64,000 nt of DNA from an uncultured Erythrobacter sp. (lineage in GTDB: Bacteria; Pseudomonadota; Alphaproteobacteria; Sphingomonadales; Sphingomonadaceae), in contig CANMSD010000004.1 of assembly GCA_947500645.1 (NCBI GenBank), positions 151,093 to 215,092 of the forward strand, in the 5' to 3' direction. The notes beneath the pieces are model-generated. The model saw only the letters and a program-made list of their open reading frames with translations, searched no databases and had not been told where the DNA came from. Shown piece by piece: positions 1-64,000 of this stretch; the first letter of the stretch is position 1, and each line of letters starts with the position of its first letter. The position numbers and the translations under genes were made by a program.

Positions 1-1
1 C

Positions 2-799
2 CGCGTAGGTTTAGTCGCGTTTGGCCATCGTGGGAACAATCAAGAAAGCGGAAAGGCACGGAGCTGCAAAGCGGTTGAGACGGTCTATCCTATCGGCAAG
101 GCCTCTCCCGCATCCGTCGTGGCATCGCTGGATAGCTTCGACGCAGTCGGGTGGACTCCGTTGGCGACAGCGATCACAACCGCTGGGTCCTCCTTCTCGG
201 CAAGCGATCGACCTGGTGCTCAGGTCGTTTATGTTGTGTCAGATGGCGAGGAGACCTGCGGCGGCGACCCGGTGGCCGCAGCACGGCGCTTGCACAAAGG
301 CGGCACAAGAGCGATTATCAATATCATTGGCTTCGATCTCTCGGCTACCGACCGGGAGAAGCTGCAGGCCGTCGCGCGGGCGGGTGGGGGTGAGTTCCTG
401 GAAGCAGAGCGGGCCGAACAGCTACGAAGTCTGCTGCAAGACGAAAGTCAGCGCTTTAATGATCGCATGCAGACAGAGATGTTCACCGAGAACGAAAAGC
501 GCATGACCCGAAATTTCACCCTAACTGAACAGATGACGGACGCGTTGTCGTTGTGCGTGGAACAGGGTACCGACGCCGAATACCTTTCATGGCAGCAACA
601 ACAGAACGCTCTTTTCCCGGGCGGTGGATCCATGATGCGGCAGTTCGAGAGCTTAATCGAAGCGCGTCACGCCAGATACGAGGCTATGCGCGATCGCTAC
701 ATCGCGGCGTCCGAACAGGCAATGGAGCGGGCGAACAGCCGTATTGATGCTGAGCGAGATGGGATGCAGGACGAATACGAGGCACTGGAACAACGCTAA
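2..799 (+). CDS. VWA (von Willebrand factor A) domain protein, 5'-partial, with helical C-terminal extension
   Basis: Frame is open from base 2 (RVGLVAFGHRGNNQESGKARSC...). It contains GWTPLA, VVSDGEETCGGDP and IIGFDL, typical of bacterial YwmC-like VWA domains. Confidence 0.8.
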   Translation, partial: RVGLVAFGHRGNNQESGKARSCKAVETVYPIGKASPASVVASLDSFDAVGWTPLATAITTAGSSFSASDRPGAQVVYVVSDGEETCGGDPVAAARRLHKGGTRAIINIIGFDLSATDREKLQAVARAGGGEFLEAERAEQLRSLLQDESQRFNDRMQTEMFTENEKRMTRNFTLTEQMTDALSLCVEQGTDAEYLSWQQQQNALFPGGGSMMRQFESLIEARHARYEAMRDRYIAASEQAMERANSRIDAERDGMQDEYEALEQR

Positions 800-867
800 C
801 CGGTACCTTTGAGATGAGACGACTGCGCACAAGCTTGACCTGCTCGTTGGCGGCTTTGCAAGCAAAT

Positions 868-956
868 GGCTTAAAGCAGACAGTCCGCTTCCCACCCCAT
901 CACAGACAAGAGTGGGCGGCGCGATTTGGGCCGTAAGCAGACTGTCCGGTTTTGGG
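868..956. repeat. Two copies of a short GTCCGC/GCAGAC-type intergenic repeat
   Basis: ggcttaaagcagacagtccgcttcccaccccat (868-900) and aagcagactgtccgg (935-949). The reverse complement of the first matches 32475-32500 at 22/26 positions. Confidence 0.6.
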
Positions 957-1172
957 CAGGCGCACCGCGAAAACGGACGCGGCGCGCCCCGCATTTGGAC
1001 CTCTGCGACGCATTCGAACATTGGGCATTCGACATTCTTCGGGTCCTACTAATCCGATCATAGATCATCGCTACTAGCTGGATGATCTCGAGCTACAGAT
1101 TTAAGTGTTTGAAAAATAACGGTAAATTGACCTCAATCTGCAGATCATCAGCGCGAGTAGCACCGCGCGTCC

Positions 1173-4133
1173 CTACCCGCCGCTTTGGTCTACCAGCTTC
1201 GACACTGTCACTGCCTCGTCATCGGGCTTGAACGACTCCGGCAGGATGTAGGCCGAAACGGCGCTATGCGGACTGCCGAACACCTCGCGAGCAAGCGTGC
1301 CGATTTCCTCCGCCGTCGCGCTTTCGTAAGTCGGCCTCTGCGCGCGGAACCGCGCAAGACCATCGGCACCCGTCTGGGCGTCACCAAGCGCGCGTACCCA
1401 GTAACTATTGGTTTCCAGCGTGCTGTCGATGTCCTCGACAAGCGGAGTCAGGGCGCGTTCAAACGCGTCGTCGTTCACTCCTTCGCTTGCCATCTCGGTT
1501 GCTACCCGAAGGATCCCCGCTCGAACGCGCTCCACATCTGCCGGATCCGCAGTAACGCGGGCCACGACATAGCCGTAATCGTCGAATAGACGGTTTGAAA
1601 AGGCGCCTGCACTGGGCGAATATGTGGATCCCATTTCCTCCCGCAGAATCTCCGTCAGGCGATTGCGGAAGATGCTGCGCAGCAACCGCATCAGGTAAGT
1701 ATCTGCGGGGTCACTCGCATCGGGTGCAGGCCAATAGACATAGACCAAGGCCTGCTCCTCGGCTCCTCGATGATAGAAGCGGCTTGGTTCATCGTTTCCG
1801 TCGGGAAAGCGCAACCGCGCGTTCTCGCCGAAGTCGGATTTCAAATCAGCTCTTTCAGGCAGCGCGCCTAGGGTTCTTGCTACCTGCTCGACGAGGACAT
1901 TCTTGTCGACATCGCCGACGACCGTGATTTCGATCAGCCCGTCGCTCAGTTGCGGCTCGATCCATGCGCGGACCTCATCGAGCGTGGGCGACAGAAAGCT
2001 GTCCAGCCCGTCATATCCGTAGCGGCGATCCCCGGATCGGATCAGACGCGGAAGATACTTGTCGGCTACGCTGCGCGGGTTCGAATCGTGCGTCGGATAC
2101 CACGCACTCATCCCTCGATGATATTGGTCGACGATTTCTTCGCTGAAAGCAGGAGCCACAACGCGCGCCGTCATCAGTTCGAGCTGTGCGGCCAGGTCGG
2201 GGAGGCCGGTCGTCCCCAAGATTTCGAAAGCGTCATTGTCAATCAGAGTGCGGGTCATGCTGGAGACACGGCGACCGGCAAAGATCGTCCGCAAATCGCT
2301 TTCTCTGTGCCCCACGACCCCGCTCCTGTTGAGGACATTGAGCCCTAGTCGTCGCAGGCCTTCATCCTTCCGAGGCAACGACATGAACCCGTCGCCAACA
2401 CGCAGGCGCAGGTTGATGTTGTCGGCCTCGTAATCGGTCTTCTTGAAATTCAAGCGGACATTGTTGTCGAACTTGATGAGATAAGCGTCCGCATCATCTA
2501 GATAGACTTCCGAGACGACTGATCCGGGCTCACCGAAATCGGTATAGGCGAATTCGACTTGCTCACGTTTCTCCAGCGGCGCGACAGCGATCTGTTTCGA
2601 GGCAGCAATGGTCGAGGCTATGCGCTCTTCCGCGTCCGCGAGTGGTTCACTCGAAACGAAATAGGCTGATGGATTTTCGTATCCCGCCCACGCTTCGCGA
2701 AAAGCTTTGTTAACCTGCTCCAGCGTCAACTCCGCCTCGATCACCTTGAAACGTTCCAGCCCCGATCGCGGCGTGGTAAAAACGCGATCGTCCGCGAAAG
2801 CGCCGACGATCGCATCAACATGGCTATAGCCGAAACCCGTAGCAAACGTGGCACGTGTATCGGCCCGCTCTACCGCCGTTTCCAGCCTCCGGCGGGTCGT
2901 TGCCAGTTGCTCGTCCAGTTCCTGCTGGCTAAAGCCGTATTCGATAGCGCGGCGCAAATCCTGTTCGCCTTCGACAAGCGCTGCCTGCCAATCCTCTGGC
3001 GACGTACGCATCCGCAAGGTCATGCCATCGGCAACGTCGTTTTGTTGAAACCGGCCACCCATCGCGGCAAGATAGACTGCACTGCCATTCTCGACCTTGC
3101 GCGACATCCGTTGGTTGAGCATGCGCATGCCAAGGGAGCGGACGAAATTGTCGCGCCGCTTCTGCGCGCTGTCGATCCGCTCTTCATAAGGGCGCATGGT
3201 TGCCAGGGTGACGAAAGTCATCTGGCCTTCGGCTATCGTCACACCGACCGAACCGGGTGGTATCGTCGCTTGGTTCGGGCGTCGCTGCGGCAGGGCAGGC
3301 CCTACAGGTTTCCAGTCGCCGAAGTACTCCGCGATACGCGCGACCGCTTCGCCTGGTTCGAGGTCGCCAACGAAGACGATGAAGGTGTTCTCAGGGCGAT
3401 AATATCCACGATAATACTCGACGAATTCCTCGCGCGGCATGGTCGCAATCGTTTCGTCCACACCGATCGGCAGCCTGTCTGTCAGGCCGCTGCCTTGGGT
3501 GAAAAAGCCGAGCCGCTCGACGAATATGCGAAATTCAATCGAATCCCGAGCCGCCTTTTCCGACGCGATAACCCCGCGTTCGCGCTCGATTGCATCTTCG
3601 TCGAGAAGCAGCTTGTCGGCGGTTTCGCGCATCAGGAAGAAGGCTTCATCCAGCACTTCGTCTTCAACCGTAGGCAGGTTGAGCTTGTAGGTGGTTTGAT
3701 CAAAGCCCGTGCTGGCATTGGTATCCGCCCCGAAGGAAAGGCCGTAGCGTTCGAGACGCTTGATCATCTCGCCTTCCGGCACGTTTTCGGAGCCGTTGAA
3801 GGCCATGTGTTCGAGAAAGTGCGCCAGGCCGCGTTGCTCTTCGGTTTCGTTGAGCGAACCGGTCGCAATGCGCATGCGCAGCGCTGCGACACCGCTTGGT
3901 GTCTCGTTCTTCATCACGGCATATCGCAGACCGTTTTCCAGGACCCCGTAAACTATTCGGGGGTCGGCCACGAGATCGGTTGCTTCATGAATGAAGTCGA
4001 CTGATGCCTCGGACTGCTCGGCGCTTGCTGCGGGCGGCGCTTCATCCCGCTCTCCCTGCCCTGCGGCGAGGCCCGCCCCGGTCGGAATCACAAGGGCAGT
4101 GGCAAGCAGAAAGCGCGTCAGTTTCTTCGGCAT
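1173..4133 (-). CDS. M16 family zinc metallopeptidase (insulinase/PqqL-like), exported
   Basis: HFLEHMAFNGS inverted zinc motif (HXXEH), NASTGFDQTTY, N-terminal signal peptide, about 986 aa. Confidence 0.92.
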   Translation of the reverse strand: MPKKLTRFLLATALVIPTGAGLAAGQGERDEAPPAASAEQSEASVDFIHEATDLVADPRIVYGVLENGLRYAVMKNETPSGVAALRMRIATGSLNETEEQRGLAHFLEHMAFNGSENVPEGEMIKRLERYGLSFGADTNASTGFDQTTYKLNLPTVEDEVLDEAFFLMRETADKLLLDEDAIERERGVIASEKAARDSIEFRIFVERLGFFTQGSGLTDRLPIGVDETIATMPREEFVEYYRGYYRPENTFIVFVGDLEPGEAVARIAEYFGDWKPVGPALPQRRPNQATIPPGSVGVTIAEGQMTFVTLATMRPYEERIDSAQKRRDNFVRSLGMRMLNQRMSRKVENGSAVYLAAMGGRFQQNDVADGMTLRMRTSPEDWQAALVEGEQDLRRAIEYGFSQQELDEQLATTRRRLETAVERADTRATFATGFGYSHVDAIVGAFADDRVFTTPRSGLERFKVIEAELTLEQVNKAFREAWAGYENPSAYFVSSEPLADAEERIASTIAASKQIAVAPLEKREQVEFAYTDFGEPGSVVSEVYLDDADAYLIKFDNNVRLNFKKTDYEADNINLRLRVGDGFMSLPRKDEGLRRLGLNVLNRSGVVGHRESDLRTIFAGRRVSSMTRTLIDNDAFEILGTTGLPDLAAQLELMTARVVAPAFSEEIVDQYHRGMSAWYPTHDSNPRSVADKYLPRLIRSGDRRYGYDGLDSFLSPTLDEVRAWIEPQLSDGLIEITVVGDVDKNVLVEQVARTLGALPERADLKSDFGENARLRFPDGNDEPSRFYHRGAEEQALVYVYWPAPDASDPADTYLMRLLRSIFRNRLTEILREEMGSTYSPSAGAFSNRLFDDYGYVVARVTADPADVERVRAGILRVATEMASEGVNDDAFERALTPLVEDIDSTLETNSYWVRALGDAQTGADGLARFRAQRPTYESATAEEIGTLAREVFGSPHSAVSAYILPESFKPDDEAVTVSKLVDQSGG

Positions 4134-4243
4134 CAAAAGCTCCGGCGAGTGTGCATAAATCGGGCGAGGGATTGGCGCCCCCTCTCGCTAGGTATGATGC
4201 GGTTGGCCCGCTTTACCTCATCGAAGTCTGATGGGATTGGTGC

Positions 4244-4283
4244 AAAAAACGCCGCGGTTCTTTGGGGGCAGGACCGCGGCGTT
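4244..4283 (-). terminator. Intrinsic terminator after the TonB-dependent receptor
   Basis: 11-bp stem aacgccgcggt/accgcggcgtt followed by a T-run on the minus strand. Confidence 0.65.
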
Positions 4284-4308
4284 GTTCGTATGCCCGGGTA
4301 GTCTCGAG

Positions 4309-7300
4309 CTAGAAAACGGCCCGGATTCCGGCGGTTATCGTGCGACCACCATTGAACTGGTAGCTCTGAGGGAAGTTGAATGAAGCGGTGCCATCACCGA
4401 ATTGAGACGAGGTTGTCGAACGAATTTCCGCCTCGCGCCCGTCCTGCAACAGATTGTCGCCTTCCACGTAGATGGTGAACGCGCCGGGGCCGCGATCGAA
4501 GGTATAAGAAAGCCTCGCGTCCAACGTGTCGTACGAAGGTGTCACAGTGTTGATGTTGAACTCGTCGAACGCTTCGGCAGTGGCCGACTGGTAAGTGTAA
4601 ATTACCAGGGCGTCGAAACCATCGCGGTTATATGTCAGCCCGAGATTGTAGACCCATTCGGGTTGGTCGCGCAGCGGCCGGTCGAGTTCCAGCTGAATAA
4701 GGTTGCCATCATCATCGCGCGCCGAAACCAGCGTTGGGAAATCGGCAGTGGTGTAGGTCGCGTTGCCGATCACACCGAAATCGCTGAGGAAACCCGGCAG
4801 GAAATTGAGCTCACGGATGATCTCGACTTCGAAGCCATAGATTTCTCCGCCATCACCGTTCTGCGGTTGGTTGAATATGAACTCGGTGTCGTCGGGGAAC
4901 ACGAACAGGTCAGGCCGATCAGTTGCAAGGGGGCTGAAGAAATCTTCATAGAACGCCTGCACGTCGGAGTTATCATTCCCTTCAAATTGAACGTTCGTGA
5001 AGTTGTCTTTCACGTTCTTGTAGAAGAAACCCGCTCTGATAAGGCCTACCGTATCCTCGAAGTAGTAGGCTGCGTCGATATCGATGTTGTCTGTAATCGT
5101 CGGCTTCAGGTCCGGATTGGGCAGGAACAGTGTCACCCTACCGAAACCGGGCCGCAAATCAGCGATCAATTGCTGGGTCCGGTTGAGCAAGCGCAAATCC
5201 GGATTAACCGTCGAGCGGAAATATCCCAGCCGCGCGACGATATTGCTCGTAGGACGGTAGTTGAGCAGGAAGCTCGGCGTCCAGCTGTCAACTGTACCAG
5301 AGACTTCCTGAAAGGAAATCAGGCCAGCATCGATGAAGGTTTCCCGCGGCTCAAGCCCAGCTGTGCCCGTACCCGTCCGTATCGACGGCACATTTACAGT
5401 CGTGTTGCTTCTGTTCTCCCGCTCATAGCGCACACCGGCGATCAAATCGAACTTGCCGAAGTTGAATTGCGTCTCGAGGTATCCCGCCAACTTGTCTTCC
5501 GTGGTCGTCGTTGGATCGAGCGCAGCGGAATCGAGGATCGGATCAAGGTCGCGGCGATCGGTCACGAAGAAGCGCGCTTCTCCCGCCGCCCGAATGGCAT
5601 CGAAGGCTGCAGGCAGGATGGACGGATCTACGCTGGCTACCGTGAAATCCGGCAGCCCGATTACACCAAGATCACTCGTACCGAGCAACGAAGGATCGAT
5701 ATCGGCGATCGAGATTTCCTGACCGAAACGCCGCACATAGCTCTCGATAGTTGCATTGCGCGGGTTAGTTGCATCGTCGATCGTATTGCGTTCGGTTGGA
5801 CGATAGAGCCCGCCAACTTCGATATATTCGATAAAATCGGTTGCCGGACTATATCGAGCTTGAAGCTCGAAATTGAAGCTCTCGGTCGTGTTGTCGATAA
5901 GGTTCCGACTGGCGATCAGGATGTTGAACTGAGCCGGATCGATGATCGCGGCCTCACCACTCGGCGAGAGTGACGGGATCGGGATACCATTGGGCCCGAT
6001 CACGTATATTCCGTCGATGACGCGATCCGTGCCATTCGTGTCCGGAGCTGTCACGATCGTGTCCGGCGAAATCAGGTTGAAAATGTCGGTGTTTAGATCG
6101 CCCTGCAAATTGAGAAGCGCGTTGTCTCCCTCCTCCTTTGCGAAGGTGTAGCCAGCGCGATATTCGAAGTCCCAACGCCCAATGTTCGTATCGCCGCGGA
6201 AACTAATCGTATCGGTGGTCAGACGATTGTCGAGCGTATTGATCTGATAGTTCGCGCGGAAATTCGACAAGGTTTCGCGCCGCCTGACCTCTCCGCCCAG
6301 CTCATCGATAGGCATGTTCACTGGAGGGGTGGTGGCGATGAAGCTGTTGTTGCGCGTAACGCCTGAGACATTTCGCACGTTGCGCTGATAGTCCAAGCGC
6401 AGGCGGGTGTGATCGGCAATGTCCCAAGCAAGACCGATCGCTCCGGAATAGGTTTCCTCCTGCCGATCGCGCTGAACGTAGTTGGTACCAAAAATAAGTT
6501 GCTGCGGCAGTGCAGGATCGAACGGAAATTCAAAGCTCGCCGGCACATTGAAGATAGAGGTAGTGCCATCAGGAAAAATCGGCGGGATAAGGTCGGAGAC
6601 AGCACTGTCGAAATTGGTCCGGTCGGTGTTCCGGTACTGGAAAGTAGCAACGATTCCAAAATTGTCTGCCAGCTTTTTCGCCAGTGTCCCATTGAGCTGG
6701 TATTCCTCGCCAAAGTCGCGCGTTGGGCTGAATTCACCCTCTGCGTTGAGATTGAGCGAGAAATCACCGTAATCCAAACCAGACTTCGTCTCGATTTCGA
6801 CCAAGCCACCAGACCCGTTCGCCTCATGGCTGGGCAGCAGCGATTTGTGTATGGTCACTTCAGAAAGATTCTCGGTCAGGAAACCGCTAAGATCGATCGT
6901 TCGCGAAAAACTCGTCCCTTGCTGCTCGACTCCATTGAGCTGGACCTTGATCGCCTCGGAGCTGAAACCGCGCACGGTGATACGCGAGCCCTCTCCCGTC
7001 TCGTCATCGCGTCCAAAGCCGATGCCGGGCACTCTACGGAGCGCTTCGGCGATCGTTTCCGCCGGAAAACCGCCCAGTTGGTCGGCCGACACTACTGTCG
7101 AATTGTTCGGCGCACGCAGCTGTTGGTTGAGCGACCTCTGAATGCTGCTCAGGTACCCGCGAACGAGAATGCCTTCGGTTTCTTCTTCGCCGAACAGGAC
7201 CGTCAGCCGCGATCGCTCGAAGGCGTTGCGGGGAATCGGAACAAGCTGAGGCGGCTCACCTAGATACGAGATGCGCAGGTCGAGCGCGTCTAGCGGCACT

Positions 7301-7791
7301 TGGGGGAAATAGTACGATCCGCGCGCGTCAGTCGTCGTTTCCAGATCGGTTCCGACAACCACTACCTTGGCGCCGGGAAGTGGCGCTCCAGATTCCAAAT
7401 TGCGCACGACACCGCCGACCGGGGTCGTGTTGCCGTCAGGCGTGACCGTAGTGCCCTCCGTACGCAGCGAATAGACATTGTCGGAAACCTCGGTCGCTGC
7501 AAGACCGGTCCCGGTAAGCAGCAATTGCAGTGCTTCCAATGTCGTGAAGCGACCGTTGACCGAGGCTGAGCGTTTTCCGTTCGAGAGACTCGATGGGTAG
7601 AGGAGATCGGACCCGGACGTTTCGGCAAAGACGGTAAGTGCCGCTTCAAGGGGCTGTGCCGGAATATTGTAGGTGCGTTCCTCGGAAGCGGTCGTTTGGC
7701 CGCTCGCTTCCTGCGCCAGCGCGGTCGTGGATAGCGCGCCCAAGCTGCATCCCGAAACGAGCGCAGCGATAACCAATCTTGTCCGGACCAT
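4309..7791 (-). CDS. TonB-dependent receptor/transducer with N-terminal signalling (STN) and carboxypeptidase-regulatory-like domains
   Basis: Signal peptide; YNIPAQPLEAAL STN-type segment; plug motifs IAEALRRVPGI and ITVRG; beta-barrel pattern; C-terminal GRTITAGIRAVF ending in Phe. Confidence 0.95.
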   Translation of the reverse strand: MVRTRLVIAALVSGCSLGALSTTALAQEASGQTTASEERTYNIPAQPLEAALTVFAETSGSDLLYPSSLSNGKRSASVNGRFTTLEALQLLLTGTGLAATEVSDNVYSLRTEGTTVTPDGNTTPVGGVVRNLESGAPLPGAKVVVVGTDLETTTDARGSYYFPQVPLDALDLRISYLGEPPQLVPIPRNAFERSRLTVLFGEEETEGILVRGYLSSIQRSLNQQLRAPNNSTVVSADQLGGFPAETIAEALRRVPGIGFGRDDETGEGSRITVRGFSSEAIKVQLNGVEQQGTSFSRTIDLSGFLTENLSEVTIHKSLLPSHEANGSGGLVEIETKSGLDYGDFSLNLNAEGEFSPTRDFGEEYQLNGTLAKKLADNFGIVATFQYRNTDRTNFDSAVSDLIPPIFPDGTTSIFNVPASFEFPFDPALPQQLIFGTNYVQRDRQEETYSGAIGLAWDIADHTRLRLDYQRNVRNVSGVTRNNSFIATTPPVNMPIDELGGEVRRRETLSNFRANYQINTLDNRLTTDTISFRGDTNIGRWDFEYRAGYTFAKEEGDNALLNLQGDLNTDIFNLISPDTIVTAPDTNGTDRVIDGIYVIGPNGIPIPSLSPSGEAAIIDPAQFNILIASRNLIDNTTESFNFELQARYSPATDFIEYIEVGGLYRPTERNTIDDATNPRNATIESYVRRFGQEISIADIDPSLLGTSDLGVIGLPDFTVASVDPSILPAAFDAIRAAGEARFFVTDRRDLDPILDSAALDPTTTTEDKLAGYLETQFNFGKFDLIAGVRYERENRSNTTVNVPSIRTGTGTAGLEPRETFIDAGLISFQEVSGTVDSWTPSFLLNYRPTSNIVARLGYFRSTVNPDLRLLNRTQQLIADLRPGFGRVTLFLPNPDLKPTITDNIDIDAAYYFEDTVGLIRAGFFYKNVKDNFTNVQFEGNDNSDVQAFYEDFFSPLATDRPDLFVFPDDTEFIFNQPQNGDGGEIYGFEVEIIRELNFLPGFLSDFGVIGNATYTTADFPTLVSARDDDGNLIQLELDRPLRDQPEWVYNLGLTYNRDGFDALVIYTYQSATAEAFDEFNINTVTPSYDTLDARLSYTFDRGPGAFTIYVEGDNLLQDGREAEIRSTTSSQFGDGTASFNFPQSYQFNGGRTITAGIRAVF

Positions 7792-7870
7792 AGATCCCCC
7801 TGTTTCCTCAGCTCATCGAGGGCAAAACCCTGCGTCTTTTTTGCTACCCTCAAGCAGCAAGATGCGATGG

Positions 7871-7885
7871 TGAGGACTTTCCTCA
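7871..7885 (-). promoter_or_regulatory. Palindrome upstream of the receptor; candidate ECF promoter element or operator
   Basis: TGAGGA-CTT-TCCTCA lies about 80 bp upstream of the receptor start. Its function is inferred from position only. Confidence 0.25.
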
Positions 7886-7931
7886 TGTGGGCGGGAAACT
7901 TTTTGAGACTTCTTAGGCTTCCCAATGCAAT

Positions 7932-9107
7932 CTAATTGCCCTGAAGCGCAGCCCGATCGGTGGATTCTCTTGTTGGCAACACCTCGAACATCGCGCCGTC
8001 GGACGTGGGCCGTACAAGCACGGGGAACCCGGCCTCAAGGGTTGCGGCAAAGTGCTCGCTCGACTTGATGCGGAAAGTGCCGCTGACACGGAAGTCGCCT
8101 AAACCGGGATCACCGAGCACGTGCTGCTGGACCGAATACCGGTTGAATTCCTCCAGCACGTCGCGGAGCGGTGTCTGCTCGAAGATTAGCCGTCCTTCGC
8201 GCCAGCTCGCGGCCTGGGAAAGTTGCGTCTTGGTAATGGCGAAGGGCCGGTTGGCCTCGATCCTCACCTCGTCGCCAGGTACTAGGCGAGCGCTTTTCGC
8301 GCCGCCGGTGCCATTGCCTTTGTCCACCCGGACCGAACCTTCGAACAGCACGACGCGCGCGTCGCTCTCGGTCTTGCGGACCGAGAATATCGTACCCAAG
8401 GCGACGACACGGCTTTCACCCGCGGTCACCACGAACGGCCTATCCGCATCCTTGGCAACGGTGAATACCGCTTCCCCGCGCACCAGCCTGAGATCTCGCT
8501 GCCCAGTCGAATAGTCGACCTCGACCTGGGATGCGGTGTTGAGTTCGATAAAAGAGCCGTCGGGCAGCTCGAACCGGGCCATCTGGCCGATCCGGGTCGA
8601 ATATCCCGATTGAAACTCGAGCGACGCGCCGACCACCTCGGGTTCAGGGCTGGCCAGCTCCTCGATCGCCGTCTCTTGCGCGGCTGGCGAGGAAGCTTCA
8701 GCTATCCTTAAAGGTTCATCCACCTGGCTGCCAGGGCGTGGAAGTCCATTCAGCAACACCGCTCCGATGGCAACCATGAGCGCGAGGCAGGCAGCGATCG
8801 CGACCCTCTTGTAAGCCTGAACCGCGCCGCCACCATAATCTGGCCGCTCGGCAAGCGCCGCGACCCGCATTTCAAGGATTTCGGCAGTGTCCGCGTGCCG
8901 TCCGGCGATATCCCAAGCGCGGGAAACGCGGTCAAATGCTGCAGCATGCGCCTGATCGGAGTCTCGCCACGCCCGGTACCTTACATAGTCGTCATCGCTA
9001 ACGTCGTCAGCGGCGATACGGGCGAACCAATCGGCTGCCTCGCGAGCGGGCCGGTCCGGCGCTGCGCCGCCCTCCAACGTTGTCTCTGGATGCTCACGCC
9101 CCGCCAT
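7932..9107 (-). CDS. fecR: FecR family anti-sigma/sensor protein
   Basis: N-terminal EAADWFAR...FDRVSRAWD (DUF4880-like), one transmembrane helix, LPDGSFIELNTAS, LVRGEAVFTV, AASWREGRLIF. Confidence 0.92.
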   Translation of the reverse strand: MAGREHPETTLEGGAAPDRPAREAADWFARIAADDVSDDDYVRYRAWRDSDQAHAAAFDRVSRAWDIAGRHADTAEILEMRVAALAERPDYGGGAVQAYKRVAIAACLALMVAIGAVLLNGLPRPGSQVDEPLRIAEASSPAAQETAIEELASPEPEVVGASLEFQSGYSTRIGQMARFELPDGSFIELNTASQVEVDYSTGQRDLRLVRGEAVFTVAKDADRPFVVTAGESRVVALGTIFSVRKTESDARVVLFEGSVRVDKGNGTGGAKSARLVPGDEVRIEANRPFAITKTQLSQAASWREGRLIFEQTPLRDVLEEFNRYSVQQHVLGDPGLGDFRVSGTFRIKSSEHFAATLEAGFPVLVRPTSDGAMFEVLPTRESTDRAALQGN

Positions 9108-9628
9108 CAGTCTCGATCCATCCGGGCGGCGATATGCCGCGCTGCTGCTGCAATGTGTTTTTCCACCGAACTTACCGACACGCCAATGCGCTCTGCAATT
9201 TCGCGATACTTAAAGCCTTCGAACCGGTGCAAGAGAAACACGGTCCGAGTGCGTACTGGGAGTTCTTTCAGCGCTAGCTCGAGCAGGCGCAATTCTTCCT
9301 TGCCCTGTAAGATGCGCTCCGGATCGATTTCCTCACTCCCTTTTTGGAGAAAAGGGAGATCGGTCATCGCGGCAGAGCGAGTTCCCCGATTGCGATAGCG
9401 CTCCTTGAGCAGGTTTGCAGCCGCTTGGAATACATATCCGTCAGGGTTCTGGATCGTCTTTTCCCCGTTCGAGGAAAGAACACGACCGAACAGTTCTTGG
9501 ACGAGATCCTCTACATCTTCCTGCTTGTCGATGCGTTTCGAGAAAAAGGCGCGGAGCGGCCGCTCGTACCGCGCGACGAACGAGTCATAATCGGCGTGAG
9601 AGGAGGGGCGTCTGGTAGGGCTGCTCAC
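9107..9628 (-). CDS. fecI: ECF RNA polymerase sigma factor (FecI-like); start uncertain (GTG 9628 or upstream to 9691)
   Basis: DVEDLVQELF region 2; LPVRTRTVFLLHRFEGFKYREIAERIGVSVSSVEKHI region 4. Stop codon overlaps the fecR start. Confidence 0.9.
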   Translation of the reverse strand: MSSPTRRPSSHADYDSFVARYERPLRAFFSKRIDKQEDVEDLVQELFGRVLSSNGEKTIQNPDGYVFQAAANLLKERYRNRGTRSAAMTDLPFLQKGSEEIDPERILQGKEELRLLELALKELPVRTRTVFLLHRFEGFKYREIAERIGVSVSSVEKHIAAAARHIAARMDRD

Positions 9629-9744
9629 TTTTTGGGCCTTGTAGCGAATACCGAAGCATACGCGCGAGAAACTTTGGCGCAACTCAACCAATCAAGTATT
9701 GACCGAATGATCGACTAAAAGATTGAGAACCAAACATTCTGAAG

Positions 9745-10585
9745 GGTGCTGTCAGTCTAATCGCAACTTGTCTCTGGTTCGCGCAGCTATCCCTTACCCG
9801 CTGTAAGGTCAGGCCATGAGGTTCTGCCACTCAGCCAGGGCGACTGAGCGGTTCGTTTTGTAAGTCTGTCTGTCGATTAGATGCCGGTCTTGGTTGAAGT
9901 GGTTGTGGACGTTGGCGTGGACCGAGGCAAACTTCTGCAAGCTCTTCATCTGCCTGAACCTTAACATCGCTCGCTCTCTTCGTCGGAATGGCAGGTGGCT
10001 GTTCTCAACCCTGTTATTCGCCCAGCGTCCCACCTCCTGCTTGTCGCTGTTGCCGAGTTCTCGCATCGCTGCTTTGTATGAAGTCAGACCATCAGTGGTG
10101 ATCTCACGTGGCGAGCCGTGCCGCTTCAGCGTCTTCCTCATGAACCGAAGCGCAGCCTTCTTGTCCCTTGTCTTTGTGACGTAGCTCTCCAGGATCTCGC
10201 CCTCCTGATCGACCGCGCGCCACAGGTAATGAAGCTCTCCGCCCACCTTTACATAGACCTCATCGAGGTGCCATTTCCATTGCCGGAAGCCCCGCATCCG
10301 GCTGACACGCTGGCGCTGCACATCGGCGGCAAACAAGGGACCGAACCGGTTCCACCAGTGCCGTACAGTCTCATGGCAGATGTCGATCCCGCGCTCCGCC
10401 AGCAGATCCTCGACGTTCCGCAGGCTCAGCGGAAAACGCACATACATCATGACCACCAAACGGATGATCTCGGGCGATGAATTGAAATAGCGAAACGGGC
10501 TGGCTGGTTTCTTGGGTCTTGGCATCGCCCTGCCCTAACCCAAGTGCTTCAGCCGTCAATCAGGTGCATTTGCTCTGACAACACC
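9745..10585 (-). mobile_element. IS6-family insertion sequence (841 bp)
   Basis: Imperfect terminal inverted repeats ggtgctgtcag (9745-9755) and ctgacaacacc (10575-10585) enclose a single transposase. No target duplication is visible. Confidence 0.88.
9809..10525 (-). CDS. IS6-family DDE transposase
   Basis: YVRFPLSLRNVEDLLAERGI, WHLDEVYV, YLWRAVD, ITTDG, NNRVENSH; the DDE triad is intact. Confidence 0.95.
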   Translation of the reverse strand: MPRPKKPASPFRYFNSSPEIIRLVVMMYVRFPLSLRNVEDLLAERGIDICHETVRHWWNRFGPLFAADVQRQRVSRMRGFRQWKWHLDEVYVKVGGELHYLWRAVDQEGEILESYVTKTRDKKAALRFMRKTLKRHGSPREITTDGLTSYKAAMRELGNSDKQEVGRWANNRVENSHLPFRRRERAMLRFRQMKSLQKFASVHANVHNHFNQDRHLIDRQTYKTNRSVALAEWQNLMA

Positions 10586-10747
10586 GAATCGCGCGTCACG
10601 ACATTGGAAGGTCGCGCTATCACCGGGCACAAGACCGACCGAGAGTTCGAGCACTACGCTGAGAAGGCAAATCAGGCCGACATGGCCGACCACGCGATGG
10701 CGAACCTTTCTGACAGGTTCGCCAAAAAAGGAGGAAAAAGTTCTTAA
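10586..10747 (+). pseudogene. C-terminal remnant of a tyrosine recombinase/integrase
   Basis: EGRAITGHKTDREFEHYAEKANQADMADHAMANL resembles the box II GH..Y tail of alphaproteobacterial integrases. It begins exactly at the IS end and stops 24 bp before the tRNA 3' end. Confidence 0.75.
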
Positions 10748-10770
10748 TACCAATGCTTTATCAGCAATGG

Positions 10771-10861
10771 TGGCGGAGCGGGTGGGATTCGAACCCACGA
10801 TACGGGGTTACCGTATACACACTTTCCAGGCGTGCGCCTTCGACCACTCGGCCACCGCTCC
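10771..10861 (-). tRNA. tRNA-Ser (anticodon GGA), 91 nt, CCA encoded
   Basis: Acceptor stem GGAGCGG/CCGCTCC, anticodon loop CT-GGA-AA, long variable arm, T loop TTCGAAT, 3' GCCA. Confidence 0.98.
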
Positions 10862-11089
10862 GCATGCCTGTATGGCAGGAAGCAGCGCCTCTAGCGGGGG
10901 AGAGGTGCCCGCGCAAGACGAAGTGCAGCGCAATCGCGCATCGCGGCAAAAAATGTGCTATCAGGAGTCGCATCAGGCAGCGCTGCGCGGACCAGCATTC
11001 CCTGCGAACGCTGCCACGAGAGCCCCTTTTCGCCCACAAAAACGCGTGAAAAGGGGCTTTTGCTTGTTTGGCTGTGGTGTGACGATCAC

Positions 11090-11167
11090 GCCACCCGCAC
11101 CCTCCACCCTTCCACCCGGATTGTGTCCCGGTAGGATCCGGGTGGAAGGGTGGAGGGTGCGGGTGGC
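11090..11167. repeat. Long palindromic element, family 1, copy A (32-bp perfect arms)
   Basis: GCCACCCGCACCCTCCACCCTTCCACCCGGAT, 14-nt loop, then its exact reverse complement. Confidence 0.9.
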
Positions 11168-11221
11168 AAGGCTTCAAAACAAATTTTTGGGCCTCAGATG
11201 CCGGCGTGGGTATCCGTCCGC

Positions 11222-11290
11222 TTTTCTATCCTCGCTCATGCGATCTGAAGATCGCGTCGCTGCGGGCGCGCTTGCGGCGCGGCGCGCCGA
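11222..11290. repeat. Intergenic repeat, family 2, copy a
   Basis: Shares tatcctcgctcatgcgatc (19/19), cgctgcgggcg and cttgcggcg with 42028-42111. Confidence 0.75.
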
Positions 11291-11342
11291 GTTCGCCTAA
11301 CTGCACTAGCTATCCAATGACAAGAATGGCAGACAGCGACGC

Positions 11343-12374
11343 ATGAACAAAGCCATCCTCGCCGCTGCTGCGCTGACCCTCGCCCTTCCCGCATCTGCTC
11401 AGGACGAACCAGAGGGAGCGCCTTCACCAAACCAGATCGTGGAAAGCGCCCCGCAAGAGGAATGGGTGACCATCCCGGCTGAGGATTTGCTGGTGATGAC
11501 GCTCGCACCAGACTCCAACGGCGACGAGCGCGAAGTCATCATCCAGCTGATGCCTGCGCCGTTCAGCCAAGGCTGGGTCGAGAACATCCGCACCCTCGCC
11601 CGCGCAAAATGGTATGACGATATCACCGTCAATCGCGTGCAGGACAATTACGTCGTGCAATGGGGCGATCCAGGATACGACAATCCGGAAAGCGGCGAGA
11701 CGGAAACCAAGCCGCTGCCCGATGGGCTGAAGGTGATGGGGGAAGATGAGTATCTCGCTGACTACGAGATTACCTACCGGATGCTGCGCAACAGACCCAC
11801 AGAAGTTGTCATGCGCCCGCCATATGTGAAGATTAAGGGCGACGACCCATATGGTGATACGGCGGTCTCATTGGGGTGGCCGGTGGGCCTGATCGAGGGC
11901 CGGAGTATGCGAGGCAATCGGATACTAAATCCGGAAAAGGGCCAGCTGTTTCCCGTCCATTGCTACGGCATGGTCGGTGTAGGGCGCGGGTATTCGCCAG
12001 ACACAGGCAGCGGAGCCGAGCTCTACACCGTGATTGGCCACGCACCGCGTCACCTGGACCGTAATATCGCGCTGGTCGGACGGATCATCAGCGGAATGGA
12101 GCACTTGTCGTCGCTTCCGCGCGGCTCAGGTACACTTGGCTTCTACACCGAGGAGGAGGCGGAGCTGCGCACGCCGATCCTGTCGGTCCGCGTGGCGAGC
12201 GACATTCCGGAGTTCCCTCAGCCCACGTTTGAATATCTCTCGACTGAAAGCGAGACCTTCGCCAAATATGCCGAGGCCCGCGCCAATCGCCGCGATCCGT
12301 TCTTTATCGTCCCGGCAGGCGGTGCGGACATTTGCAATATCCCGGTACCAGTGCGGCGGGTCGTGGGTGACTGA
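11343..12374 (+). CDS. Exported cyclophilin-type peptidyl-prolyl isomerase
   Basis: Signal peptide; RVQDNYVVQWGDP; HCYGMVGVGR; TVIGHAPRHLDRNIALVGRII. Confidence 0.85.
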   Translation: MNKAILAAAALTLALPASAQDEPEGAPSPNQIVESAPQEEWVTIPAEDLLVMTLAPDSNGDEREVIIQLMPAPFSQGWVENIRTLARAKWYDDITVNRVQDNYVVQWGDPGYDNPESGETETKPLPDGLKVMGEDEYLADYEITYRMLRNRPTEVVMRPPYVKIKGDDPYGDTAVSLGWPVGLIEGRSMRGNRILNPEKGQLFPVHCYGMVGVGRGYSPDTGSGAELYTVIGHAPRHLDRNIALVGRIISGMEHLSSLPRGSGTLGFYTEEEAELRTPILSVRVASDIPEFPQPTFEYLSTESETFAKYAEARANRRDPFFIVPAGGADICNIPVPVRRVVGD

Positions 12375-12702
12375 AACGCTGAGCGCCACCATCCCCTTGC
12401 GGCGCTGGCAAGGGGATCGGGGAACCTACCACCTCGTTACCGTGACAGGCGACGAGGCTGAAGCCATCGCGACCCACGCCGCGCTTCACCGCATGGAATT
12501 TGGCAAGCAGCGCGGTTTTGGATCGGTCAAGGTAGTAGCGACAATCGGTGAAACGGAATGGAAGACCTCGGTTTTCCCGATCAAGCTCGACGACATGTCG
12601 CGGCAGACCAAAAACTGGACCCTGCTGGTCAGCAAAAAGGTGATGCGCGCCGAAGACCTTGCCGAGGGCGATGAAGTCAGCGTCAAACTCGAATTGCTGT
12701 GA
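12367..12702 (+). CDS. DUF1905 domain protein
   Basis: GTG start overlaps the upstream stop. RGFGSVKVVATIGETEWKTSVFP and KKVMRAEDLAEGDEVSVKL are typical of the family. Confidence 0.8.
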   Translation: MTETLSATIPLRRWQGDRGTYHLVTVTGDEAEAIATHAALHRMEFGKQRGFGSVKVVATIGETEWKTSVFPIKLDDMSRQTKNWTLLVSKKVMRAEDLAEGDEVSVKLELL

Positions 12703-12709
12703 ACAAGGC

Positions 12710-14536
12710 CTAGGCTGCTTTCACATCGCCAACAAACTCGCGGGAGCTGCGGCGCACATCCTTGGTGAAGCGCGTGGCCTGCTCGCGCAGCGTATCGGCG
12801 TGGATTTCAAGCTCTTCAGCCGATGCCAGGACCTGATTAGAGGCCGCTCCGGTCGCCACAGATGCATCGCGCAGCTTGCCGATCTGCACCGCGACGCTCG
12901 ATGCGCCGCTGGCCGCCGTATCGATATTCCGCGCCAGGTCTTCGCCTGAAATCGACTGTTGATCGACCGCTGAGGCAATCAGGACAGCGACTGTCTCAAG
13001 TTCCTTGATCTGGTCCACGATAGAGCTGAGATCGCTCGCGCTCGAATTCGTGGAGGATTGCATTGCTCCGATCTTGTCGCTGACCGAACTGGTCGCATTT
13101 GCGGTTTGCGTGGCCAATTCCTTCACTTCGGAGGCGACAACGGCAAACCCACGCCCGGCCTCGCCGCCGCGCGCCGCCTCGATCGATGCGTTGAGCGCCA
13201 GCAGATTGGTGCGCTGAGCGATCGACTGGATCATCTCGACGATCTCGCCCACTTCCTCGGCCGCTTGCGACAGGTCGGACATTTTGGAATTGGCCGCGCC
13301 GACGAGCTCGCTCGCCTTGCGCGCCAGCTCGGCTGAATTGGTCGCCTGTTTGCTGATTTCGGCGATCGAGAGAGCAAATTCGTCGGTCGCCGCTGCAGCA
13401 GCGGTGACATTGCTGGTGGCAAGCTCGACCGCTTGCGAGGCCATGCCCGCTTCGCTCGCAGACTCTTCCGCCGACGAAGCAAGCGATTGCGATGTGCTCT
13501 TCAATTGCGCCGAAGCGGCGGCAACCGCCTCGATCAAGTCACCGACAGAGACATCAAAGCCATCGGCCAGCCCTTCGAGCATTTCGGTGCGCTCGGCGCG
13601 GATCTTGCGGGATTGCTCGTTGATCTCTTGCTGTTGGGAAAGCTCTTGCTCTGCCGCTTTTGCACGCTGCGCATTGATCGCGCTCAGTTCGAGCGAGTCC
13701 TGACGGAACACTTTGAGAGCGCGCGCCATCGCGCCAATCTCGTCACCCCTCTCACCATTGGGAATTTCCGCGCGATCATCGCCGCCTGCGATCCGTTCCA
13801 TCGCGTCGGTCATGGTGCGGACCACGCCAACAACTCTTTTGATCACAAGGCGGGTTCCGAAGAACGATGCAAAAACCGCCAGCACCAGCAAGGTAAGGAA
13901 GGCCATGATCGAGTTTTGGACGTCTTCCATCAGGGCGCCCGCCTTGCCGCTGACCACCTCATGCAGTTCATCGATGTAAGTGCCGAGGTCGAGCGAAAGC
14001 GCCCTGACATCCTCTTCCAAGCTAACGATCTGAGACGCGTCGGAAGCGGAGTCGAAGGATTCGAGACGCTCGTTGATGTCTTGAATGCGGGCGAGATAAC
14101 CCTCGAACGAGGCCCGAATGTCAGACGGGACGGCGTCGCCGCCGTAATCGAGCGCCAATTCGATATCGACCTGAGCGTCCCTTAGCCGTTCGGCACCGCG
14201 TTGAAGGCCTTCTTGCTGTCCACGGTCGGAAAAGTCACGCAAAGCGACGTGAGCGTCACCGACGGCCATGGTGGCGTGCCCGCCGCGCACTTCGGCGGAC
14301 GCAAGCACGGTCTGTTGATGGCCAGCATTGCCGAGATATGCGAGCCCGCCGAGGATCATGAGCGCCACAAGAAACAGCAAGGCGGCGTTGTTGAAGATCG
14401 CCAATCTCAGCTTCGCTGTGAACGATAGACGGTCCAGCAAGGGTGAGCTGGATGGAGCTACTGCGTCGCTAGCGATTGAATCATCGCTGATCGCCTCCGG
14501 CGAGGCTGGCTCGACCTCGTGTCCTGAATAACTCAA
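12710..14536 (-). CDS. Methyl-accepting chemotaxis protein
   Basis: Two TM segments, HAMP ([12 protein letters not shown]), signalling hairpin [34 protein letters not shown]. Confidence 0.95.
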
Positions 14537-14604
14537 CAGATTTTCCCCATACCGCCGCTTACGGACGCGTCTATTTATTCATATCGCGTAATACAGGCAT
14601 GGCT

Positions 14605-14631
14605 TTAACGACAGGTAAACTCCTGTTTAAC
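14605..14631. promoter_or_regulatory. CtrA-like binding site (three half-sites) upstream of the MCP
   Basis: TTAA-N7-TAAA-N7-TTAAC compared with the consensus TTAA-N7-TTAAC. Confidence 0.55.
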
Positions 14632-14670
14632 CATCGCATCCTTTGGCGTGGCAAGGTTTGAAGGCAAAAC

Positions 14671-15030
14671 TTAGATGCGCTGCATCAGCTCGATCCGATT
14701 GCCGAAGGGATCGCTCGCGAAGAAGCGCGAATAGCCCTCGACCGGCTTATCGTCGCTCGTTTCAATGCCTGCCTTTTCGAGCTTTGCGCGAAGACCAGCC
14801 AGATCATCGACCAGCAGAGCAGGATGTGCCTTTCGCGCCGGAACAAAATCCGGATCTACGCCAATATGCAAGTCCACCCCGCCCCGTTCGAACCAGCAGC
14901 CACTGGGCGACAGATTATCGGGCTTCGGCACTTCGTGCATGCCCAGAAGATCGGCGTAAAACGCGCGTGCCTTGTCCTCGCCGCCTTCAGGGATCGCGAT
15001 CTGGATGTGATCGAGCCCGATGATCGCCAT
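14671..15030 (-). CDS. VOC/glyoxalase family protein
   Basis: GLDHIQIAIP, FYADLLG, HPALLVDD, DPFGNRIELM. Confidence 0.9.
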   Translation of the reverse strand: MAIIGLDHIQIAIPEGGEDKARAFYADLLGMHEVPKPDNLSPSGCWFERGGVDLHIGVDPDFVPARKAHPALLVDDLAGLRAKLEKAGIETSDDKPVEGYSRFFASDPFGNRIELMQRI

Positions 15031-15044
15031 CCAATCGTCTTTCC

Positions 15045-17135
15045 CTAAATCCGCTCGGCCTGCGCCACCGCATCGCTGGCACGCAAGGCGCTCAGGATAC
15101 GGTTGAGGTGAGCCAGATCCTGCACCTCGGCATCGATCTCGTAAGTCGTGAAAGGATGATCGAGCTGGGTCTGGCTCAGGCTGCGGACATTCGTCTTGTT
15201 CTGGGCGAATATGCCAGCCATCTCGGCCAAAGTGCCGGTGCGATCATACAGCGTAACGCGCAATCGCCCGACCGCGCCGAGCGAGCGCTTGCCCCAGGAC
15301 AGGTCGAGCCAATCGGTGTCAATCCCACTCGCCAGCTCCAGGCAGTCGATAGCGTGCACCAGCACCGTCTCACCCATTCGCCGCAGGCCGACGATCCGAT
15401 CGCCCGGGACGGGATGGCAACAGGTCGCAAGCTCGAAGGCGACACCGGGGGTCAGGCCGCGGATCGAGATCGTGCGCTCGCGTTTGGACCAATCCTCGTC
15501 TTCTTCGAAATCGGCGGTGCACCCGGGCACCAGAGCTTCCATCACTTCGCGGTCAGTCAGCTTGGCTGCGCCAATGGCAAACATCAGGTCTTCCGGCCCG
15601 TCCATCTCCAGCCGTTCGATCGCCCCGCGAATGGCTTTCTTGCCGATCCGGGCGGGCACTTTGGACGCAATCTCGTCGAACAATTTGGAGCCAATAGCGG
15701 CGACTTCCGCCCGCTCCTTCAAACGCACTGCGCGGCGGATCGAAGCGCGCGCCTTGCCGGTTACGACAAAGCCCAGCCATGGTAATTGCGGCTCGGCATT
15801 CTCGCTTTTGATGATCTCAACCACATCACCGTTGTTGAGCGGTGTGCGCAGCGGCATGTGCCGCCCGTTGATCTTCGCACCAACCGTTTGCGCGCCCAGA
15901 TCGGTGTGCACGGCAAAGGCAAAATCGACCGAGGTGGCACCCTTGGGCAGCTGAAACAGCGCGCCCTTTGGGGTGAAGGCGAAGATACGGTCCTGATAGA
16001 TCGCCAGGCGGGTGTGCTCGAGCAGCTCCTCGGCATCGTGGCTGGCGTCGACGATCTCGATCAGGTCGCGCAGCCAGGCGACCTGCCCGTCGGCATTGTC
16101 GCTTTGCTTATAGGCCCAATGCGCGGCGAGCCCGAATTCGTTGCGGCTGTGCATTTCGCGGGTGCGGATCTGCACCTCCACCCGCATGGAATTCTCGTAC
16201 ATCAGCGAGGTGTGGAGTGAGCGATAGCCATTCGATTTCGGCGTCGAGATGTAGTCCTTGAACCGGCCGGGCAAGAACTGCCACGTCGTGTGCAGCACGC
16301 CCATCGCGGTGTAGCAATCGGCCTCGGTCTCGCAGATCACGCGAAAGGCCATGATATCGGTGACCTGTTCGAAGCTGACGTGACGTTCAGCCATCTTCTT
16401 CCAGATCGAATAGGGATGCTTCTCGCGGCCGGTCACCTCGACCTTAAGGCCCGCTTCGGCAAGCACCTGCTTCACCTTCAGCGCAATGGCGTCGACTTGG
16501 CCGCCATCCTGGCTGCGCAAATGCTCAAGCCGCTTGGTGATGGTGGTGTAGGCCTCCGGCTCAAGCTGTTCGAAGGCGAGCGCCTGCATCTCGCGCATAT
16601 ATTCGTACATGCCGATCCGCTCCGCCAGCGGCGCGTAGATATCCATCGTCTCGCGGGCAATACGCTGGCGCTTTTCCGGCTTCTTGATGAAGTGGAGCGT
16701 GCGCATATTGTGCAGCCGGTCCGCCAGCTTCACCAGCAGCACGCGAATGTCCTCGCTCATCGCCAGCAGGAATTTGCGCAGATTCTCCGCCGCCCGCTCA
16801 TTTTCGGGCATGGCTTCGATCTTGGAGAGCTTGGTCACCCCATCGACCAGCCGCGCAACGTCGGAACCGAAATGCTCCTCGATATCCTCGATGGTTGCCA
16901 GCGTGTCTTCAACCGTGTCGTGCAGCAGCGCGGTGATGATTGTCTGTTCATCCAGTTGCAGGTCGGTCATCAACCCGGCGACTTCGACCGGGTGCGAGAA
17001 ATAGGGGTCGCCGCTGGCGCGTTTTTGCGTGCCGTGTTTCTGCACGGTGTAGACATAGGCACGGTTGAGCGCCGCTTCGTCAGCGTCCGGGTCGTATTCC
17101 TTAACCCGCTCAACCAGTTCGTATTGCCTCAGCAT
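15045..17135 (-). CDS. spoT: Bifunctional (p)ppGpp synthetase/hydrolase (Rel/SpoT)
   Basis: HD domain (LLHDTVED, KLADRLHNMRT), synthetase (KDYISTPKSNGYRSLHT), TGS and ACT domains. Confidence 0.97.
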   Translation of the reverse strand: MLRQYELVERVKEYDPDADEAALNRAYVYTVQKHGTQKRASGDPYFSHPVEVAGLMTDLQLDEQTIITALLHDTVEDTLATIEDIEEHFGSDVARLVDGVTKLSKIEAMPENERAAENLRKFLLAMSEDIRVLLVKLADRLHNMRTLHFIKKPEKRQRIARETMDIYAPLAERIGMYEYMREMQALAFEQLEPEAYTTITKRLEHLRSQDGGQVDAIALKVKQVLAEAGLKVEVTGREKHPYSIWKKMAERHVSFEQVTDIMAFRVICETEADCYTAMGVLHTTWQFLPGRFKDYISTPKSNGYRSLHTSLMYENSMRVEVQIRTREMHSRNEFGLAAHWAYKQSDNADGQVAWLRDLIEIVDASHDAEELLEHTRLAIYQDRIFAFTPKGALFQLPKGATSVDFAFAVHTDLGAQTVGAKINGRHMPLRTPLNNGDVVEIIKSENAEPQLPWLGFVVTGKARASIRRAVRLKERAEVAAIGSKLFDEIASKVPARIGKKAIRGAIERLEMDGPEDLMFAIGAAKLTDREVMEALVPGCTADFEEDEDWSKRERTISIRGLTPGVAFELATCCHPVPGDRIVGLRRMGETVLVHAIDCLELASGIDTDWLDLSWGKRSLGAVGRLRVTLYDRTGTLAEMAGIFAQNKTNVRSLSQTQLDHPFTTYEIDAEVQDLAHLNRILSALRASDAVAQAERI

Positions 17136-17255
17136 CTATTGAATGTGCGCAGGAGCAGCGCTGAATGCAACGCTATTTTGCATCGCAGCAATCAATTCTC
17201 AAAACCTTGGGACTAGGCGCTTCGCAATCAAGCTTCGGGATTGAGGGACGCAAGA

Positions 17256-18656
17256 ATGAATATCGCCAAGAAACTGGGCGGCGCAGCTGCTGTTTTTGGA
17301 GCGCTGGCAGCGGCGGGCTGTCAAAAGGCGCCGGTCACGCCGGACAACCGGATGTGCGACTTTCGTACCATCAGCATGAGTGTCGGCGTGCCCGTCTCGC
17401 GCCCAGCCGACCTGGCGCGCCGCACCCCTTCCCCATTGGCGGCGGAGATCGAAACCAGCCTGCGTGCGCATGATCGCCTGCAATCGGGCGAGAAGGCGAG
17501 GCTGCTATCGCTTTCGGGCGGCAGCGAACATGGCGCCTATGGTGCGGGCATTCTCGCCGGATGGGGTGGAACTGGCAACCTCCCGGACTTTCAGGTGGTG
17601 ACCGGGATCAGCACCGGATCGATCCTCGCCACCTTTGCTTTCGCCAACGATGCCCAGGGCGCTGTCGCGGGTTATACGATCAATTCCGAGAGCGACCTGA
17701 TCAACGTCTATGCCAAGCCCGAAGATGGCAAGCCAGGCCCGGCTAATTACGCCAGCCTGCTGGAGCACGGATCGTTCGGCAACCTCGAACCTCTGCGAAA
17801 GCGGCTCCACACATTCATCACCGACGATGTGCTGCAAACGGTGGCAGAGCGGCATGCGGCGGGGGCGCGTCTGCTGGTAGGTGCAACCGACGCCGATAGC
17901 GGCGATGCGGTGGCGTTCGACCTCGGCGATATGGCGACACGCTATGTCAACACCGCGCCCGACGATGAAGGCAAGGCAAACCTCAGGGATTGCTATGTCA
18001 GCGCGATTATCGCCAGCTCATCGTCGCCCATCGCCGCCCCGCCCGCCTTCATCGACAACACCATGTATGTCGACGGCGGCCTGCGCTTTGGCCTATTCTC
18101 CGATTCCGTACTGGAGGCGTTCTTCCGCCGTCAGAACGGCCTCACCGATGCATATGAGTTCGAAGAGGAAGAGTCGGGTGAAGAGAACGCGCCGCTGCCG
18201 GTCCAGTCGCTCGCACCCGTGGTGTACGCTGTTATCGATGGTACACTGGAGCTGCCCAAGCGCCCCTGCCCCAAGAAGGACGCATCGCTTTGCACTGACG
18301 AGAAGCCACTCGGCGGTAAGGATGGTGCACACAAGGACTGGAACATCCTGCAACTCGCGCTCGATGCCGAACATATCCTCGTGAACGAGGTCTATCGCTT
18401 ATCCGCTCTCGCGGTCGAAGCCGATGCCTGCGAGGATGCGGGGTGCTTCAACTTCCTGCGGATCGAACAGGATGTGGACCAGTTCATGTATGGCTTGCCG
18501 GACAAGGACGGCGGGATCGAAATCCTGACGTGTCCGGCATGGAAAGGGGTCGATATCGAAACCGACGATCCGATCGAGTTTCACAAACGCTACATGCGTT
18601 GTCTGATTGCCTATGGCGAGGAGAAGGTGAACGCGGCCGGATGGGGCAAGAGCTAA
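17256..18656 (+). CDS. Patatin-like phospholipase, probable lipoprotein
   Basis: LSGGSEHGAYGAG, nucleophile motif GISTG, YVDGG; lipobox-like LAAAGC. Confidence 0.88.
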   Translation: MNIAKKLGGAAAVFGALAAAGCQKAPVTPDNRMCDFRTISMSVGVPVSRPADLARRTPSPLAAEIETSLRAHDRLQSGEKARLLSLSGGSEHGAYGAGILAGWGGTGNLPDFQVVTGISTGSILATFAFANDAQGAVAGYTINSESDLINVYAKPEDGKPGPANYASLLEHGSFGNLEPLRKRLHTFITDDVLQTVAERHAAGARLLVGATDADSGDAVAFDLGDMATRYVNTAPDDEGKANLRDCYVSAIIASSSSPIAAPPAFIDNTMYVDGGLRFGLFSDSVLEAFFRRQNGLTDAYEFEEEESGEENAPLPVQSLAPVVYAVIDGTLELPKRPCPKKDASLCTDEKPLGGKDGAHKDWNILQLALDAEHILVNEVYRLSALAVEADACEDAGCFNFLRIEQDVDQFMYGLPDKDGGIEILTCPAWKGVDIETDDPIEFHKRYMRCLIAYGEEKVNAAGWGKS

Positions 18657-18724
18657 TCCTTACTCGGGGATGTACCTAGACCCGCTCTAGACACTTGCAA
18701 ACCAGCTTCTGTCAGTTTGCGACG

Positions 18725-20521
18725 ATGCCCGAGATTAGAGCCACACCTGTCGAACGTCTCACCGACTCCACTGGGCTGTTGGCCCTGCTTGCAGCCTTGA
18801 CCGGGATTATCGCGATCGCGCTCGGCCTTTTTGGGCTCGAAACCAATTTCTATCTCGCCGAAGCGGTGATAGCTGGTTTGTTGCTGGCGATGGGGTTGCG
18901 CGAAGTCAGGGCGCGGCTGCATGTGAAGCGCCAAACCCGCGAGTTGCGCGCGAAGGTTCGCGAAGTCAAAGAAAAGAACCGGCTGCTCAATCTTACCGAA
19001 AACGTCACCAAAACCGGTCATTGGCGGCTTGATCTAGCCAATGATGAGATCCTCTGGTCCAATGGAACGGCCAGCATTCACGGCTTGCCGCCGGGATGCC
19101 CGCCTCCGTTGGAAGACGCCATCAGCTTCTACCATGAGGACGATCGTTCAATCGTTACCCAGTCGATCGCCTCGGCCCGCGAGACCGGCAATCCCTACAC
19201 GTTCCGTGCTCGCCTGATCCAGGCCGATGGAGAGCTACGCCACGTAGAAGCTAACGCCCGCGTGGAACTCGATGCCGGAGGCAGGCCGATCGCCCTGTTC
19301 GGAGTCCTGCGCGATCGCACCGAAGAGGAGCAAATGCAGCAGGAGCTGCGTGAAGCCCGCGATGAAGCGCGCGCGCTGGCCGACGCAAAGAACGAATTCC
19401 TGGCCAAAATGAGTCATGAGATCCGCACTCCGATGAACGGGGTGCTCGGCTTTGCCGACCTTCTGAAGGAAAGCGACCTATCCCCGACGCAGCGCCGCCA
19501 AGTCGATCTGATTACGGAGTCGGGGCGCTCGCTACAATCGCTGCTCAATGACATACTCGACCTGACCAAGATCGATTCCGGCCATATCGAAATCAATCCA
19601 GAACCAACCGACATCGCTCATCTCATCAGCCGAGTCGCGCAAATGGTGGAACCAGCCGCGCGTGAAAAATCGCTAACGCTCGACCATGCGATCGATTCCG
19701 CCCTACCGAGGATGGTGATGGCTGATGGTTTGCGATTACGCCAAATTCTCACCAATCTGCTGAGCAATGCGGTGCGCTTCACGGATCGTGGAAAGATCAG
19801 GCTGTCGGCTGTGCGCCGCGAAACCAGGCTGGAAATCCAGGTCGCCGACACAGGCATCGGCATCGCGCCGGAGATGCAAAAGACGATCTTTTCCGCCTTC
19901 GCTCAAGCTGATGATGTTGCTGCCCGCGATCGCGGGGGAACGGGCCTAGGTCTTGCCATCTGCCGCCAGCTAAGCGCGTTGATGAATGGCACGCTGAAAG
20001 TGCAGAGCATCCCCGGCAAAGGCACCGCCTTTACACTCAGCCTGCCGCTGATTGTGGCAAACAATTCGGACGACATCCAGAAAGCGCCCGAGAGCGCGAG
20101 TGCTCACTCCCGTTTGGCGGGACGGCGCATCCTGCTGGCGGAGGATTTCGACATCAACCGCGAGTTGATTTCGCAAATGTCCAAGCAATTGGGCATTGAG
20201 CTGAGCATGGCCGAAGACGGCGAGCAGGCGGTCGAAATGGTGCAGGCAACAATCAGCTCTCACGAGCCCTACGAGCTTGTTCTGATGGATATTCGCATGC
20301 CAAAGATGGACGGGCTTGAGGCGACCAGGGAATTGCGCAAACGCGGCTTCTCACCCGCCTCGCTTCCGATCATCGCAGTCACTGCCAACGCCTTCGATGA
20401 TGATGTGGACGCCTGTATCGAGGCCGGAATGCAAGCGCATCTCAGCAAGCCACTTTCGCTTGAAAAACTGCGCAGCGCACTGGAACGCTGGCTACCGCAG
20501 AAACACGACCGCGCGGCGTAA
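18725..20521 (+). CDS. Hybrid sensor histidine kinase/response regulator with PAS domain
   Basis: 2 TM, PAS (GHWRLDL), H-box MSHEIRTPMNG, DTGIGI and GTGLGL boxes, receiver LVLMDIRMPKMDG. Confidence 0.95.
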   Translation: MPEIRATPVERLTDSTGLLALLAALTGIIAIALGLFGLETNFYLAEAVIAGLLLAMGLREVRARLHVKRQTRELRAKVREVKEKNRLLNLTENVTKTGHWRLDLANDEILWSNGTASIHGLPPGCPPPLEDAISFYHEDDRSIVTQSIASARETGNPYTFRARLIQADGELRHVEANARVELDAGGRPIALFGVLRDRTEEEQMQQELREARDEARALADAKNEFLAKMSHEIRTPMNGVLGFADLLKESDLSPTQRRQVDLITESGRSLQSLLNDILDLTKIDSGHIEINPEPTDIAHLISRVAQMVEPAAREKSLTLDHAIDSALPRMVMADGLRLRQILTNLLSNAVRFTDRGKIRLSAVRRETRLEIQVADTGIGIAPEMQKTIFSAFAQADDVAARDRGGTGLGLAICRQLSALMNGTLKVQSIPGKGTAFTLSLPLIVANNSDDIQKAPESASAHSRLAGRRILLAEDFDINRELISQMSKQLGIELSMAEDGEQAVEMVQATISSHEPYELVLMDIRMPKMDGLEATRELRKRGFSPASLPIIAVTANAFDDDVDACIEAGMQAHLSKPLSLEKLRSALERWLPQKHDRAA

Positions 20522-20563
20522 CCGGCACTCCGGTCGCTTCTCGATCGGCTGCCAGCAGCTCAC

Positions 20564-21418
20564 CTACGACCAGGTGGCGCGTGGCGGCAGGCTCATCAGG
20601 ATGGCATCGATATTGCCACCGGTCTTTAGGCCAAACAGAGTGCCCCGGTCGTAAACCAGATTGAACTCGGCATAGCGTCCGCGATACTCAAGCTGCTGCG
20701 CGATATCCGCCTCGTCGAAATCGCTCTCCATCCGCGCCCGCACCAGCTTCGGGTAAATGTCGAGGAATGCCTTGCCGACATCCTGGGTGAAGGCGAAATT
20801 GCGGTCGAAACTCGGATCGTCGTCGCATTCGAGGTGATCGTAGAAAATGCCGCCGACCCCGCGATGCACATCGCGGTGGGGAATGTAGAAATACTCGTCC
20901 GCCCACTTCTTGTAGCGATCGTAATAGGTCGGATTATGCGCCATGCAGGCTGCACGCATGCTGGCATGAAACGCCTCTGTGTCTTCCTCATAGGGAATAG
21001 GCGGATTGAGATCCGCCCCGCCGCCGAACCACGCCTTGCCCGTCGTCAGGAAGCGGGTGTTCATATGCACAGCCGGCACATGCGGATTGGCCATATGCGC
21101 AACGAGCGAGATTCCGGTAGCCGAGAAGCCTGGGTTTTCCGCACTCGCCCCGTTCACCTGCCCTGCAAACTCGGGTGAGAAATTGCCGCGAACGGTCGAG
21201 ACGTTGACGCCCACCTTCTCGAACACCTTGCCCTTCATCAGGCCCTGCGTGCCGCCGCCCGGATCGTCATTGCCGTCCTCCTCGCGCGTCCACGGGGTGT
21301 ATTCGAAGCTCGCATCCGAGCCCGCTTCGCGCTCGATCGCTTCGAAAGCCGCGCAAATCTGATCGCGCAGGCTTTCAAACCATGTGCGCGCTACGGATGT
21401 TTTTTGTGCCCAATCCAT
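20564..21418 (-). CDS. hemF: Oxygen-dependent coproporphyrinogen III oxidase
   Basis: VFEKVGVNVS, NPHVPAVHMNTRF, WFGGGADL, RGVGGIFYD, RGRYAEFNLVYDRGTLFGL. Confidence 0.97.
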   Translation of the reverse strand: MDWAQKTSVARTWFESLRDQICAAFEAIEREAGSDASFEYTPWTREEDGNDDPGGGTQGLMKGKVFEKVGVNVSTVRGNFSPEFAGQVNGASAENPGFSATGISLVAHMANPHVPAVHMNTRFLTTGKAWFGGGADLNPPIPYEEDTEAFHASMRAACMAHNPTYYDRYKKWADEYFYIPHRDVHRGVGGIFYDHLECDDDPSFDRNFAFTQDVGKAFLDIYPKLVRARMESDFDEADIAQQLEYRGRYAEFNLVYDRGTLFGLKTGGNIDAILMSLPPRATWS

Positions 21419-21464
21419 GACGAGCACACTTGCCAAAGCGGACGGACCACGGCAAGTGAAAGCC

Positions 21465-22199
21465 ATGGTTCCCGTTTCGTTCTCTGCTGATTTTGGCGCG
21501 CCGATGGAATTCGCTGGAGAGGAGTTGTTCCTGACCAAGTCGAATGCTCTGTACTGGCCGCGCGAGCTCGCGTTGCTGGTCGCCGATCTGCATCTGGAAA
21601 AAGGCAGCTTCTATGCGCAGCACGGGCAGATGCTGCCGCCTTATGACAGCCGCGAAACGCTGGAGCGGATTGCCGACGCCGTGAAGCAGACGGGCGCGCG
21701 GCGCGTGATTACTCTGGGTGACAACTTCCACGATGATAACGGAACGCATCGTCTCGATCCTTATGCAGCGGGCATGCTCGAATCCCTCACCCGCGCGCTT
21801 GAGTGGGTGTGGATCACGGGCAATCACGATGAGAATATGGACCGATCTTTCGGCGCGACTCTGGTCGAAGAACTGGAGCTTGCAGGCATTATCCTGCGCC
21901 ATGAGGCAAAGCCGGGTGAGACACGGCCCGAGCTGTCCGGCCATTATCACCCCAAGATGCGGCTTAAGGTGCGCGACCGGCATATTGCGCGGCCCTGCGG
22001 CGTGCTCAGCCGAGCCGAAACACCCGGAGCCGAGGTGGTGGAACGCATGATACTGCCCGCGTTCGGAGCCTACACCGGCGGAATGGACGCGGGCGATCCG
22101 GCAATTCTCGATGCGCTGAGCCCCGCAAACCAGATCGATGCGGTGCTGCCCGCGAAGGGCAAATTGGTTACATTCCCGCTATTTCGAACGGCGGCCTGA
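21465..22199 (+). CDS. pdeM: Ligase-associated DNA damage response metallophosphoesterase/endonuclease
   Basis: LLVADLHLEKGS, LPPYDSRETL, LGDNFHD, WITGNHD, LSGHYHP, LPAFGAYTGG. Confidence 0.9.
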   Translation: MVPVSFSADFGAPMEFAGEELFLTKSNALYWPRELALLVADLHLEKGSFYAQHGQMLPPYDSRETLERIADAVKQTGARRVITLGDNFHDDNGTHRLDPYAAGMLESLTRALEWVWITGNHDENMDRSFGATLVEELELAGIILRHEAKPGETRPELSGHYHPKMRLKVRDRHIARPCGVLSRAETPGAEVVERMILPAFGAYTGGMDAGDPAILDALSPANQIDAVLPAKGKLVTFPLFRTAA

Positions 22200-22273
22200 G
22201 ACTCTTCTAGAATTTCCCGCCCAACCCCCTTACATAGCGCCCAGCACACTTTGGCTATTACAGGAGAACACAC

Positions 22274-22816
22274 ATAGCCCGTCCACCTCGGCGTTCGATG
22301 GCCCCGCCTATCAAAAGCGGCCCACGCTACGATAATTTCATTCAAGTTCCCAAGGTCCGCGTGATCGACGAAAACGGCGAGAATCTCGGCGTTATGCTCA
22401 CCGCTGAAGCCACCGAGCAGGCCAATGATGTCGGCCTGAATCTCGTCGAGGTTTCGCCCAACGCAGACCCGCCAGTGTGCAAATTCCTTGACGTCGGCAA
22501 GTACCGTTACGAGGCCCAGAAAAAGGCCAATGCGGCGCGCAAGACGCAAAAGACGCAGGACATCAAGGAAGTGAAGATGCGTCCGAACATCGACACGCAT
22601 GATTATGACGTGAAGATGCGCAACGTGAACAAGTTCATCGAGAACGGCGACAAGGTGAAAGTCACTCTGCGGTTCCGCGGGCGTGAAATGGCGCACCAGC
22701 ATCTGGGCATGGACCTGCTCAAACGGGTCCAGACCGATGTCGAAGAGATCGCCAAGGTCGAGGCGTTTCCTCGCCTCGAAGGTCGGCAGATGCTGATGGT
22801 GCTTGCACCGAAGTAG
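22274..22816 (+). CDS. infC: Translation initiation factor IF-3 (likely ATA start)
   Basis: [43 protein letters not shown] Shine-Dalgarno precedes an in-frame ATA at 22274; the first ATG is at 22298. Confidence 0.95.
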
Positions 22817-22839
22817 ACGCCACCCGAAACGGACTTCAG

Positions 22840-22871
22840 AAAGGGTGCGGCATGATTGTCGTACCCTTTTC
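22840..22871 (+). terminator. Intrinsic terminator after infC
   Basis: Stem gggtgcggca/tgtcgtaccc followed by TTTT. Confidence 0.65.
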
Positions 22872-23256
22872 GCTTCTTTCAGCAGCTTCCTGCTGCGACG
22901 GCCGTTGCTGTCGCGCTGGCGAGCAGCCGCAAGGCCACGGGGCCACCGGGAGAAACGGAACGACTGAAGAGAACCGAGGCGGACGGATGTCCGCCGCTAG
23001 GCGTTTGAGGGCGCAAGAAAATTAGGTGTATTCGATGAATAACACACCGCAACCGATCAGCGTCATCGTGCGTACATAAGTTTAAGCTAGGAAACCTATG
23101 AGGGATTGGGCCGTTTCTCCCCGACGCGGCAATCAATTCCGCCGCGCCGGCAGCCCCCGCCGGCGCGGCACCACATACCCTCTCGCACCCTATGTCGCAT
23201 CGGGTGCAACCCGCATACGGCTTCGACAGAGAGCCGAGAATATTGGAAGGATTGCG

Positions 23257-24405
23257 ATGATGACGAAGCTTGCAAAAACCGCGCTCAGCGCCGCTTTGAT
23301 ATCCGCGAGCACGGTGGCGCTGGCTCAACCGACCGAGTTGGCTGCGCAAAGCGTTGTCTCCACCACAGTGGACCCGCAATTCGCCACCTTCACCCCTAAC
23401 CAGGACGCGACCGACACCCGGATCGATTATACGATCTGGGACGAGGCCATGAAGAACCTTGTGATCTCGATGGGGCCTTCGCTCCGCGAAACAGCAGGTA
23501 GTGCAGAACCCGGCCTTGGTTCGCGCCGGATTTATGGACACCGGTCACGCTATCGGCTTGAGGGAACGCGGATCATGTTCTCGTTCCTCGATGCCGATGT
23601 GATTTCCACCTTTGGCGAGTATCGCCGTGACCTCGAAGACACGGCGAACAAGGTCGACATCCAGTCGCTCTCGCGCAACGAGCAGCTGGCCTATTGGATC
23701 AACCTTCACAATGTTGCGATGGTAGAGCAGATCGCCAATGCTTGGCCGGTGCGTCAACCGCGCGAAATCGAAATCGGCGGCGTGCCGATCGACGATGCGA
23801 AATTCATCACCGTCGAAGGTGTGGCGATGAGCCCAAAAGATATTCGCACGCAGATCGTCTATCGCAACTGGAGAGATCCAAAGGTGATGTACGGCTTCTG
23901 GCGCGGCGACATTGGTAGTCCGTCGATCCAGCGCGAGGCTTACAATGCCGACAACGTAGCTCGCCTGCTCGAACGCGGCGCACGCGATTTCGTAAATTCG
24001 CTGCGAGGTACGCAGAAGCAGGGCAGCAAGCTGCAAGTCTCGAAACTCTATGAGGAAGGCGCTCCATTTTTCTTCGCAAACTTCGAAGCGGACGTGCGCA
24101 CGCACATCGCTGAGTACGCCAACGAAGATGTCACTGAGTTCATGGGTAAAACGAGCCGGTTGGAAGCCAGCATCGACGAACCGGACATTGCCGATCTGGC
24201 CGGCGGCGTGCGCGAACCAAGCTACCAAACTATCACCTCAGATGGCCAACCGATAAGCTTTCGCATTCCGCAAAGCATGGCGCGCCTTTTGCAGCAGCGG
24301 CAGGACAAGCTTGAGCGTATCATTCGCGAGGGCCGCACCGGAACAGTTACCTTCAGCAATATCAAGCTGCCAGGTGACGAGGGCGATGACAGCGTAGTCG
24401 ACTAA
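23257..24405 (+). CDS. DUF547 domain exported protein
   Basis: Signal peptide; SRNEQLAYWINLHN motif; GGAAGG ribosome-binding site before ATG 23257. Confidence 0.8.
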   Translation: MMTKLAKTALSAALISASTVALAQPTELAAQSVVSTTVDPQFATFTPNQDATDTRIDYTIWDEAMKNLVISMGPSLRETAGSAEPGLGSRRIYGHRSRYRLEGTRIMFSFLDADVISTFGEYRRDLEDTANKVDIQSLSRNEQLAYWINLHNVAMVEQIANAWPVRQPREIEIGGVPIDDAKFITVEGVAMSPKDIRTQIVYRNWRDPKVMYGFWRGDIGSPSIQREAYNADNVARLLERGARDFVNSLRGTQKQGSKLQVSKLYEEGAPFFFANFEADVRTHIAEYANEDVTEFMGKTSRLEASIDEPDIADLAGGVREPSYQTITSDGQPISFRIPQSMARLLQQRQDKLERIIREGRTGTVTFSNIKLPGDEGDDSVVD

Positions 24406-24428
24406 CATTATCCCGAAACCGAAACGAC

Positions 24429-24472
24429 GCAAACAAAGGGCCGCTGGAGCAATCCGGCGGCCCTTTGTTTGC
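24429..24472. terminator. Hairpin terminator after the first DUF547 gene
   Basis: gcaaacaaagggccgctgga-gcaa-tccggcggccctttgtttgc. Confidence 0.7.
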
Positions 24473-24525
24473 GAGCCATGATCTCACTGCGTGTCGCCGT
24501 CATGAAAAATAGCCACGCGCGTTTT

Positions 24526-24555
24526 GTAGGTTGCTGAGAAGTAGGTTGCTGAGAA
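24526..24555. repeat. Perfect 15-bp tandem duplication
   Basis: gtaggttgctgagaa occurs twice in tandem. Confidence 0.9.
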
Positions 24556-24604
24556 ATAGTGTAAAAGCAGGCACCGCGTTGGAAAATCCTGGAGGAAACA
24601 CCGA

Positions 24605-25285
24605 ATGGCTCACCGATCGCTTCCACTTCTCGCCGCCGTGCTTTCGATGAGCGCTGCGCCCGCCGCTGCCAATATGGCTGTTTTCGACCCGCAAAGTTCG
24701 TCCACGCACACGCAGGGATCGAGCACCGAGCCACTCCAGCAATTTCCGCCTTCGTTCCCGAGCTTGGACAAGCGCATCGAGTACTCGCACTGGGACGAAG
24801 CACTACGCTTCATGGTGATACCCATGGGTCCATCGGTTCGTGAGGGCGCGCCCCGGGTCGATCCTCGCACGGGATCGCGCCGGATCTATGGCCACCAATC
24901 GCGCTACCGGCTGGAAGGTAACCGTGTCGCTTTTTCTTTCCTCAAAGATAAGCAGCGCACCGCCGTGAGCCAGTACCGCGCCGATCTGGAGCGGATCGGC
25001 AGCGAGATCGACCTGACCCGGCTTTCGCGCAACGAACAGCTCGCTTTCTGGCTCAACCTCCACAACGTTGCGGTGATTGAGGCGTTGGCTGGAATCTATC
25101 CGATCAGCGAACCAAGCGACGGCAAATTTGGCCCCAACCGTGCGTCCCTTGACGATGCCGAACTGGTCACCATTGCGAGCGAGGTAACTGCTACTCGAAC
25201 TGCGCGACCAGATCGCCGGTATCGTTTTCCACCACCTGCATTCTGGCAAACCGCCACCAGTAATGACCGGTTATCGCACCTGTGA
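24605..25285 (+). pseudogene. 3'-truncated DUF547 paralogue
   Basis: Aligns with the upstream DUF547 gene (GSRRIYGH.SRYRLEG, SRNEQLA.W.NLHN) up to DDAELVTIA (about 25177), then reads into unrelated antisense sequence. Confidence 0.7.
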
Positions 25286-25643
25286 TCGCGCCAAATGCAA
25301 AGACGATCGCGAGTGAAAACCAGAGCCCTCCGACAGCAAGACCGAACAGGAGGGGCGGGGTCAGCCCGGCAAACAGGCCGCCAAGGCGATAATTGTTCTG
25401 GCTCTCCATCCTGCGCGCTTTGAGAAAACCGGTTAGCGGCAGTCCAAAGACGATCAAGCCCAGCCCTGCGCAGAAAAAGCCGATCAGGAACGGCAGGGTA
25501 ATCACCAGCAGGCCGCCGAGGAAATCCTCTCGCAACGTCCCAACCCCCACGACAAACGCGACCAGCGTCGGGATGGAGGTGCCGAACAGCGAACCGAGGG
25601 CCGCAGCTTTCAATCCTGCTATGATGCTTGCACTCATGCGCAT
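25191..25643 (-). CDS. Hypothetical integral membrane protein (about 150 aa, about 4 TM)
   Basis: Hydrophobic ORF starting MRMSASII; the longer ORF-track extension overlaps the divergent gene and is not supported. Confidence 0.7.
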   Translation of the reverse strand: MRMSASIIAGLKAAALGSLFGTSIPTLVAFVVGVGTLREDFLGGLLVITLPFLIGFFCAGLGLIVFGLPLTGFLKARRMESQNNYRLGGLFAGLTPPLLFGLAVGGLWFSLAIVFAFGAITGAITGHYWWRFARMQVVENDTGDLVAQFE

Positions 25644-25707
25644 AGGGCGCGAATAAAGCGGAGAGAGCCGCGCAGCAAGCGCAGTCGATCCGGGGGATGG
25701 AACCGCA

Positions 25708-27237
25708 ATGACCGCGCAGCGAATTGGCCGTGTGCTTGGCCCTCTTCTATTCGCCATCACTGTATTCACCACCGCACCCGCCGGGATGCCGGCTGAGGCA
25801 TGGCTGGTCGCGGGGCTGGTTGTGTGGATGGCCGTGTGGTGGATGACGGAGGCTGTGCCGCTGACCGTCACGGCCCTACTGCCTTTCGTCGTGCTGCCGT
25901 TCAGCGGAGTGTCGAGCGCGCGCGAAGTTGCCAGCACATACTACTCGCCGATCCTGTTCCTGTTGCTGGGCGGAGCGTTCCTGGCGCTCGCCATCGAGCG
26001 GACCGGCCTGCACAAGCGGCTAAGCCTCGCCATCCTGAAGACGATCGGTTCGCGCGGCGGGCAGACGCAATTGCTGCTCGCTTTCATGATCAGCGCCGCG
26101 CTGCTTTCAATGCTGATTTCCAACACCTCGACCAGCCTGATCATGATGCCGATGGCGCTGGCTGTTTTGGCTGGGGGCGCGAACGTGCGCGCCGCCGCGC
26201 CTCCCGCTCCCTCCGCCCTTCCACCCGGAACAGTTTCAGATACGATCCGGGTGGAAGGGCGGAGGGAGCGGGAGGTCCAGCCCGAAGTTTCGGCGGATGC
26301 CGAAACCGCCCTCAATAAGGAAGGCCTATCCGGCGCGCTCCCGATGGGTATCGCCTTTGCCGCCTCTATCGGCGGGCTCGGCACAATCGTCGGTTCCCCC
26401 ACCAACGCCATCGCCGTAGGCCTGCTCGACACGATGATCGGCGTGCAGATCAGCTTCGCGCAATGGACTCTCTACGGCCTGCCCATCGTCATTCTCGGCG
26501 TACCATTGGCCGCCTTCATCATAGCCAAGTTCCAGCGCGTGGCCGAGCACCCCTTCGACGTTGCCGCCGCGCGAAAGGCAATCGACACCCATTCGCGCTG
26601 GACGGAAGCGGAAAAGCGGCTTGTCCCGATCGTGGCGCTGACATTCCTAGCCTGGATGACCGTGCAATGGGTCCGCCCCTATCTACCCGAGGGCTCGTGG
26701 ACGAATGGCACGATCGCCATCGTCGCCAGCTTCGCACTGTTCCTGATCCCCGACGGCACAGGCCGCCCGCTGCTGGTCTGGAAAGAAGCCGACCGCGCGC
26801 CATGGGGCGTGATCATGATGTTTGGCGGCGGATTGGCGCTGGCCGCCGGCATGCAGGCATCGGGCCTCGCGATCTGGCTGGGCGAGGCCTTGCTGCCACT
26901 TGAAAATCTGCCGATGATCGTCGTCGCACTCTGCGTAGTCGGGATGATCATTGTCATCACCGAATTTGCCAGCAATGTCGCAACCGCAACCGGCATCATC
27001 CCCGTGGTTGCCGCGCTTGTTGTGGCTCTGGGAGCCGACCCGATCCTGCTTGCCATGCCTGCCGCGCTGGCCGCGAGCTGGGGCTTTATGCTGCCAGCAG
27101 GAACCGGGCCCAATGCAATCGCCTGGTCAACAGGTCGTATCCGGATCGAGCGAATGGTCGGCGCTGGCCTGGTGCTAGACCTGGTCGGCATCTTCCTGAT
27201 CGTCGGGATGGTGTGGGGAATTGCGTTCCTAGTTTGA
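25708..27237 (+). CDS. SLC13/DASS family anion permease carrying an in-frame palindromic insertion
   Basis: WWMTEAVP, SMLISNTSTSLIMMPMA, GTIVGSPTNA, TEFASNVAT, GFMLPAGTGPNAI. Confidence 0.93.
   Translation: MTAQRIGRVLGPLLFAITVFTTAPAGMPAEAWLVAGLVVWMAVWWMTEAVPLTVTALLPFVVLPFSGVSSAREVASTYYSPILFLLLGGAFLALAIERTGLHKRLSLAILKTIGSRGGQTQLLLAFMISAALLSMLISNTSTSLIMMPMALAVLAGGANVRAAAPPAPSALPPGTVSDTIRVEGRREREVQPEVSADAETALNKEGLSGALPMGIAFAASIGGLGTIVGSPTNAIAVGLLDTMIGVQISFAQWTLYGLPIVILGVPLAAFIIAKFQRVAEHPFDVAAARKAIDTHSRWTEAEKRLVPIVALTFLAWMTVQWVRPYLPEGSWTNGTIAIVASFALFLIPDGTGRPLLVWKEADRAPWGVIMMFGGGLALAAGMQASGLAIWLGEALLPLENLPMIVVALCVVGMIIVITEFASNVATATGIIPVVAALVVALGADPILLAMPAALAASWGFMLPAGTGPNAIAWSTGRIRIERMVGAGLVLDLVGIFLIVGMVWGIAFLV
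26200..26275. repeat. Long palindromic element, family 1, copy B (30-bp perfect arms), inside the CDS
   Basis: CCTCCCGCTCCCTCCGCCCTTCCACCCGGA, 16-nt loop, exact reverse complement; translated as PPAPSALPPGTVSDTIRVEGRRERE. Confidence 0.9.
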
Positions 27238-27241
27238 CGCA

Positions 27242-27258
27242 GCCGTAGCCTCCCGCTC
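27242..27258. repeat. Short remnant of a family 1 left arm
   Basis: gccgtagcctcccgctc combines the arm starts of copies C and B. Confidence 0.5.
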
Positions 27259-27268
27259 ACCAACGAAC

Positions 27269-28228
27269 TCAAGTCACATCGGCAAACGTCTCAGACTGCT
27301 TCTTTGGCCTCACCCAATTGCGCATCCTCTTGATCGGTCCCGTGCGCCATAGCGCGAGGAGCCCGAAGCCGAGCAGTATCCAGGGCAAAACAATGCCAAG
27401 GAACGTCAACACAGCTGCTACCATCGCAGAGAAACTGAACCACGCGGTGCTGCCCGCATCGCCAATCGGGTTTGAGCCGAGCGAGAAGCCTTCATCACTG
27501 CGATAGAAATAGGTCATAGGCGTGTTGACCAGGGATTCAGCCAGCGTCTCGCGGGTCTGCTCCTGCGCTTCGATTTGCGAGCGGAGCTGCAAAATCTGTC
27601 GCTCGACCTGGCGACCCTCTTCAGCGCTCTGGCCGCCTCGACGCAATTGCGCCTCCAGGCCTTCAATCTGCTGTTCTAGCCGTTCGCTTGTGTCTCGCGA
27701 TTGCTGAATCTGATCGGCAGCATCGGTGCCCACGATCACCGCCTCGATCAGTTGACCGTCTGCATCCTCGATGCTGGCAATGCCTCGCTTGCCAAAATCT
27801 CGCGCCACTTCCGGCGCAAGCTTGAACTGCAGGTACGCCTCGATCCGATCTTCATCGATGAGCTTGTAGCGCATACCGGTGATCCGGCACTTTGCGCGGC
27901 CCAGTTCTTCGCAAGCCTGCGCGTGCAATTCCTGCTGCCCCGCGATCTCATCGCTGCCAAGGACGAAGGCATAGCGATAGGTAAAAGCAACTCCGGGCGC
28001 GGCCGTAACGGAAATGCCGGGTGCAGCACGACTTTCGAGAACGGGCAGATCGACACTAATGGATGACTCTTCCATCGCTTTCGAAAAACCGAAATTGTTT
28101 TCCGGAGCTTCTGAAGAAGAGCCTCTTTCGGCCTCGTCCCAGACTGACGGTTCCCGCTCGGTCTGCGAACACGATGCGAGTGCGAGTGATGCAATTGCGA
28201 TGGTGGAAGACGCCGCGATTCTGGACAT
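27269..28228 (-). CDS. DUF4349 domain lipoprotein
   Basis: Lipobox LALASC, PGVAFTYRYAF, coiled coil, C-terminal TM hairpin. Confidence 0.75.
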   Translation of the reverse strand: MSRIAASSTIAIASLALASCSQTEREPSVWDEAERGSSSEAPENNFGFSKAMEESSISVDLPVLESRAAPGISVTAAPGVAFTYRYAFVLGSDEIAGQQELHAQACEELGRAKCRITGMRYKLIDEDRIEAYLQFKLAPEVARDFGKRGIASIEDADGQLIEAVIVGTDAADQIQQSRDTSERLEQQIEGLEAQLRRGGQSAEEGRQVERQILQLRSQIEAQEQTRETLAESLVNTPMTYFYRSDEGFSLGSNPIGDAGSTAWFSFSAMVAAVLTFLGIVLPWILLGFGLLALWRTGPIKRMRNWVRPKKQSETFADVT

Positions 28229-28394
28229 ATCAACCAATTCCTCTCTCATTATGTCATAATATAACATCTTGTCTGACTAATAGTTGATTTGCAGCCGAAT
28301 TTCCCAACCTGTCTCTCACCGGGACTACGGACGAAGAGTTGAGAATTGATTTAGACAGGACTTCTTGGGCCGGGTGTAGCAGCAGCGCTCGCTC

Positions 28395-29132
28395 TCACCA
28401 CATCGCGCGGGTGCGGCTTTTGTCGCGGTCCAAATCCTCGCGTGAAATCCGATCCCAGAACCGGCCGCCGACGATCTGTTCGGCGTCGTATGTCTTGACC
28501 AGAAAATCTTCGAGCGGATCGGTCTGCCTCTTGTTCGGGATCTCGAAAGTCCACAGGCGAAACCGCCCGCGTCTGTTTTCCACCAACACGCTCTTGATAA
28601 AGGCATGCGGCACCGGAACACTGATGCCGAAATCCGCTTGTTCTTTTCCGATGCGTTCCACCTTCTCGCCGAAGTAGAAAACAGGACAGGTCAGCACATA
28701 GGTTTCGAGCGTGCTTTCACGCGCATCAAGCTCGCGAATTTCGTTTTCTAACCGGTTCCAGATACCGCGGTTGAATTGCGGCTTTTGCGGCGACATGTTG
28801 GACAACAGGAAGGTCTCGGAATTCTGGATATCCTGCAAATCCTGATTGGCGCTGGCGACCAGATGCCCTCGGTCAAAGCCGCTGCCCTTGTAGGCCTTCA
28901 AGCCAGCGCGGAAGCGTTTGGGAATGCGAGTGTCTGCGCGGAAGTTATTGAGCCGCTCGACCATGTCCATGTCGTTCACCAGCTCGCGGTCCCGATTGAT
29001 GATCTCCAGCGTCCATTTCGCTTGGCGGAAATACCATGAATAGCCGATGGAGAAATGCCGGCCTGTCAGAATTTGATCGCATACGGGCGCTCCGTATCGA
29101 AGCTCTCGCTGCATTTGGAACGGATCGTCCAA
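28395..29132 (-). CDS. DNA/RNA non-specific endonuclease (NucA/EndoG beta-beta-alpha-Me family), no signal peptide
   Basis: SGFDRGHLVAS, TFLLSNMSPQKPQFNRGIWNRLE; TTG start with GGAGGAG ribosome-binding site. Confidence 0.92.
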   Translation of the reverse strand: MDDPFQMQRELRYGAPVCDQILTGRHFSIGYSWYFRQAKWTLEIINRDRELVNDMDMVERLNNFRADTRIPKRFRAGLKAYKGSGFDRGHLVASANQDLQDIQNSETFLLSNMSPQKPQFNRGIWNRLENEIRELDARESTLETYVLTCPVFYFGEKVERIGKEQADFGISVPVPHAFIKSVLVENRRGRFRLWTFEIPNKRQTDPLEDFLVKTYDAEQIVGGRFWDRISREDLDRDKSRTRAMW

Positions 29133-29334
29133 TATCTCCTCCTCCCCTTGCTTCCATTCTCGTTCGTATTTTTAACATTTCTGGCGAATTTCCACCATCA
29201 GCCAGGGGGAACTAATCAGGGTTATTCCGGCTTACGTTGCTATTAGTCGGCGAGATTGCCTCGAGATCTCGCTGTCCTACATGCGGGATCGACACTATCC
29301 GTCGCGCATGACCTTACATGGCACTTCAATCGAA

Positions 29335-29372
29335 AAAACCGATCGAATGGGCCCTTCTGATCGATTGGTTTT
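29335..29372. terminator. Hairpin with A/T tails (possible bidirectional terminator)
   Basis: aaaaccgatcga-N14-tcgattggtttt. Confidence 0.45.
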
Positions 29373-29537
29373 GTTCGCCAGGACTGTGTTCCATGCGTTC
29401 CAAACGTGCTTCAGCAGCGGTGAATGGAGCGTGGAGAGAGTGGGTGGTTGTGGTTCGAAAACGCAAGCCTCCAACCGGTTGCAAATGCAACCATCTCGCG
29501 ATACTCAACTGCCATTGCATGTCCGCCGGTGGAGATG

Positions 29538-29627
29538 CGCTCCTGCGGAGGTTAGGAGCGGGCGCCACGTCGGTCCTGATCGGCTCCTGCCTTCCTGGGA
29601 GCGTGCACATTGGAAGGGCTCACACCC
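29538..29627 (+). promoter_or_regulatory. Candidate cis-regulatory RNA (hairpin plus RBS-masking H-type pseudoknot)
   Basis: Hairpin cgctcct/aggagcg; hairpin gctcct/gggagc whose loop CCTTCC is complementary to GGAAGG at 29612-29617. Confidence 0.4.
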
Positions 29628-30980
29628 ATGACCGACGCCATTGACGCCACCGACACTCCGACCCCGCGCCGCAAACCCAAGCAGCCGAAAACCCGCATTG
29701 GCGGACGCGAGATGAAGCCCGCGACCCAGATGATGGGCTATGGCTTCGACCCCGCTTTGTCGGAAGGCTCGCTGAAGGCACCGATCTTCCTCACCTCGAC
29801 CTTCGCGTTTGAGAACGCAGCGGCGGGCAAGCGACACTTCGAAGGCATCACCGGCCAGCGGCCCGGCGGCGCGGAGGGTCTGGTCTACTCCCGCTTTAAC
29901 GGGCCCAACCAGGAGATCCTGGAAGACCGGCTCGCGATCTGGGACGGCGCGGAGGACGCGCTCACCTTCTCCAGCGGAATGACCGCGATCTGCATCCTGA
30001 TGCTGGCAAGCGTCAGCCAGGGTGATGTGATCGTGCATTCCGGCCCGCTCTATGCGGCATCCGAGGGCTTCGTCGCCAAGGTGCTGGCGAAGTTCGGCGT
30101 GACCTATGTCGACTTCCCGGCCGGAGCGAGCCGCGAGGAGCTGGACGAAGTGTTGCAACGCGCCAACAAGCAGGCTGGCGAGAATGGTGGTAAGGTGGCG
30201 ATGATCTACCTCGAAAGCCCGGCCAACCCGACGAACGCCTTGGTCGATATCGAGGCGGTGAAGGCGGCGCGAGATGCGACGCTCGGCGGCGCTCAAGTAG
30301 CGGGAGGCGGTAGCGCACAAGAAAGCGACTGCCCCATTGCGATCGACAACACCTTCCTCGGCCCGCTGTGGCAGCGCCCGCTCGATCACGGCGCGGACAT
30401 CGTGGTCTACTCGCTGACCAAGTATGTCGGTGGCCATTCCGACCTCGTCGCGGGCTCGATTGCTGGTGCGAAGAAGTGGATGGACCCGGTGCGTGCGCTG
30501 CGCAACACGATGGGGGGCATCGTCGATCCGAACACTGCGTGGATGCTGCTGCGCTCGCTGGAGACCGTCGAGCTGCGCATGCAGCGCGCGGGCGAGAATG
30601 CCGCGAAAGTTTGCGAATTCCTGAAGAACCACCCCAAGGTCGAAGGGCTCGGCTATCTCGGCTTCATCGAGGATCCGCGTCAGCAGGACATCTACGATCG
30701 CCACTGCAAGGGCGCGGGCAGCACCTTCAGCGTGTTCATCAAGGGCGGCGAAGAGGAGAGCTTCCGCTTCCTCGACAACCTGACCATTGCCAAGCTTGCA
30801 GTCAGCCTGGGCGGCACGGAGACGCTCGCGAGTCACCCGGCGGCAATGACACACCTTTCCGTTCCGCCTGAGCGCAAAGCGGCACTCGGCATCACCGACA
30901 ACCTGGTGCGGATCAGCATTGGGATCGAAGATGCGGACGACCTGATCGCCGACTTCGAACAGGCGTTGGAGTACGTGTAA
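29628..30980 (+). CDS. PLP-dependent Cys/Met metabolism enzyme (cystathionine gamma-synthase / methionine gamma-lyase family)
   Basis: VYSRFNGPN, FSSGMTAI, YLESPANPT, IDNTF, PLP lysine motif SLTKYVGGHSD, LAVSLGG, LVRISIGIED. Confidence 0.93.
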   Translation: MTDAIDATDTPTPRRKPKQPKTRIGGREMKPATQMMGYGFDPALSEGSLKAPIFLTSTFAFENAAAGKRHFEGITGQRPGGAEGLVYSRFNGPNQEILEDRLAIWDGAEDALTFSSGMTAICILMLASVSQGDVIVHSGPLYAASEGFVAKVLAKFGVTYVDFPAGASREELDEVLQRANKQAGENGGKVAMIYLESPANPTNALVDIEAVKAARDATLGGAQVAGGGSAQESDCPIAIDNTFLGPLWQRPLDHGADIVVYSLTKYVGGHSDLVAGSIAGAKKWMDPVRALRNTMGGIVDPNTAWMLLRSLETVELRMQRAGENAAKVCEFLKNHPKVEGLGYLGFIEDPRQQDIYDRHCKGAGSTFSVFIKGGEEESFRFLDNLTIAKLAVSLGGTETLASHPAAMTHLSVPPERKAALGITDNLVRISIGIEDADDLIADFEQALEYV

Positions 30981-31070
30981 GCACAGTTCCAGCGCCAAAA
31001 TTGGCGAGTTTCAGCAATTCTTCCCAGTGCTGTTGTGATATTTCTCTCAACATCATTGGGGAGAAGGATC

Positions 31071-31571
31071 ATGTCACCCTTGGAGTTAGTCCTGTTAGTT
31101 ACCGGCGGCGTGTTATTACTTGCAGCCGTAGGTTGTTACTTGAAAGACACCGCCCGAGTGGCCTTTCCGATCGTCCTGGCGTTGCTTGGGGCGTTCCTGC
31201 TCGCCGCCGACGAAGTCAGCGCGAGTCTGCCCGGCGGCGGAAGCGTCAAGCTGGCGAAAGAAGTGGCTGAGAAGTCGTCTGAAGCGGCTGATGCTCTTTT
31301 GGCCGCATCGCAGAAAAACAGCGAAGCCATCACTGCGATCAGCACCGCGTTGACGGATTCGCAGAACGCGTTCGCAGACTATCGCAACGAGGTGAACGAG
31401 CGGTTCGCGGCGCTCAATGAGCAGCCGGTCGCAGCGCCCAACGGGCAGCTCGAACAATCGCGGGCGGCCGTACAGACGAAGATCAGGGAAGCAAATTCGG
31501 CCAACAATGCGGCCAAGGTGCAGAGTAAAGCGCTGCGCGATCTGAGCGGCGGTTTTACTGTGAAACAGTGA
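31071..31571 (+). CDS. Hypothetical membrane-anchored coiled-coil protein
   Basis: GGAGAAGG ribosome-binding site, two N-terminal TM helices, Ala/Gln-rich helical tail. Confidence 0.7.
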   Translation: MSPLELVLLVTGGVLLLAAVGCYLKDTARVAFPIVLALLGAFLLAADEVSASLPGGGSVKLAKEVAEKSSEAADALLAASQKNSEAITAISTALTDSQNAFADYRNEVNERFAALNEQPVAAPNGQLEQSRAAVQTKIREANSANNAAKVQSKALRDLSGGFTVKQ

Positions 31572-31627
31572 TAGCCTTCCCCTCGCCTGGCCTAAAGTGT
31601 TAGGCCTCGCAGCAAGGGAGAGAGAAC

Positions 31628-32452
31628 ATGACGACCCGCAAACCGGTATTCCTTGTAATCGGCGCAGGTGCCGGGATTGGCGGGCACACTGCTGCACGGT
31701 TTGCCGCGGGTGGGTATCACGCAGTGCTCGCCCGGCGCAGCGACGAGGCAGGCCTGGCGCAGCTCGTCGAACAGATCGAGGAAGCGGGCGGCACAGCCAG
31801 TGGCACTTTGCTTGACGCCACCGAGGACGGCTCGATCGAGGAATTGGTCGAACGTGTTGAGAAGGACATTGGGCCAATCGACACAGCGCTCTACAATCTT
31901 GGCGCGCAAATCGGAAACCGGAAATTGCAAGACACGCCGCATCGCGCGTTCGAGCTGGGCTGGCGCCTCGGCACATACGGCCTGTTCCGGCTGGCTCATG
32001 CGATATTCCCAACCATGGCGGAGCGCGGCAAGGGAAACTTGCTCGTCACCTCAGCCACCGCCGCCGTGCGCGGTAACACGGGGCAGCACAGCCATGCGGC
32101 GGCGATGGGTGGCCGGCGCATGCTCTGCCAGACGCTAAACGCCGAATTCGGCCCGCAAGGCATTCATGTTGCACATATCGTAGTCGATGGATCGGTTGAT
32201 GCGCCTGACACGCTCGGCAAGCTGCTGGGCGAAAAGTTCGAGGCGTACAAGGCTGCGAAAGGCGAGGACGGCGTAATCGATCCCGGCGCTATTGCGGAAA
32301 CCTATTGGCACCTCGCGCAGCAGCCGAGAAATTGCTGGACGCATGAAATCGATATCCGACCCTGGACCGATGTCGCATGGTGGAACGACAATCCTATTGC
32401 GGCGATCAACTCGACGGCGTCGAGACCGGGTTTTGCGGGGCCGAAGGAGTAA
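31628..32452 (+). CDS. Short-chain dehydrogenase/reductase
   Basis: VIGAGAGIGG Rossmann motif, LYNLGA, LLVTSAT, GIHVAHIVVDG. Confidence 0.9.
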   Translation: MTTRKPVFLVIGAGAGIGGHTAARFAAGGYHAVLARRSDEAGLAQLVEQIEEAGGTASGTLLDATEDGSIEELVERVEKDIGPIDTALYNLGAQIGNRKLQDTPHRAFELGWRLGTYGLFRLAHAIFPTMAERGKGNLLVTSATAAVRGNTGQHSHAAAMGGRRMLCQTLNAEFGPQGIHVAHIVVDGSVDAPDTLGKLLGEKFEAYKAAKGEDGVIDPGAIAETYWHLAQQPRNCWTHEIDIRPWTDVAWWNDNPIAAINSTASRPGFAGPKE

Positions 32453-32469
32453 GAGCCTGTCTGCCTGTC

Positions 32470-32507
32470 AGGTAATGGGGTGCAAAGTGGACGGTCTGCT
32501 ATCTGGC
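32470..32507. repeat. GTCCGC..GCGGAC-type repeat, left flank of the GST gene
   Basis: aggtaatggggtgcaaagtggacggtctgct; similar to 33301-33334 and to the reverse complement of 868-900. Confidence 0.6.
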
Positions 32508-32534
32508 AGAGTCTGCGGGAAGCTTAGAAATGAA

Positions 32535-33179
32535 CTAGTCTAAAGCGCGCAGCTCTTCGTACGACACCACGACATGCTCACGGAAGGCGGGACGCTCTTG
32601 CAGATCCTCGAAGTAGCGGTCCAGAGCCGGGCGCTCCTTCCGGACTATGTTGATGTCATAATAGCGGAAAAGGACATGGCCGAATTGGATGTCTGCCAAT
32701 GTGAAATCATCGCTCACCAGGAAGCGCCTTTGCGCAAGTTGCGCCTCTGCGATGTCCAAGCTCCTGTCGAACCTCGCGATCGCTGTACTGATCGCGTTGC
32801 TGTCTCTCTTTGAAGGTGCGGTGCGAACAACCCTCCAAAAGATCGGTCCGGTGAACTCCATCGCGATGTGGTTCTTCGACCACTCTGCCCACTGGTCTAC
32901 GATAGCCCTTGCATATTCATGCTTGGGCCAGAACGACGGTTCAGCATAACGGCTAGCAAGATGACGCAGGATCGCTCCCGTTTCCCATAGAGGAGGCTCA
33001 TCTCCATCGCGGATGACGGGCACTAGACCATTCGGATTCATTGCAAGGAATGATGGCGTGTCGTTTCCGCCATACCGATGCCCAACGTCATGTCGCTCAT
33101 AGGGCAGGCCAAGCTCGCCTACGAGCCACATGAGCGCCTGCACATTTGAAGATGTCCTTCTTCCCCAGATGACGAGCAT
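32535..33179 (-). CDS. Glutathione S-transferase (GstB-like)
   Basis: WGRRTSSNVQ, MNPNGLVPVI, LWETGAILRHL, FTLADIQFG. Confidence 0.93.
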   Translation of the reverse strand: MLVIWGRRTSSNVQALMWLVGELGLPYERHDVGHRYGGNDTPSFLAMNPNGLVPVIRDGDEPPLWETGAILRHLASRYAEPSFWPKHEYARAIVDQWAEWSKNHIAMEFTGPIFWRVVRTAPSKRDSNAISTAIARFDRSLDIAEAQLAQRRFLVSDDFTLADIQFGHVLFRYYDINIVRKERPALDRYFEDLQERPAFREHVVVSYEELRALD

Positions 33180-33300
33180 GAATTCCAACCTCTAGTCATT
33201 GATGTGATTGACCAACTGGCAATCCTCAAGATGCCCGAGTAGTGTGGGGAACACCAAATCCGGTGATCAAGTGGCAGCCTTCGAGCAGCCATAGCGGGAT

Positions 33301-33334
33301 AGGTAATGTCCGCAATTGGGTCGCAAGCGGACAC
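33301..33334. repeat. GTCCGC..GCGGAC-type repeat, right flank of the GST gene
   Basis: TGTCCGC-aattgggtcgcaa-GCGGACA: 7-bp perfect palindrome with a 13-nt core. Confidence 0.7.
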
Positions 33335-33342
33335 CTAAACCC

Positions 33343-33876
33343 CTACCCCTTCCACTCCCGGCGTTCTTCCGCCTGACGCAACACTTCGTAAGAAACCTGA
33401 ATCGCCTGGAATTGCCGGGCCGCTTCCTCGTCGCCTGGCTTTACGTCCGGATGCACTTCCTTGGCCTTCTTGCGATAAGCCTTTTTGATAGCGTCAAAAT
33501 CGGCGTCCGCTTCCAATTCCAGCAATTCGAGCGCGCGCATTTCGTCATCGCTGCGACTGCCATCGCCTGACCCGGTCCAGCCATAATGGCTCGCCTCGGC
33601 ATAGCCGGAATTGTCGCGCCGTTCGGCCTTGGCGCGCTGCGCGGCCTCTTCCTTGTCGAGACCCTCGAAGTAATCCCACTTGCGATTGTACTCTGCGGCA
33701 TGTGCCTGACAAAAATGCCACCGATCGGGATTGTTGGGTGACTTGGGTGCAGGGCAATCGCCTTTCTCCTCGCACCCATGCCGATCGCACAGGCGCACGG
33801 TCGCGGCCTCGCGCGACTCCTCGTAGCCACGCCAGCGCGGAAAGCCCCAATCGTTGGAACGGCGTGCCTTAGGCAT
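33343..33876 (-). CDS. DnaJ (J-domain) protein
   Basis: Cys-rich N-terminal part (CDRHGC...CPAPKS...WHFC..HAAEYN) and C-terminal J domain with KEVHPD. Confidence 0.9.
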   Translation of the reverse strand: MPKARRSNDWGFPRWRGYEESREAATVRLCDRHGCEEKGDCPAPKSPNNPDRWHFCQAHAAEYNRKWDYFEGLDKEEAAQRAKAERRDNSGYAEASHYGWTGSGDGSRSDDEMRALELLELEADADFDAIKKAYRKKAKEVHPDVKPGDEEAARQFQAIQVSYEVLRQAEERREWKG

Positions 33877-33955
33877 GGATGTGCGTGCGAATTGTCGTTG
33901 GTCGAATTGCCATAGCCCCTAGTCTAGGCATGGTGGAGCGCAATGGGAAGGTGTG

Positions 33956-33980
33956 GGAACCAGTTGCGACGTGAAATGTT
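33956..33980 (+). promoter_or_regulatory. EcfG (general stress sigma)-like promoter
   Basis: GGAAC-N16-TGTT upstream of the small ORF at 34046. Confidence 0.45.
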
Positions 33981-34045
33981 GCATTGCAACGAAGCGTTCA
34001 TAACTGGACGCTAAGAGCCGAGCGAATTCAAACGCCTGAGGACCA

Positions 34046-34213
34046 ATGAGCCCACAACTTGCCATCTCCAGCGCCTTCGCCACTTTTGCGATGGCTGCGC
34101 TGTGCGTGCTCGGCGTGAGCAACCAGGCATCCCGGCCACTTGGTCAGTCGCCAATAGCGCTGCAGGCCGAAATGCCGAGCGCGCCTGCGCTCGGTTCCGA
34201 CCTGCTGCCCTAA
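34046..34213 (+). CDS. Small (55 aa) membrane/exported hypothetical protein, absent from the ORF track
   Basis: GAGGA ribosome-binding site, ATG...TAA: MSPQLAISSAFATFAMAALCVLGVSNQASRPLGQSPIALQAEMPSAPALGSDLLP. Confidence 0.65.
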   Translation: MSPQLAISSAFATFAMAALCVLGVSNQASRPLGQSPIALQAEMPSAPALGSDLLP

Positions 34214-34222
34214 TCCAGATTC

Positions 34223-34747
34223 CTAGTTGATGACGACGCTGGCCGCGCGGCGGTTCTGCGCCCATGCCTGCTCGTTCGATTCCAGCGCAACCGGGCGTTC
34301 CTTGCCAAAGCTGACCATGGTGATCCGGTTGGCGGCAATGCCCAGACTGACGAGATAGTTCTTCGCCGAGTTCGCACGCCGCTCACCCAGAGCAAGGTTG
34401 TATTCGCGGGTGCCGCGTTCGTCGGCATGGCCCTCAACCGTAATCGTCACCTGAGTATACTGGCCAAGATATTGGGCCTGAGCCTGCAAGGCGGCGGCAT
34501 CGGTGCTGTCGATATTGAACCGGTCCGTGTCGAAATAGACCACGGTGTTGCTGCCGACGGCCTGCTCGAAATGAGCCTGCGTGCCAACCGTTGGTCCGGT
34601 CGAAGTAGGCGCCGACGGGGCCGGGGCTGGTGCAGTCGCCTCGGGTGCAGGAGGAAGTTCCTCTGGCGGCTTTTTCGCGCAGGCGGCGAGCAAGCTCGCC
34701 GATGACAGCATAGCGATGGCGATGATGCGGGTCTTGGGAATACTCAT
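34223..34747 (-). CDS. pal: Peptidoglycan-associated lipoprotein
   Basis: Lipobox LLAAC; VYFDTD; EGHADERGTREYNLALGERRA; last gene of the tol cluster. Confidence 0.97.
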   Translation of the reverse strand: MSIPKTRIIAIAMLSSASLLAACAKKPPEELPPAPEATAPAPAPSAPTSTGPTVGTQAHFEQAVGSNTVVYFDTDRFNIDSTDAAALQAQAQYLGQYTQVTITVEGHADERGTREYNLALGERRANSAKNYLVSLGIAANRITMVSFGKERPVALESNEQAWAQNRRAASVVIN

Positions 34748-34808
34748 ACGTGTCCTCTCCAATGTATGACCGGGGCGGGGGCCTGGTCAGATTTACGTGT
34801 TCAACGCA

Positions 34809-36209
34809 TCAGGGACGGATTGGTCCCCATGCAGGGTCGGAAGCATCGGCCGGGGTGCGCAAACGGCGTTCATTGCGCCCGGTCAGATCAACCTGATGCA
34901 GGCCCGAACGGCCCGAATTGCGCGCCGTACGGAAGAACTGGATGATCCGACCGTTTGGCGCCCAGGTCGGTGCCTCATCCTGCCATCCGTTGGTAAGCAC
35001 CCGAAGGTTACGCCCGTTCGGCGTCATCACGGCAATATTGAAGTCGCCGGCAATGCGCGTGAACGCGATCTGGTCACCCCGCGGGCTCCATTCCGGCGTG
35101 GCGCAACGCCCGCCAAAGAAGGTGATCCGCCGCTGGTTGGAGCCGTCGGCGTTCATGACATAGCACTGCTGAGAGCCGGAGCGATCGCTCTCGAACACGA
35201 TGCGGTTGCCATCGGGCGAGTACGATCCGCCAATGTCGATGCCTGGCGTGTTGGTCAGACGCACACTGCGCCCGCCATCGGCGGAGACGCGATAGATATC
35301 GGTGTTGCCGTTAACAGCCATCGAATAGAGGATTGAGCGGCCATCGGGCGACCAGCGTGGGGCAAGCGTGGGATTGCCAGTCTCGGCGACAAGCTTCTGC
35401 TTCCCGGTGCCAATGTCATAGACATAGATGCGCGGATTACCGTCGACGTAGGACAGGTAGAGCAGCTGCGAATAGTCGGGCGAATAACGCGGGGTAAGCG
35501 CAGTCGCACTCCCCAAGGTCAGGAAGCGGTGGTTTGCACCGTCGCTGTCCATGATCGCAAGCCGTTTGACCCGGTTATCCTTCGGGCCGGTCTCAGCGAT
35601 ATACGCGATCCGACTGTCGAAGAACGGGTTTTCCCCGGTCAGGCGCGAGTAGATGAGGTCGGAGCATTTGTGTGCAGCGCGGCGCCAGTCTGCCGGGCGC
35701 ACGACCCAGCCTTCGCGGATCAGCTCGTCTTGCAGCGCCACGTCATAGAGATAGCAGCCAACCACCAGGCGCCCGTCATCGCGGGCACGAACATAGCCGT
35801 GAACCAGCATTTCCGCGCCCCGCCCGCTCCAGCTGCCCCATGAAGGCGCGCTGATCTGCGCGAAGCTTGGCTTGGGCAGAGCGTCCGGGCCGGTCGGCTT
35901 GAAAATGCCATTGTTGCGCAGGTTTGAGGTGATAACGCGAGAGATTTCCTGCCCCAGCGCGCCCGTACCATTGGCATTGGCCGGCGTCGGCTGGTCGCGG
36001 TCTGTGGCGAATGCAGGAATCGCAATGCCCAGGTCTTCCCAGTCGCTTTCATCGGTCACCGAACCGGTAAGGCCCACTTCTTCGCCGGTCTCGCCTTCAA
36101 ACGCGGTCTCGACATTGCCGCCTTCGCCAACCGGATCACCCAAATCTTCGTTCTGAGCGGCAAGCGGAGCCGCCATCAGAGCAAGAGCCAGTGTGAGAAC
36201 TGATTTCAT
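34809..36209 (-). CDS. tolB: Tol-Pal beta-propeller protein
   Basis: AHKCSDLIYSRLTGE..FDSRIAY; PD40 repeats (PRWSPDG, PEWSPRG, PTWAPNG). Confidence 0.97.
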   Translation of the reverse strand: MKSVLTLALALMAAPLAAQNEDLGDPVGEGGNVETAFEGETGEEVGLTGSVTDESDWEDLGIAIPAFATDRDQPTPANANGTGALGQEISRVITSNLRNNGIFKPTGPDALPKPSFAQISAPSWGSWSGRGAEMLVHGYVRARDDGRLVVGCYLYDVALQDELIREGWVVRPADWRRAAHKCSDLIYSRLTGENPFFDSRIAYIAETGPKDNRVKRLAIMDSDGANHRFLTLGSATALTPRYSPDYSQLLYLSYVDGNPRIYVYDIGTGKQKLVAETGNPTLAPRWSPDGRSILYSMAVNGNTDIYRVSADGGRSVRLTNTPGIDIGGSYSPDGNRIVFESDRSGSQQCYVMNADGSNQRRITFFGGRCATPEWSPRGDQIAFTRIAGDFNIAVMTPNGRNLRVLTNGWQDEAPTWAPNGRIIQFFRTARNSGRSGLHQVDLTGRNERRLRTPADASDPAWGPIRP

Positions 36210-36211
36210 TG

Positions 36212-37000
36212 TCAAAGCCTTCTGTCGAAACGCCACGCGGAGATATTCTTCCAGGCATTGTAGTATTGCGGCGGAAGATCGAAAGGTGCCGCCAATTGCA
36301 CGGCCCGAATAGCACGTTCGGCATGAAGCGGTGCCTGCGGGCGATTAGATGCGGTGACGCCAGTCTGACGAACGACGCGCGGCTTGCCAGCCAATGAGCC
36401 ATCCTCATTAAGCCGGAACGACAGAACCGTCACCAATTGTTCCACATCGACACCCTGCGGCGCGTTCCAGTGCGGGCGCAACTGTCGGGTGATCGCCGAC
36501 CGCAAAGACGCCTGCGCGCTCGGGCCGATTTCGGATGCAGGAATGCGCGTATCATCGGTATTCGTCGAACTGCCCGATCCGGGCAGGAAATTGTCGCCAA
36601 TCCGGCTGCCACCGCGCGGAGTCGGCGTTGGACTGGGCCGAGAGGTCGGGCGCGAAGTTGGCTGGGATGTCGGTCGAGACGTGGGTCGCGAGGTCGGTTG
36701 GACGTCCGGCGATGCCTGATCCGGTTGCGAATCTGGCTCCACATCGGGCGGTGCCACTTCATCGGACAATTCAGGCGCGATCGCCGCACGGCTCTCCGCC
36801 ACCGGATCAGGCGCGGTCGATTCCAGGCTGACTTCACTCGCGAGACTCACCGTCATACGCTCTGGGATCGCAAGCATTTCGTCGCGCATCGGCTGAAGCA
36901 CGAGCAGCGCAACCACGCCGACATGCAGCGCCAGCGCGACCAAAAGGCCGATGCGCTCCTCTCCGCTAAAACTCGGTGGCTGCATTGTCTGCTCGCTCAT
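36212..37000 (-). CDS. tolA: Cell envelope integrity protein TolA
   Basis: N-terminal TM with ALHVG, PTSR-repeat linker, TonB-C-like C-terminus (AIRAVQLAAPFDLP); located between tolR and tolB. Confidence 0.85.
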   Translation of the reverse strand: MSEQTMQPPSFSGEERIGLLVALALHVGVVALLVLQPMRDEMLAIPERMTVSLASEVSLESTAPDPVAESRAAIAPELSDEVAPPDVEPDSQPDQASPDVQPTSRPTSRPTSQPTSRPTSRPSPTPTPRGGSRIGDNFLPGSGSSTNTDDTRIPASEIGPSAQASLRSAITRQLRPHWNAPQGVDVEQLVTVLSFRLNEDGSLAGKPRVVRQTGVTASNRPQAPLHAERAIRAVQLAAPFDLPPQYYNAWKNISAWRFDRRL

Positions 37001-37012
37001 ATACGTTCCGGG

Positions 37013-37462
37013 CTATGGCGGCGTAACTGAACCGCTGGTGACCAGCGAGATCGAAGAAAACCCGGCTCGGTTCAACTCACCCATAACAGCCATCACTCTG
37101 CCGTAATCGAGACTTCGGTCTCCCCGCAGCACGATCAGTGGCTGTTGGCCGTCGCCACGGCGGTCGATTTGCTCGAGCGCCTGCGGGAATGCGCCCGGCT
37201 CTACGCGGGCATCGTCGATATATATCACGCCGCGGCCATCGACCGAAATCGTGATCTGTTCGGGCGTCTGGTCAATCGGGTTGGCGCGGCTCTCAGGCAG
37301 CTCGATCGGCACGCCCGAGGCAAGTAGCGGTGCCGTCACCATGAAGATGATCAGCAACACCAGCATCACGTCGACAAACGGCGTGACGTTGATTTCGGCC
37401 ATCGGCGCACGGCGAGACCGGCGCGCGCCGCCGCGTGAGCTGGAGGCAAGGCCCATCGCCAT
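37013..37462 (-). CDS. tolR: TolR/ExbD family protein
   Basis: EINVTPFVDVMLVLLIIFMVTAP; LRGDRSLDYG. Confidence 0.95.
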   Translation of the reverse strand: MAMGLASSSRGGARRSRRAPMAEINVTPFVDVMLVLLIIFMVTAPLLASGVPIELPESRANPIDQTPEQITISVDGRGVIYIDDARVEPGAFPQALEQIDRRGDGQQPLIVLRGDRSLDYGRVMAVMGELNRAGFSSISLVTSGSVTPP

Positions 37463-38169
37463 TATACTTTATCCAACTCACGGCTGAGGCCCGCATGGAA
37501 GCGGTCGGCGAAGCGCTGCAGGCTAGCCTCATAGCGGTTCACCCGCTGACTGAAACGGTTGTAGGCAATCACCGCCGGAATGGCCGCAAACAGGCCGATG
37601 GCGGTTGCGAACAGGGCCTCCGAAATGCCCGGCGCGACCACGGCGAGCGAGGAACTTTCCTGCGCGCCGATCTGGAAAAAACTGTTCATGATCCCCCACA
37701 CCGTGCCGAACAGGCCTACGAAGGGGGCGACCGAGCCGGTTGTGGCGAGGAAATTGAGCCGTGCAGCGAGCTCATCCGCTTCGAATGCAACCTGGCTTTC
37801 CATCGCGGCGGCGATCCGCTGACGTGCGGCATCGCGATCAACCGGCGCATCCTTGGTCGACATCTTCCACTCGCGCAGACCCTTTGCGGCGACCCGCGCG
37901 GAGGGAACCTCTTTCTGAGAACGCTTGCTCAGCACCGTATCGTGATCGCTCGTCTCGAAGAAATCCTCCTCATAACCGCGCGATTTGCGCTCCATCCCGC
38001 CGATCCGCAGACTGAAAGAAACGATGATCATCCACACCCAGATACTGGCGAGGATCAGGCCCGCCATCACCAGCTGCACAACAATATCGGCGTCGAGAAA
38101 CAGCTCGAGCGGATCGAGCCGCGTTGGCGCATTGGCGGCGGCCGCCGCAAATAGGGAAAGCGTCGTCAT
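37462..38169 (-). CDS. tolQ: TolQ
   Basis: LATTGSVAPFVGLFGTVWGIM; VVAPGISEALFATAIGL. Confidence 0.96.
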   Translation of the reverse strand: MTTLSLFAAAAANAPTRLDPLELFLDADIVVQLVMAGLILASIWVWMIIVSFSLRIGGMERKSRGYEEDFFETSDHDTVLSKRSQKEVPSARVAAKGLREWKMSTKDAPVDRDAARQRIAAAMESQVAFEADELAARLNFLATTGSVAPFVGLFGTVWGIMNSFFQIGAQESSSLAVVAPGISEALFATAIGLFAAIPAVIAYNRFSQRVNRYEASLQRFADRFHAGLSRELDKV

Positions 38170-38618
38170 CAGGCCTCTTCGTCCATGAATGATCGGAAGG
38201 CAGCACGCCATGCGTCGGGCTGACGCCGGGGGCGGCCTGTTGGGGTGATAAAGCCGACACGCAAATGCGCCTCGGCCAGGATTTCATCGCCGCGTTTCGC
38301 CAATTGATGCATGCGGCAACTCGCCGCGCCCAGATCAGTGCATGTGGTCACGATCACCACATCATCGTCTAGCTTGGCCGGGCGCAGATATCTGAGATTG
38401 ATTTCGGAGACGGCGTAGGCGCCCTCCTCCGCCTCAATCGCGGCGCGCTGATCGATATCGAGCATCCGTAGCAGGTCGGAGCGCGCACGCTCAAACCAGC
38501 GCAGATAGTTCGCGTGATAGGTGATCCCGGAAAGATCGGTATCCTCATAATAGACGCGCACCGCATAGAGATGCCGCGGCCCATCGAAGACACCGCCGGG
38601 GGGATTGGGCTCGATCAT
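38169..38618 (-). CDS. ybgC: Tol-Pal-associated acyl-CoA thioesterase
   Basis: VRVYYEDTDLSGITYHANYLRWFERAR; first gene of the tol operon. Confidence 0.93.
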   Translation of the reverse strand: MIEPNPPGGVFDGPRHLYAVRVYYEDTDLSGITYHANYLRWFERARSDLLRMLDIDQRAAIEAEEGAYAVSEINLRYLRPAKLDDDVVIVTTCTDLGAASCRMHQLAKRGDEILAEAHLRVGFITPTGRPRRQPDAWRAAFRSFMDEEA

Positions 38619-38719
38619 CGATTAACCACCTAACGCAGCGTGGATTCGCTGGGAAGTCAGGTTTTCACACTCATTGCTGAATGGCGGCGAAACGAGTCTT
38701 ATGTGCGATGAGAGCGGGC

Positions 38720-39097
38720 TTACCCACTTATCATCCTGCCGAGCGCCTGCCCGCCGAAGAGGTGCACATGCAGATGCGGCACTTCCTGCCCGCCGTGCGC
38801 GCCAATATTTGCAAGCAGCCGATAGCCGGGCTCAACCAGCCCTTTTTCCCTAGCGACTTTGCCCACTGCACGGACGAAACCGCCGATTTCTGCATCCGAT
38901 GCCTTGGTCGAGAAATCGTCCCAGCTGACATAGCGCCCCTTGGGTATCACCAGGGTATGCACCTCCGCCTGCGGGTTAATGTCTTCAAAGGCGAAGGCCC
39001 AATCGTCTTCGTAGACTTTGTTCGACGGGATTTCACCGCGCAGGATCTTCGCGAAGATGTTGTCATCATCGTAAGGCAAAGTCGGATCGATCGGCAT
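38720..39097 (-). CDS. hinT: Histidine triad nucleotide-binding protein
   Basis: IFAKILRGEIP; GGQEVPHLHVHLFGG HIT motif. Confidence 0.93.
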   Translation of the reverse strand: MPIDPTLPYDDDNIFAKILRGEIPSNKVYEDDWAFAFEDINPQAEVHTLVIPKGRYVSWDDFSTKASDAEIGGFVRAVGKVAREKGLVEPGYRLLANIGAHGGQEVPHLHVHLFGGQALGRMISG

Positions 39098-39099
39098 GA

Positions 39100-39414
39100 C
39101 TACTCGCTCCTGCTCGCTTTTTCTTCGAGGCCCGAGACACCTTCGCGCCGGTCCAGTTCTGCCAAGACATGATCAAGCGAGACCCCCCTTGCCTGTAGCA
39201 AGACGAGCAGGTGGAACAGCAAGTCTGCGCTCTCACCGACCAGTTCCTCATTGCTGCCAGAGACCGCTGCGATCACCGCTTCGGTCGCCTCCTCGCCCAG
39301 CTTTTGCGCGATCTTGCCAATACCCTTGGCATTGAGGCTGGCGACATAGCTGGTATCCGGCGCGGCATCCGAGCGTGCAGCGATGGCTTTTTCGAGACGG
39401 CTTAAAGTGTCCAT
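39100..39414 (-). CDS. hisE: Phosphoribosyl-ATP diphosphatase
   Basis: [30 protein letters not shown]. Confidence 0.96.
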
Positions 39415-39452
39415 GCGCGCTTCTTGGTTCAAACCCCGCGCGCAGGCAAGCG

Positions 39453-40235
39453 CTATACCCCTCGGGCGGGCAAACCGGCGGCGCGCAGAGCCTCATGCGC
39501 CTCGGCGACGGAGTGCGTACCGAAATGGAAGATCGAGGCGGCCAGCACCGCGCTCGCATGCCCTTTTGTGACGCCCTCGACCAGGTGATCGAGCGTGCCG
39601 ACGCCGCCACTGGCGATAACCGGCACACTGACGGCATCGGCAATGGTTCGGGTCAGTTCGAGGTCATATCCCGCCTTCGTACCATCGCCATCCATGCTGG
39701 TGACGAGCAATTCGCCCGCGCCGAGCTCAGCGACCCGCTTGGCATAATCGACCGCGTTGATGCCGGTCGGCTTGCGGCCGCCATGGGTAAAGATTTCCCA
39801 TTGCGGAACGGCCTCGCCAATCGGCAGGATCACGCGCCGCGCATCGACGCTGGCGACAACGCATTGGCTGCCGAATTTGGCCGCGATTTCGCCGACGAGT
39901 TCCGGCCGCGCTACCGCCGCCGAATTGATTGCAACCTTGTCTGCCCCGGCGAGCAACAGCTCACGCGCATCTTCGACGCTGCGCACTCCGCCTCCGACGG
40001 TCAGCGGCATAAAGCACACTTCCGCCGTTCGGCGCACCATGTCGAGCAAGGTACCGCGTCCTTCGTGGCTGGCGGAAATATCGAGAAAACACAGCTCGTC
40101 CGCACCCGCTTGGTCATAGGCGCGCGCTTGCTCGACCGGATCGCCCGCATCCTTGAGGTCGACGAAATTGACGCCCTTCACCACGCGGCCATCGGCCACG
40201 TCGAGGCAAGGGATTACGCGGATACGAACGGTCAT
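39453..40235 (-). CDS. hisF: Imidazole glycerol phosphate synthase cyclase subunit
   Basis: [53 protein letters not shown]. Confidence 0.98.
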
Positions 40236-40462
40236 GATAAGATCACCGAAATCGCCCCCAGAAAGTACAAGATAGCGAAAGCGAACAAGCCGAACTCCAA
40301 GATCAGCATCACTGTAAATCTGATAGCGTTCTGTTCGAGGCTGTAGGCAAATCGTCCCCAACCAGTCGTTTTGGTGCCGATCGCTCGCCTGACTCTCTTC
40401 GCTTGGCCGAGGACCAACGCGAGCGAGATCGAAGCCGCCCACAGTCCCAAAAAAATATTCAC
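40232..40462 (-). CDS. Small 2-TM hypothetical protein inside the his operon
   Basis: 4-nt overlaps with the hisA stop and the hisF start; two hydrophobic segments. Confidence 0.65.
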
Positions 40463-41187
40463 GCCCGCGTCCCTATCGCAATTGCTGCCGCCAGATCGAG
40501 TTTGCCTTCATACAAGGCTCTGCCGGTAATCACGCCTTCAATGCCCTCATGCGAGTGTAGGCTGAGCACATGGATATCGTCGATCCCCTTCACTCCGCCG
40601 CTGGCGATCACAGGGATATCGACCTGCCGCGCCAGCTCCAAAGTCGCGTCGATATTCGCACCTTTCAGCAAACCATCGCGGCCAATATCGGTAAAGAGCA
40701 GGCTGGCGACGCCCGCATCCTCGAACCGGCGGGCGAGATCGGCCACGGGAACGTCGGACACCTCCGCCCAGCCTTCGGTCGCGACCATGCCATCCTTGGC
40801 GTCGACCGCGACAACGATGCCGCCTTCCCATTCCTTCGCCATTTCCTTGACGAACTCAGGATTCTTGAGCGCGGCCGATCCCATGACCACGCGCGATATG
40901 CCGAGGTTGAACCATCCCTCAACGCCTGCCGCATCGCGAATACCGCCGCCCAATTGCACATGACCGGGGAACGCTTCGACAATAGCTTCGACCGCCTCGC
41001 GGTTCTCGGTCTGCCCGGCGAAACTGCCATCAAGATCGACCACGTGCAGATGCTCAGCGCCCGCTTCGGCAAACAGCATCGCCTGCGCAGCGGGATTGTC
41101 GCCGTAGATCGTGGCGCGATCCATATCGCCCTCGGCAAGTCGCACCACTTCGCCATCCTTCAGGTCGATTGCAGGGAAGATGATCAT
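40459..41187 (-). CDS. hisA: ProFAR isomerase
   Basis: [50 protein letters not shown]. Confidence 0.98.
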
Positions 41188-41222
41188 CGATGAGTCCCTG
41201 TTAGCGGCTCGCACACGCTCGC

Positions 41223-41312
41223 GCCGTAGCCTCCCACGCCCTCCGCCCTTCCACCCGGATGATAACCCGGTAGGCTCCGGGTGGAAGGGCGGAGGGCGTG
41301 GGAGGCTACGGC
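41223..41312. repeat. Long palindromic element, family 1, copy C (37-bp perfect arms)
   Basis: GCCGTAGCCTCCCACGCCCTCCGCCCTTCCACCCGGA, 16-nt loop, exact reverse complement; between hisH and hisA. Confidence 0.9.
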
Positions 41313-41356
41313 CAAGGCACGCACGGATGTGCGGGCCGTACACGATAAAAACCCAA

Positions 41357-41986
41357 TCAAGGCATCCACTCCAAAAATCTTTCCAGCGTCGCCAATCCGT
41401 ATTCCTGGCTCTTTTCAGGGTGGAATTGCACGCCCAGCACATTGTCGCGGGCAATCGCCGCGACCAGCCCTTCACCGTGATCAGTCAAAGCGGCCACATG
41501 ATGCGGATCGTCGGCAATAAAATGGTAGGAGTGAAGAAAGTACGCCTCGCCCTCCTCGATCACTTCGTGATGGCGCGCATGGGGCAGCAGCGCAACGTCA
41601 TTCCAGCCCATATGTGGCACCTTGATCGCCGGATCGGCAGGCTCGATCAGCCGTACTTCGCCAGGCACCCACCCAAGGCCACGCGTAATACCGTGCTCAA
41701 GCCCGCGCGTTGCGAGCAATTGCATCCCGACACAAATGCCCAGAAACGGCGCGCCGCCGACCTGTACGCGTTCGGTCATGGCGTCGACCATGTGCGGGAT
41801 CGCTTTCAACCCCTGGGCGCAAGCCTTGAACGAGCCAACACCTGGCAGGACGATGCGGTCTGCCGCACGCACGGCATTTGGATCGGAAGTCACTTCAACC
41901 CGAGCGCCGACAGCTTTCAGCGCATTGTGAACCGAGTGGAGGTTCCCCGCGCCGTAGTCCACGAGTGCCACGTTTTCGGTCGGCAT
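41357..41986 (-). CDS. hisH: Imidazole glycerol phosphate synthase glutaminase subunit
   Basis: DYGAGNLHSV, LPGVGSF, LGICVGMQLL, PHMGWN, GVQFHPEKS. Confidence 0.98.
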   Translation of the reverse strand: MPTENVALVDYGAGNLHSVHNALKAVGARVEVTSDPNAVRAADRIVLPGVGSFKACAQGLKAIPHMVDAMTERVQVGGAPFLGICVGMQLLATRGLEHGITRGLGWVPGEVRLIEPADPAIKVPHMGWNDVALLPHARHHEVIEEGEAYFLHSYHFIADDPHHVAALTDHGEGLVAAIARDNVLGVQFHPEKSQEYGLATLERFLEWMP

Positions 41987-42009
41987 CTACAATGCCTCCC
42001 TATCGACGC

Positions 42010-42122
42010 ACGCCATCCGGCGCGCGATATCCTCGCTCATGCGATCAAAGATCGGGTGGCGCATCGCGCCGTCTCCGACTCCGCTGCGGGCGGGCGGTCG
42101 CCCTTGCGGCGGCTGCGCAGGC
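42010..42122. repeat. Intergenic repeat, family 2, copy b (between hisB and hisH)
   Basis: Shares a 19-bp exact block and two further blocks with 11222-11290. Confidence 0.75.
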
Positions 42123-42137
42123 GATACCCTACCACCC

Positions 42138-42743
42138 CTAGCCACCAAGCTGTCCCTTGGTCGATGGAATAGCGCCAGCTTTGCGCGGGTCCTGCTCGAC
42201 GGCGATCCGCATCGCGCGAGCAAAACCCTTGTAAATCGCTTCGCAGATGTGGTGATTGTTGCTGCCATAGAGCAGCTCCACGTGCAGCGTGATGCCGGCA
42301 GTCTGCGCGACCGACTGAAACCAGTGCTCGATCAGCTCCGTGTCCCATTCACCCAGCTTTTCCTGAGTAAAACCAGCATTCCAGACCAGAAACGGGCGGC
42401 CCGAGATATCCAGCGCAACGCGCGCCAAGGTCTCATCCATTGGCGAATAAGCACTGCCATAGCGGCCGATACCCGCTTTATTGCCCAGCGCATCGGAAAT
42501 CGCCTGACCCAGCGCAATCGCGGAATCTTCGGTCGTGTGGTGTTGATCGACATGTAAGTCACCGGAAACCTTCATGCTGACGTCGATCAGCGAATGTTTC
42601 GAAAACTGTTCGACCATGTGATCGAGAAAGCCGATTCCCGTCGAAACATCGTATGTGCCTGTTCCGTCGAGATTTACCGTGATGGCGATCTCGGTTTCGG
42701 CCGTTTTGCGCTCGATCGTGCCGGTCCGACCGGCTGTTTGCAT
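42138..42743 (-). CDS. hisB: Imidazoleglycerol-phosphate dehydratase (start may be 42755)
   Basis: [51 protein letters not shown]. Confidence 0.98.
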
Positions 42744-42870
42744 GTCTGCCTGCATAATGCCGTGGGCTATAGGCCTGTCGGCGCACGGTGCAAGCATATC
42801 GGGCGTAACTGCAAGACATGGTGCGGAAAAGCTTGACCAGCGCCTCCGGCCTCGCCACCTTTTAGAAACC

Positions 42871-43377
42871 ATGAGTGAAGAGACACCCGATAGCCTGATC
42901 CCGTATGACGAGATCGTTCAGGAGGCGCTGCGCGCCGTGGTCGGTCGTGTGCTCGGCGAAATCGTCGCTGGCGGCAGCGAACTGCCCGGAACGCATCACT
43001 TTTACATCACGTTCAAGACGGGCGCTCAGGGTGTCTCGATCCCGCCGCATCTGCGCGAACGCTTCCCGGACGAAATGACCATCGTCCTGCAGAACAAGTT
43101 CTGGGATCTGGAGGTAACCGACACCGGATTCTCGGTTGGTCTGTCGTTCAACCAGATCCCCGCCAAGCTGTCCGTGCCGTTCGCCGCGATCACCGCCTTT
43201 GTCGATCCGGCAGTCGATTTTGGCCTGCAATTCCAGGCGACTGTGGCCGATATGGCCCCGGAAGAGCACGAAGACGCCGAAAACGATTCGCTGGATGGAA
43301 TGGCGGATCTTGCTGGCGATGACGGTCCCGACGATGGCTCGAACGTCGTGACGGTCGATTTCGGGCGCAAGAAGTAA
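42871..43377 (+). CDS. sspB: Alphaproteobacterial ClpXP adaptor SspB
   Basis: [30 protein letters not shown]-terminal [11 protein letters not shown]. Confidence 0.92.
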
Positions 43378-43432
43378 GCTGGCCGCAGAGGATTTCTCGG
43401 ATCAGCCGCCGACCTCAAGCATTGATAGTCTG

Positions 43433-43819
43433 ATGGACACTGCCGAAACACATTCGCACGAACTCGTGGAAACGAGCGAAACCGCATCAAAGGGTGCCAA
43501 AAAGCCAAAAGTTATGGGCCCGAGCACCAATCCGGCGACCAACCTCCTGATCGCCGACATTGTGCTACGCGGCGCATCGACCCTGTTTCGCAAGAATGTC
43601 GAGAAAGGGATGGTGAGGAAGAGCGATGACGAAGAAAAAGCGCGCGAATTGCTCGACGGGCGCTCGATCATCACCACGCTCGCGCTTTACGGTGCCAGCA
43701 AACTGGCAACGCGTTCGGTTCCCGGCTTGGCCATCGTGGCGGGCGGATTGATCGCAAAAACGCTCTATGATCGCGGCAGATCGATCGAACTTTCCAAACG
43801 ATCCAAAGGCGAAGAATAG
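43433..43819 (+). CDS. Hypothetical protein
   Basis: Clean ORF between sspB and gmk with a C-terminal hydrophobic stretch; no family recognised. Confidence 0.7.
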   Translation: MDTAETHSHELVETSETASKGAKKPKVMGPSTNPATNLLIADIVLRGASTLFRKNVEKGMVRKSDDEEKARELLDGRSIITTLALYGASKLATRSVPGLAIVAGGLIAKTLYDRGRSIELSKRSKGEE

Positions 43820-43919
43820 CGCGCCTTCCGCCGCAAGACTGACCAAAACTTGATCGCGGCGCTCCGCTGCACTTGATTTCCGTCATCGCTTTGCGGCATC
43901 GGATGCTTTTGGGGACCCC

Positions 43920-44564
43920 ATGAGCGACTACAAATCCACCGACAAACTGGCACGGCGCGGGCTGCTGTTCATCCTGTCCTCCCCATCTGGCGCGGGCAAG
44001 ACGACGCTGTCGCGCATGCTGCTGGAGGCGGATCCTGATATCAAACTGTCGGTTTCCGCCACCACGCGCCCGCCGCGGCCCGGCGAGATCGACGGTGTGC
44101 ATTACCAGTTCGTGTCCGATGCCGAATTCGACCGGATGGTGGAGGAGGACGATTTTTACGAGTGGGCGCAAGTCTTCGGCCACCGCTATGGTACGCCCAA
44201 GGGAGCAATCCGCAACGGCCTGAAGGACGGACAGGATTATCTGTTCGACATCGACTGGCAGGGCACACAGCAGCTCTATCAAAAGGACCAGCAGGACGTC
44301 GTCAGCGTCTTCATCCTGCCGCCCAGCCTTTCCGAGCTGCGCCGCCGATTGGAAGCGCGCGCGCAGGACAGCGACGACGTGATCGACGGACGGATGGAAC
44401 GCGCCCGGGCGGAAATCAGCCACTGGGCCGAATATGACTATGTCGTCATCAACGACAATGTCGACGAATGCTTTGAGCGTGTGTGCGAAGTGCTGGATGC
44501 AGAACGGATGCGCCGCACCCGCCAGACTGGTCTGATCCCATTTGTGCGCGAACTGATGGGGTGA
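43920..44564 (+). CDS. gmk: Guanylate kinase
   Basis: SSPSGAGKTT P-loop, SVSATTRPPRPGEIDGVHY, FGHRYGTP, DIDWQG. Confidence 0.98.
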   Translation: MSDYKSTDKLARRGLLFILSSPSGAGKTTLSRMLLEADPDIKLSVSATTRPPRPGEIDGVHYQFVSDAEFDRMVEEDDFYEWAQVFGHRYGTPKGAIRNGLKDGQDYLFDIDWQGTQQLYQKDQQDVVSVFILPPSLSELRRRLEARAQDSDDVIDGRMERARAEISHWAEYDYVVINDNVDECFERVCEVLDAERMRRTRQTGLIPFVRELMG

Positions 44565-44601
44565 ACCTGTAGCGCCGAGTGCGCTATGAGCCATCTTTGA
44601 G

Positions 44602-45399
44602 ATGGAACAGTTCGATTTACGCAAGCGGGAATTTGAAGATAGGGGCCTGATCAAGCTCGAAGGATGGGTCGCGCACGATGACGCCCTGGCTGCGCGCGAC
44701 ATGGTCCTGGACCTTGCCAAGCGACACGACGTTTACGTCGATGATCGCTGGCACAGTTCTCCAAGCCGTTTTGGCTATCCCAAGCCGCTACGCAATGCCC
44801 TCAATGTGCTTGGCAGAGCAGAGCACTTCCCCAATTTGATCGACGAAAATCTAGTGTCACTCGCCGAGCGCCTGGTTGGCGAACCTGTAACGCCAATGGC
44901 GCCGGGACAGCAAATCCTGTTCACACTGCCGGGCGAACAGGATTGGTCGATTCCCGCCGACGCCTGGCATATCGACCTGCCCAAGTTCGGAGAGCAAGCC
45001 TCACCCGGACTGCAGGTGTTCACATTTCTCGACGATGTGGAGCCTCGCGGCGGAGCGACTCTAGTGATTGCGGGTTCACATCTTCTGTTGAACCACTCTG
45101 CTGGCCTGTCGTCCAAGAAGCTGAAGCAGAACTTGAGAAAGGAGCACTATTTCAGGTCGCTGTTCGACCCCGCTCGCCCGCCGATTGCACAGCTTGAAGA
45201 AGCGATGGGACGCGTTGGAGATGTCGAACTGGAGGTGGTCGAACTGGCGGGCCGTATCGGCGACGTCTACCTGATGGATTTGCGTGTGCTGCATACCCCA
45301 GCGTCCAATTGTAGCGACAAGGCGCGCATGATGCTTACGTGCAGACTTCCAAAATCGAAGATCGCCGCGAAGTTTGGCGAGTCATATGCGATCGGCTGA
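44602..45399 (+). CDS. Phytanoyl-CoA dioxygenase (PhyH)-like Fe(II)/2-oxoglutarate oxygenase
   Basis: AWHID (HxD), GATLVIAGSH, VLHTPASN distal His, RMMLT. Confidence 0.82.
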   Translation: MEQFDLRKREFEDRGLIKLEGWVAHDDALAARDMVLDLAKRHDVYVDDRWHSSPSRFGYPKPLRNALNVLGRAEHFPNLIDENLVSLAERLVGEPVTPMAPGQQILFTLPGEQDWSIPADAWHIDLPKFGEQASPGLQVFTFLDDVEPRGGATLVIAGSHLLLNHSAGLSSKKLKQNLRKEHYFRSLFDPARPPIAQLEEAMGRVGDVELEVVELAGRIGDVYLMDLRVLHTPASNCSDKARMMLTCRLPKSKIAAKFGESYAIG

Positions 45400-45602
45400 T
45401 GGGTTGCGGCATGTGCTGAGTGCCGTTCAGCCTCTCGCGTGAAACACGCACAAATGAAGTTCTTAGGCCTTTGCGCTAATTGATGGGCGAACCGCTGCGA
45501 TCAAGTCGGCTGCTGCGAGGCTCGGGATAACTCGTTTCGAGCGGAAATATCTTCCGCAAACAGTGCGCGGGAACGATATGATCGTTCTGGAGAAATAATG
45601 CC

Positions 45603-46469
45603 ATGGCCATACTCGCGCAAAGACCCCACGCCTTCCAATCCAAATTCATCGCCTGCCAGGGCGAAGGTGTCGAAACCAAGCCCGAAGGCCTGTTCGCGAT
45701 CGAAGTGCGTTTCCTCGCCGGCCTGACCCAGCGCCAGCAAGACGCCTTTGCCAACGCAGCCATGCGGTGGACCAAAGTCATCGTCGGTGAGCTGCCTTCG
45801 GTTCAGGTCGACGGTGAGTTGATCGACGACGTGTTGATTCTGGCCGAGGGCGCGCAGATCGACGGACCTGGCGGTATCCTGGGGCAAGCGGGACCAACCC
45901 ATCTACGCCCGTTCGGCGCAGGCGACGCTGCGGCTATACCGGCTAAAGGTCGTATGACATTCGATACCGCTGACCTTGAGGAACTGGAAAGCGCCGAAAC
46001 GCTCGACGATGTCATCGCCCACGAAATGGGCCACGTACTCGGGGTCGGCACAATCTGGGAACAGAAAAACCTTCTTATCGGTGCCCGCACCGACAGTCCT
46101 GCATTCATCGGTGCCGAGGCACGCCGCGAATTCGGAGTGCTGATCGGGGAAGGCCCAACCGATGTTCCGGTCGAAAATCGCGGCGGACGCGGCACAGCGG
46201 ACTCGCATTGGCGCGAGGAATTGTTCCGCAATGAACTGATGTCTGGCTTTATCTCGTCCAGCGGCAACCCGCTCAGCCGCCTGACGGCAGCGAGCATGGG
46301 CGATCTGGGTTACGAGGTCGATCTGGAAGCCGCCGAGCCGTATGACTTGCCCAGCCTGCTGCGCTCTTTCGAATTGCGTCTCAACGCGATGCGCAGCGGC
46401 GTGGACATGCATGCCATGCTGCCGATATTGCCCACCATGCTACCCGACGATTGCATGGAAAACGATTGA
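45603..46469 (+). CDS. Leishmanolysin-related (M8-like) zinc metallopeptidase
   Basis: VIAHEMGHVLG (HEXXH), GTADSHWRE third His, ELMSG Met-turn, LGQAGP. Confidence 0.85.
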   Translation: MAILAQRPHAFQSKFIACQGEGVETKPEGLFAIEVRFLAGLTQRQQDAFANAAMRWTKVIVGELPSVQVDGELIDDVLILAEGAQIDGPGGILGQAGPTHLRPFGAGDAAAIPAKGRMTFDTADLEELESAETLDDVIAHEMGHVLGVGTIWEQKNLLIGARTDSPAFIGAEARREFGVLIGEGPTDVPVENRGGRGTADSHWREELFRNELMSGFISSSGNPLSRLTAASMGDLGYEVDLEAAEPYDLPSLLRSFELRLNAMRSGVDMHAMLPILPTMLPDDCMEND

Positions 46470-46509
46470 CCATGCAGCTGTCCGGGCAAGCCGTACCGGC
46501 CACCATCGC

Positions 46510-47178
46510 TCAAGTTGTCTGACGCTCTTCGAGCTGTTCCAGCAATTCCTTCAGCTGCTCATCGATAATCGCGCCGCTATCGCCGCCGCCGTAATTAAGC
46601 GCGCCGCTGGAAAATGTCGTGCCGAAGGTTGCGTTCAGCCGGTGGGTTTGCAGCACTCCAGAGGCGAAATCGCGCGTCGTCAGCGTGTCGAGCGGGTGGA
46701 TGAATGCGCCCCACACCAGGTTCTGCGCCACGGCATAGCGCGCATCGAGCGCGGTATCGAAATTGGCCTGCATCAGGCGCTCCATCGTGCCTGCGGGCAG
46801 CAGCTCGACCGGCGCAATCGGCGTGATGATCCGCATCCGCCCCTGCGTAGCGTCGGTCACCACCAGCATCATGCGCTCCTCGATGGTGAACTGCCAATTG
46901 TTGCCGTTGCGCTCCGCTTCACCATCGAGCGCGGCGATTACCTCGCCCATCGCATCAAGCTTTGCCTTCAGCTCATCGCTAATTTCTGGCGCGGCCTCGG
47001 AATTCTGCTCCTCACCAGTGTCCTCGCCTTGTCCGAGGTCGCTGAAATCGTCCGAGGGCTGCTGCGCGGTTTCGGCCTCCTGCGCGTCGGCATGAGGGAT
47101 TGCGGCGATCCCCAGACCAAAAAAGACCGCCAAAGCGGCGGCTTGCAACAAACGGTGACGAGGCTGGATTTTGGTCAT
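46510..47178 (-). CDS. Exported hypothetical protein with a YbjN/T3SS-chaperone-like fold
   Basis: Signal peptide, acidic linker, then RMRIITPI...RLMQANFDTALDARYA pattern. Confidence 0.6.
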   Translation of the reverse strand: MTKIQPRHRLLQAAALAVFFGLGIAAIPHADAQEAETAQQPSDDFSDLGQGEDTGEEQNSEAAPEISDELKAKLDAMGEVIAALDGEAERNGNNWQFTIEERMMLVVTDATQGRMRIITPIAPVELLPAGTMERLMQANFDTALDARYAVAQNLVWGAFIHPLDTLTTRDFASGVLQTHRLNATFGTTFSSGALNYGGGDSGAIIDEQLKELLEQLEERQTT

Positions 47179-47284
47179 GGATGTTTCCTTCGGCGCTGCG
47201 CATTGCTGTAACAGTCAAGTTCGCAAAGTGCAGGCCGAAGGTTACATCAGAGGTGCGACCGGGGGCAGCCGCACCTCTTCAGCT

Positions 47285-49501
47285 TCAGACGTCGTCAGGA
47301 CCGTGATCGGGGCACGGCTGAGCCAGAGCGAACGCAGCATTGTCCGCCGCGTTGTAGCCGGTCAGCGTGGAATAGCCGTTGGTGGCCATCGCCCTGACAT
47401 CGAGCCGCTCCCAGAAGGCAGCATTGGGGCATGCCCCCAACATCGCGGCAACCGGCACGTCCTTGGCGTAGAGGAACCCGGCCCCTGCGCCAAAGCCGTT
47501 GCCATCCGCCTGTCCCACCGTCCCGGAGGTCGAAGCAATGGCAATCGCGCTGCCAGTGCCGCGCCCCGTGCCGAACTGATACGTGGCAAACTCGTTTGGA
47601 TGCCGCGCTGTAAACGACAGTCCGGCATCATCGCCGCTGTCATACAGGTGGAAGCCGCAATCCGCATCGGGCGTCACATCGCCCGCAATCGGATGGATTT
47701 GCGCGGAGCAGCGGTTGTTATCCACCCGCACGAGCATGCGGAATCCATCGATATGACCGGCGCTGATCAGTTGATTGCTCACCGGAGCAGGCGACGTTGT
47801 GATCGTGCCTGTCCCGAACGGTGCATCCTGATCGGTGATGCGCAGGTCGATGCCCTGCGCCGCCCAGTCATGGACCAGATTGCCGGCATTATCGAACAGC
47901 TCGAGCTTCAGCTCATAGAGCCCTGCTGCAAGGTCATCCGACCACCCGACACCATCGGTGTATTCGGGATTGCCCGGCAAAGTGTGCGTATCGAAATAGG
48001 CAGTGGCCAGATCGACACGCTCATTGAGCACAACCCATTCCTCGCCGGACGGTGAATCGACGGGGCGAATGCGGAACAAGTTTTCCTCAGGTGCCGCGCC
48101 CGGTCCGGTGGTCGGCATCGGGCCCATCACATCCGATGGGTATGCAGTGCCATCCTTATAGTGGCGATAGACCGAGCGCGTCATCGGCGTCCAAGGACCG
48201 ACATCCGGTGTTGTCCCATCCGGGCCGGTGCGCCGACGATAAGACCAGCGATAATAGGGAATACCCGATGCAATCAGCGCCTCACGCCCAAAATCGACCC
48301 TCGGTTCCAGCGCGTGACCGAATGGTGCGGTGCCATTGGCCAGGCCATCGCCACCCACTTCGCGCACTGCTACCGTGCGGCCAATCGACTTAACGACCAC
48401 TTGCTTGCCTTGCAGCGGTGGTTCCGGATCGCAGGCCGGAACGCGCGGATCGGTGATACGGATGGTTACTTCCGTTCCGCAATCGTAGTTCCAATAGGTG
48501 TTGCAGCCGATATGCGGGCGATAAACCGTCTCAAAGCCGGAACCGAGATCATACTCGACCCAGAAATAGAGATCGGGATGATCCCCCTGACAGGGATAGA
48601 TGATCAGCCGTTCGAAATTGCCGTAGCCATCGGTATCGACCACCGCGATCTCATCGCAGCGGAAGCGCCACCACCAGTGCGGCCAGATGCACAGCCACGG
48701 CGCGACCAGACGCCAGTTTTCCGACAGAGCATTGCGCACGGTCGCGGCTGAATTGCTCAGCAGCTGTGATTGAAGCTCCGCCGAGATATCGATCGAGGCA
48801 GTCTGGGCCAGCGCCCTCGCCTGAATGCCTGGCTCGGCAGCCTGCTCGGCAAAGCGCAACGCAACCTGTGGATCGAAGATCGGCGGGTCGGGCTGAGGAT
48901 TGAAACCTTGCAAAGAGCCGGGATCAATAAAGCGCGGACCATCAATTGGGTCCGGGGGCTGCGGAACCGGAATAGGCGGGTTCTTGATAATCTCGAGCAG
49001 ATCATCACGCAGGCGCAATGCATCGCGATCAGGCAAGCGCAGGATCCACCAGGGCAGGCGGTCGACTTCGCAGATGTGCACGCGGGCATTACAAACTGCC
49101 AGATTGTCGCTCGCGCGGATCACGCGTCCACGAACCCAGCAGAAGCAGAACGGCCAGATATCGAGCACCTGGCCTGGGATTACGATGCGGTCCAGCACGC
49201 CTCCGCGGCGGCGCAGCACCGGCTCATACGCGCCAAGCTTGAGCAAACGCTCGACGCCAATTTCATCTTCGCCGCAATCGGCTTCGTTCTCGATCTCCGG
49301 AGCGATCAGAACGCGCGGCAATTGCGCGTCGCGCTTGGTAGATTTGAGCTCGAGCTTACCGTTGTTCACCGGCGCGCGCTCGATCAGTGTGCCGTTGGCG
49401 TCGAACACATGCGCGACGAGCTTGCCCTTAAAGTCGGGGCGCTGAGCGGTTGATACGGAAAAGCTGAGACGCGACGCGCCTGATTGTGATTGGTTGGCCA
49501 T
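47285..49501 (-). CDS. Large Cys/Trp/Pro-rich hypothetical protein (738 aa)
   Basis: Long ORF with GGAGG/AGGAGG ribosome-binding site; no signal peptide; GFNPQPDPP motif. Confidence 0.85.
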   Translation of the reverse strand: MANQSQSGASRLSFSVSTAQRPDFKGKLVAHVFDANGTLIERAPVNNGKLELKSTKRDAQLPRVLIAPEIENEADCGEDEIGVERLLKLGAYEPVLRRRGGVLDRIVIPGQVLDIWPFCFCWVRGRVIRASDNLAVCNARVHICEVDRLPWWILRLPDRDALRLRDDLLEIIKNPPIPVPQPPDPIDGPRFIDPGSLQGFNPQPDPPIFDPQVALRFAEQAAEPGIQARALAQTASIDISAELQSQLLSNSAATVRNALSENWRLVAPWLCIWPHWWWRFRCDEIAVVDTDGYGNFERLIIYPCQGDHPDLYFWVEYDLGSGFETVYRPHIGCNTYWNYDCGTEVTIRITDPRVPACDPEPPLQGKQVVVKSIGRTVAVREVGGDGLANGTAPFGHALEPRVDFGREALIASGIPYYRWSYRRRTGPDGTTPDVGPWTPMTRSVYRHYKDGTAYPSDVMGPMPTTGPGAAPEENLFRIRPVDSPSGEEWVVLNERVDLATAYFDTHTLPGNPEYTDGVGWSDDLAAGLYELKLELFDNAGNLVHDWAAQGIDLRITDQDAPFGTGTITTSPAPVSNQLISAGHIDGFRMLVRVDNNRCSAQIHPIAGDVTPDADCGFHLYDSGDDAGLSFTARHPNEFATYQFGTGRGTGSAIAIASTSGTVGQADGNGFGAGAGFLYAKDVPVAAMLGACPNAAFWERLDVRAMATNGYSTLTGYNAADNAAFALAQPCPDHGPDDV

Positions 49502-50048
49502 GGTGTCCTCCTGAAATGCACGGCCGAAACACTGGATTCAGGCCGCATGAAACTGCTCGCAGAATCCGCTGACTCCACGAGAAGCTAAGTCTTGTTCGAC
49601 GACCTGTTAGTATAGTTGACTAATACAACTTACGTTTTAAATAGATTTTTTGGATTTGCCCTCTCAAGCAATATCGATTTTGGCTTTTATTTTGTTTTCG
49701 AAATTGCGATTGTCTAAACGCGCCAATTTTCTTCAATTGTGCATCACGAGAGGTGAATTGATCGAAATCTTGCGATATTGGCGTTTTTATACAAGTTTAT
49801 ACAAGCCGCGACGTGAGTAACGAGGGTGAATATTTCCTACATTGGATGCGATTGCTACGACCACAGCCGCTCTTTCACATCGTCAGCCCGTCCGCACTAG
49901 GCGCCCAGAACGCATTTTCAGTTGGAGAAGTGTCAACTTCGAAAATTAGGACTATATCTTTTGTTTTCATATTCTTGTTTGGAAAATTTCCGGGTGACAC
50001 GGTGTCACTTGTGTCAACTTTGCCGTGACTGAACTCACGCAGGACAAA

Positions 50049-50080
50049 TAAAAAGGCCGCCGGATCGCTCCGACGGCCTC
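50049..50080 (-). terminator. Intrinsic terminator after the SDR gene
   Basis: Stem aggccgccgga/tccgacggcct followed by a T-run on the minus strand. Confidence 0.7.
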
Positions 50081-50108
50081 TGTGGCGTCCGATAGCTGAG
50101 CGGCGCAG

Positions 50109-50915
50109 TTAGCCTGCCGGATCGTTGAACTGAGCAGGCAAGTCGGCGTTCACGATACCGCCATCAACCGTCAGCGTATCGCCAATCACATAATCGCCAG
50201 CGCGGCTGCACAGATAAATCGCCGCAGCTGCCATGTCTTCTTTCGTGCCGATCCGCTTGGCAGGGATCATCGAGGCCGAAGCATCCGGCGCATTCTTGGC
50301 CACCTTGTTCATCTCGCTTGCAAAAGCGCCCGGAGCGATCGAGGTAACGATGATGTTGTCCTGGATCAGTCGCGCGGCCATCCGCCGGGTCAGTTGAATC
50401 ACAGCCGCCTTGGACGCCTGATACGGATAAGTCTCCCACGGATTGATCCGCTGGCCGTCGATGGATGACACGTGGATCACCTTTGCGGGGTGATCGCCCT
50501 TGCCCGCCGCGACTAGCAGGTCGTGCAATTTCTGTGTCAGGAAGAACGGCGTCTTCACGTTCAAATCCATTGTCCGGTGCCAGCCTGCTTCACTGAATTC
50601 GAGATATGGCTGGCCCCACGCCGCGCCCGCATTGTTGATCAGGATGTCGAGCTTGTCCTCACGCTTGGCCATTTCATCCGCGAGGTGCTGAATGCCTTCC
50701 ATCTGGCTGAGGTCAGCCGGAATGCCTATCACCTTATCTTCGCCAAACTCGGCGATGGTTTCCTGCATCTGCTCGACCTTGCGAGCCGAGATGTAGACCT
50801 TAGCGCAGCCCGCCGAGAGCAGGCCCTCTACAAACATCTTGCCAATGCCGCGGCTGCCGCCGGTAACCAGCGCAACGCGCCCGTCGAGCCCGAACAGGGC
50901 GTTCATATCCATCAT
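50109..50915 (-). CDS. Short-chain dehydrogenase/reductase
   Basis: VTGGSRGIG, LINNAG, VSSIDG, YQASKAA (YxxxK). Confidence 0.93.
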   Translation of the reverse strand: MMDMNALFGLDGRVALVTGGSRGIGKMFVEGLLSAGCAKVYISARKVEQMQETIAEFGEDKVIGIPADLSQMEGIQHLADEMAKREDKLDILINNAGAAWGQPYLEFSEAGWHRTMDLNVKTPFFLTQKLHDLLVAAGKGDHPAKVIHVSSIDGQRINPWETYPYQASKAAVIQLTRRMAARLIQDNIIVTSIAPGAFASEMNKVAKNAPDASASMIPAKRIGTKEDMAAAAIYLCSRAGDYVIGDTLTVDGGIVNADLPAQFNDPAG

Positions 50916-50939
50916 GCGCAAAGTCTCCTGGTTCTCAAA

Positions 50940-52079
50940 TCAATAGCCGCTGAGTTCAGCGACACGGCCAGCGTGGTAATAGGCATCGCCGAAAAACTCG
51001 CCAAGCGCGCGGTCACGCTTCATGTAAAGACCGATGTCGTATTCGTCAGTCATACCGATGCCGCCGTGCATTTGCACGCCTTCGCGGACGGACAGCCCGG
51101 CTGCCTTCGCAACCTTAGCCTTGGCGACCGAAGACATCAGATCGGCTTTCTCGCTACCGGCATCGAGCAATTGCTGCGCCTTTATCGTAGCCGCCCGGGC
51201 GATCTCGACCTCCGAGTAGAGGTGGCTGGCGCGGTGTTGCAACGCCTGGAATTCTCCGATCAGCTTGCCGAACTGCTTGCGCTGCTTGAGGTATTCGACG
51301 GTCATATCCATCGCTCCGCTGGCCACACCAACTCCTTCTGCGGCCGAGCCGACGCGGCCAGCAGCGAGAATGGCATCGAGGATTTCGCGGCCGCCATCGA
51401 CTTCGCCGATCACCGCATCACCATCGAGCTCGACCCCGTCGAACTTGGTGTGGGTGGCAACTGAACTATCGACCAGGCGCACGGCATCGTGGCTCATATT
51501 CGCCGCATCCTTCGGCACGGCGAACAGGGTGATGCCGTCGTTGTCATCGTCCGAGCCGCTAGTGCGCGCGGCGACGACGATCATGTCCGAGCTGGCGCCG
51601 TGAATAACGAAGTCCTTTTGACCCGAAAGCTTGAAGCCATTGCCAGACTTCTCGGCGCGGGTTTTGATCCGCTCCGGGCGATGCTTCGGCCCCTCATCGA
51701 TCGCTACGGCGAACACGCTTTCGCCAGACACAAGACCCGGCAGATAGCGACCACGCATGTCGTCGCTACCATGCTTGAGCGCGGTTGCGGCCAGCACGGA
51801 ACTGGTCAGGAAAGGCGATGGCGTCAGATTGCGACCGATTTCCTCGAGCACGATACCCGCCTCGACATGGCCCATACCCAGCCCGCCATCGCCCTCGTCG
51901 AGCAACATGCCGGTGAAGCCCATCTCGGCAAACTGCTTCCACAGCTCATGGCCAAAGCCGTCGGGGCAATCGCGATCGCGCCAATGGCGGAGTTGTTTGG
52001 CGATGTTGCCCTGCTCAGCCATGAACTGGCTGGCGCTATCGGCCAGCATGGCCTGATCGTCATCATGGTAAAGGGGCAT
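50940..52079 (-). CDS. Acyl-CoA dehydrogenase family protein (PimD-like partner subunit)
   Basis: EEIGRNL, YLKQRKQFGKLIGEFQALQH, QMHGGIGMTDE. Confidence 0.92.
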   Translation of the reverse strand: MPLYHDDDQAMLADSASQFMAEQGNIAKQLRHWRDRDCPDGFGHELWKQFAEMGFTGMLLDEGDGGLGMGHVEAGIVLEEIGRNLTPSPFLTSSVLAATALKHGSDDMRGRYLPGLVSGESVFAVAIDEGPKHRPERIKTRAEKSGNGFKLSGQKDFVIHGASSDMIVVAARTSGSDDDNDGITLFAVPKDAANMSHDAVRLVDSSVATHTKFDGVELDGDAVIGEVDGGREILDAILAAGRVGSAAEGVGVASGAMDMTVEYLKQRKQFGKLIGEFQALQHRASHLYSEVEIARAATIKAQQLLDAGSEKADLMSSVAKAKVAKAAGLSVREGVQMHGGIGMTDEYDIGLYMKRDRALGEFFGDAYYHAGRVAELSGY

Positions 52080-52165
52080 GATCCCTTGATCCTCTCATAC
52101 ATTTATTGGTCCGACCGCCCGCAATTCGGTGGCAGAGCGGTCGCGCTGTTTTCTGGCGCGCTTGG

Positions 52166-53356
52166 CTATGAGCCAGGCAGATCGAGAATACGCTTGGAAA
52201 TCACGTTGAGCATGACCTCCGAAGTGCCACCTTCGATTGAGTTCGCCTTAGTCCGCAGCCAGTTACGCGATGGCTTGCCGCCATTCGTCTCTTCGCTTTC
52301 CCACTCGAGGCTGCGCGAGCCACCGGCTGACATCATCAACTCGTGACGACGCTTGTTCAGCTCGGTTCCTGCATACTTCATCATGTTCGGCTGCGCAGGG
52401 TGCGCCTTGCCAACCTTGATCTCATCAAGGAACTTCTCACCCATGGCACCATAAGCCAGCGCGTCGACATCGAACATTGCCAGCTCTGCACGTAATACCG
52501 GATCGAGTTCGCCAGCATGACGTTTCATCGCCGCACCGATCGTTCCGGTGTTGCCACCATCAGCGCCGGAAATCATCTCACGCTCGTGCCCGAGCAGGTA
52601 TTTCGCAACGTCCCAGCCGCGATTGATCTCTCCGACATAGGCCGGGATGCCTTCGCCATAACTCTTCGGCACTTTCACATTGTCGAAGAAAGTCTCGCAG
52701 AAAGGCGAATTGCCGCTGATCAACTTGATCGGCTTGGTCGAACAGCCTTCGCTCTCCATGTCGAACAACATGAAGGTGATGCCCTGATACTTGTTTTCCT
52801 TGTCCGTGCGGACGAGGCAGAAAATCCAGTCGGCCTGATCGGCGTAAGAGGTCCAGACCTTCTGACCATTGACGACCCAATGGTCATCCTCGTCCTCACC
52901 GAAGGTCTGCAGGCTGACAAGATCGGAACCAGAACCCGGCTCCGAGTAACCCTGACACCAGCGAATCTCTCCGCGCGCGATTTCGCCGAGGAAATGCTTC
53001 TTCTGCTCCTCGGTGCCGAAATGCAGCAGAGCTGGGCCAAGCATCCAGATACCAAAGCTGGAGAGCGGCGGGCGCGCATTGATGCGGCTCATTTCCTGGC
53101 GCAGCACCTTGGCTTCAGGTGGAGTCAAACCTGCGCCGCCATACTCTTTCGGCCACGCGGGAACGGTGTAGCCCTTGGCCAGACATGCTTCGAACCACGC
53201 CTTTTGTGCGTCGTTCTTGAAGCTTGCCCGGCGGCCACCCCAATAGATGTCTTCTTCACCGCGGACCGGTTCGCGCATTTCGGCAGGGCAGTTCGCCTCC
53301 AGCCACTCGCGAGTTTCGCTGCGGAATGTGTCTAAGTCCTTTGGCAGATCGGACAT
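52166..53356 (-). CDS. Acyl-CoA dehydrogenase family protein (PimC-like)
   Basis: RWCQGYSEPGSGSDL, NGQKVWTS, FCETFFDNV, NSIEGGTSEV. Confidence 0.93.
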   Translation of the reverse strand: MSDLPKDLDTFRSETREWLEANCPAEMREPVRGEEDIYWGGRRASFKNDAQKAWFEACLAKGYTVPAWPKEYGGAGLTPPEAKVLRQEMSRINARPPLSSFGIWMLGPALLHFGTEEQKKHFLGEIARGEIRWCQGYSEPGSGSDLVSLQTFGEDEDDHWVVNGQKVWTSYADQADWIFCLVRTDKENKYQGITFMLFDMESEGCSTKPIKLISGNSPFCETFFDNVKVPKSYGEGIPAYVGEINRGWDVAKYLLGHEREMISGADGGNTGTIGAAMKRHAGELDPVLRAELAMFDVDALAYGAMGEKFLDEIKVGKAHPAQPNMMKYAGTELNKRRHELMMSAGGSRSLEWESEETNGGKPSRNWLRTKANSIEGGTSEVMLNVISKRILDLPGS

Positions 53357-53385
53357 GGCGCCGACTCTCCTCTCAATCGCTCTCA

Positions 53386-53520
53386 CTTGACGCTTACGTT
53401 ATGGTGATTTGCCCGGTGGCTGCAAGCGTGGAAATGGCAGAGACCAATGCCGTAACGTCAAGTTGCGCATCGCAACCAATTTATTGACGCGACCGGTGCT
53501 TCGCTTACGTTTGCGTCAAG
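53386..53520. promoter_or_regulatory. Cluster of LiuR-like (MerR family) operators in the divergent promoter
   Basis: cttgacgcttacgttat (53386-53402), cgtaacgtcaag (53451-53462), gcttacgtttgcgtcaag (53503-53520), compared with the palindrome TTTACGTwwACGTAAA. Confidence 0.6.
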
Positions 53521-53581
53521 AGCTTGGGAGAGCCGAAATGGACAGATTCGCTACGACGTTTGGACCTGGCGAGGTGCACAC

Positions 53582-55027
53582 GTGAGTTTTGTAGAGGGCA
53601 AGCTGCCGCTCAAACTCAAGCTGATACACGGTTTCGGGGCGGTAGCCTTCGGCGTGAAAGACGGCGGCTTCCTGTTCTTCCTGCTCTTCTATTACAGCCA
53701 AGTCTTGGGAATGGATGCGGGCCTCGTCGGGCTGATCCTGTTGGCGGCATTGCTGATCGATGCCTTCGTCGACCCGATTATCGGCTATCTCTCCGACCGA
53801 ACCTACACACGCTGGGGCAGGCGATTGCCATGGCTTTACGCCGCGCCAATCCCTTTAGCGCTTGCATGGGTGGTACTGTGGTCACCGCCCGGCGGAGAAG
53901 CGCCAAGCACTTTAGGTTTGCTGGGCATCATGGTCGCTGTGCGGGTGCTGTTATCAGCGTGCGAAGTGCCATCGGTCAGTCTCGTTCCGGAACTCACCTC
54001 AGATTACAACGAGCGGACCACATTGTTCCGATACCGATATCTGTCGGGATGGTTGGGCGGCATCTTTATGATGGTGCTGGCCTACACAGTATTCATGCCG
54101 GGAGAGAACGGGCTACTGCAGCAGGAAGGCTACCCTGCTTTCGGAACGTTCGGTGCGATACTGATGGCTGTTGCGGTGCTCGGCTCCGCCTATGGGCAGC
54201 ATCACATCGTCGCCCGCCTTCCCGAAACGAAGCCCTCCCCCTTCAGCCTCAAGGAAGCATTCGCCGAGATCAAGGAGGCATTCAGTGAGAAGGCGTTCCT
54301 GATTTTCGCCGCCGGGGGGCTGGCCGCTTACATCAGCCAGGGTATGACCTTCTCGATCTCCAACTATCTCAACCTATTTGTGTGGCAGCTCGATCGCGTC
54401 ACATTCGACTGGGCCCCGTCGTGGCTTAACGGCCTTACCGCCTATCCCTTTGTGCTGGCCATTTCGGTGATCGGCATGTTCCTGATCGTCGGACCGATGC
54501 ATCAAAACCTTGGCAAACCGAAAAGCGCCGCCGTCAGCGCCATCATAGCGTTGGTCATCGGCCTTGCGCCTTACGCGCTGTTCCTGGCCGGGTTCTGGCC
54601 AGAGATCGGGTCATATGCCTCGACGTTCCTCTACTATGCCTTTGTGATCTTCGCGAACATGTTCGGCGTGGTGATCATGATCTCCGCCTCCTCCATGATT
54701 GCCGAGATCGTCGAAGCCTTCGAAGAGCGCACCGGGCGGCGGGCAGAGGGTAGCTTCTATTCCGGTAATTGGCTGGTTCAGAAATGCGCCACGGGTTTCG
54801 GCGCAGCGCTGACCGGACAGATCATCGCCATTTCGCAACTTGAGCAAGGGGCCGACCCGACAACAGTGCCGATGAGTGTCCTGTCGACCATGATCATCGC
54901 CTTTGCGGTCGCGACAATCGTTCTCGCTTTGCTCGCGGCCTACTGGCTCGGGCGCTTCCCTATAACCCGCGAACAACACGAAGCCCGGATTGCAGCGCGC
55001 GCGGCGAGCGCCACCGCAATCCCCTAA
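53582..55027 (+). CDS. MFS transporter (glycoside-pentoside-hexuronide/MelB-like)
   Basis: DAFVDPIIGYLSDRTYTRWGRRLPW, PELTSDYNERT, about 12 TM. Confidence 0.92.
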   Translation: MSFVEGKLPLKLKLIHGFGAVAFGVKDGGFLFFLLFYYSQVLGMDAGLVGLILLAALLIDAFVDPIIGYLSDRTYTRWGRRLPWLYAAPIPLALAWVVLWSPPGGEAPSTLGLLGIMVAVRVLLSACEVPSVSLVPELTSDYNERTTLFRYRYLSGWLGGIFMMVLAYTVFMPGENGLLQQEGYPAFGTFGAILMAVAVLGSAYGQHHIVARLPETKPSPFSLKEAFAEIKEAFSEKAFLIFAAGGLAAYISQGMTFSISNYLNLFVWQLDRVTFDWAPSWLNGLTAYPFVLAISVIGMFLIVGPMHQNLGKPKSAAVSAIIALVIGLAPYALFLAGFWPEIGSYASTFLYYAFVIFANMFGVVIMISASSMIAEIVEAFEERTGRRAEGSFYSGNWLVQKCATGFGAALTGQIIAISQLEQGADPTTVPMSVLSTMIIAFAVATIVLALLAAYWLGRFPITREQHEARIAARAASATAIP

Positions 55028-55144
55028 GCAAGCACGCCGTAGCGGAACGCTGACGCGCATAAAAAAGAGAGCTTGGCGCGCCTTGGCTGCTCTGCCACGG
55101 TTCGCTCAACAGATTCGACAGACAGGATTAGAGAGGAAACCCCT

Positions 55145-56482
55145 ATGGATTTCGAACCCACAGAACGTCAGGTCTATTGGCGCGACTGCGTGCGCGACTT
55201 CATCGAGACGCATGTGCGCCCAAACATGGACACTTACAAAGCACAGGATGCCGAGGGCGACCGCTGGAAAGTAATCCAGATCATCGAAGACAAGAAGGCG
55301 CTGGCGAAGGAGGCCGGCATCTGGAACCTCTTCATGCCGCCGCGCAATGAGAGCCATCATCATGTCGATGACACGTTCGAGTTCGAAGGCCCTGGCCTGA
55401 CCAACCTCGAATATGCTCTATGCGCTGAAGAAATGGGCCGCATCGGTTGGGCCAGCGAAGTGTTCAACTGCTCCGCGCCCGACACCGGCAATATGGAGGT
55501 GTTCCATCGCTACGGCACGCGCGAGCAAAAGGAAGAATATCTCGCTCCGCTAATGAACGGCGAGATCCGCTCTGCCTTCCTGATGACCGAGCCCTTCACC
55601 GCTTCGTCGGACGCGACCAATATCGAAACGCGGATTGAGCGCGATGGCGATGAATATGTCATCAACGGTCGCAAGTGGTGGTCTTCGGGTGCAGGCGATC
55701 CACGCTGCAAAGTCGCGATCGTCATGGGCAAGACCGATTTCGAGGCGAAGCGCCATGCCCAACAATCGATGATCCTGATGCCGCTCGATGCGCCGGGCGT
55801 AAACGTTCTGCGCCACTTGCCGGTCTTCGGCTATGACGATGCACCACACGGTCATATGGAAATCGAACTGAAGGACGTTCGCGTTCCTATCACCAACATG
55901 CTGCTGGGCGAAGGGCGCGGGTTCGAGATCGCGCAAGGTCGCCTCGGCCCAGGCCGTATCCACCACTGCATGCGCACCATTGGCGTTGCGGAAGAGGCGC
56001 TGGCCAAGATGTGCAAGCGACTGCAGGAGCGTGAGGCGTTCGGCAAGCCGATCTACAAGCACTCGGTCTGGGAAGAGCGCGTTGCGCGTGCCCGCATCGA
56101 CATCGACATGACCCGTCTGCTGTGCCTCAAGGCCGCTGACATGATGGACAAGGTTGGCAACAAATCTGCCAAGCAGGAAATCGCCATGATCAAGGTTCAG
56201 GCCCCTAATATGGCGCTCTCGATCATCGACGATGCGATCCAGGCTCATGGCGGCGGCGGTGTGTCGGAGGACTACGGCCTCGCCCAAGCCTACGCCCACC
56301 AGCGGACTCTGCGCCTTGCCGACGGTCCGGACGAAGTGCACGCGCGCTCGATCGCCCGCATGGAAATCGGCAAGCATGTGCCCAATGAAGGCCCAACCGC
56401 CAATGCCCTGCGCGGTGGCAGCGGCAACGCGGCCAATGACGCCGGTGGCTTCAGCTCGGGCGACATGGGCGCAACCCGCTAA
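55145..56482 (+). CDS. Acyl-CoA dehydrogenase (ACAD10/11 C-terminal type)
   Basis: [44 protein letters not shown]. Confidence 0.94.
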
Positions 56483-56509
56483 AGAGCGGCAAGAGGGGAG
56501 AAGCCAAAC

Positions 56510-57598
56510 ATGGCAAAAGCGGCAATTTTGGAAACGCCGGGCGAAGGGTTGGTGATTGGCGAGGTAGAGATCGCCGATCCCCAGCCGCACGAAGTGTTGA
56601 TCGACACCAAAGCTTGCGGGCTGTGTCACTCCGATCTGCACTTTATCGACGGGCACTACCCGCATGCCCTGCCAGCGATTCCAGGACATGAAGCCGCAGG
56701 CGTGGTTCGCGCCGTCGGCAGCGAAGTGCGCACAGTAAAGCCAGGCGATCACGTCGTGTCTTGCCTCAGCGCGTTTTGTGGGATTTGCGAGTTCTGCGTG
56801 ACAGGGCGGATGGCGCTGTGTCTGGGCACAGCGACCCGCCGGGGCAAAGGCGACGCAGCGCGCATAACGCGCGGTGAAGGCGAGACGGTCAATCAGATGC
56901 TCAATCTGTCAGCCTTCTCCGAGCAGATGCTGATCCACGAGAACGCCTGTGTCGCCATCGACAAGGACATGCCGCTGGACCGGGCCGCTGTTATCGGCTG
57001 CGCGGTGACAACAGGCGCGGGCACGATCTTCAACGCCTGCAAGGTAACACCGGGCGAAACCGTTCTGGTGGTTGGCTGCGGCGGCGTGGGACTGGCCGCG
57101 ATCAACGCCGCGAAGATTGCGGGCGCCGGCAAAGTGATCGCAGCCGATCCGCTGCCTGAAAAGCGCGCGCTCGCGGAAGCCTTGGGCGCAACACACACAG
57201 TCGATGCGATGGCCGACGATGCGGCAAAGCAGATCATCGAGATATCCAGCGGCGGTGTGGATTGGGGCATCGAAGCAGTCGGGCGTCAGGCCTCGGCTGA
57301 CCTTGCAGTTGCCAGCCTGCGGCGTGGCGGCACGGCGGTGATCCTGGGCATGATGCCATTAGATTGCAAAGTCGGCCTTGGCGCGATGGACTTGCTCGGT
57401 GGCAAGAAACTGATGGGCGCAATCATGGGGATGAACCATTTCCCGGTCGATCTGCCGCGCCTTGTCGATTTCTACATGCGCGGGCTGCTCGATCTCGACA
57501 CGATTATTGCAGAGCGGATTGCGCTCGAAGACATAAATGCAGGTTTTGACAAGATGCGCGCGGGGCACTCGGCGCGCAGTGTGGTGGTGTTCGATTAG
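56510..57598 (+). CDS. Zn-dependent alcohol dehydrogenase (MDR family)
   Basis: GLCHSDLH, GHEAAG, CGICEFC, GCAVTTG, GCGGVG. Confidence 0.95.
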   Translation: MAKAAILETPGEGLVIGEVEIADPQPHEVLIDTKACGLCHSDLHFIDGHYPHALPAIPGHEAAGVVRAVGSEVRTVKPGDHVVSCLSAFCGICEFCVTGRMALCLGTATRRGKGDAARITRGEGETVNQMLNLSAFSEQMLIHENACVAIDKDMPLDRAAVIGCAVTTGAGTIFNACKVTPGETVLVVGCGGVGLAAINAAKIAGAGKVIAADPLPEKRALAEALGATHTVDAMADDAAKQIIEISSGGVDWGIEAVGRQASADLAVASLRRGGTAVILGMMPLDCKVGLGAMDLLGGKKLMGAIMGMNHFPVDLPRLVDFYMRGLLDLDTIIAERIALEDINAGFDKMRAGHSARSVVVFD

Positions 57599-57603
57599 CG
57601 CGA

Positions 57604-57676
57604 GTCCCCGCGCAGGTGGGGACCTCCAGCCGCTAGCGTGGCGTTTATTAAGGGAGGCTCCCGCCTGCGTGGGAGC
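57604..57676. repeat. Inverted pair of REP-like palindromes
   Basis: gtccccgcgcaggtggggac (57604-57623) and gctcccgcctgcgtgggagc (57657-57676) are near reverse complements. Confidence 0.7.
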
Positions 57677-57682
57677 GCACAT

Positions 57683-58753
57683 ATGGAAATAGATTTCGAC
57701 AAGGAAATGGTCGGCACGGTCGAAGTGGCGGACGCTGACAAGCTCGACATGGACAAGCTTACCGCTTGGTTCGAGGCCAATGTCGAAGGCTTCGCAGGGC
57801 CGATCAGCTACACCAAGTTCAAGGGCGGGCAATCCAACCCAACCTACAAGATCGAAACGCCGGGCGCGAACTATGTGCTCCGCCGCCAGCCCTTCGGTAA
57901 GTTGCTGCCCAGCGCGCATGCGGTCGACCGCGAATATGCTGCGATGACCGGACTTTATCCCACTGGCTTCCCGGTCCCGCGCACCTATGGCCTTTGCGAA
58001 GATCCGGAAGTCCTGGGCTCAAAATTCTTTGTAATGAGCATGGCTGACGGACGCAGCCTGTGGAATGGCGCTTTGCCCGGATGCTCCAAGGACGAACGCC
58101 GCGAGCTTTACAATGCGCTGATCGACACGATCGCGGATATGCACCTTAAGACCCCGTCAGAGATCGGGCTTGGGGATTATGGCAAGCCCAATGATTATTG
58201 CGCGCGCCAGATCAGCCGCTGGTCAAAGCAATATAAGCTCTCTGAAACTGAGCACATGCCTCAGATGGAGCGGCTGATCGAATGGCTGCCTGAGACGATC
58301 CCGCCGCAGCATGAAAGCTCGGTGGTGCATGGCGACTACCGCCTCGACAATGTGATCTTTCACAAGACCGAGAACCGCGTGATCGCAGTGCTCGATTGGG
58401 AGCTATCGACGCTCGGCGATCCGATTGCGGATTTCAGCTATCTGATGCTCAACTGGTTCCAGCCTGCCGATGGCCGCGCTGGTTTGCTCGGGCTCGATTT
58501 GGGTGAACTCGGCATTCCGACGGTCAAGGAAGCAGTTGAGCGCTATGTTGCGCGCACCGGCTATCCCGTGCCGCCGATGGAATGGTATTTTGCCTATAAC
58601 CTGTTCCGGCTCGCAGGGATCATGCAGGGCATTAAGAAGCGTGTGATTGATGGCACTGCCTCGTCCGCTCATGCGAAAGCGATGAGCGACCGGGTCGCCC
58701 CGCTGGTGGCGCGCGCCTATCAATTCGCCGTTGAAGCGGGAATGCCAGAATAG
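57683..58753 (+). CDS. Phosphotransferase (APH/ACAD10 N-terminal) family protein
   Basis: GGQSNPTY, PSAHAVDREY, VHGDYRLDN, VLDWELSTLGDP. Confidence 0.93.
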   Translation: MEIDFDKEMVGTVEVADADKLDMDKLTAWFEANVEGFAGPISYTKFKGGQSNPTYKIETPGANYVLRRQPFGKLLPSAHAVDREYAAMTGLYPTGFPVPRTYGLCEDPEVLGSKFFVMSMADGRSLWNGALPGCSKDERRELYNALIDTIADMHLKTPSEIGLGDYGKPNDYCARQISRWSKQYKLSETEHMPQMERLIEWLPETIPPQHESSVVHGDYRLDNVIFHKTENRVIAVLDWELSTLGDPIADFSYLMLNWFQPADGRAGLLGLDLGELGIPTVKEAVERYVARTGYPVPPMEWYFAYNLFRLAGIMQGIKKRVIDGTASSAHAKAMSDRVAPLVARAYQFAVEAGMPE

Positions 58754-58822
58754 GCAAATCCTGCAGGGTGGCAGAATCGACAACGCCCGCCCCTGCCTGA
58801 CTGAGCTTCTAACTGAGCGCGC

Positions 58823-61210
58823 TCAGAACTCCGCGCTAAAGCTCACGACTGCGCCCGCATCGTCGCGCGAACCGGAAAAGTGCCCCGGATCGCGGCGATA
58901 GAACATGCTGGCGGCTGCGCGACCGAACAGGAACGGCCCCTGCCATGCGAGTTCGCCCATGACTTCGCGTCCCTCGGGTGCGAGCGATAGCGATTGTCGG
59001 CCAAAGATCGCGCTTTCGGTCGCATAATCATACGCAACGGGCAGATCGAAGCGCAGCTCGCCGCCATTGGCCCGCAAGGGCTGGCTGATCCGCAAACCTA
59101 GACTGTCGCCCGAAATAAGCGCGCCGTAGCGCGTCACATCAAAAGACCAGGCTTGGCTGAGCAATTGCGAGCCATCGGCGACCAGAGAATTGCCGCGCGG
59201 TCGCGTGAAACCCTGACGATAGGCTGCGCCAAGCCGCCATCCCTGGGCAAATTCATGGCCGAGTTCGGCATCGAGAAAGACGCTGTCGGCACCGCTCAGA
59301 CCCAACACATCATGGAAATGTGCGCCGAGCAACGTGTCATCTTCCTGCATCCACGTGAGCGATAAGATCGTGTCGACACCGGCAATCTCCCGGTCGGCGG
59401 CAATCGCGAAACTGGACGTCGGCCGTCGCTCGCGCACACCGGCAAGTACGTCGAAAGCCTGTCGTTCTGCTCCAAGGAAGGCATCGCCGCGATCCGCCGA
59501 AAGAGTCAGCCCCCATGGCCCGACCTGCTGCCGCGCCGCGAGTGAGAACTCGCTGCTCTGGAAGAAACCATCATCGCCTCCAGCCTGTGGTGCAATCCGG
59601 AAGGCCGGACGCGTCGCCCCCTGCAATTGCGCAACCAGCCCGCCAGGCCCTTGCGACAATGCGAAGCCGAGCTGCAGATCGGGCGCAATCTTGGCTGCGA
59701 CCCTTGCGGCGAGCACACGCGCACCTTGCGCATCTTCGGCGGACAATTGCAGCTGCTGAGTCCAACCCAGCCCACCGGCGCGTGGTCCCTCGCCGACAGT
59801 GAAAGCCATCGATACAGGTCCGGCGGAGCCGCCCCGACTGATGCCATTTCGCTCGACCGCGCCGCGCAAGCGCTGGACCTGCGCAGAATTGCGGGTGCGG
59901 CTGCCGAGGTCGTAATTATAGGCGCGGTCATAGCGATCGGTGACGATAGTGCTTAGGGACGTTCTGCTCAAAGCATCGCCCATCGCAGCTGAGCCGATCG
60001 CAACATCGTCTGCCAGCGCGAGTACGCGGCCCGTGCCTCCCAAGGTGGTGGTTCCCGATGGCGCAATCGCGGCGGCGATGTCGAGAATTCCAGTGCCATA
60101 GATCGGATCGATTCCGTTTGCGCCTGCATCGGTCGCGCTGTTCAGCAGGATTTCGACGATCTCCTGACCAGTCAAATTCGGGAAAGCCTGCGCCAGCAGG
60201 GCCACCGCCCCCGCCACTTGCGGAGCAGCAAAGCTCGTGCCGGAGAACAGGGTGACAAAGCTCTGCCCGTTGATATCCTCAACGAACAACTCGCCATTGT
60301 CATAGACGCAACAAATTCGCTCACCGCGCGCGTTGAGATATGATGCCGCGAAGTCACCTGCGCGGTTGCTGAAATCGGAAATTGTGCCGGTATCGTCGAC
60401 GGAGCCGACGATAATCACATTGCCATTGCCTGCCGCCTGCAAACTGGAAGCAAAAGGATCTGGCTGATCAGGGTCGATATCCGGGTCCGAGCCATCGCCG
60501 GCATTCCCGGCTGAGACGACGACTACAATACCGGCATTCGCCGCTCGGCGAACAGCGTTGAGTACCTGCGAACTGGCCCCGCCGCCGCCAAGGCTGATGT
60601 TCACAACGGTTGCGCCTGAATTTACGGCAAGATCGATGCCCGCTGCAATCGAGGAATCGCTGAACAGACAGCCAAGCGTCGGGTCGGATGGAGTATCCAT
60701 CCCGCACGACCCGACATTGTCAGCTCGCACTGCCAAGACCTCTGCATCAAAAGCGATGCCGAGAACCCCGGTACCATCGCGTCCGCCAGCAGCGACAAGC
60801 GCGACGTTCGTGCCGTGATCGTCTTCCGGATCGACCCCGCGATTGGACACGATATCGGTTGAATTGGAATTCACTCGCCCGACAAATTCAGGACTGTCGG
60901 TGTCGAGTCCCGTGTCGATGATAGCGATGACCTCGCCATCGCCGGTAAACCCCTGCTCCCATGCTGTAATCGCACCATGGAAACCCGGGCCATCGGACCT
61001 ACGAAACTCAGCCGTGTTGAAATTCGTTGGCGGAGGAGGAGGCGGTGGTGGTGGCGGGGGAGGAGGAGGCGGTGGAGGCGCTGGGGGTGGACCTGAAATC
61101 GGCCCTCCAGCCACGCCGCCCGCACCTCCGCTGCACGCGCTCAACGCGGCGCAGGCAGTGGCTGCAACGACCACCTTCCATTGAATGGGGCTTTTGGGAT
61201 TATTCTTCAT
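58823..61210 (-). CDS. S8 subtilase, lipoprotein with poly-Pro linker and C-terminal beta-rich (autotransporter-like) domain
   Basis: Catalytic triad IIDTG / DHGTNVA / GTSFAAP; lipobox LSAC; ends in Phe. Confidence 0.9.
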   Translation of the reverse strand: MKNNPKSPIQWKVVVAATACAALSACSGGAGGVAGGPISGPPPAPPPPPPPPPPPPPPPPPTNFNTAEFRRSDGPGFHGAITAWEQGFTGDGEVIAIIDTGLDTDSPEFVGRVNSNSTDIVSNRGVDPEDDHGTNVALVAAGGRDGTGVLGIAFDAEVLAVRADNVGSCGMDTPSDPTLGCLFSDSSIAAGIDLAVNSGATVVNISLGGGGASSQVLNAVRRAANAGIVVVVSAGNAGDGSDPDIDPDQPDPFASSLQAAGNGNVIIVGSVDDTGTISDFSNRAGDFAASYLNARGERICCVYDNGELFVEDINGQSFVTLFSGTSFAAPQVAGAVALLAQAFPNLTGQEIVEILLNSATDAGANGIDPIYGTGILDIAAAIAPSGTTTLGGTGRVLALADDVAIGSAAMGDALSRTSLSTIVTDRYDRAYNYDLGSRTRNSAQVQRLRGAVERNGISRGGSAGPVSMAFTVGEGPRAGGLGWTQQLQLSAEDAQGARVLAARVAAKIAPDLQLGFALSQGPGGLVAQLQGATRPAFRIAPQAGGDDGFFQSSEFSLAARQQVGPWGLTLSADRGDAFLGAERQAFDVLAGVRERRPTSSFAIAADREIAGVDTILSLTWMQEDDTLLGAHFHDVLGLSGADSVFLDAELGHEFAQGWRLGAAYRQGFTRPRGNSLVADGSQLLSQAWSFDVTRYGALISGDSLGLRISQPLRANGGELRFDLPVAYDYATESAIFGRQSLSLAPEGREVMGELAWQGPFLFGRAAASMFYRRDPGHFSGSRDDAGAVVSFSAEF

Positions 61211-61443
61211 CGCGACCGTCCTTTTGGTGCCCACCCCTTCAACTATAATTCTTAAGATCAAGGTTATCTCAAAGGCAAGCTATGCTTCGTGAGGCTGCGC
61301 TGCTGCGTTGCATGATTGCCGCAGCCCACTTGTGAGTGTGCGCACAGCGGGCTAGCAGCGCACAAAACCCTCAGTTGTCAGCATCAATTGCGGCAGCTTG
61401 ACGGAGCATTTGCAATTTCAAGCGCATCCATTGCGGAGGTAAT

Positions 61444-62280
61444 ATGTCACAAGAGATCATCGCCCAAATCGACGAAGCATGGGAGAATCGAGCCGAGATT
61501 ACACCTGGCAGCGAGGTACGCCATGCAGTGGACGATGCGCTCAGCATGCTGGATCGCGGCGAAGCGCGGGTTGCTGAACCCGACGGCAACGGCGGATGGC
61601 GCGTCAATCAGTGGCTAAAAAAGGCGGTGCTTCTGTCGTTTCGGCTCAACGAAAACATCGTTATGGATAGCGGGTCTTGCAGCCAAGGCGCGTTTGACAA
61701 AGTGCCGACCAAATTCTCTGGCTGGGGCGACAATCGTTTCCGCGAGGCAGGCTTTCGCGTAGTGCCAGGTGCGGTTGCGCGGCGTGGCAGCTTTATCGGC
61801 AAGGGCGTGGTGCTGATGCCGAGCTTTGTGAATATCGGCGCGTTCGTCGACGAGGGCACCATGGTCGATACCTGGGCAACAGTCGGTTCATGCGCGCAAA
61901 TCGGCAAGAATGTGCACATCTCGGGCGGAGCTGGCATTGGCGGCGTTCTCGAACCGCTACAGGCAGACCCTGTGATCATCGGTGACGGTGCCTTTATCGG
62001 CGCGCGCAGCGAAGTTGCCGAGGGCGTTCGGGTCGGAGAAGGCGCTGTCCTGTCGATGGGCGTGTACCTCGGCGCATCGACCAAGATCATCGACCGCGCG
62101 ACCGGGGAAGTCCATATGGGAGAAGTGCCCCCTTATGCAGTTGTCGTGCCTGGTACCATGCCAGGTAAGCCTTTGCCTGACGGCACACCGGGCCCGTCGC
62201 TCTATTGCGCCGTGATTGTAAAAACAGTCGACGCGCAAACTCGATCAAAGACTGGTATCAACGAATTGCTGCGCGACTGA
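61444..62280 (+). CDS. dapD: 2,3,4,5-tetrahydropyridine-2,6-dicarboxylate N-succinyltransferase
   Basis: [52 protein letters not shown]. Confidence 0.98.
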
Positions 62281-62312
62281 TCGTGCAAGGGCACGCATAG
62301 GACGCAGATTGC

Positions 62313-62337
62313 GGAACGATTGCAACGTGCTCCCGTT
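62313..62337 (+). promoter_or_regulatory. EcfG (general stress sigma) promoter
   Basis: Exact GGAAC-N16-CGTT, 35 bp upstream of the small ORF at 62372. Confidence 0.7.
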
Positions 62338-62371
62338 TACCTGCTAAGATATACATCGGACCGGAGGTTTT

Positions 62372-62524
62372 ATGCATAAAGAAGGTGACGAAATTCACAT
62401 CGAGGATGATGATGCGCGCGGTGCGCACACGACCGGCGTCATGCGCTGGGTCTTGGGCATCAGCTTGCTCGCTGCAATCATCGCGATGACTTTGGTCTGG
62501 GTACTGCCAGCCCTTTACGGCTAG
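62372..62524 (+). CDS. Small (50 aa) single-TM protein, absent from the ORF track
   Basis: GGAGG ribosome-binding site; MHKEGDEIHIEDDDARGAHTTGVMRWVLGISLLAAIIAMTLVWVLPALYG. Confidence 0.75.
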   Translation: MHKEGDEIHIEDDDARGAHTTGVMRWVLGISLLAAIIAMTLVWVLPALYG

Positions 62525-62618
62525 TACCCTAGAGCCGTTCTCCAGGCCTGACCCGATTGGCTGGAACGCTTGATGGCTTTGCGGATTGTATTCTTAGTTA
62601 AAGACTGAGGATACAATT

Positions 62619-62849
62619 ATGAGCAATTCCAACAGCTTCCAGAGTAATCAGTACGTCAAATGGAATTGGGGTAACGGAGAAGGCAAAGGCCAGATCCAAG
62701 AGCGCTTCGAACGCGAAGTGACACGCACCTTGCAGGGCACGAAAGTGACCCGCGAGGGCAGCGAAGACAATCCAGCCTATCTGATCGAACAAGATGACGG
62801 CGATGAAGTGCTCAAGCTCGGATCAGAGCTGGAAGCGCAGGACAGCTAG
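62619..62849 (+). CDS. DUF2945 / HVA1 Tudor-like small protein
   Basis: VKWNWGNG.GKG.I.ERF...NPAYLIEQDDG..VLKL.SEL; GAGGA ribosome-binding site. Confidence 0.85.
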   Translation: MSNSNSFQSNQYVKWNWGNGEGKGQIQERFEREVTRTLQGTKVTREGSEDNPAYLIEQDDGDEVLKLGSELEAQDS

Positions 62850-62853
62850 GCTC

Positions 62854-63045
62854 GTGCCCAAGGCGAAGAGCAAAGCGCAGCAGCAAGCTGCAGGCGCAGC
62901 CTTGTCTGCAAAACGCGGCGAGACGGAAAAGTCCGATCTTCAAGGCGCATCGGTCGAAATGTACGAGACCATGAGCGAGGAGGAACTCAAGGACATGGCC
63001 TCGACCTCGCACGACGATTTGCCCGAAACGGCGTGCGAGGACTAA
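62854..63045 (+). CDS. DUF3008 family small protein
   Basis: GTG start; PKAKSKAQQQAAGAALSAKRGE...LQGAS..MY..MSE.EL. Confidence 0.85.
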   Translation: MPKAKSKAQQQAAGAALSAKRGETEKSDLQGASVEMYETMSEEELKDMASTSHDDLPETACED

Positions 63046-64000
63046 TCCTCGCTCGTATCCGGTTCCGGAATTCGCGTTTCAATCGGTGCCATGCCCGACA
63101 CGCTGCTGGAATAACGCTCGGCTGCGCGTAGCACTCGCATAGCGTTTCGGCTTGAAATCAGCTCCAACTCCACCTGCGAGTACCCGCGACGTGCGAGCTC
63201 TGTGAAGAGCACTGGATAACCAGCACTATCTTCCATTCCGACCGGACCGGTCGGCATACCGTCGAAATCTGCACCAATTCCGATGTATTCCACGCCGATC
63301 AGATCACGAATGTGGTCGATGTGATCGGCCATTTGGCTAACCGGAGTTTGCGGTTCCGGATTCGCTTCGTCCCAAGCAGTCATCGCAGCTTCGACAATAT
63401 CTGGCTGACCCTGAAACAGCGCATTTTGCCGAGCTTCTTCTGCCCGGCGGGCTGCGAACCATTCGCGCGCTTCCTCATTAAGGAAGCCCGGCAAGCCGAC
63501 CACCATCACGATCCCACCATTTTCGGGCAGCCGCGCGAGCACGCTGTCGGGCACGTTGCGTGCATGGCCGTTAACTGCTCGCACGCCCGAGTGGCTGAAG
63601 ATCACCGGCGCTCTTGCGACATCCAGCGCATCCATCATCGTATCTTCGCTGACATGGCTCAGGTCGACCAGCATACCGATCCGGTTCATCTCACGGATCA
63701 GGTCTTTGCCGAAATCGGTAAGGCCGCCATGCTCAGGATCGTCGGTTGCGCTGTCGGCCCACGGCGTGTTCTTCGAATGCGTGATCGTCATATAGCGCGC
63801 GCCCAGATCATACATCTGCCGCAGCACGCCAAGGCTTGAGCCGATCGAATGCCCTCCCTCCATGCCGAGGAAGGACGCGATCTTGCCATCTGCCATTGCG
63901 CTTTCTGCCTGATCGGCGGTCAGAGTGAACTGCAATTGATCGGGATAGCGCGCGATCAAACGTTTCATCACGTCGATCTGCTCCATCGTCATCTGCACAG
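63042..64000 (-). CDS. Membrane dipeptidase (M19) family, 5'-partial
   Basis: GMEGGHSI, YMTITH, MLVDLSHVS, IFSHS, DHIDHI, IGADFDG; the N-terminus lies beyond the window. Confidence 0.93.
   Translation of the reverse strand, partial: VQMTMEQIDVMKRLIARYPDQLQFTLTADQAESAMADGKIASFLGMEGGHSIGSSLGVLRQMYDLGARYMTITHSKNTPWADSATDDPEHGGLTDFGKDLIREMNRIGMLVDLSHVSEDTMMDALDVARAPVIFSHSGVRAVNGHARNVPDSVLARLPENGGIVMVVGLPGFLNEEAREWFAARRAEEARQNALFQGQPDIVEAAMTAWDEANPEPQTPVSQMADHIDHIRDLIGVEYIGIGADFDGMPTGPVGMEDSAGYPVLFTELARRGYSQVELELISSRNAMRVLRAAERYSSSVSGMAPIETRIPEPDTSED

Follow-up and report, generated by a model that had tools for sequence, protein, structure and literature searches.

The window is a stretch of 64,000 nucleotides (C4:151093-215092) from a 3.38-Mb Erythrobacter genome with 59% G+C, whose named homologues point to Erythrobacter/Altererythrobacter. 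The feature of interest lies inside an intact gene on the forward strand (25708-27237), which encodes a dicarboxylate/sulfate-type anion symporter of the DASS/SLC13 family with 509 residues. This open reading frame matches the Pfam family Na_sulph_symp (PF00939) at 6e-59, and also CitMHS (PF03600). The NCBIfam model for DASS transporters, TIGR00785, is matched with 241 bits, in two stretches that are separated by an insert. These family models score above their cut-offs and the SNT and GSPTN motifs can be read in the translation, which together assign the protein to DASS/SLC13. It is homologous to NaCT, NaDC3 and VcINDY.

The insert contains a palindrome at 26200-26275, made of two 30-nucleotide arms that are 100% complementary and a loop of 16 nucleotides between them. 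Position 26200 is base 1 of codon 165 of the transporter, and from there the palindrome is translated in silico as PPAPSALPPGTVSDTIRVEGRRERE, flanked by MALAVLAGG and GLSGALPMG. On the forward strand the left arm (26200-26229) is C-rich and reads PPAPSALPPG. The loop (26230-26245) is of the ACAGTTTC.GATACGA subfamily and is stop-free in the transporter frame, and the right arm (26246-26275) is G-rich, has four G3 tracts and reads (I)RVEGRRERE.

The perfect arms are probably not the full extent of the element. The 12 nucleotides before them (26188-26199, forward strand) are unchanged in the orthologous copy L101, despite an identity of 80% between the two genes, and are a probable, degenerate outer left end. 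To the right is a forward-strand spacer (26276-26286), of which the first 8 nucleotides are shared with L101 and would be the degenerate outer right end. Taken together, 26188-26199, the palindrome and 26276-26283 measure 96 nucleotides, which is the size of the gap seen in an alignment with the nearest empty orthologue. A small forward-strand hairpin follows at 26287-26306, with an 8-bp stem and a GGAT tetraloop, and is a probable second module of the inserted unit. Finally, a 17-nucleotide remnant of the outer arm of the family (27242-27258), which includes the GTAG of that arm, lies 5 nucleotides past the transporter stop codon, so that family sequence is found both within the transporter gene and directly 3′ of it.

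A segment of 126 nucleotides that contains the palindrome folds with -91.8 kcal/mol, compared with -51.6 +/- 4.1 for dinucleotide shuffles (z = -9.85). In every copy of the family the right arm has four G3 tracts with spacers of 3-5 nucleotides, a canonical G-quadruplex pattern, and the opposite arm is the matching C-rich strand. As far as can be read from the letters, the G-rich arm is a G-quadruplex-type motif.

A search with the 14-nucleotide core of the arm recovers six occurrences in the 64-kb window, where 0.56 are expected from shuffles, and these make up three hairpins. Two are intergenic. The first (11090-11167) has 31-nucleotide arms and a 16-nucleotide loop. The second, which we call copy C (41223-41312), is full-length, with 37-nucleotide arms and GTAG in its outer ends, and is followed after 7 nucleotides by a small GGAT-loop hairpin (41320-41333). 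A preliminary description of this DNA had already noted a perfect 76-bp hairpin that starts on a codon boundary of the transporter gene, its reading between the two flanking peptides, a second hairpin beside it and members of the same family at 11090 and 41223. It had also stated that the loop in the gene is free of stops and that the loop of copy C would give a stop; the latter begins TGATAA. All of its factual statements on the sequence are correct, and its peptide agrees exactly with our translation.

Filled and empty orthologues of the transporter

In alignments with human NaCT and NaDC3 the insert falls in the long variable loop that runs from the SNT re-entrant hairpin (HPin) to TM5. From the asparagine of SNT to the GSP of TM5 there are 90 residues here and approximately 50 in orthologues with a minimal loop, and the latter match the N151-G199 spacing of VcINDY (PMC5413979). 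The published topology has HPin entering from the cytoplasmic side, and the loop that bears the insert is therefore expected to be cytoplasmic. An AlphaFold2 prediction on an alignment of 20 sequences had a mean pLDDT of 35, which is too low to place the loop.

The transporter orthologues of 19 genomes of the same genus align on both sides of the insert and have a gap over residues 158-203. Most of the family has a loop of 17 residues, compared with 57 here. An alignment of orthologues had been suggested in the preliminary description as a check on its proposal, and the outcome favours that proposal: palindrome-free orthologues have short loops of 17-34 residues that do not align with the long one. 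The nearest empty orthologue, with 88% protein identity, differs by a single clean gap of 96 nucleotides. Between L102 (filled) and L023 (empty), which the gene tree places as a starred sister pair, the difference is 93 nucleotides.

Among the 94 distinct orthologues compared, 13 carry the element in the same loop, in two reading frames. Frame A is used by eight genes, that of this genome and seven others, and their outer arms differ and are partly compensated. The remaining five genes use frame B, where the arms start at another offset and read LHPSTR...PGGRVEG. The closest protein homologues of the transporter carry the same peptide, and the palindrome is present in the DNA of each one that was retrieved. 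On a tree of the 94 orthologues, built with the loop left out of the alignment, filled and empty genes are intermixed, with starred sister pairs among them, and the tree requires a minimum of 13 changes of state. The two frames and the intermixed tree indicate that the transporter loop has been hit more than once. All of the frame-A copies sit at one junction, seven residues past the GG, and in the same frame.

The longest loops are those of L108 (the CP050265.1 orthologue) and L034, with 75 and 58 residues. Both hold a diverged palindrome and further low-complexity sequence, apparently showing that growth of the transporter loop continues.

A dispersed palindrome family and its coding copies

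The family to which the palindrome belongs has approximately 25 copies in this Erythrobacter genome, across four contigs, and these are mostly non-coding. The arms measure 28-40 nucleotides and, without exception, the C-rich arm comes first and the G-rich arm second. Loops are 16 nucleotides long, with 19 in a single subfamily, and both orientations of the loop are seen. Full-length copies have GTAG in their outer arms, and GTAG is likewise found in the common loop. Numbered from the loop, arm positions 15, 22, 24 and 28 differ among copies and are almost always compensated by Watson-Crick pairs, with G-T nearly absent. This type of variation favours a palindrome at the level of DNA over selection on an RNA fold.

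Outside this genome, 23 of 70 further genomes of the same genus carry the exact inner pattern, with 1-26 copies each, and so do four of 200 genomes sampled from the other genera of the family. A search of Rfam returned no known RNA family for the palindrome, only sub-threshold look-alikes of microRNA precursors that reflect generic hairpin scoring, and blastn of the element against a plasmid collection gave no match. We found no description of this palindrome family in the literature searched and it seems to be undescribed. One copy (C2:837497-837570) has a G-rich arm that has grown to four tandem GGGTGGAA units, an expansion that suggests replication slippage within the arm.

Chimeric reads can create palindromes, and the element could on this ground be taken for an artefact of assembly or sequencing. 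We consider this extremely improbable, given that the same element is found at the same site in independent NCBI, ENA and JGI assemblies of different species, besides the 25 copies on the four contigs of this genome.

The loop type of the copy in the transporter gene, ACAGTTTC.GATACGA, recurs in two copies of this genome that lie outside supported coding sequence (C3:167837 and C1:540222), and in a probably non-coding copy of G008. The idea that a stop-free loop is an adaptation to the gene was therefore rejected, as the same loop subfamily is present outside genes. A loop free of stops is an ordinary variant of one subfamily.

The small hairpin also has counterparts elsewhere. Hairpins with a GGAY loop (GGAT, GGAC or GGAA) lie 2-11 nucleotides from six of the 26 palindromes of the genome, where 0.14 are expected. 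The TTTCGGC...GCCGAAA hairpin occurs just twice in the genome, each time adjoining a palindrome. L101, L102 and L103 (frame A) and L029 (frame B, from another clade) have the same composite of palindrome and GGAT hairpin in their orthologous genes, which makes four frame-A genes, with the one described here, and one frame-B gene. That it recurs in frame-A genes and in a frame-B gene of another clade indicates that the two modules probably arrive together, and the small hairpin is thus probably part of the inserted unit.

GGAT/ATCC is also the commonest tetraloop among the perfect hairpins of at least 7 bp in this genome, with 26 of 398 (e.g. C2:456615, C3:238878, C3:475904, C1:904613 and C2:838074). 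Many of these hairpins form a REP-like family with an 8-bp stem of the CGCAGSSC type and conserved flanks, to which the small hairpins that adjoin the palindromes seem to be related.

A second gene in this genome is read through a copy of the palindrome. It encodes a protein of the NAD-dependent epimerase family with 323 residues (C3:415882-416850), and the copy is in frame B. Seven orthologues of the epimerase are without approximately 20 residues at the insert, with both flanks conserved. The preliminary description had proposed a count of in-frame copies in coding sequences as a further check; these are the copies in the transporter and epimerase-family genes, two of approximately 25 (about 8%). 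The 13 copies examined in the congener G015 include no intragenic case, and the single copies of G023 and G008 are not convincingly intragenic either. With no intragenic copy in G015 and most copies here non-coding, coding insertions appear to be the exception.

Most of the other copies in this genome precede the first Pfam domain of the adjoining gene and are non-coding, and several candidates were rejected. Copies near genes for an MBL-fold hydrolase, a MiaB-like enzyme, DUF1761, Fpg and an RluA-type synthase are not coding, since in each the element precedes the start of the Pfam domain and is therefore upstream of the likely start codon. A match in MoeA is spurious, with three mismatches.

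The family has a general capacity to be read as protein: 116 of the 150 strand-by-frame readings of 25 copies are stop-free, and the stops fall mostly in the loop. A word-indexed search of 5.8 billion proteins with the frame-A and frame-B peptides returned SLC13 orthologues only, at a limited power that also missed the epimerase of this genome, and may hint that coding insertions of the family are rare. A HMMER search of 1.84 billion representatives with a 31-residue frame-B peptide gave no match, and as it likewise missed the cluster of the source protein its power was too low to be informative.

A perfect GC-rich stem of 30 bp is a strong obstacle in an mRNA and a plausible RNase III substrate. 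For this reason it might be proposed that the element is not translated, and that the hairpin has inactivated or split a gene that is annotated as a single ORF. This is improbable in view of the sequences on either side. The reading frame is kept and conserved on both sides of the palindrome, the two halves share one frame with invariant columns throughout, and the residues C-terminal of the insert are among the most conserved of the transporter in the orthologue alignment. At least 12 other species retain the element in frame, with length differences that are always multiples of three (162, 141, 192 and 126 nucleotides). Inspection of the sequence 3′ of the insert found no start codon with a ribosome-binding site. 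The epimerase tells against it as well, as its C-terminal part is approximately 70% identical downstream of the insert. We infer that the insert peptide is translated.

A second REP-like family was observed in the same protein loops. Its unit is approximately 26 nucleotides long, with a 5-bp stem, a loop with AAGTAGCGAAGCG, and GTAG, and its in-frame reading is (P)SSSEAVGQ. This AAGTAGCGAAGCG family fills the transporter loop in many other Erythrobacteraceae (L016, L056, L058, L064, L066, L067, L072, L096 and L125). In L037 there are five tandem copies of 33 nucleotides, and in L106 a copy is nested in the big palindrome. The family is also present in this genome (C1:1009758-1009824, C2:444820, C2:772386 and C3:430508). 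In G007 it fills the epimerase loop that holds the palindrome here. Both families are found in the transporter loop and in the epimerase loop, therefore two unrelated repeat families use the same two protein loops.

Age and conservation of the copy in the transporter gene

Between this gene and five frame-A orthologues, nucleotide identity is 74-80% overall and 46-57% at third codon positions. Against the same five, the arms are identical at 54-60 of 60 positions and, in three of the five, the loop is identical at 13-15 of 16. The codons of the flanking loop have diverged normally. The copy in this gene is closest to the orthologous L101 copy (60/60 in the arms and 15/16 in the loop) and not to the paralogous copies in its own genome. 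Arms that are near-invariant while silent sites diverge are not what would be expected of an old insertion that persists as a neutral relic, and the copy must be subject either to renewal or to selection.

On balance, we favour the first of these readings, that the copies are young and are renewed by repeated site-specific insertion or conversion. It is suggested by the patchy tree, by the independent frame-B events and by the occurrence of the same loop subfamily outside genes elsewhere.

The second reading, an old copy that is held under selection, is possible and in our view the less probable of the two, and draws on the identical frame-A junction and on the kinship of the in-gene copy with its orthologous counterpart. 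One form of it, to which we give the same modest probability, starts from a single insertion in the ancestor of a subclade, passed on by vertical inheritance. The hairpin would have been kept for a function in the host, and the empty orthologues would be deletions. The function could perhaps be that of a regulatory structure, sensitive to RNase III or of the G-quadruplex type, or that of a protein-binding site. Such a history would explain why the frame-A copies share their junction and frame, why the copy is nearest to that of L101 rather than to the paralogues, and why the flanks diverged normally when the element did not. L023, which is without the palindrome yet has a degenerate small hairpin, carries a deletion-like trace of the kind that it predicts. 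However, many independent losses that preserve the frame would be needed in a shallow clade, and the frame-B copies, with their different offset, show that independent insertions have taken place in this loop. Furthermore, a loop subfamily that is matched near letter for letter outside genes in other genomes is what would be seen for young copies from a common source.

The copy in the transporter gene may, tentatively, be no decaying passenger and may reflect a novel system that is independent of a transposase, or that uses an unknown enzyme, and that repeatedly and site-specifically inserts the element at the same nucleotides of diverged orthologues. The equally tentative counterpart is a hairpin and G4 regulatory structure that is kept by the host, with correction of the DNA from arm to arm.

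Mobilisation, related systems and significance

The agent that moves the palindrome was sought in several ways. No RAYT gene (Y1 transposase, PF01797) was found in this 99.98%-complete genome by a search that detected its positive controls. The genome yielded no parent IS and no partner with the same ends, nor solo arms that bracket a gene, and all arms are paired in hairpins. The flanks of the 25 copies have no direct repeat that would mark a target-site duplication. We conclude that a non-autonomous, genus-wide palindromic repeat has very probably been inserted in frame in the DASS/SLC13 gene. The preliminary description had proposed that a mobile palindrome adds peptide to proteins in this lineage, and the clean gaps of 96 and 93 nucleotides, together with the epimerase copy, support an insert of this type from a family that is presumably mobile.

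Events of this kind have precedents in Rickettsia palindromic elements (RPEs) and in intragenic REPs that include cases in Erythrobacter (PMC3733652). RPEs have been described as 'selfish DNA in protein-coding genes', and intragenic MITEs are known likewise (review PMC10969869). The element described here resembles an RPE in being a multi-copy palindrome that is found both between genes and in frame within conserved genes, where it adds peptide at a tolerated site. As with RPEs, it has no transposase of its own and is patchy among relatives. It differs from RPEs in its shorter length (76-96 nucleotides, against approximately 100-150) and its near-perfect long stem. It also differs in the share of coding copies, about 8% here and nearly half in some RPE families, and in its host, a free-living marine alphaproteobacterium.

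No match to the 44-residue insert peptide was found in NCBIfam at E <= 0.01, nor in Pfam, and the DASS model is the only NCBIfam model that is matched by the whole protein. NCBIfam presumably contains the RPE and WPE domain models. The element works like an RPE but, judged by its peptide, appears to fall outside the RPE sequence families of Rickettsia and the WPE families of Wolbachia. The parallel with RPEs that the preliminary description had drawn is thus apt for the kind of event, but it does not extend to a relationship of sequence.

A closer comparison, in terms of host, is with the intragenic REPs and REP dimers tagged by GTAG or CGTC, which have been reported in Erythrobacter litoralis and Sphingopyxis alaskensis among others (Di Nocera, De Gregorio and Rocco 2013, PMC3733652). 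Intragenic REPs are often inverted dimers that encode 20-30 residues, and some are tied to longer palindromes (PMC3733652). Our repeats are likewise small and palindromic, come from the same bacterial group and are in frame in genes, and the small hairpin shares the geometry of CGTC-1, an 8-bp stem with a 4-nucleotide loop (PMC3733652). In contrast to those REPs, the 30-37-nucleotide arms found here are only C-rich or G-rich and have no self-complementarity, there are no stem-loop halves headed by GTAG or CGTC, the small hairpin has no CGTC head, and the genome has no RAYT gene. A REP dimer would consist of stem-loop arms, and the palindrome therefore does not qualify as one.

REPINs are REP doublets that form hairpins and are mobilised by RAYT transposases. 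The palindromes resemble them as long hairpins of inverted halves, in tens of copies per genome, with compensated differences. Unlike REPINs, they occur here without a RAYT, and their stems are perfect, without the bulges that are expected from two REP stem-loops.

Coding palindromes have also been described in mitochondrial genes of Nematomorpha (PMC6649704). There too, perfect long inverted repeats are in frame in genes and both arms are translated, but these are animal mitochondria, and their repeats are not known to belong to a family that is dispersed between genes. MITEs share with our element the possession of terminal inverted repeats, although here the arms are nearly the whole element. 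The element also differs from MITEs in having no target-site duplication and no parent IS with the same ends.

The most probable mechanism is as follows. A process that does not depend on RAYT would place a palindromic unit of 90-120 nucleotides into DNA. Within genes, such an insertion would usually be lethal to the gene and would then be lost. Survival would need a net length that is a multiple of three, an orientation in which the loop is stop-free, and a flexible loop in the protein. The transporter gene would have survived because the arms hold few stops in any frame or strand, the added length is a multiple of three, and the protein loop tolerates changes in length. Read-through would then add approximately 32-40 residues, rich in Pro, Ser and Ala from the C-rich arm and then in Arg, Glu and Gly from the G-rich arm. 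The mRNA would bear a perfect stem of 30 bp, and possible effects may include slower translation, cleavage by RNase III and a G-quadruplex formed by the G-rich arm.

Taken as a whole, this is a clean case, from a free-living bacterium, of a dispersed palindrome that is apparently read as protein, with filled and empty sister genes as a natural comparison. There is a warning here for the annotation of genomes, as low-complexity inserts of 20-40 residues in Erythrobacteraceae proteins can derive from repeats. Repeated filling, by two repeat families and in different frames, marks the loops of the transporter and the epimerase as permissive sites, and such loops are useful for the engineering of DASS transporters. 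The system also lends itself to two further questions: how repeats move without a recognisable transposase, and how an intragenic copy stays nearly unchanged while the silent sites around it diverge.
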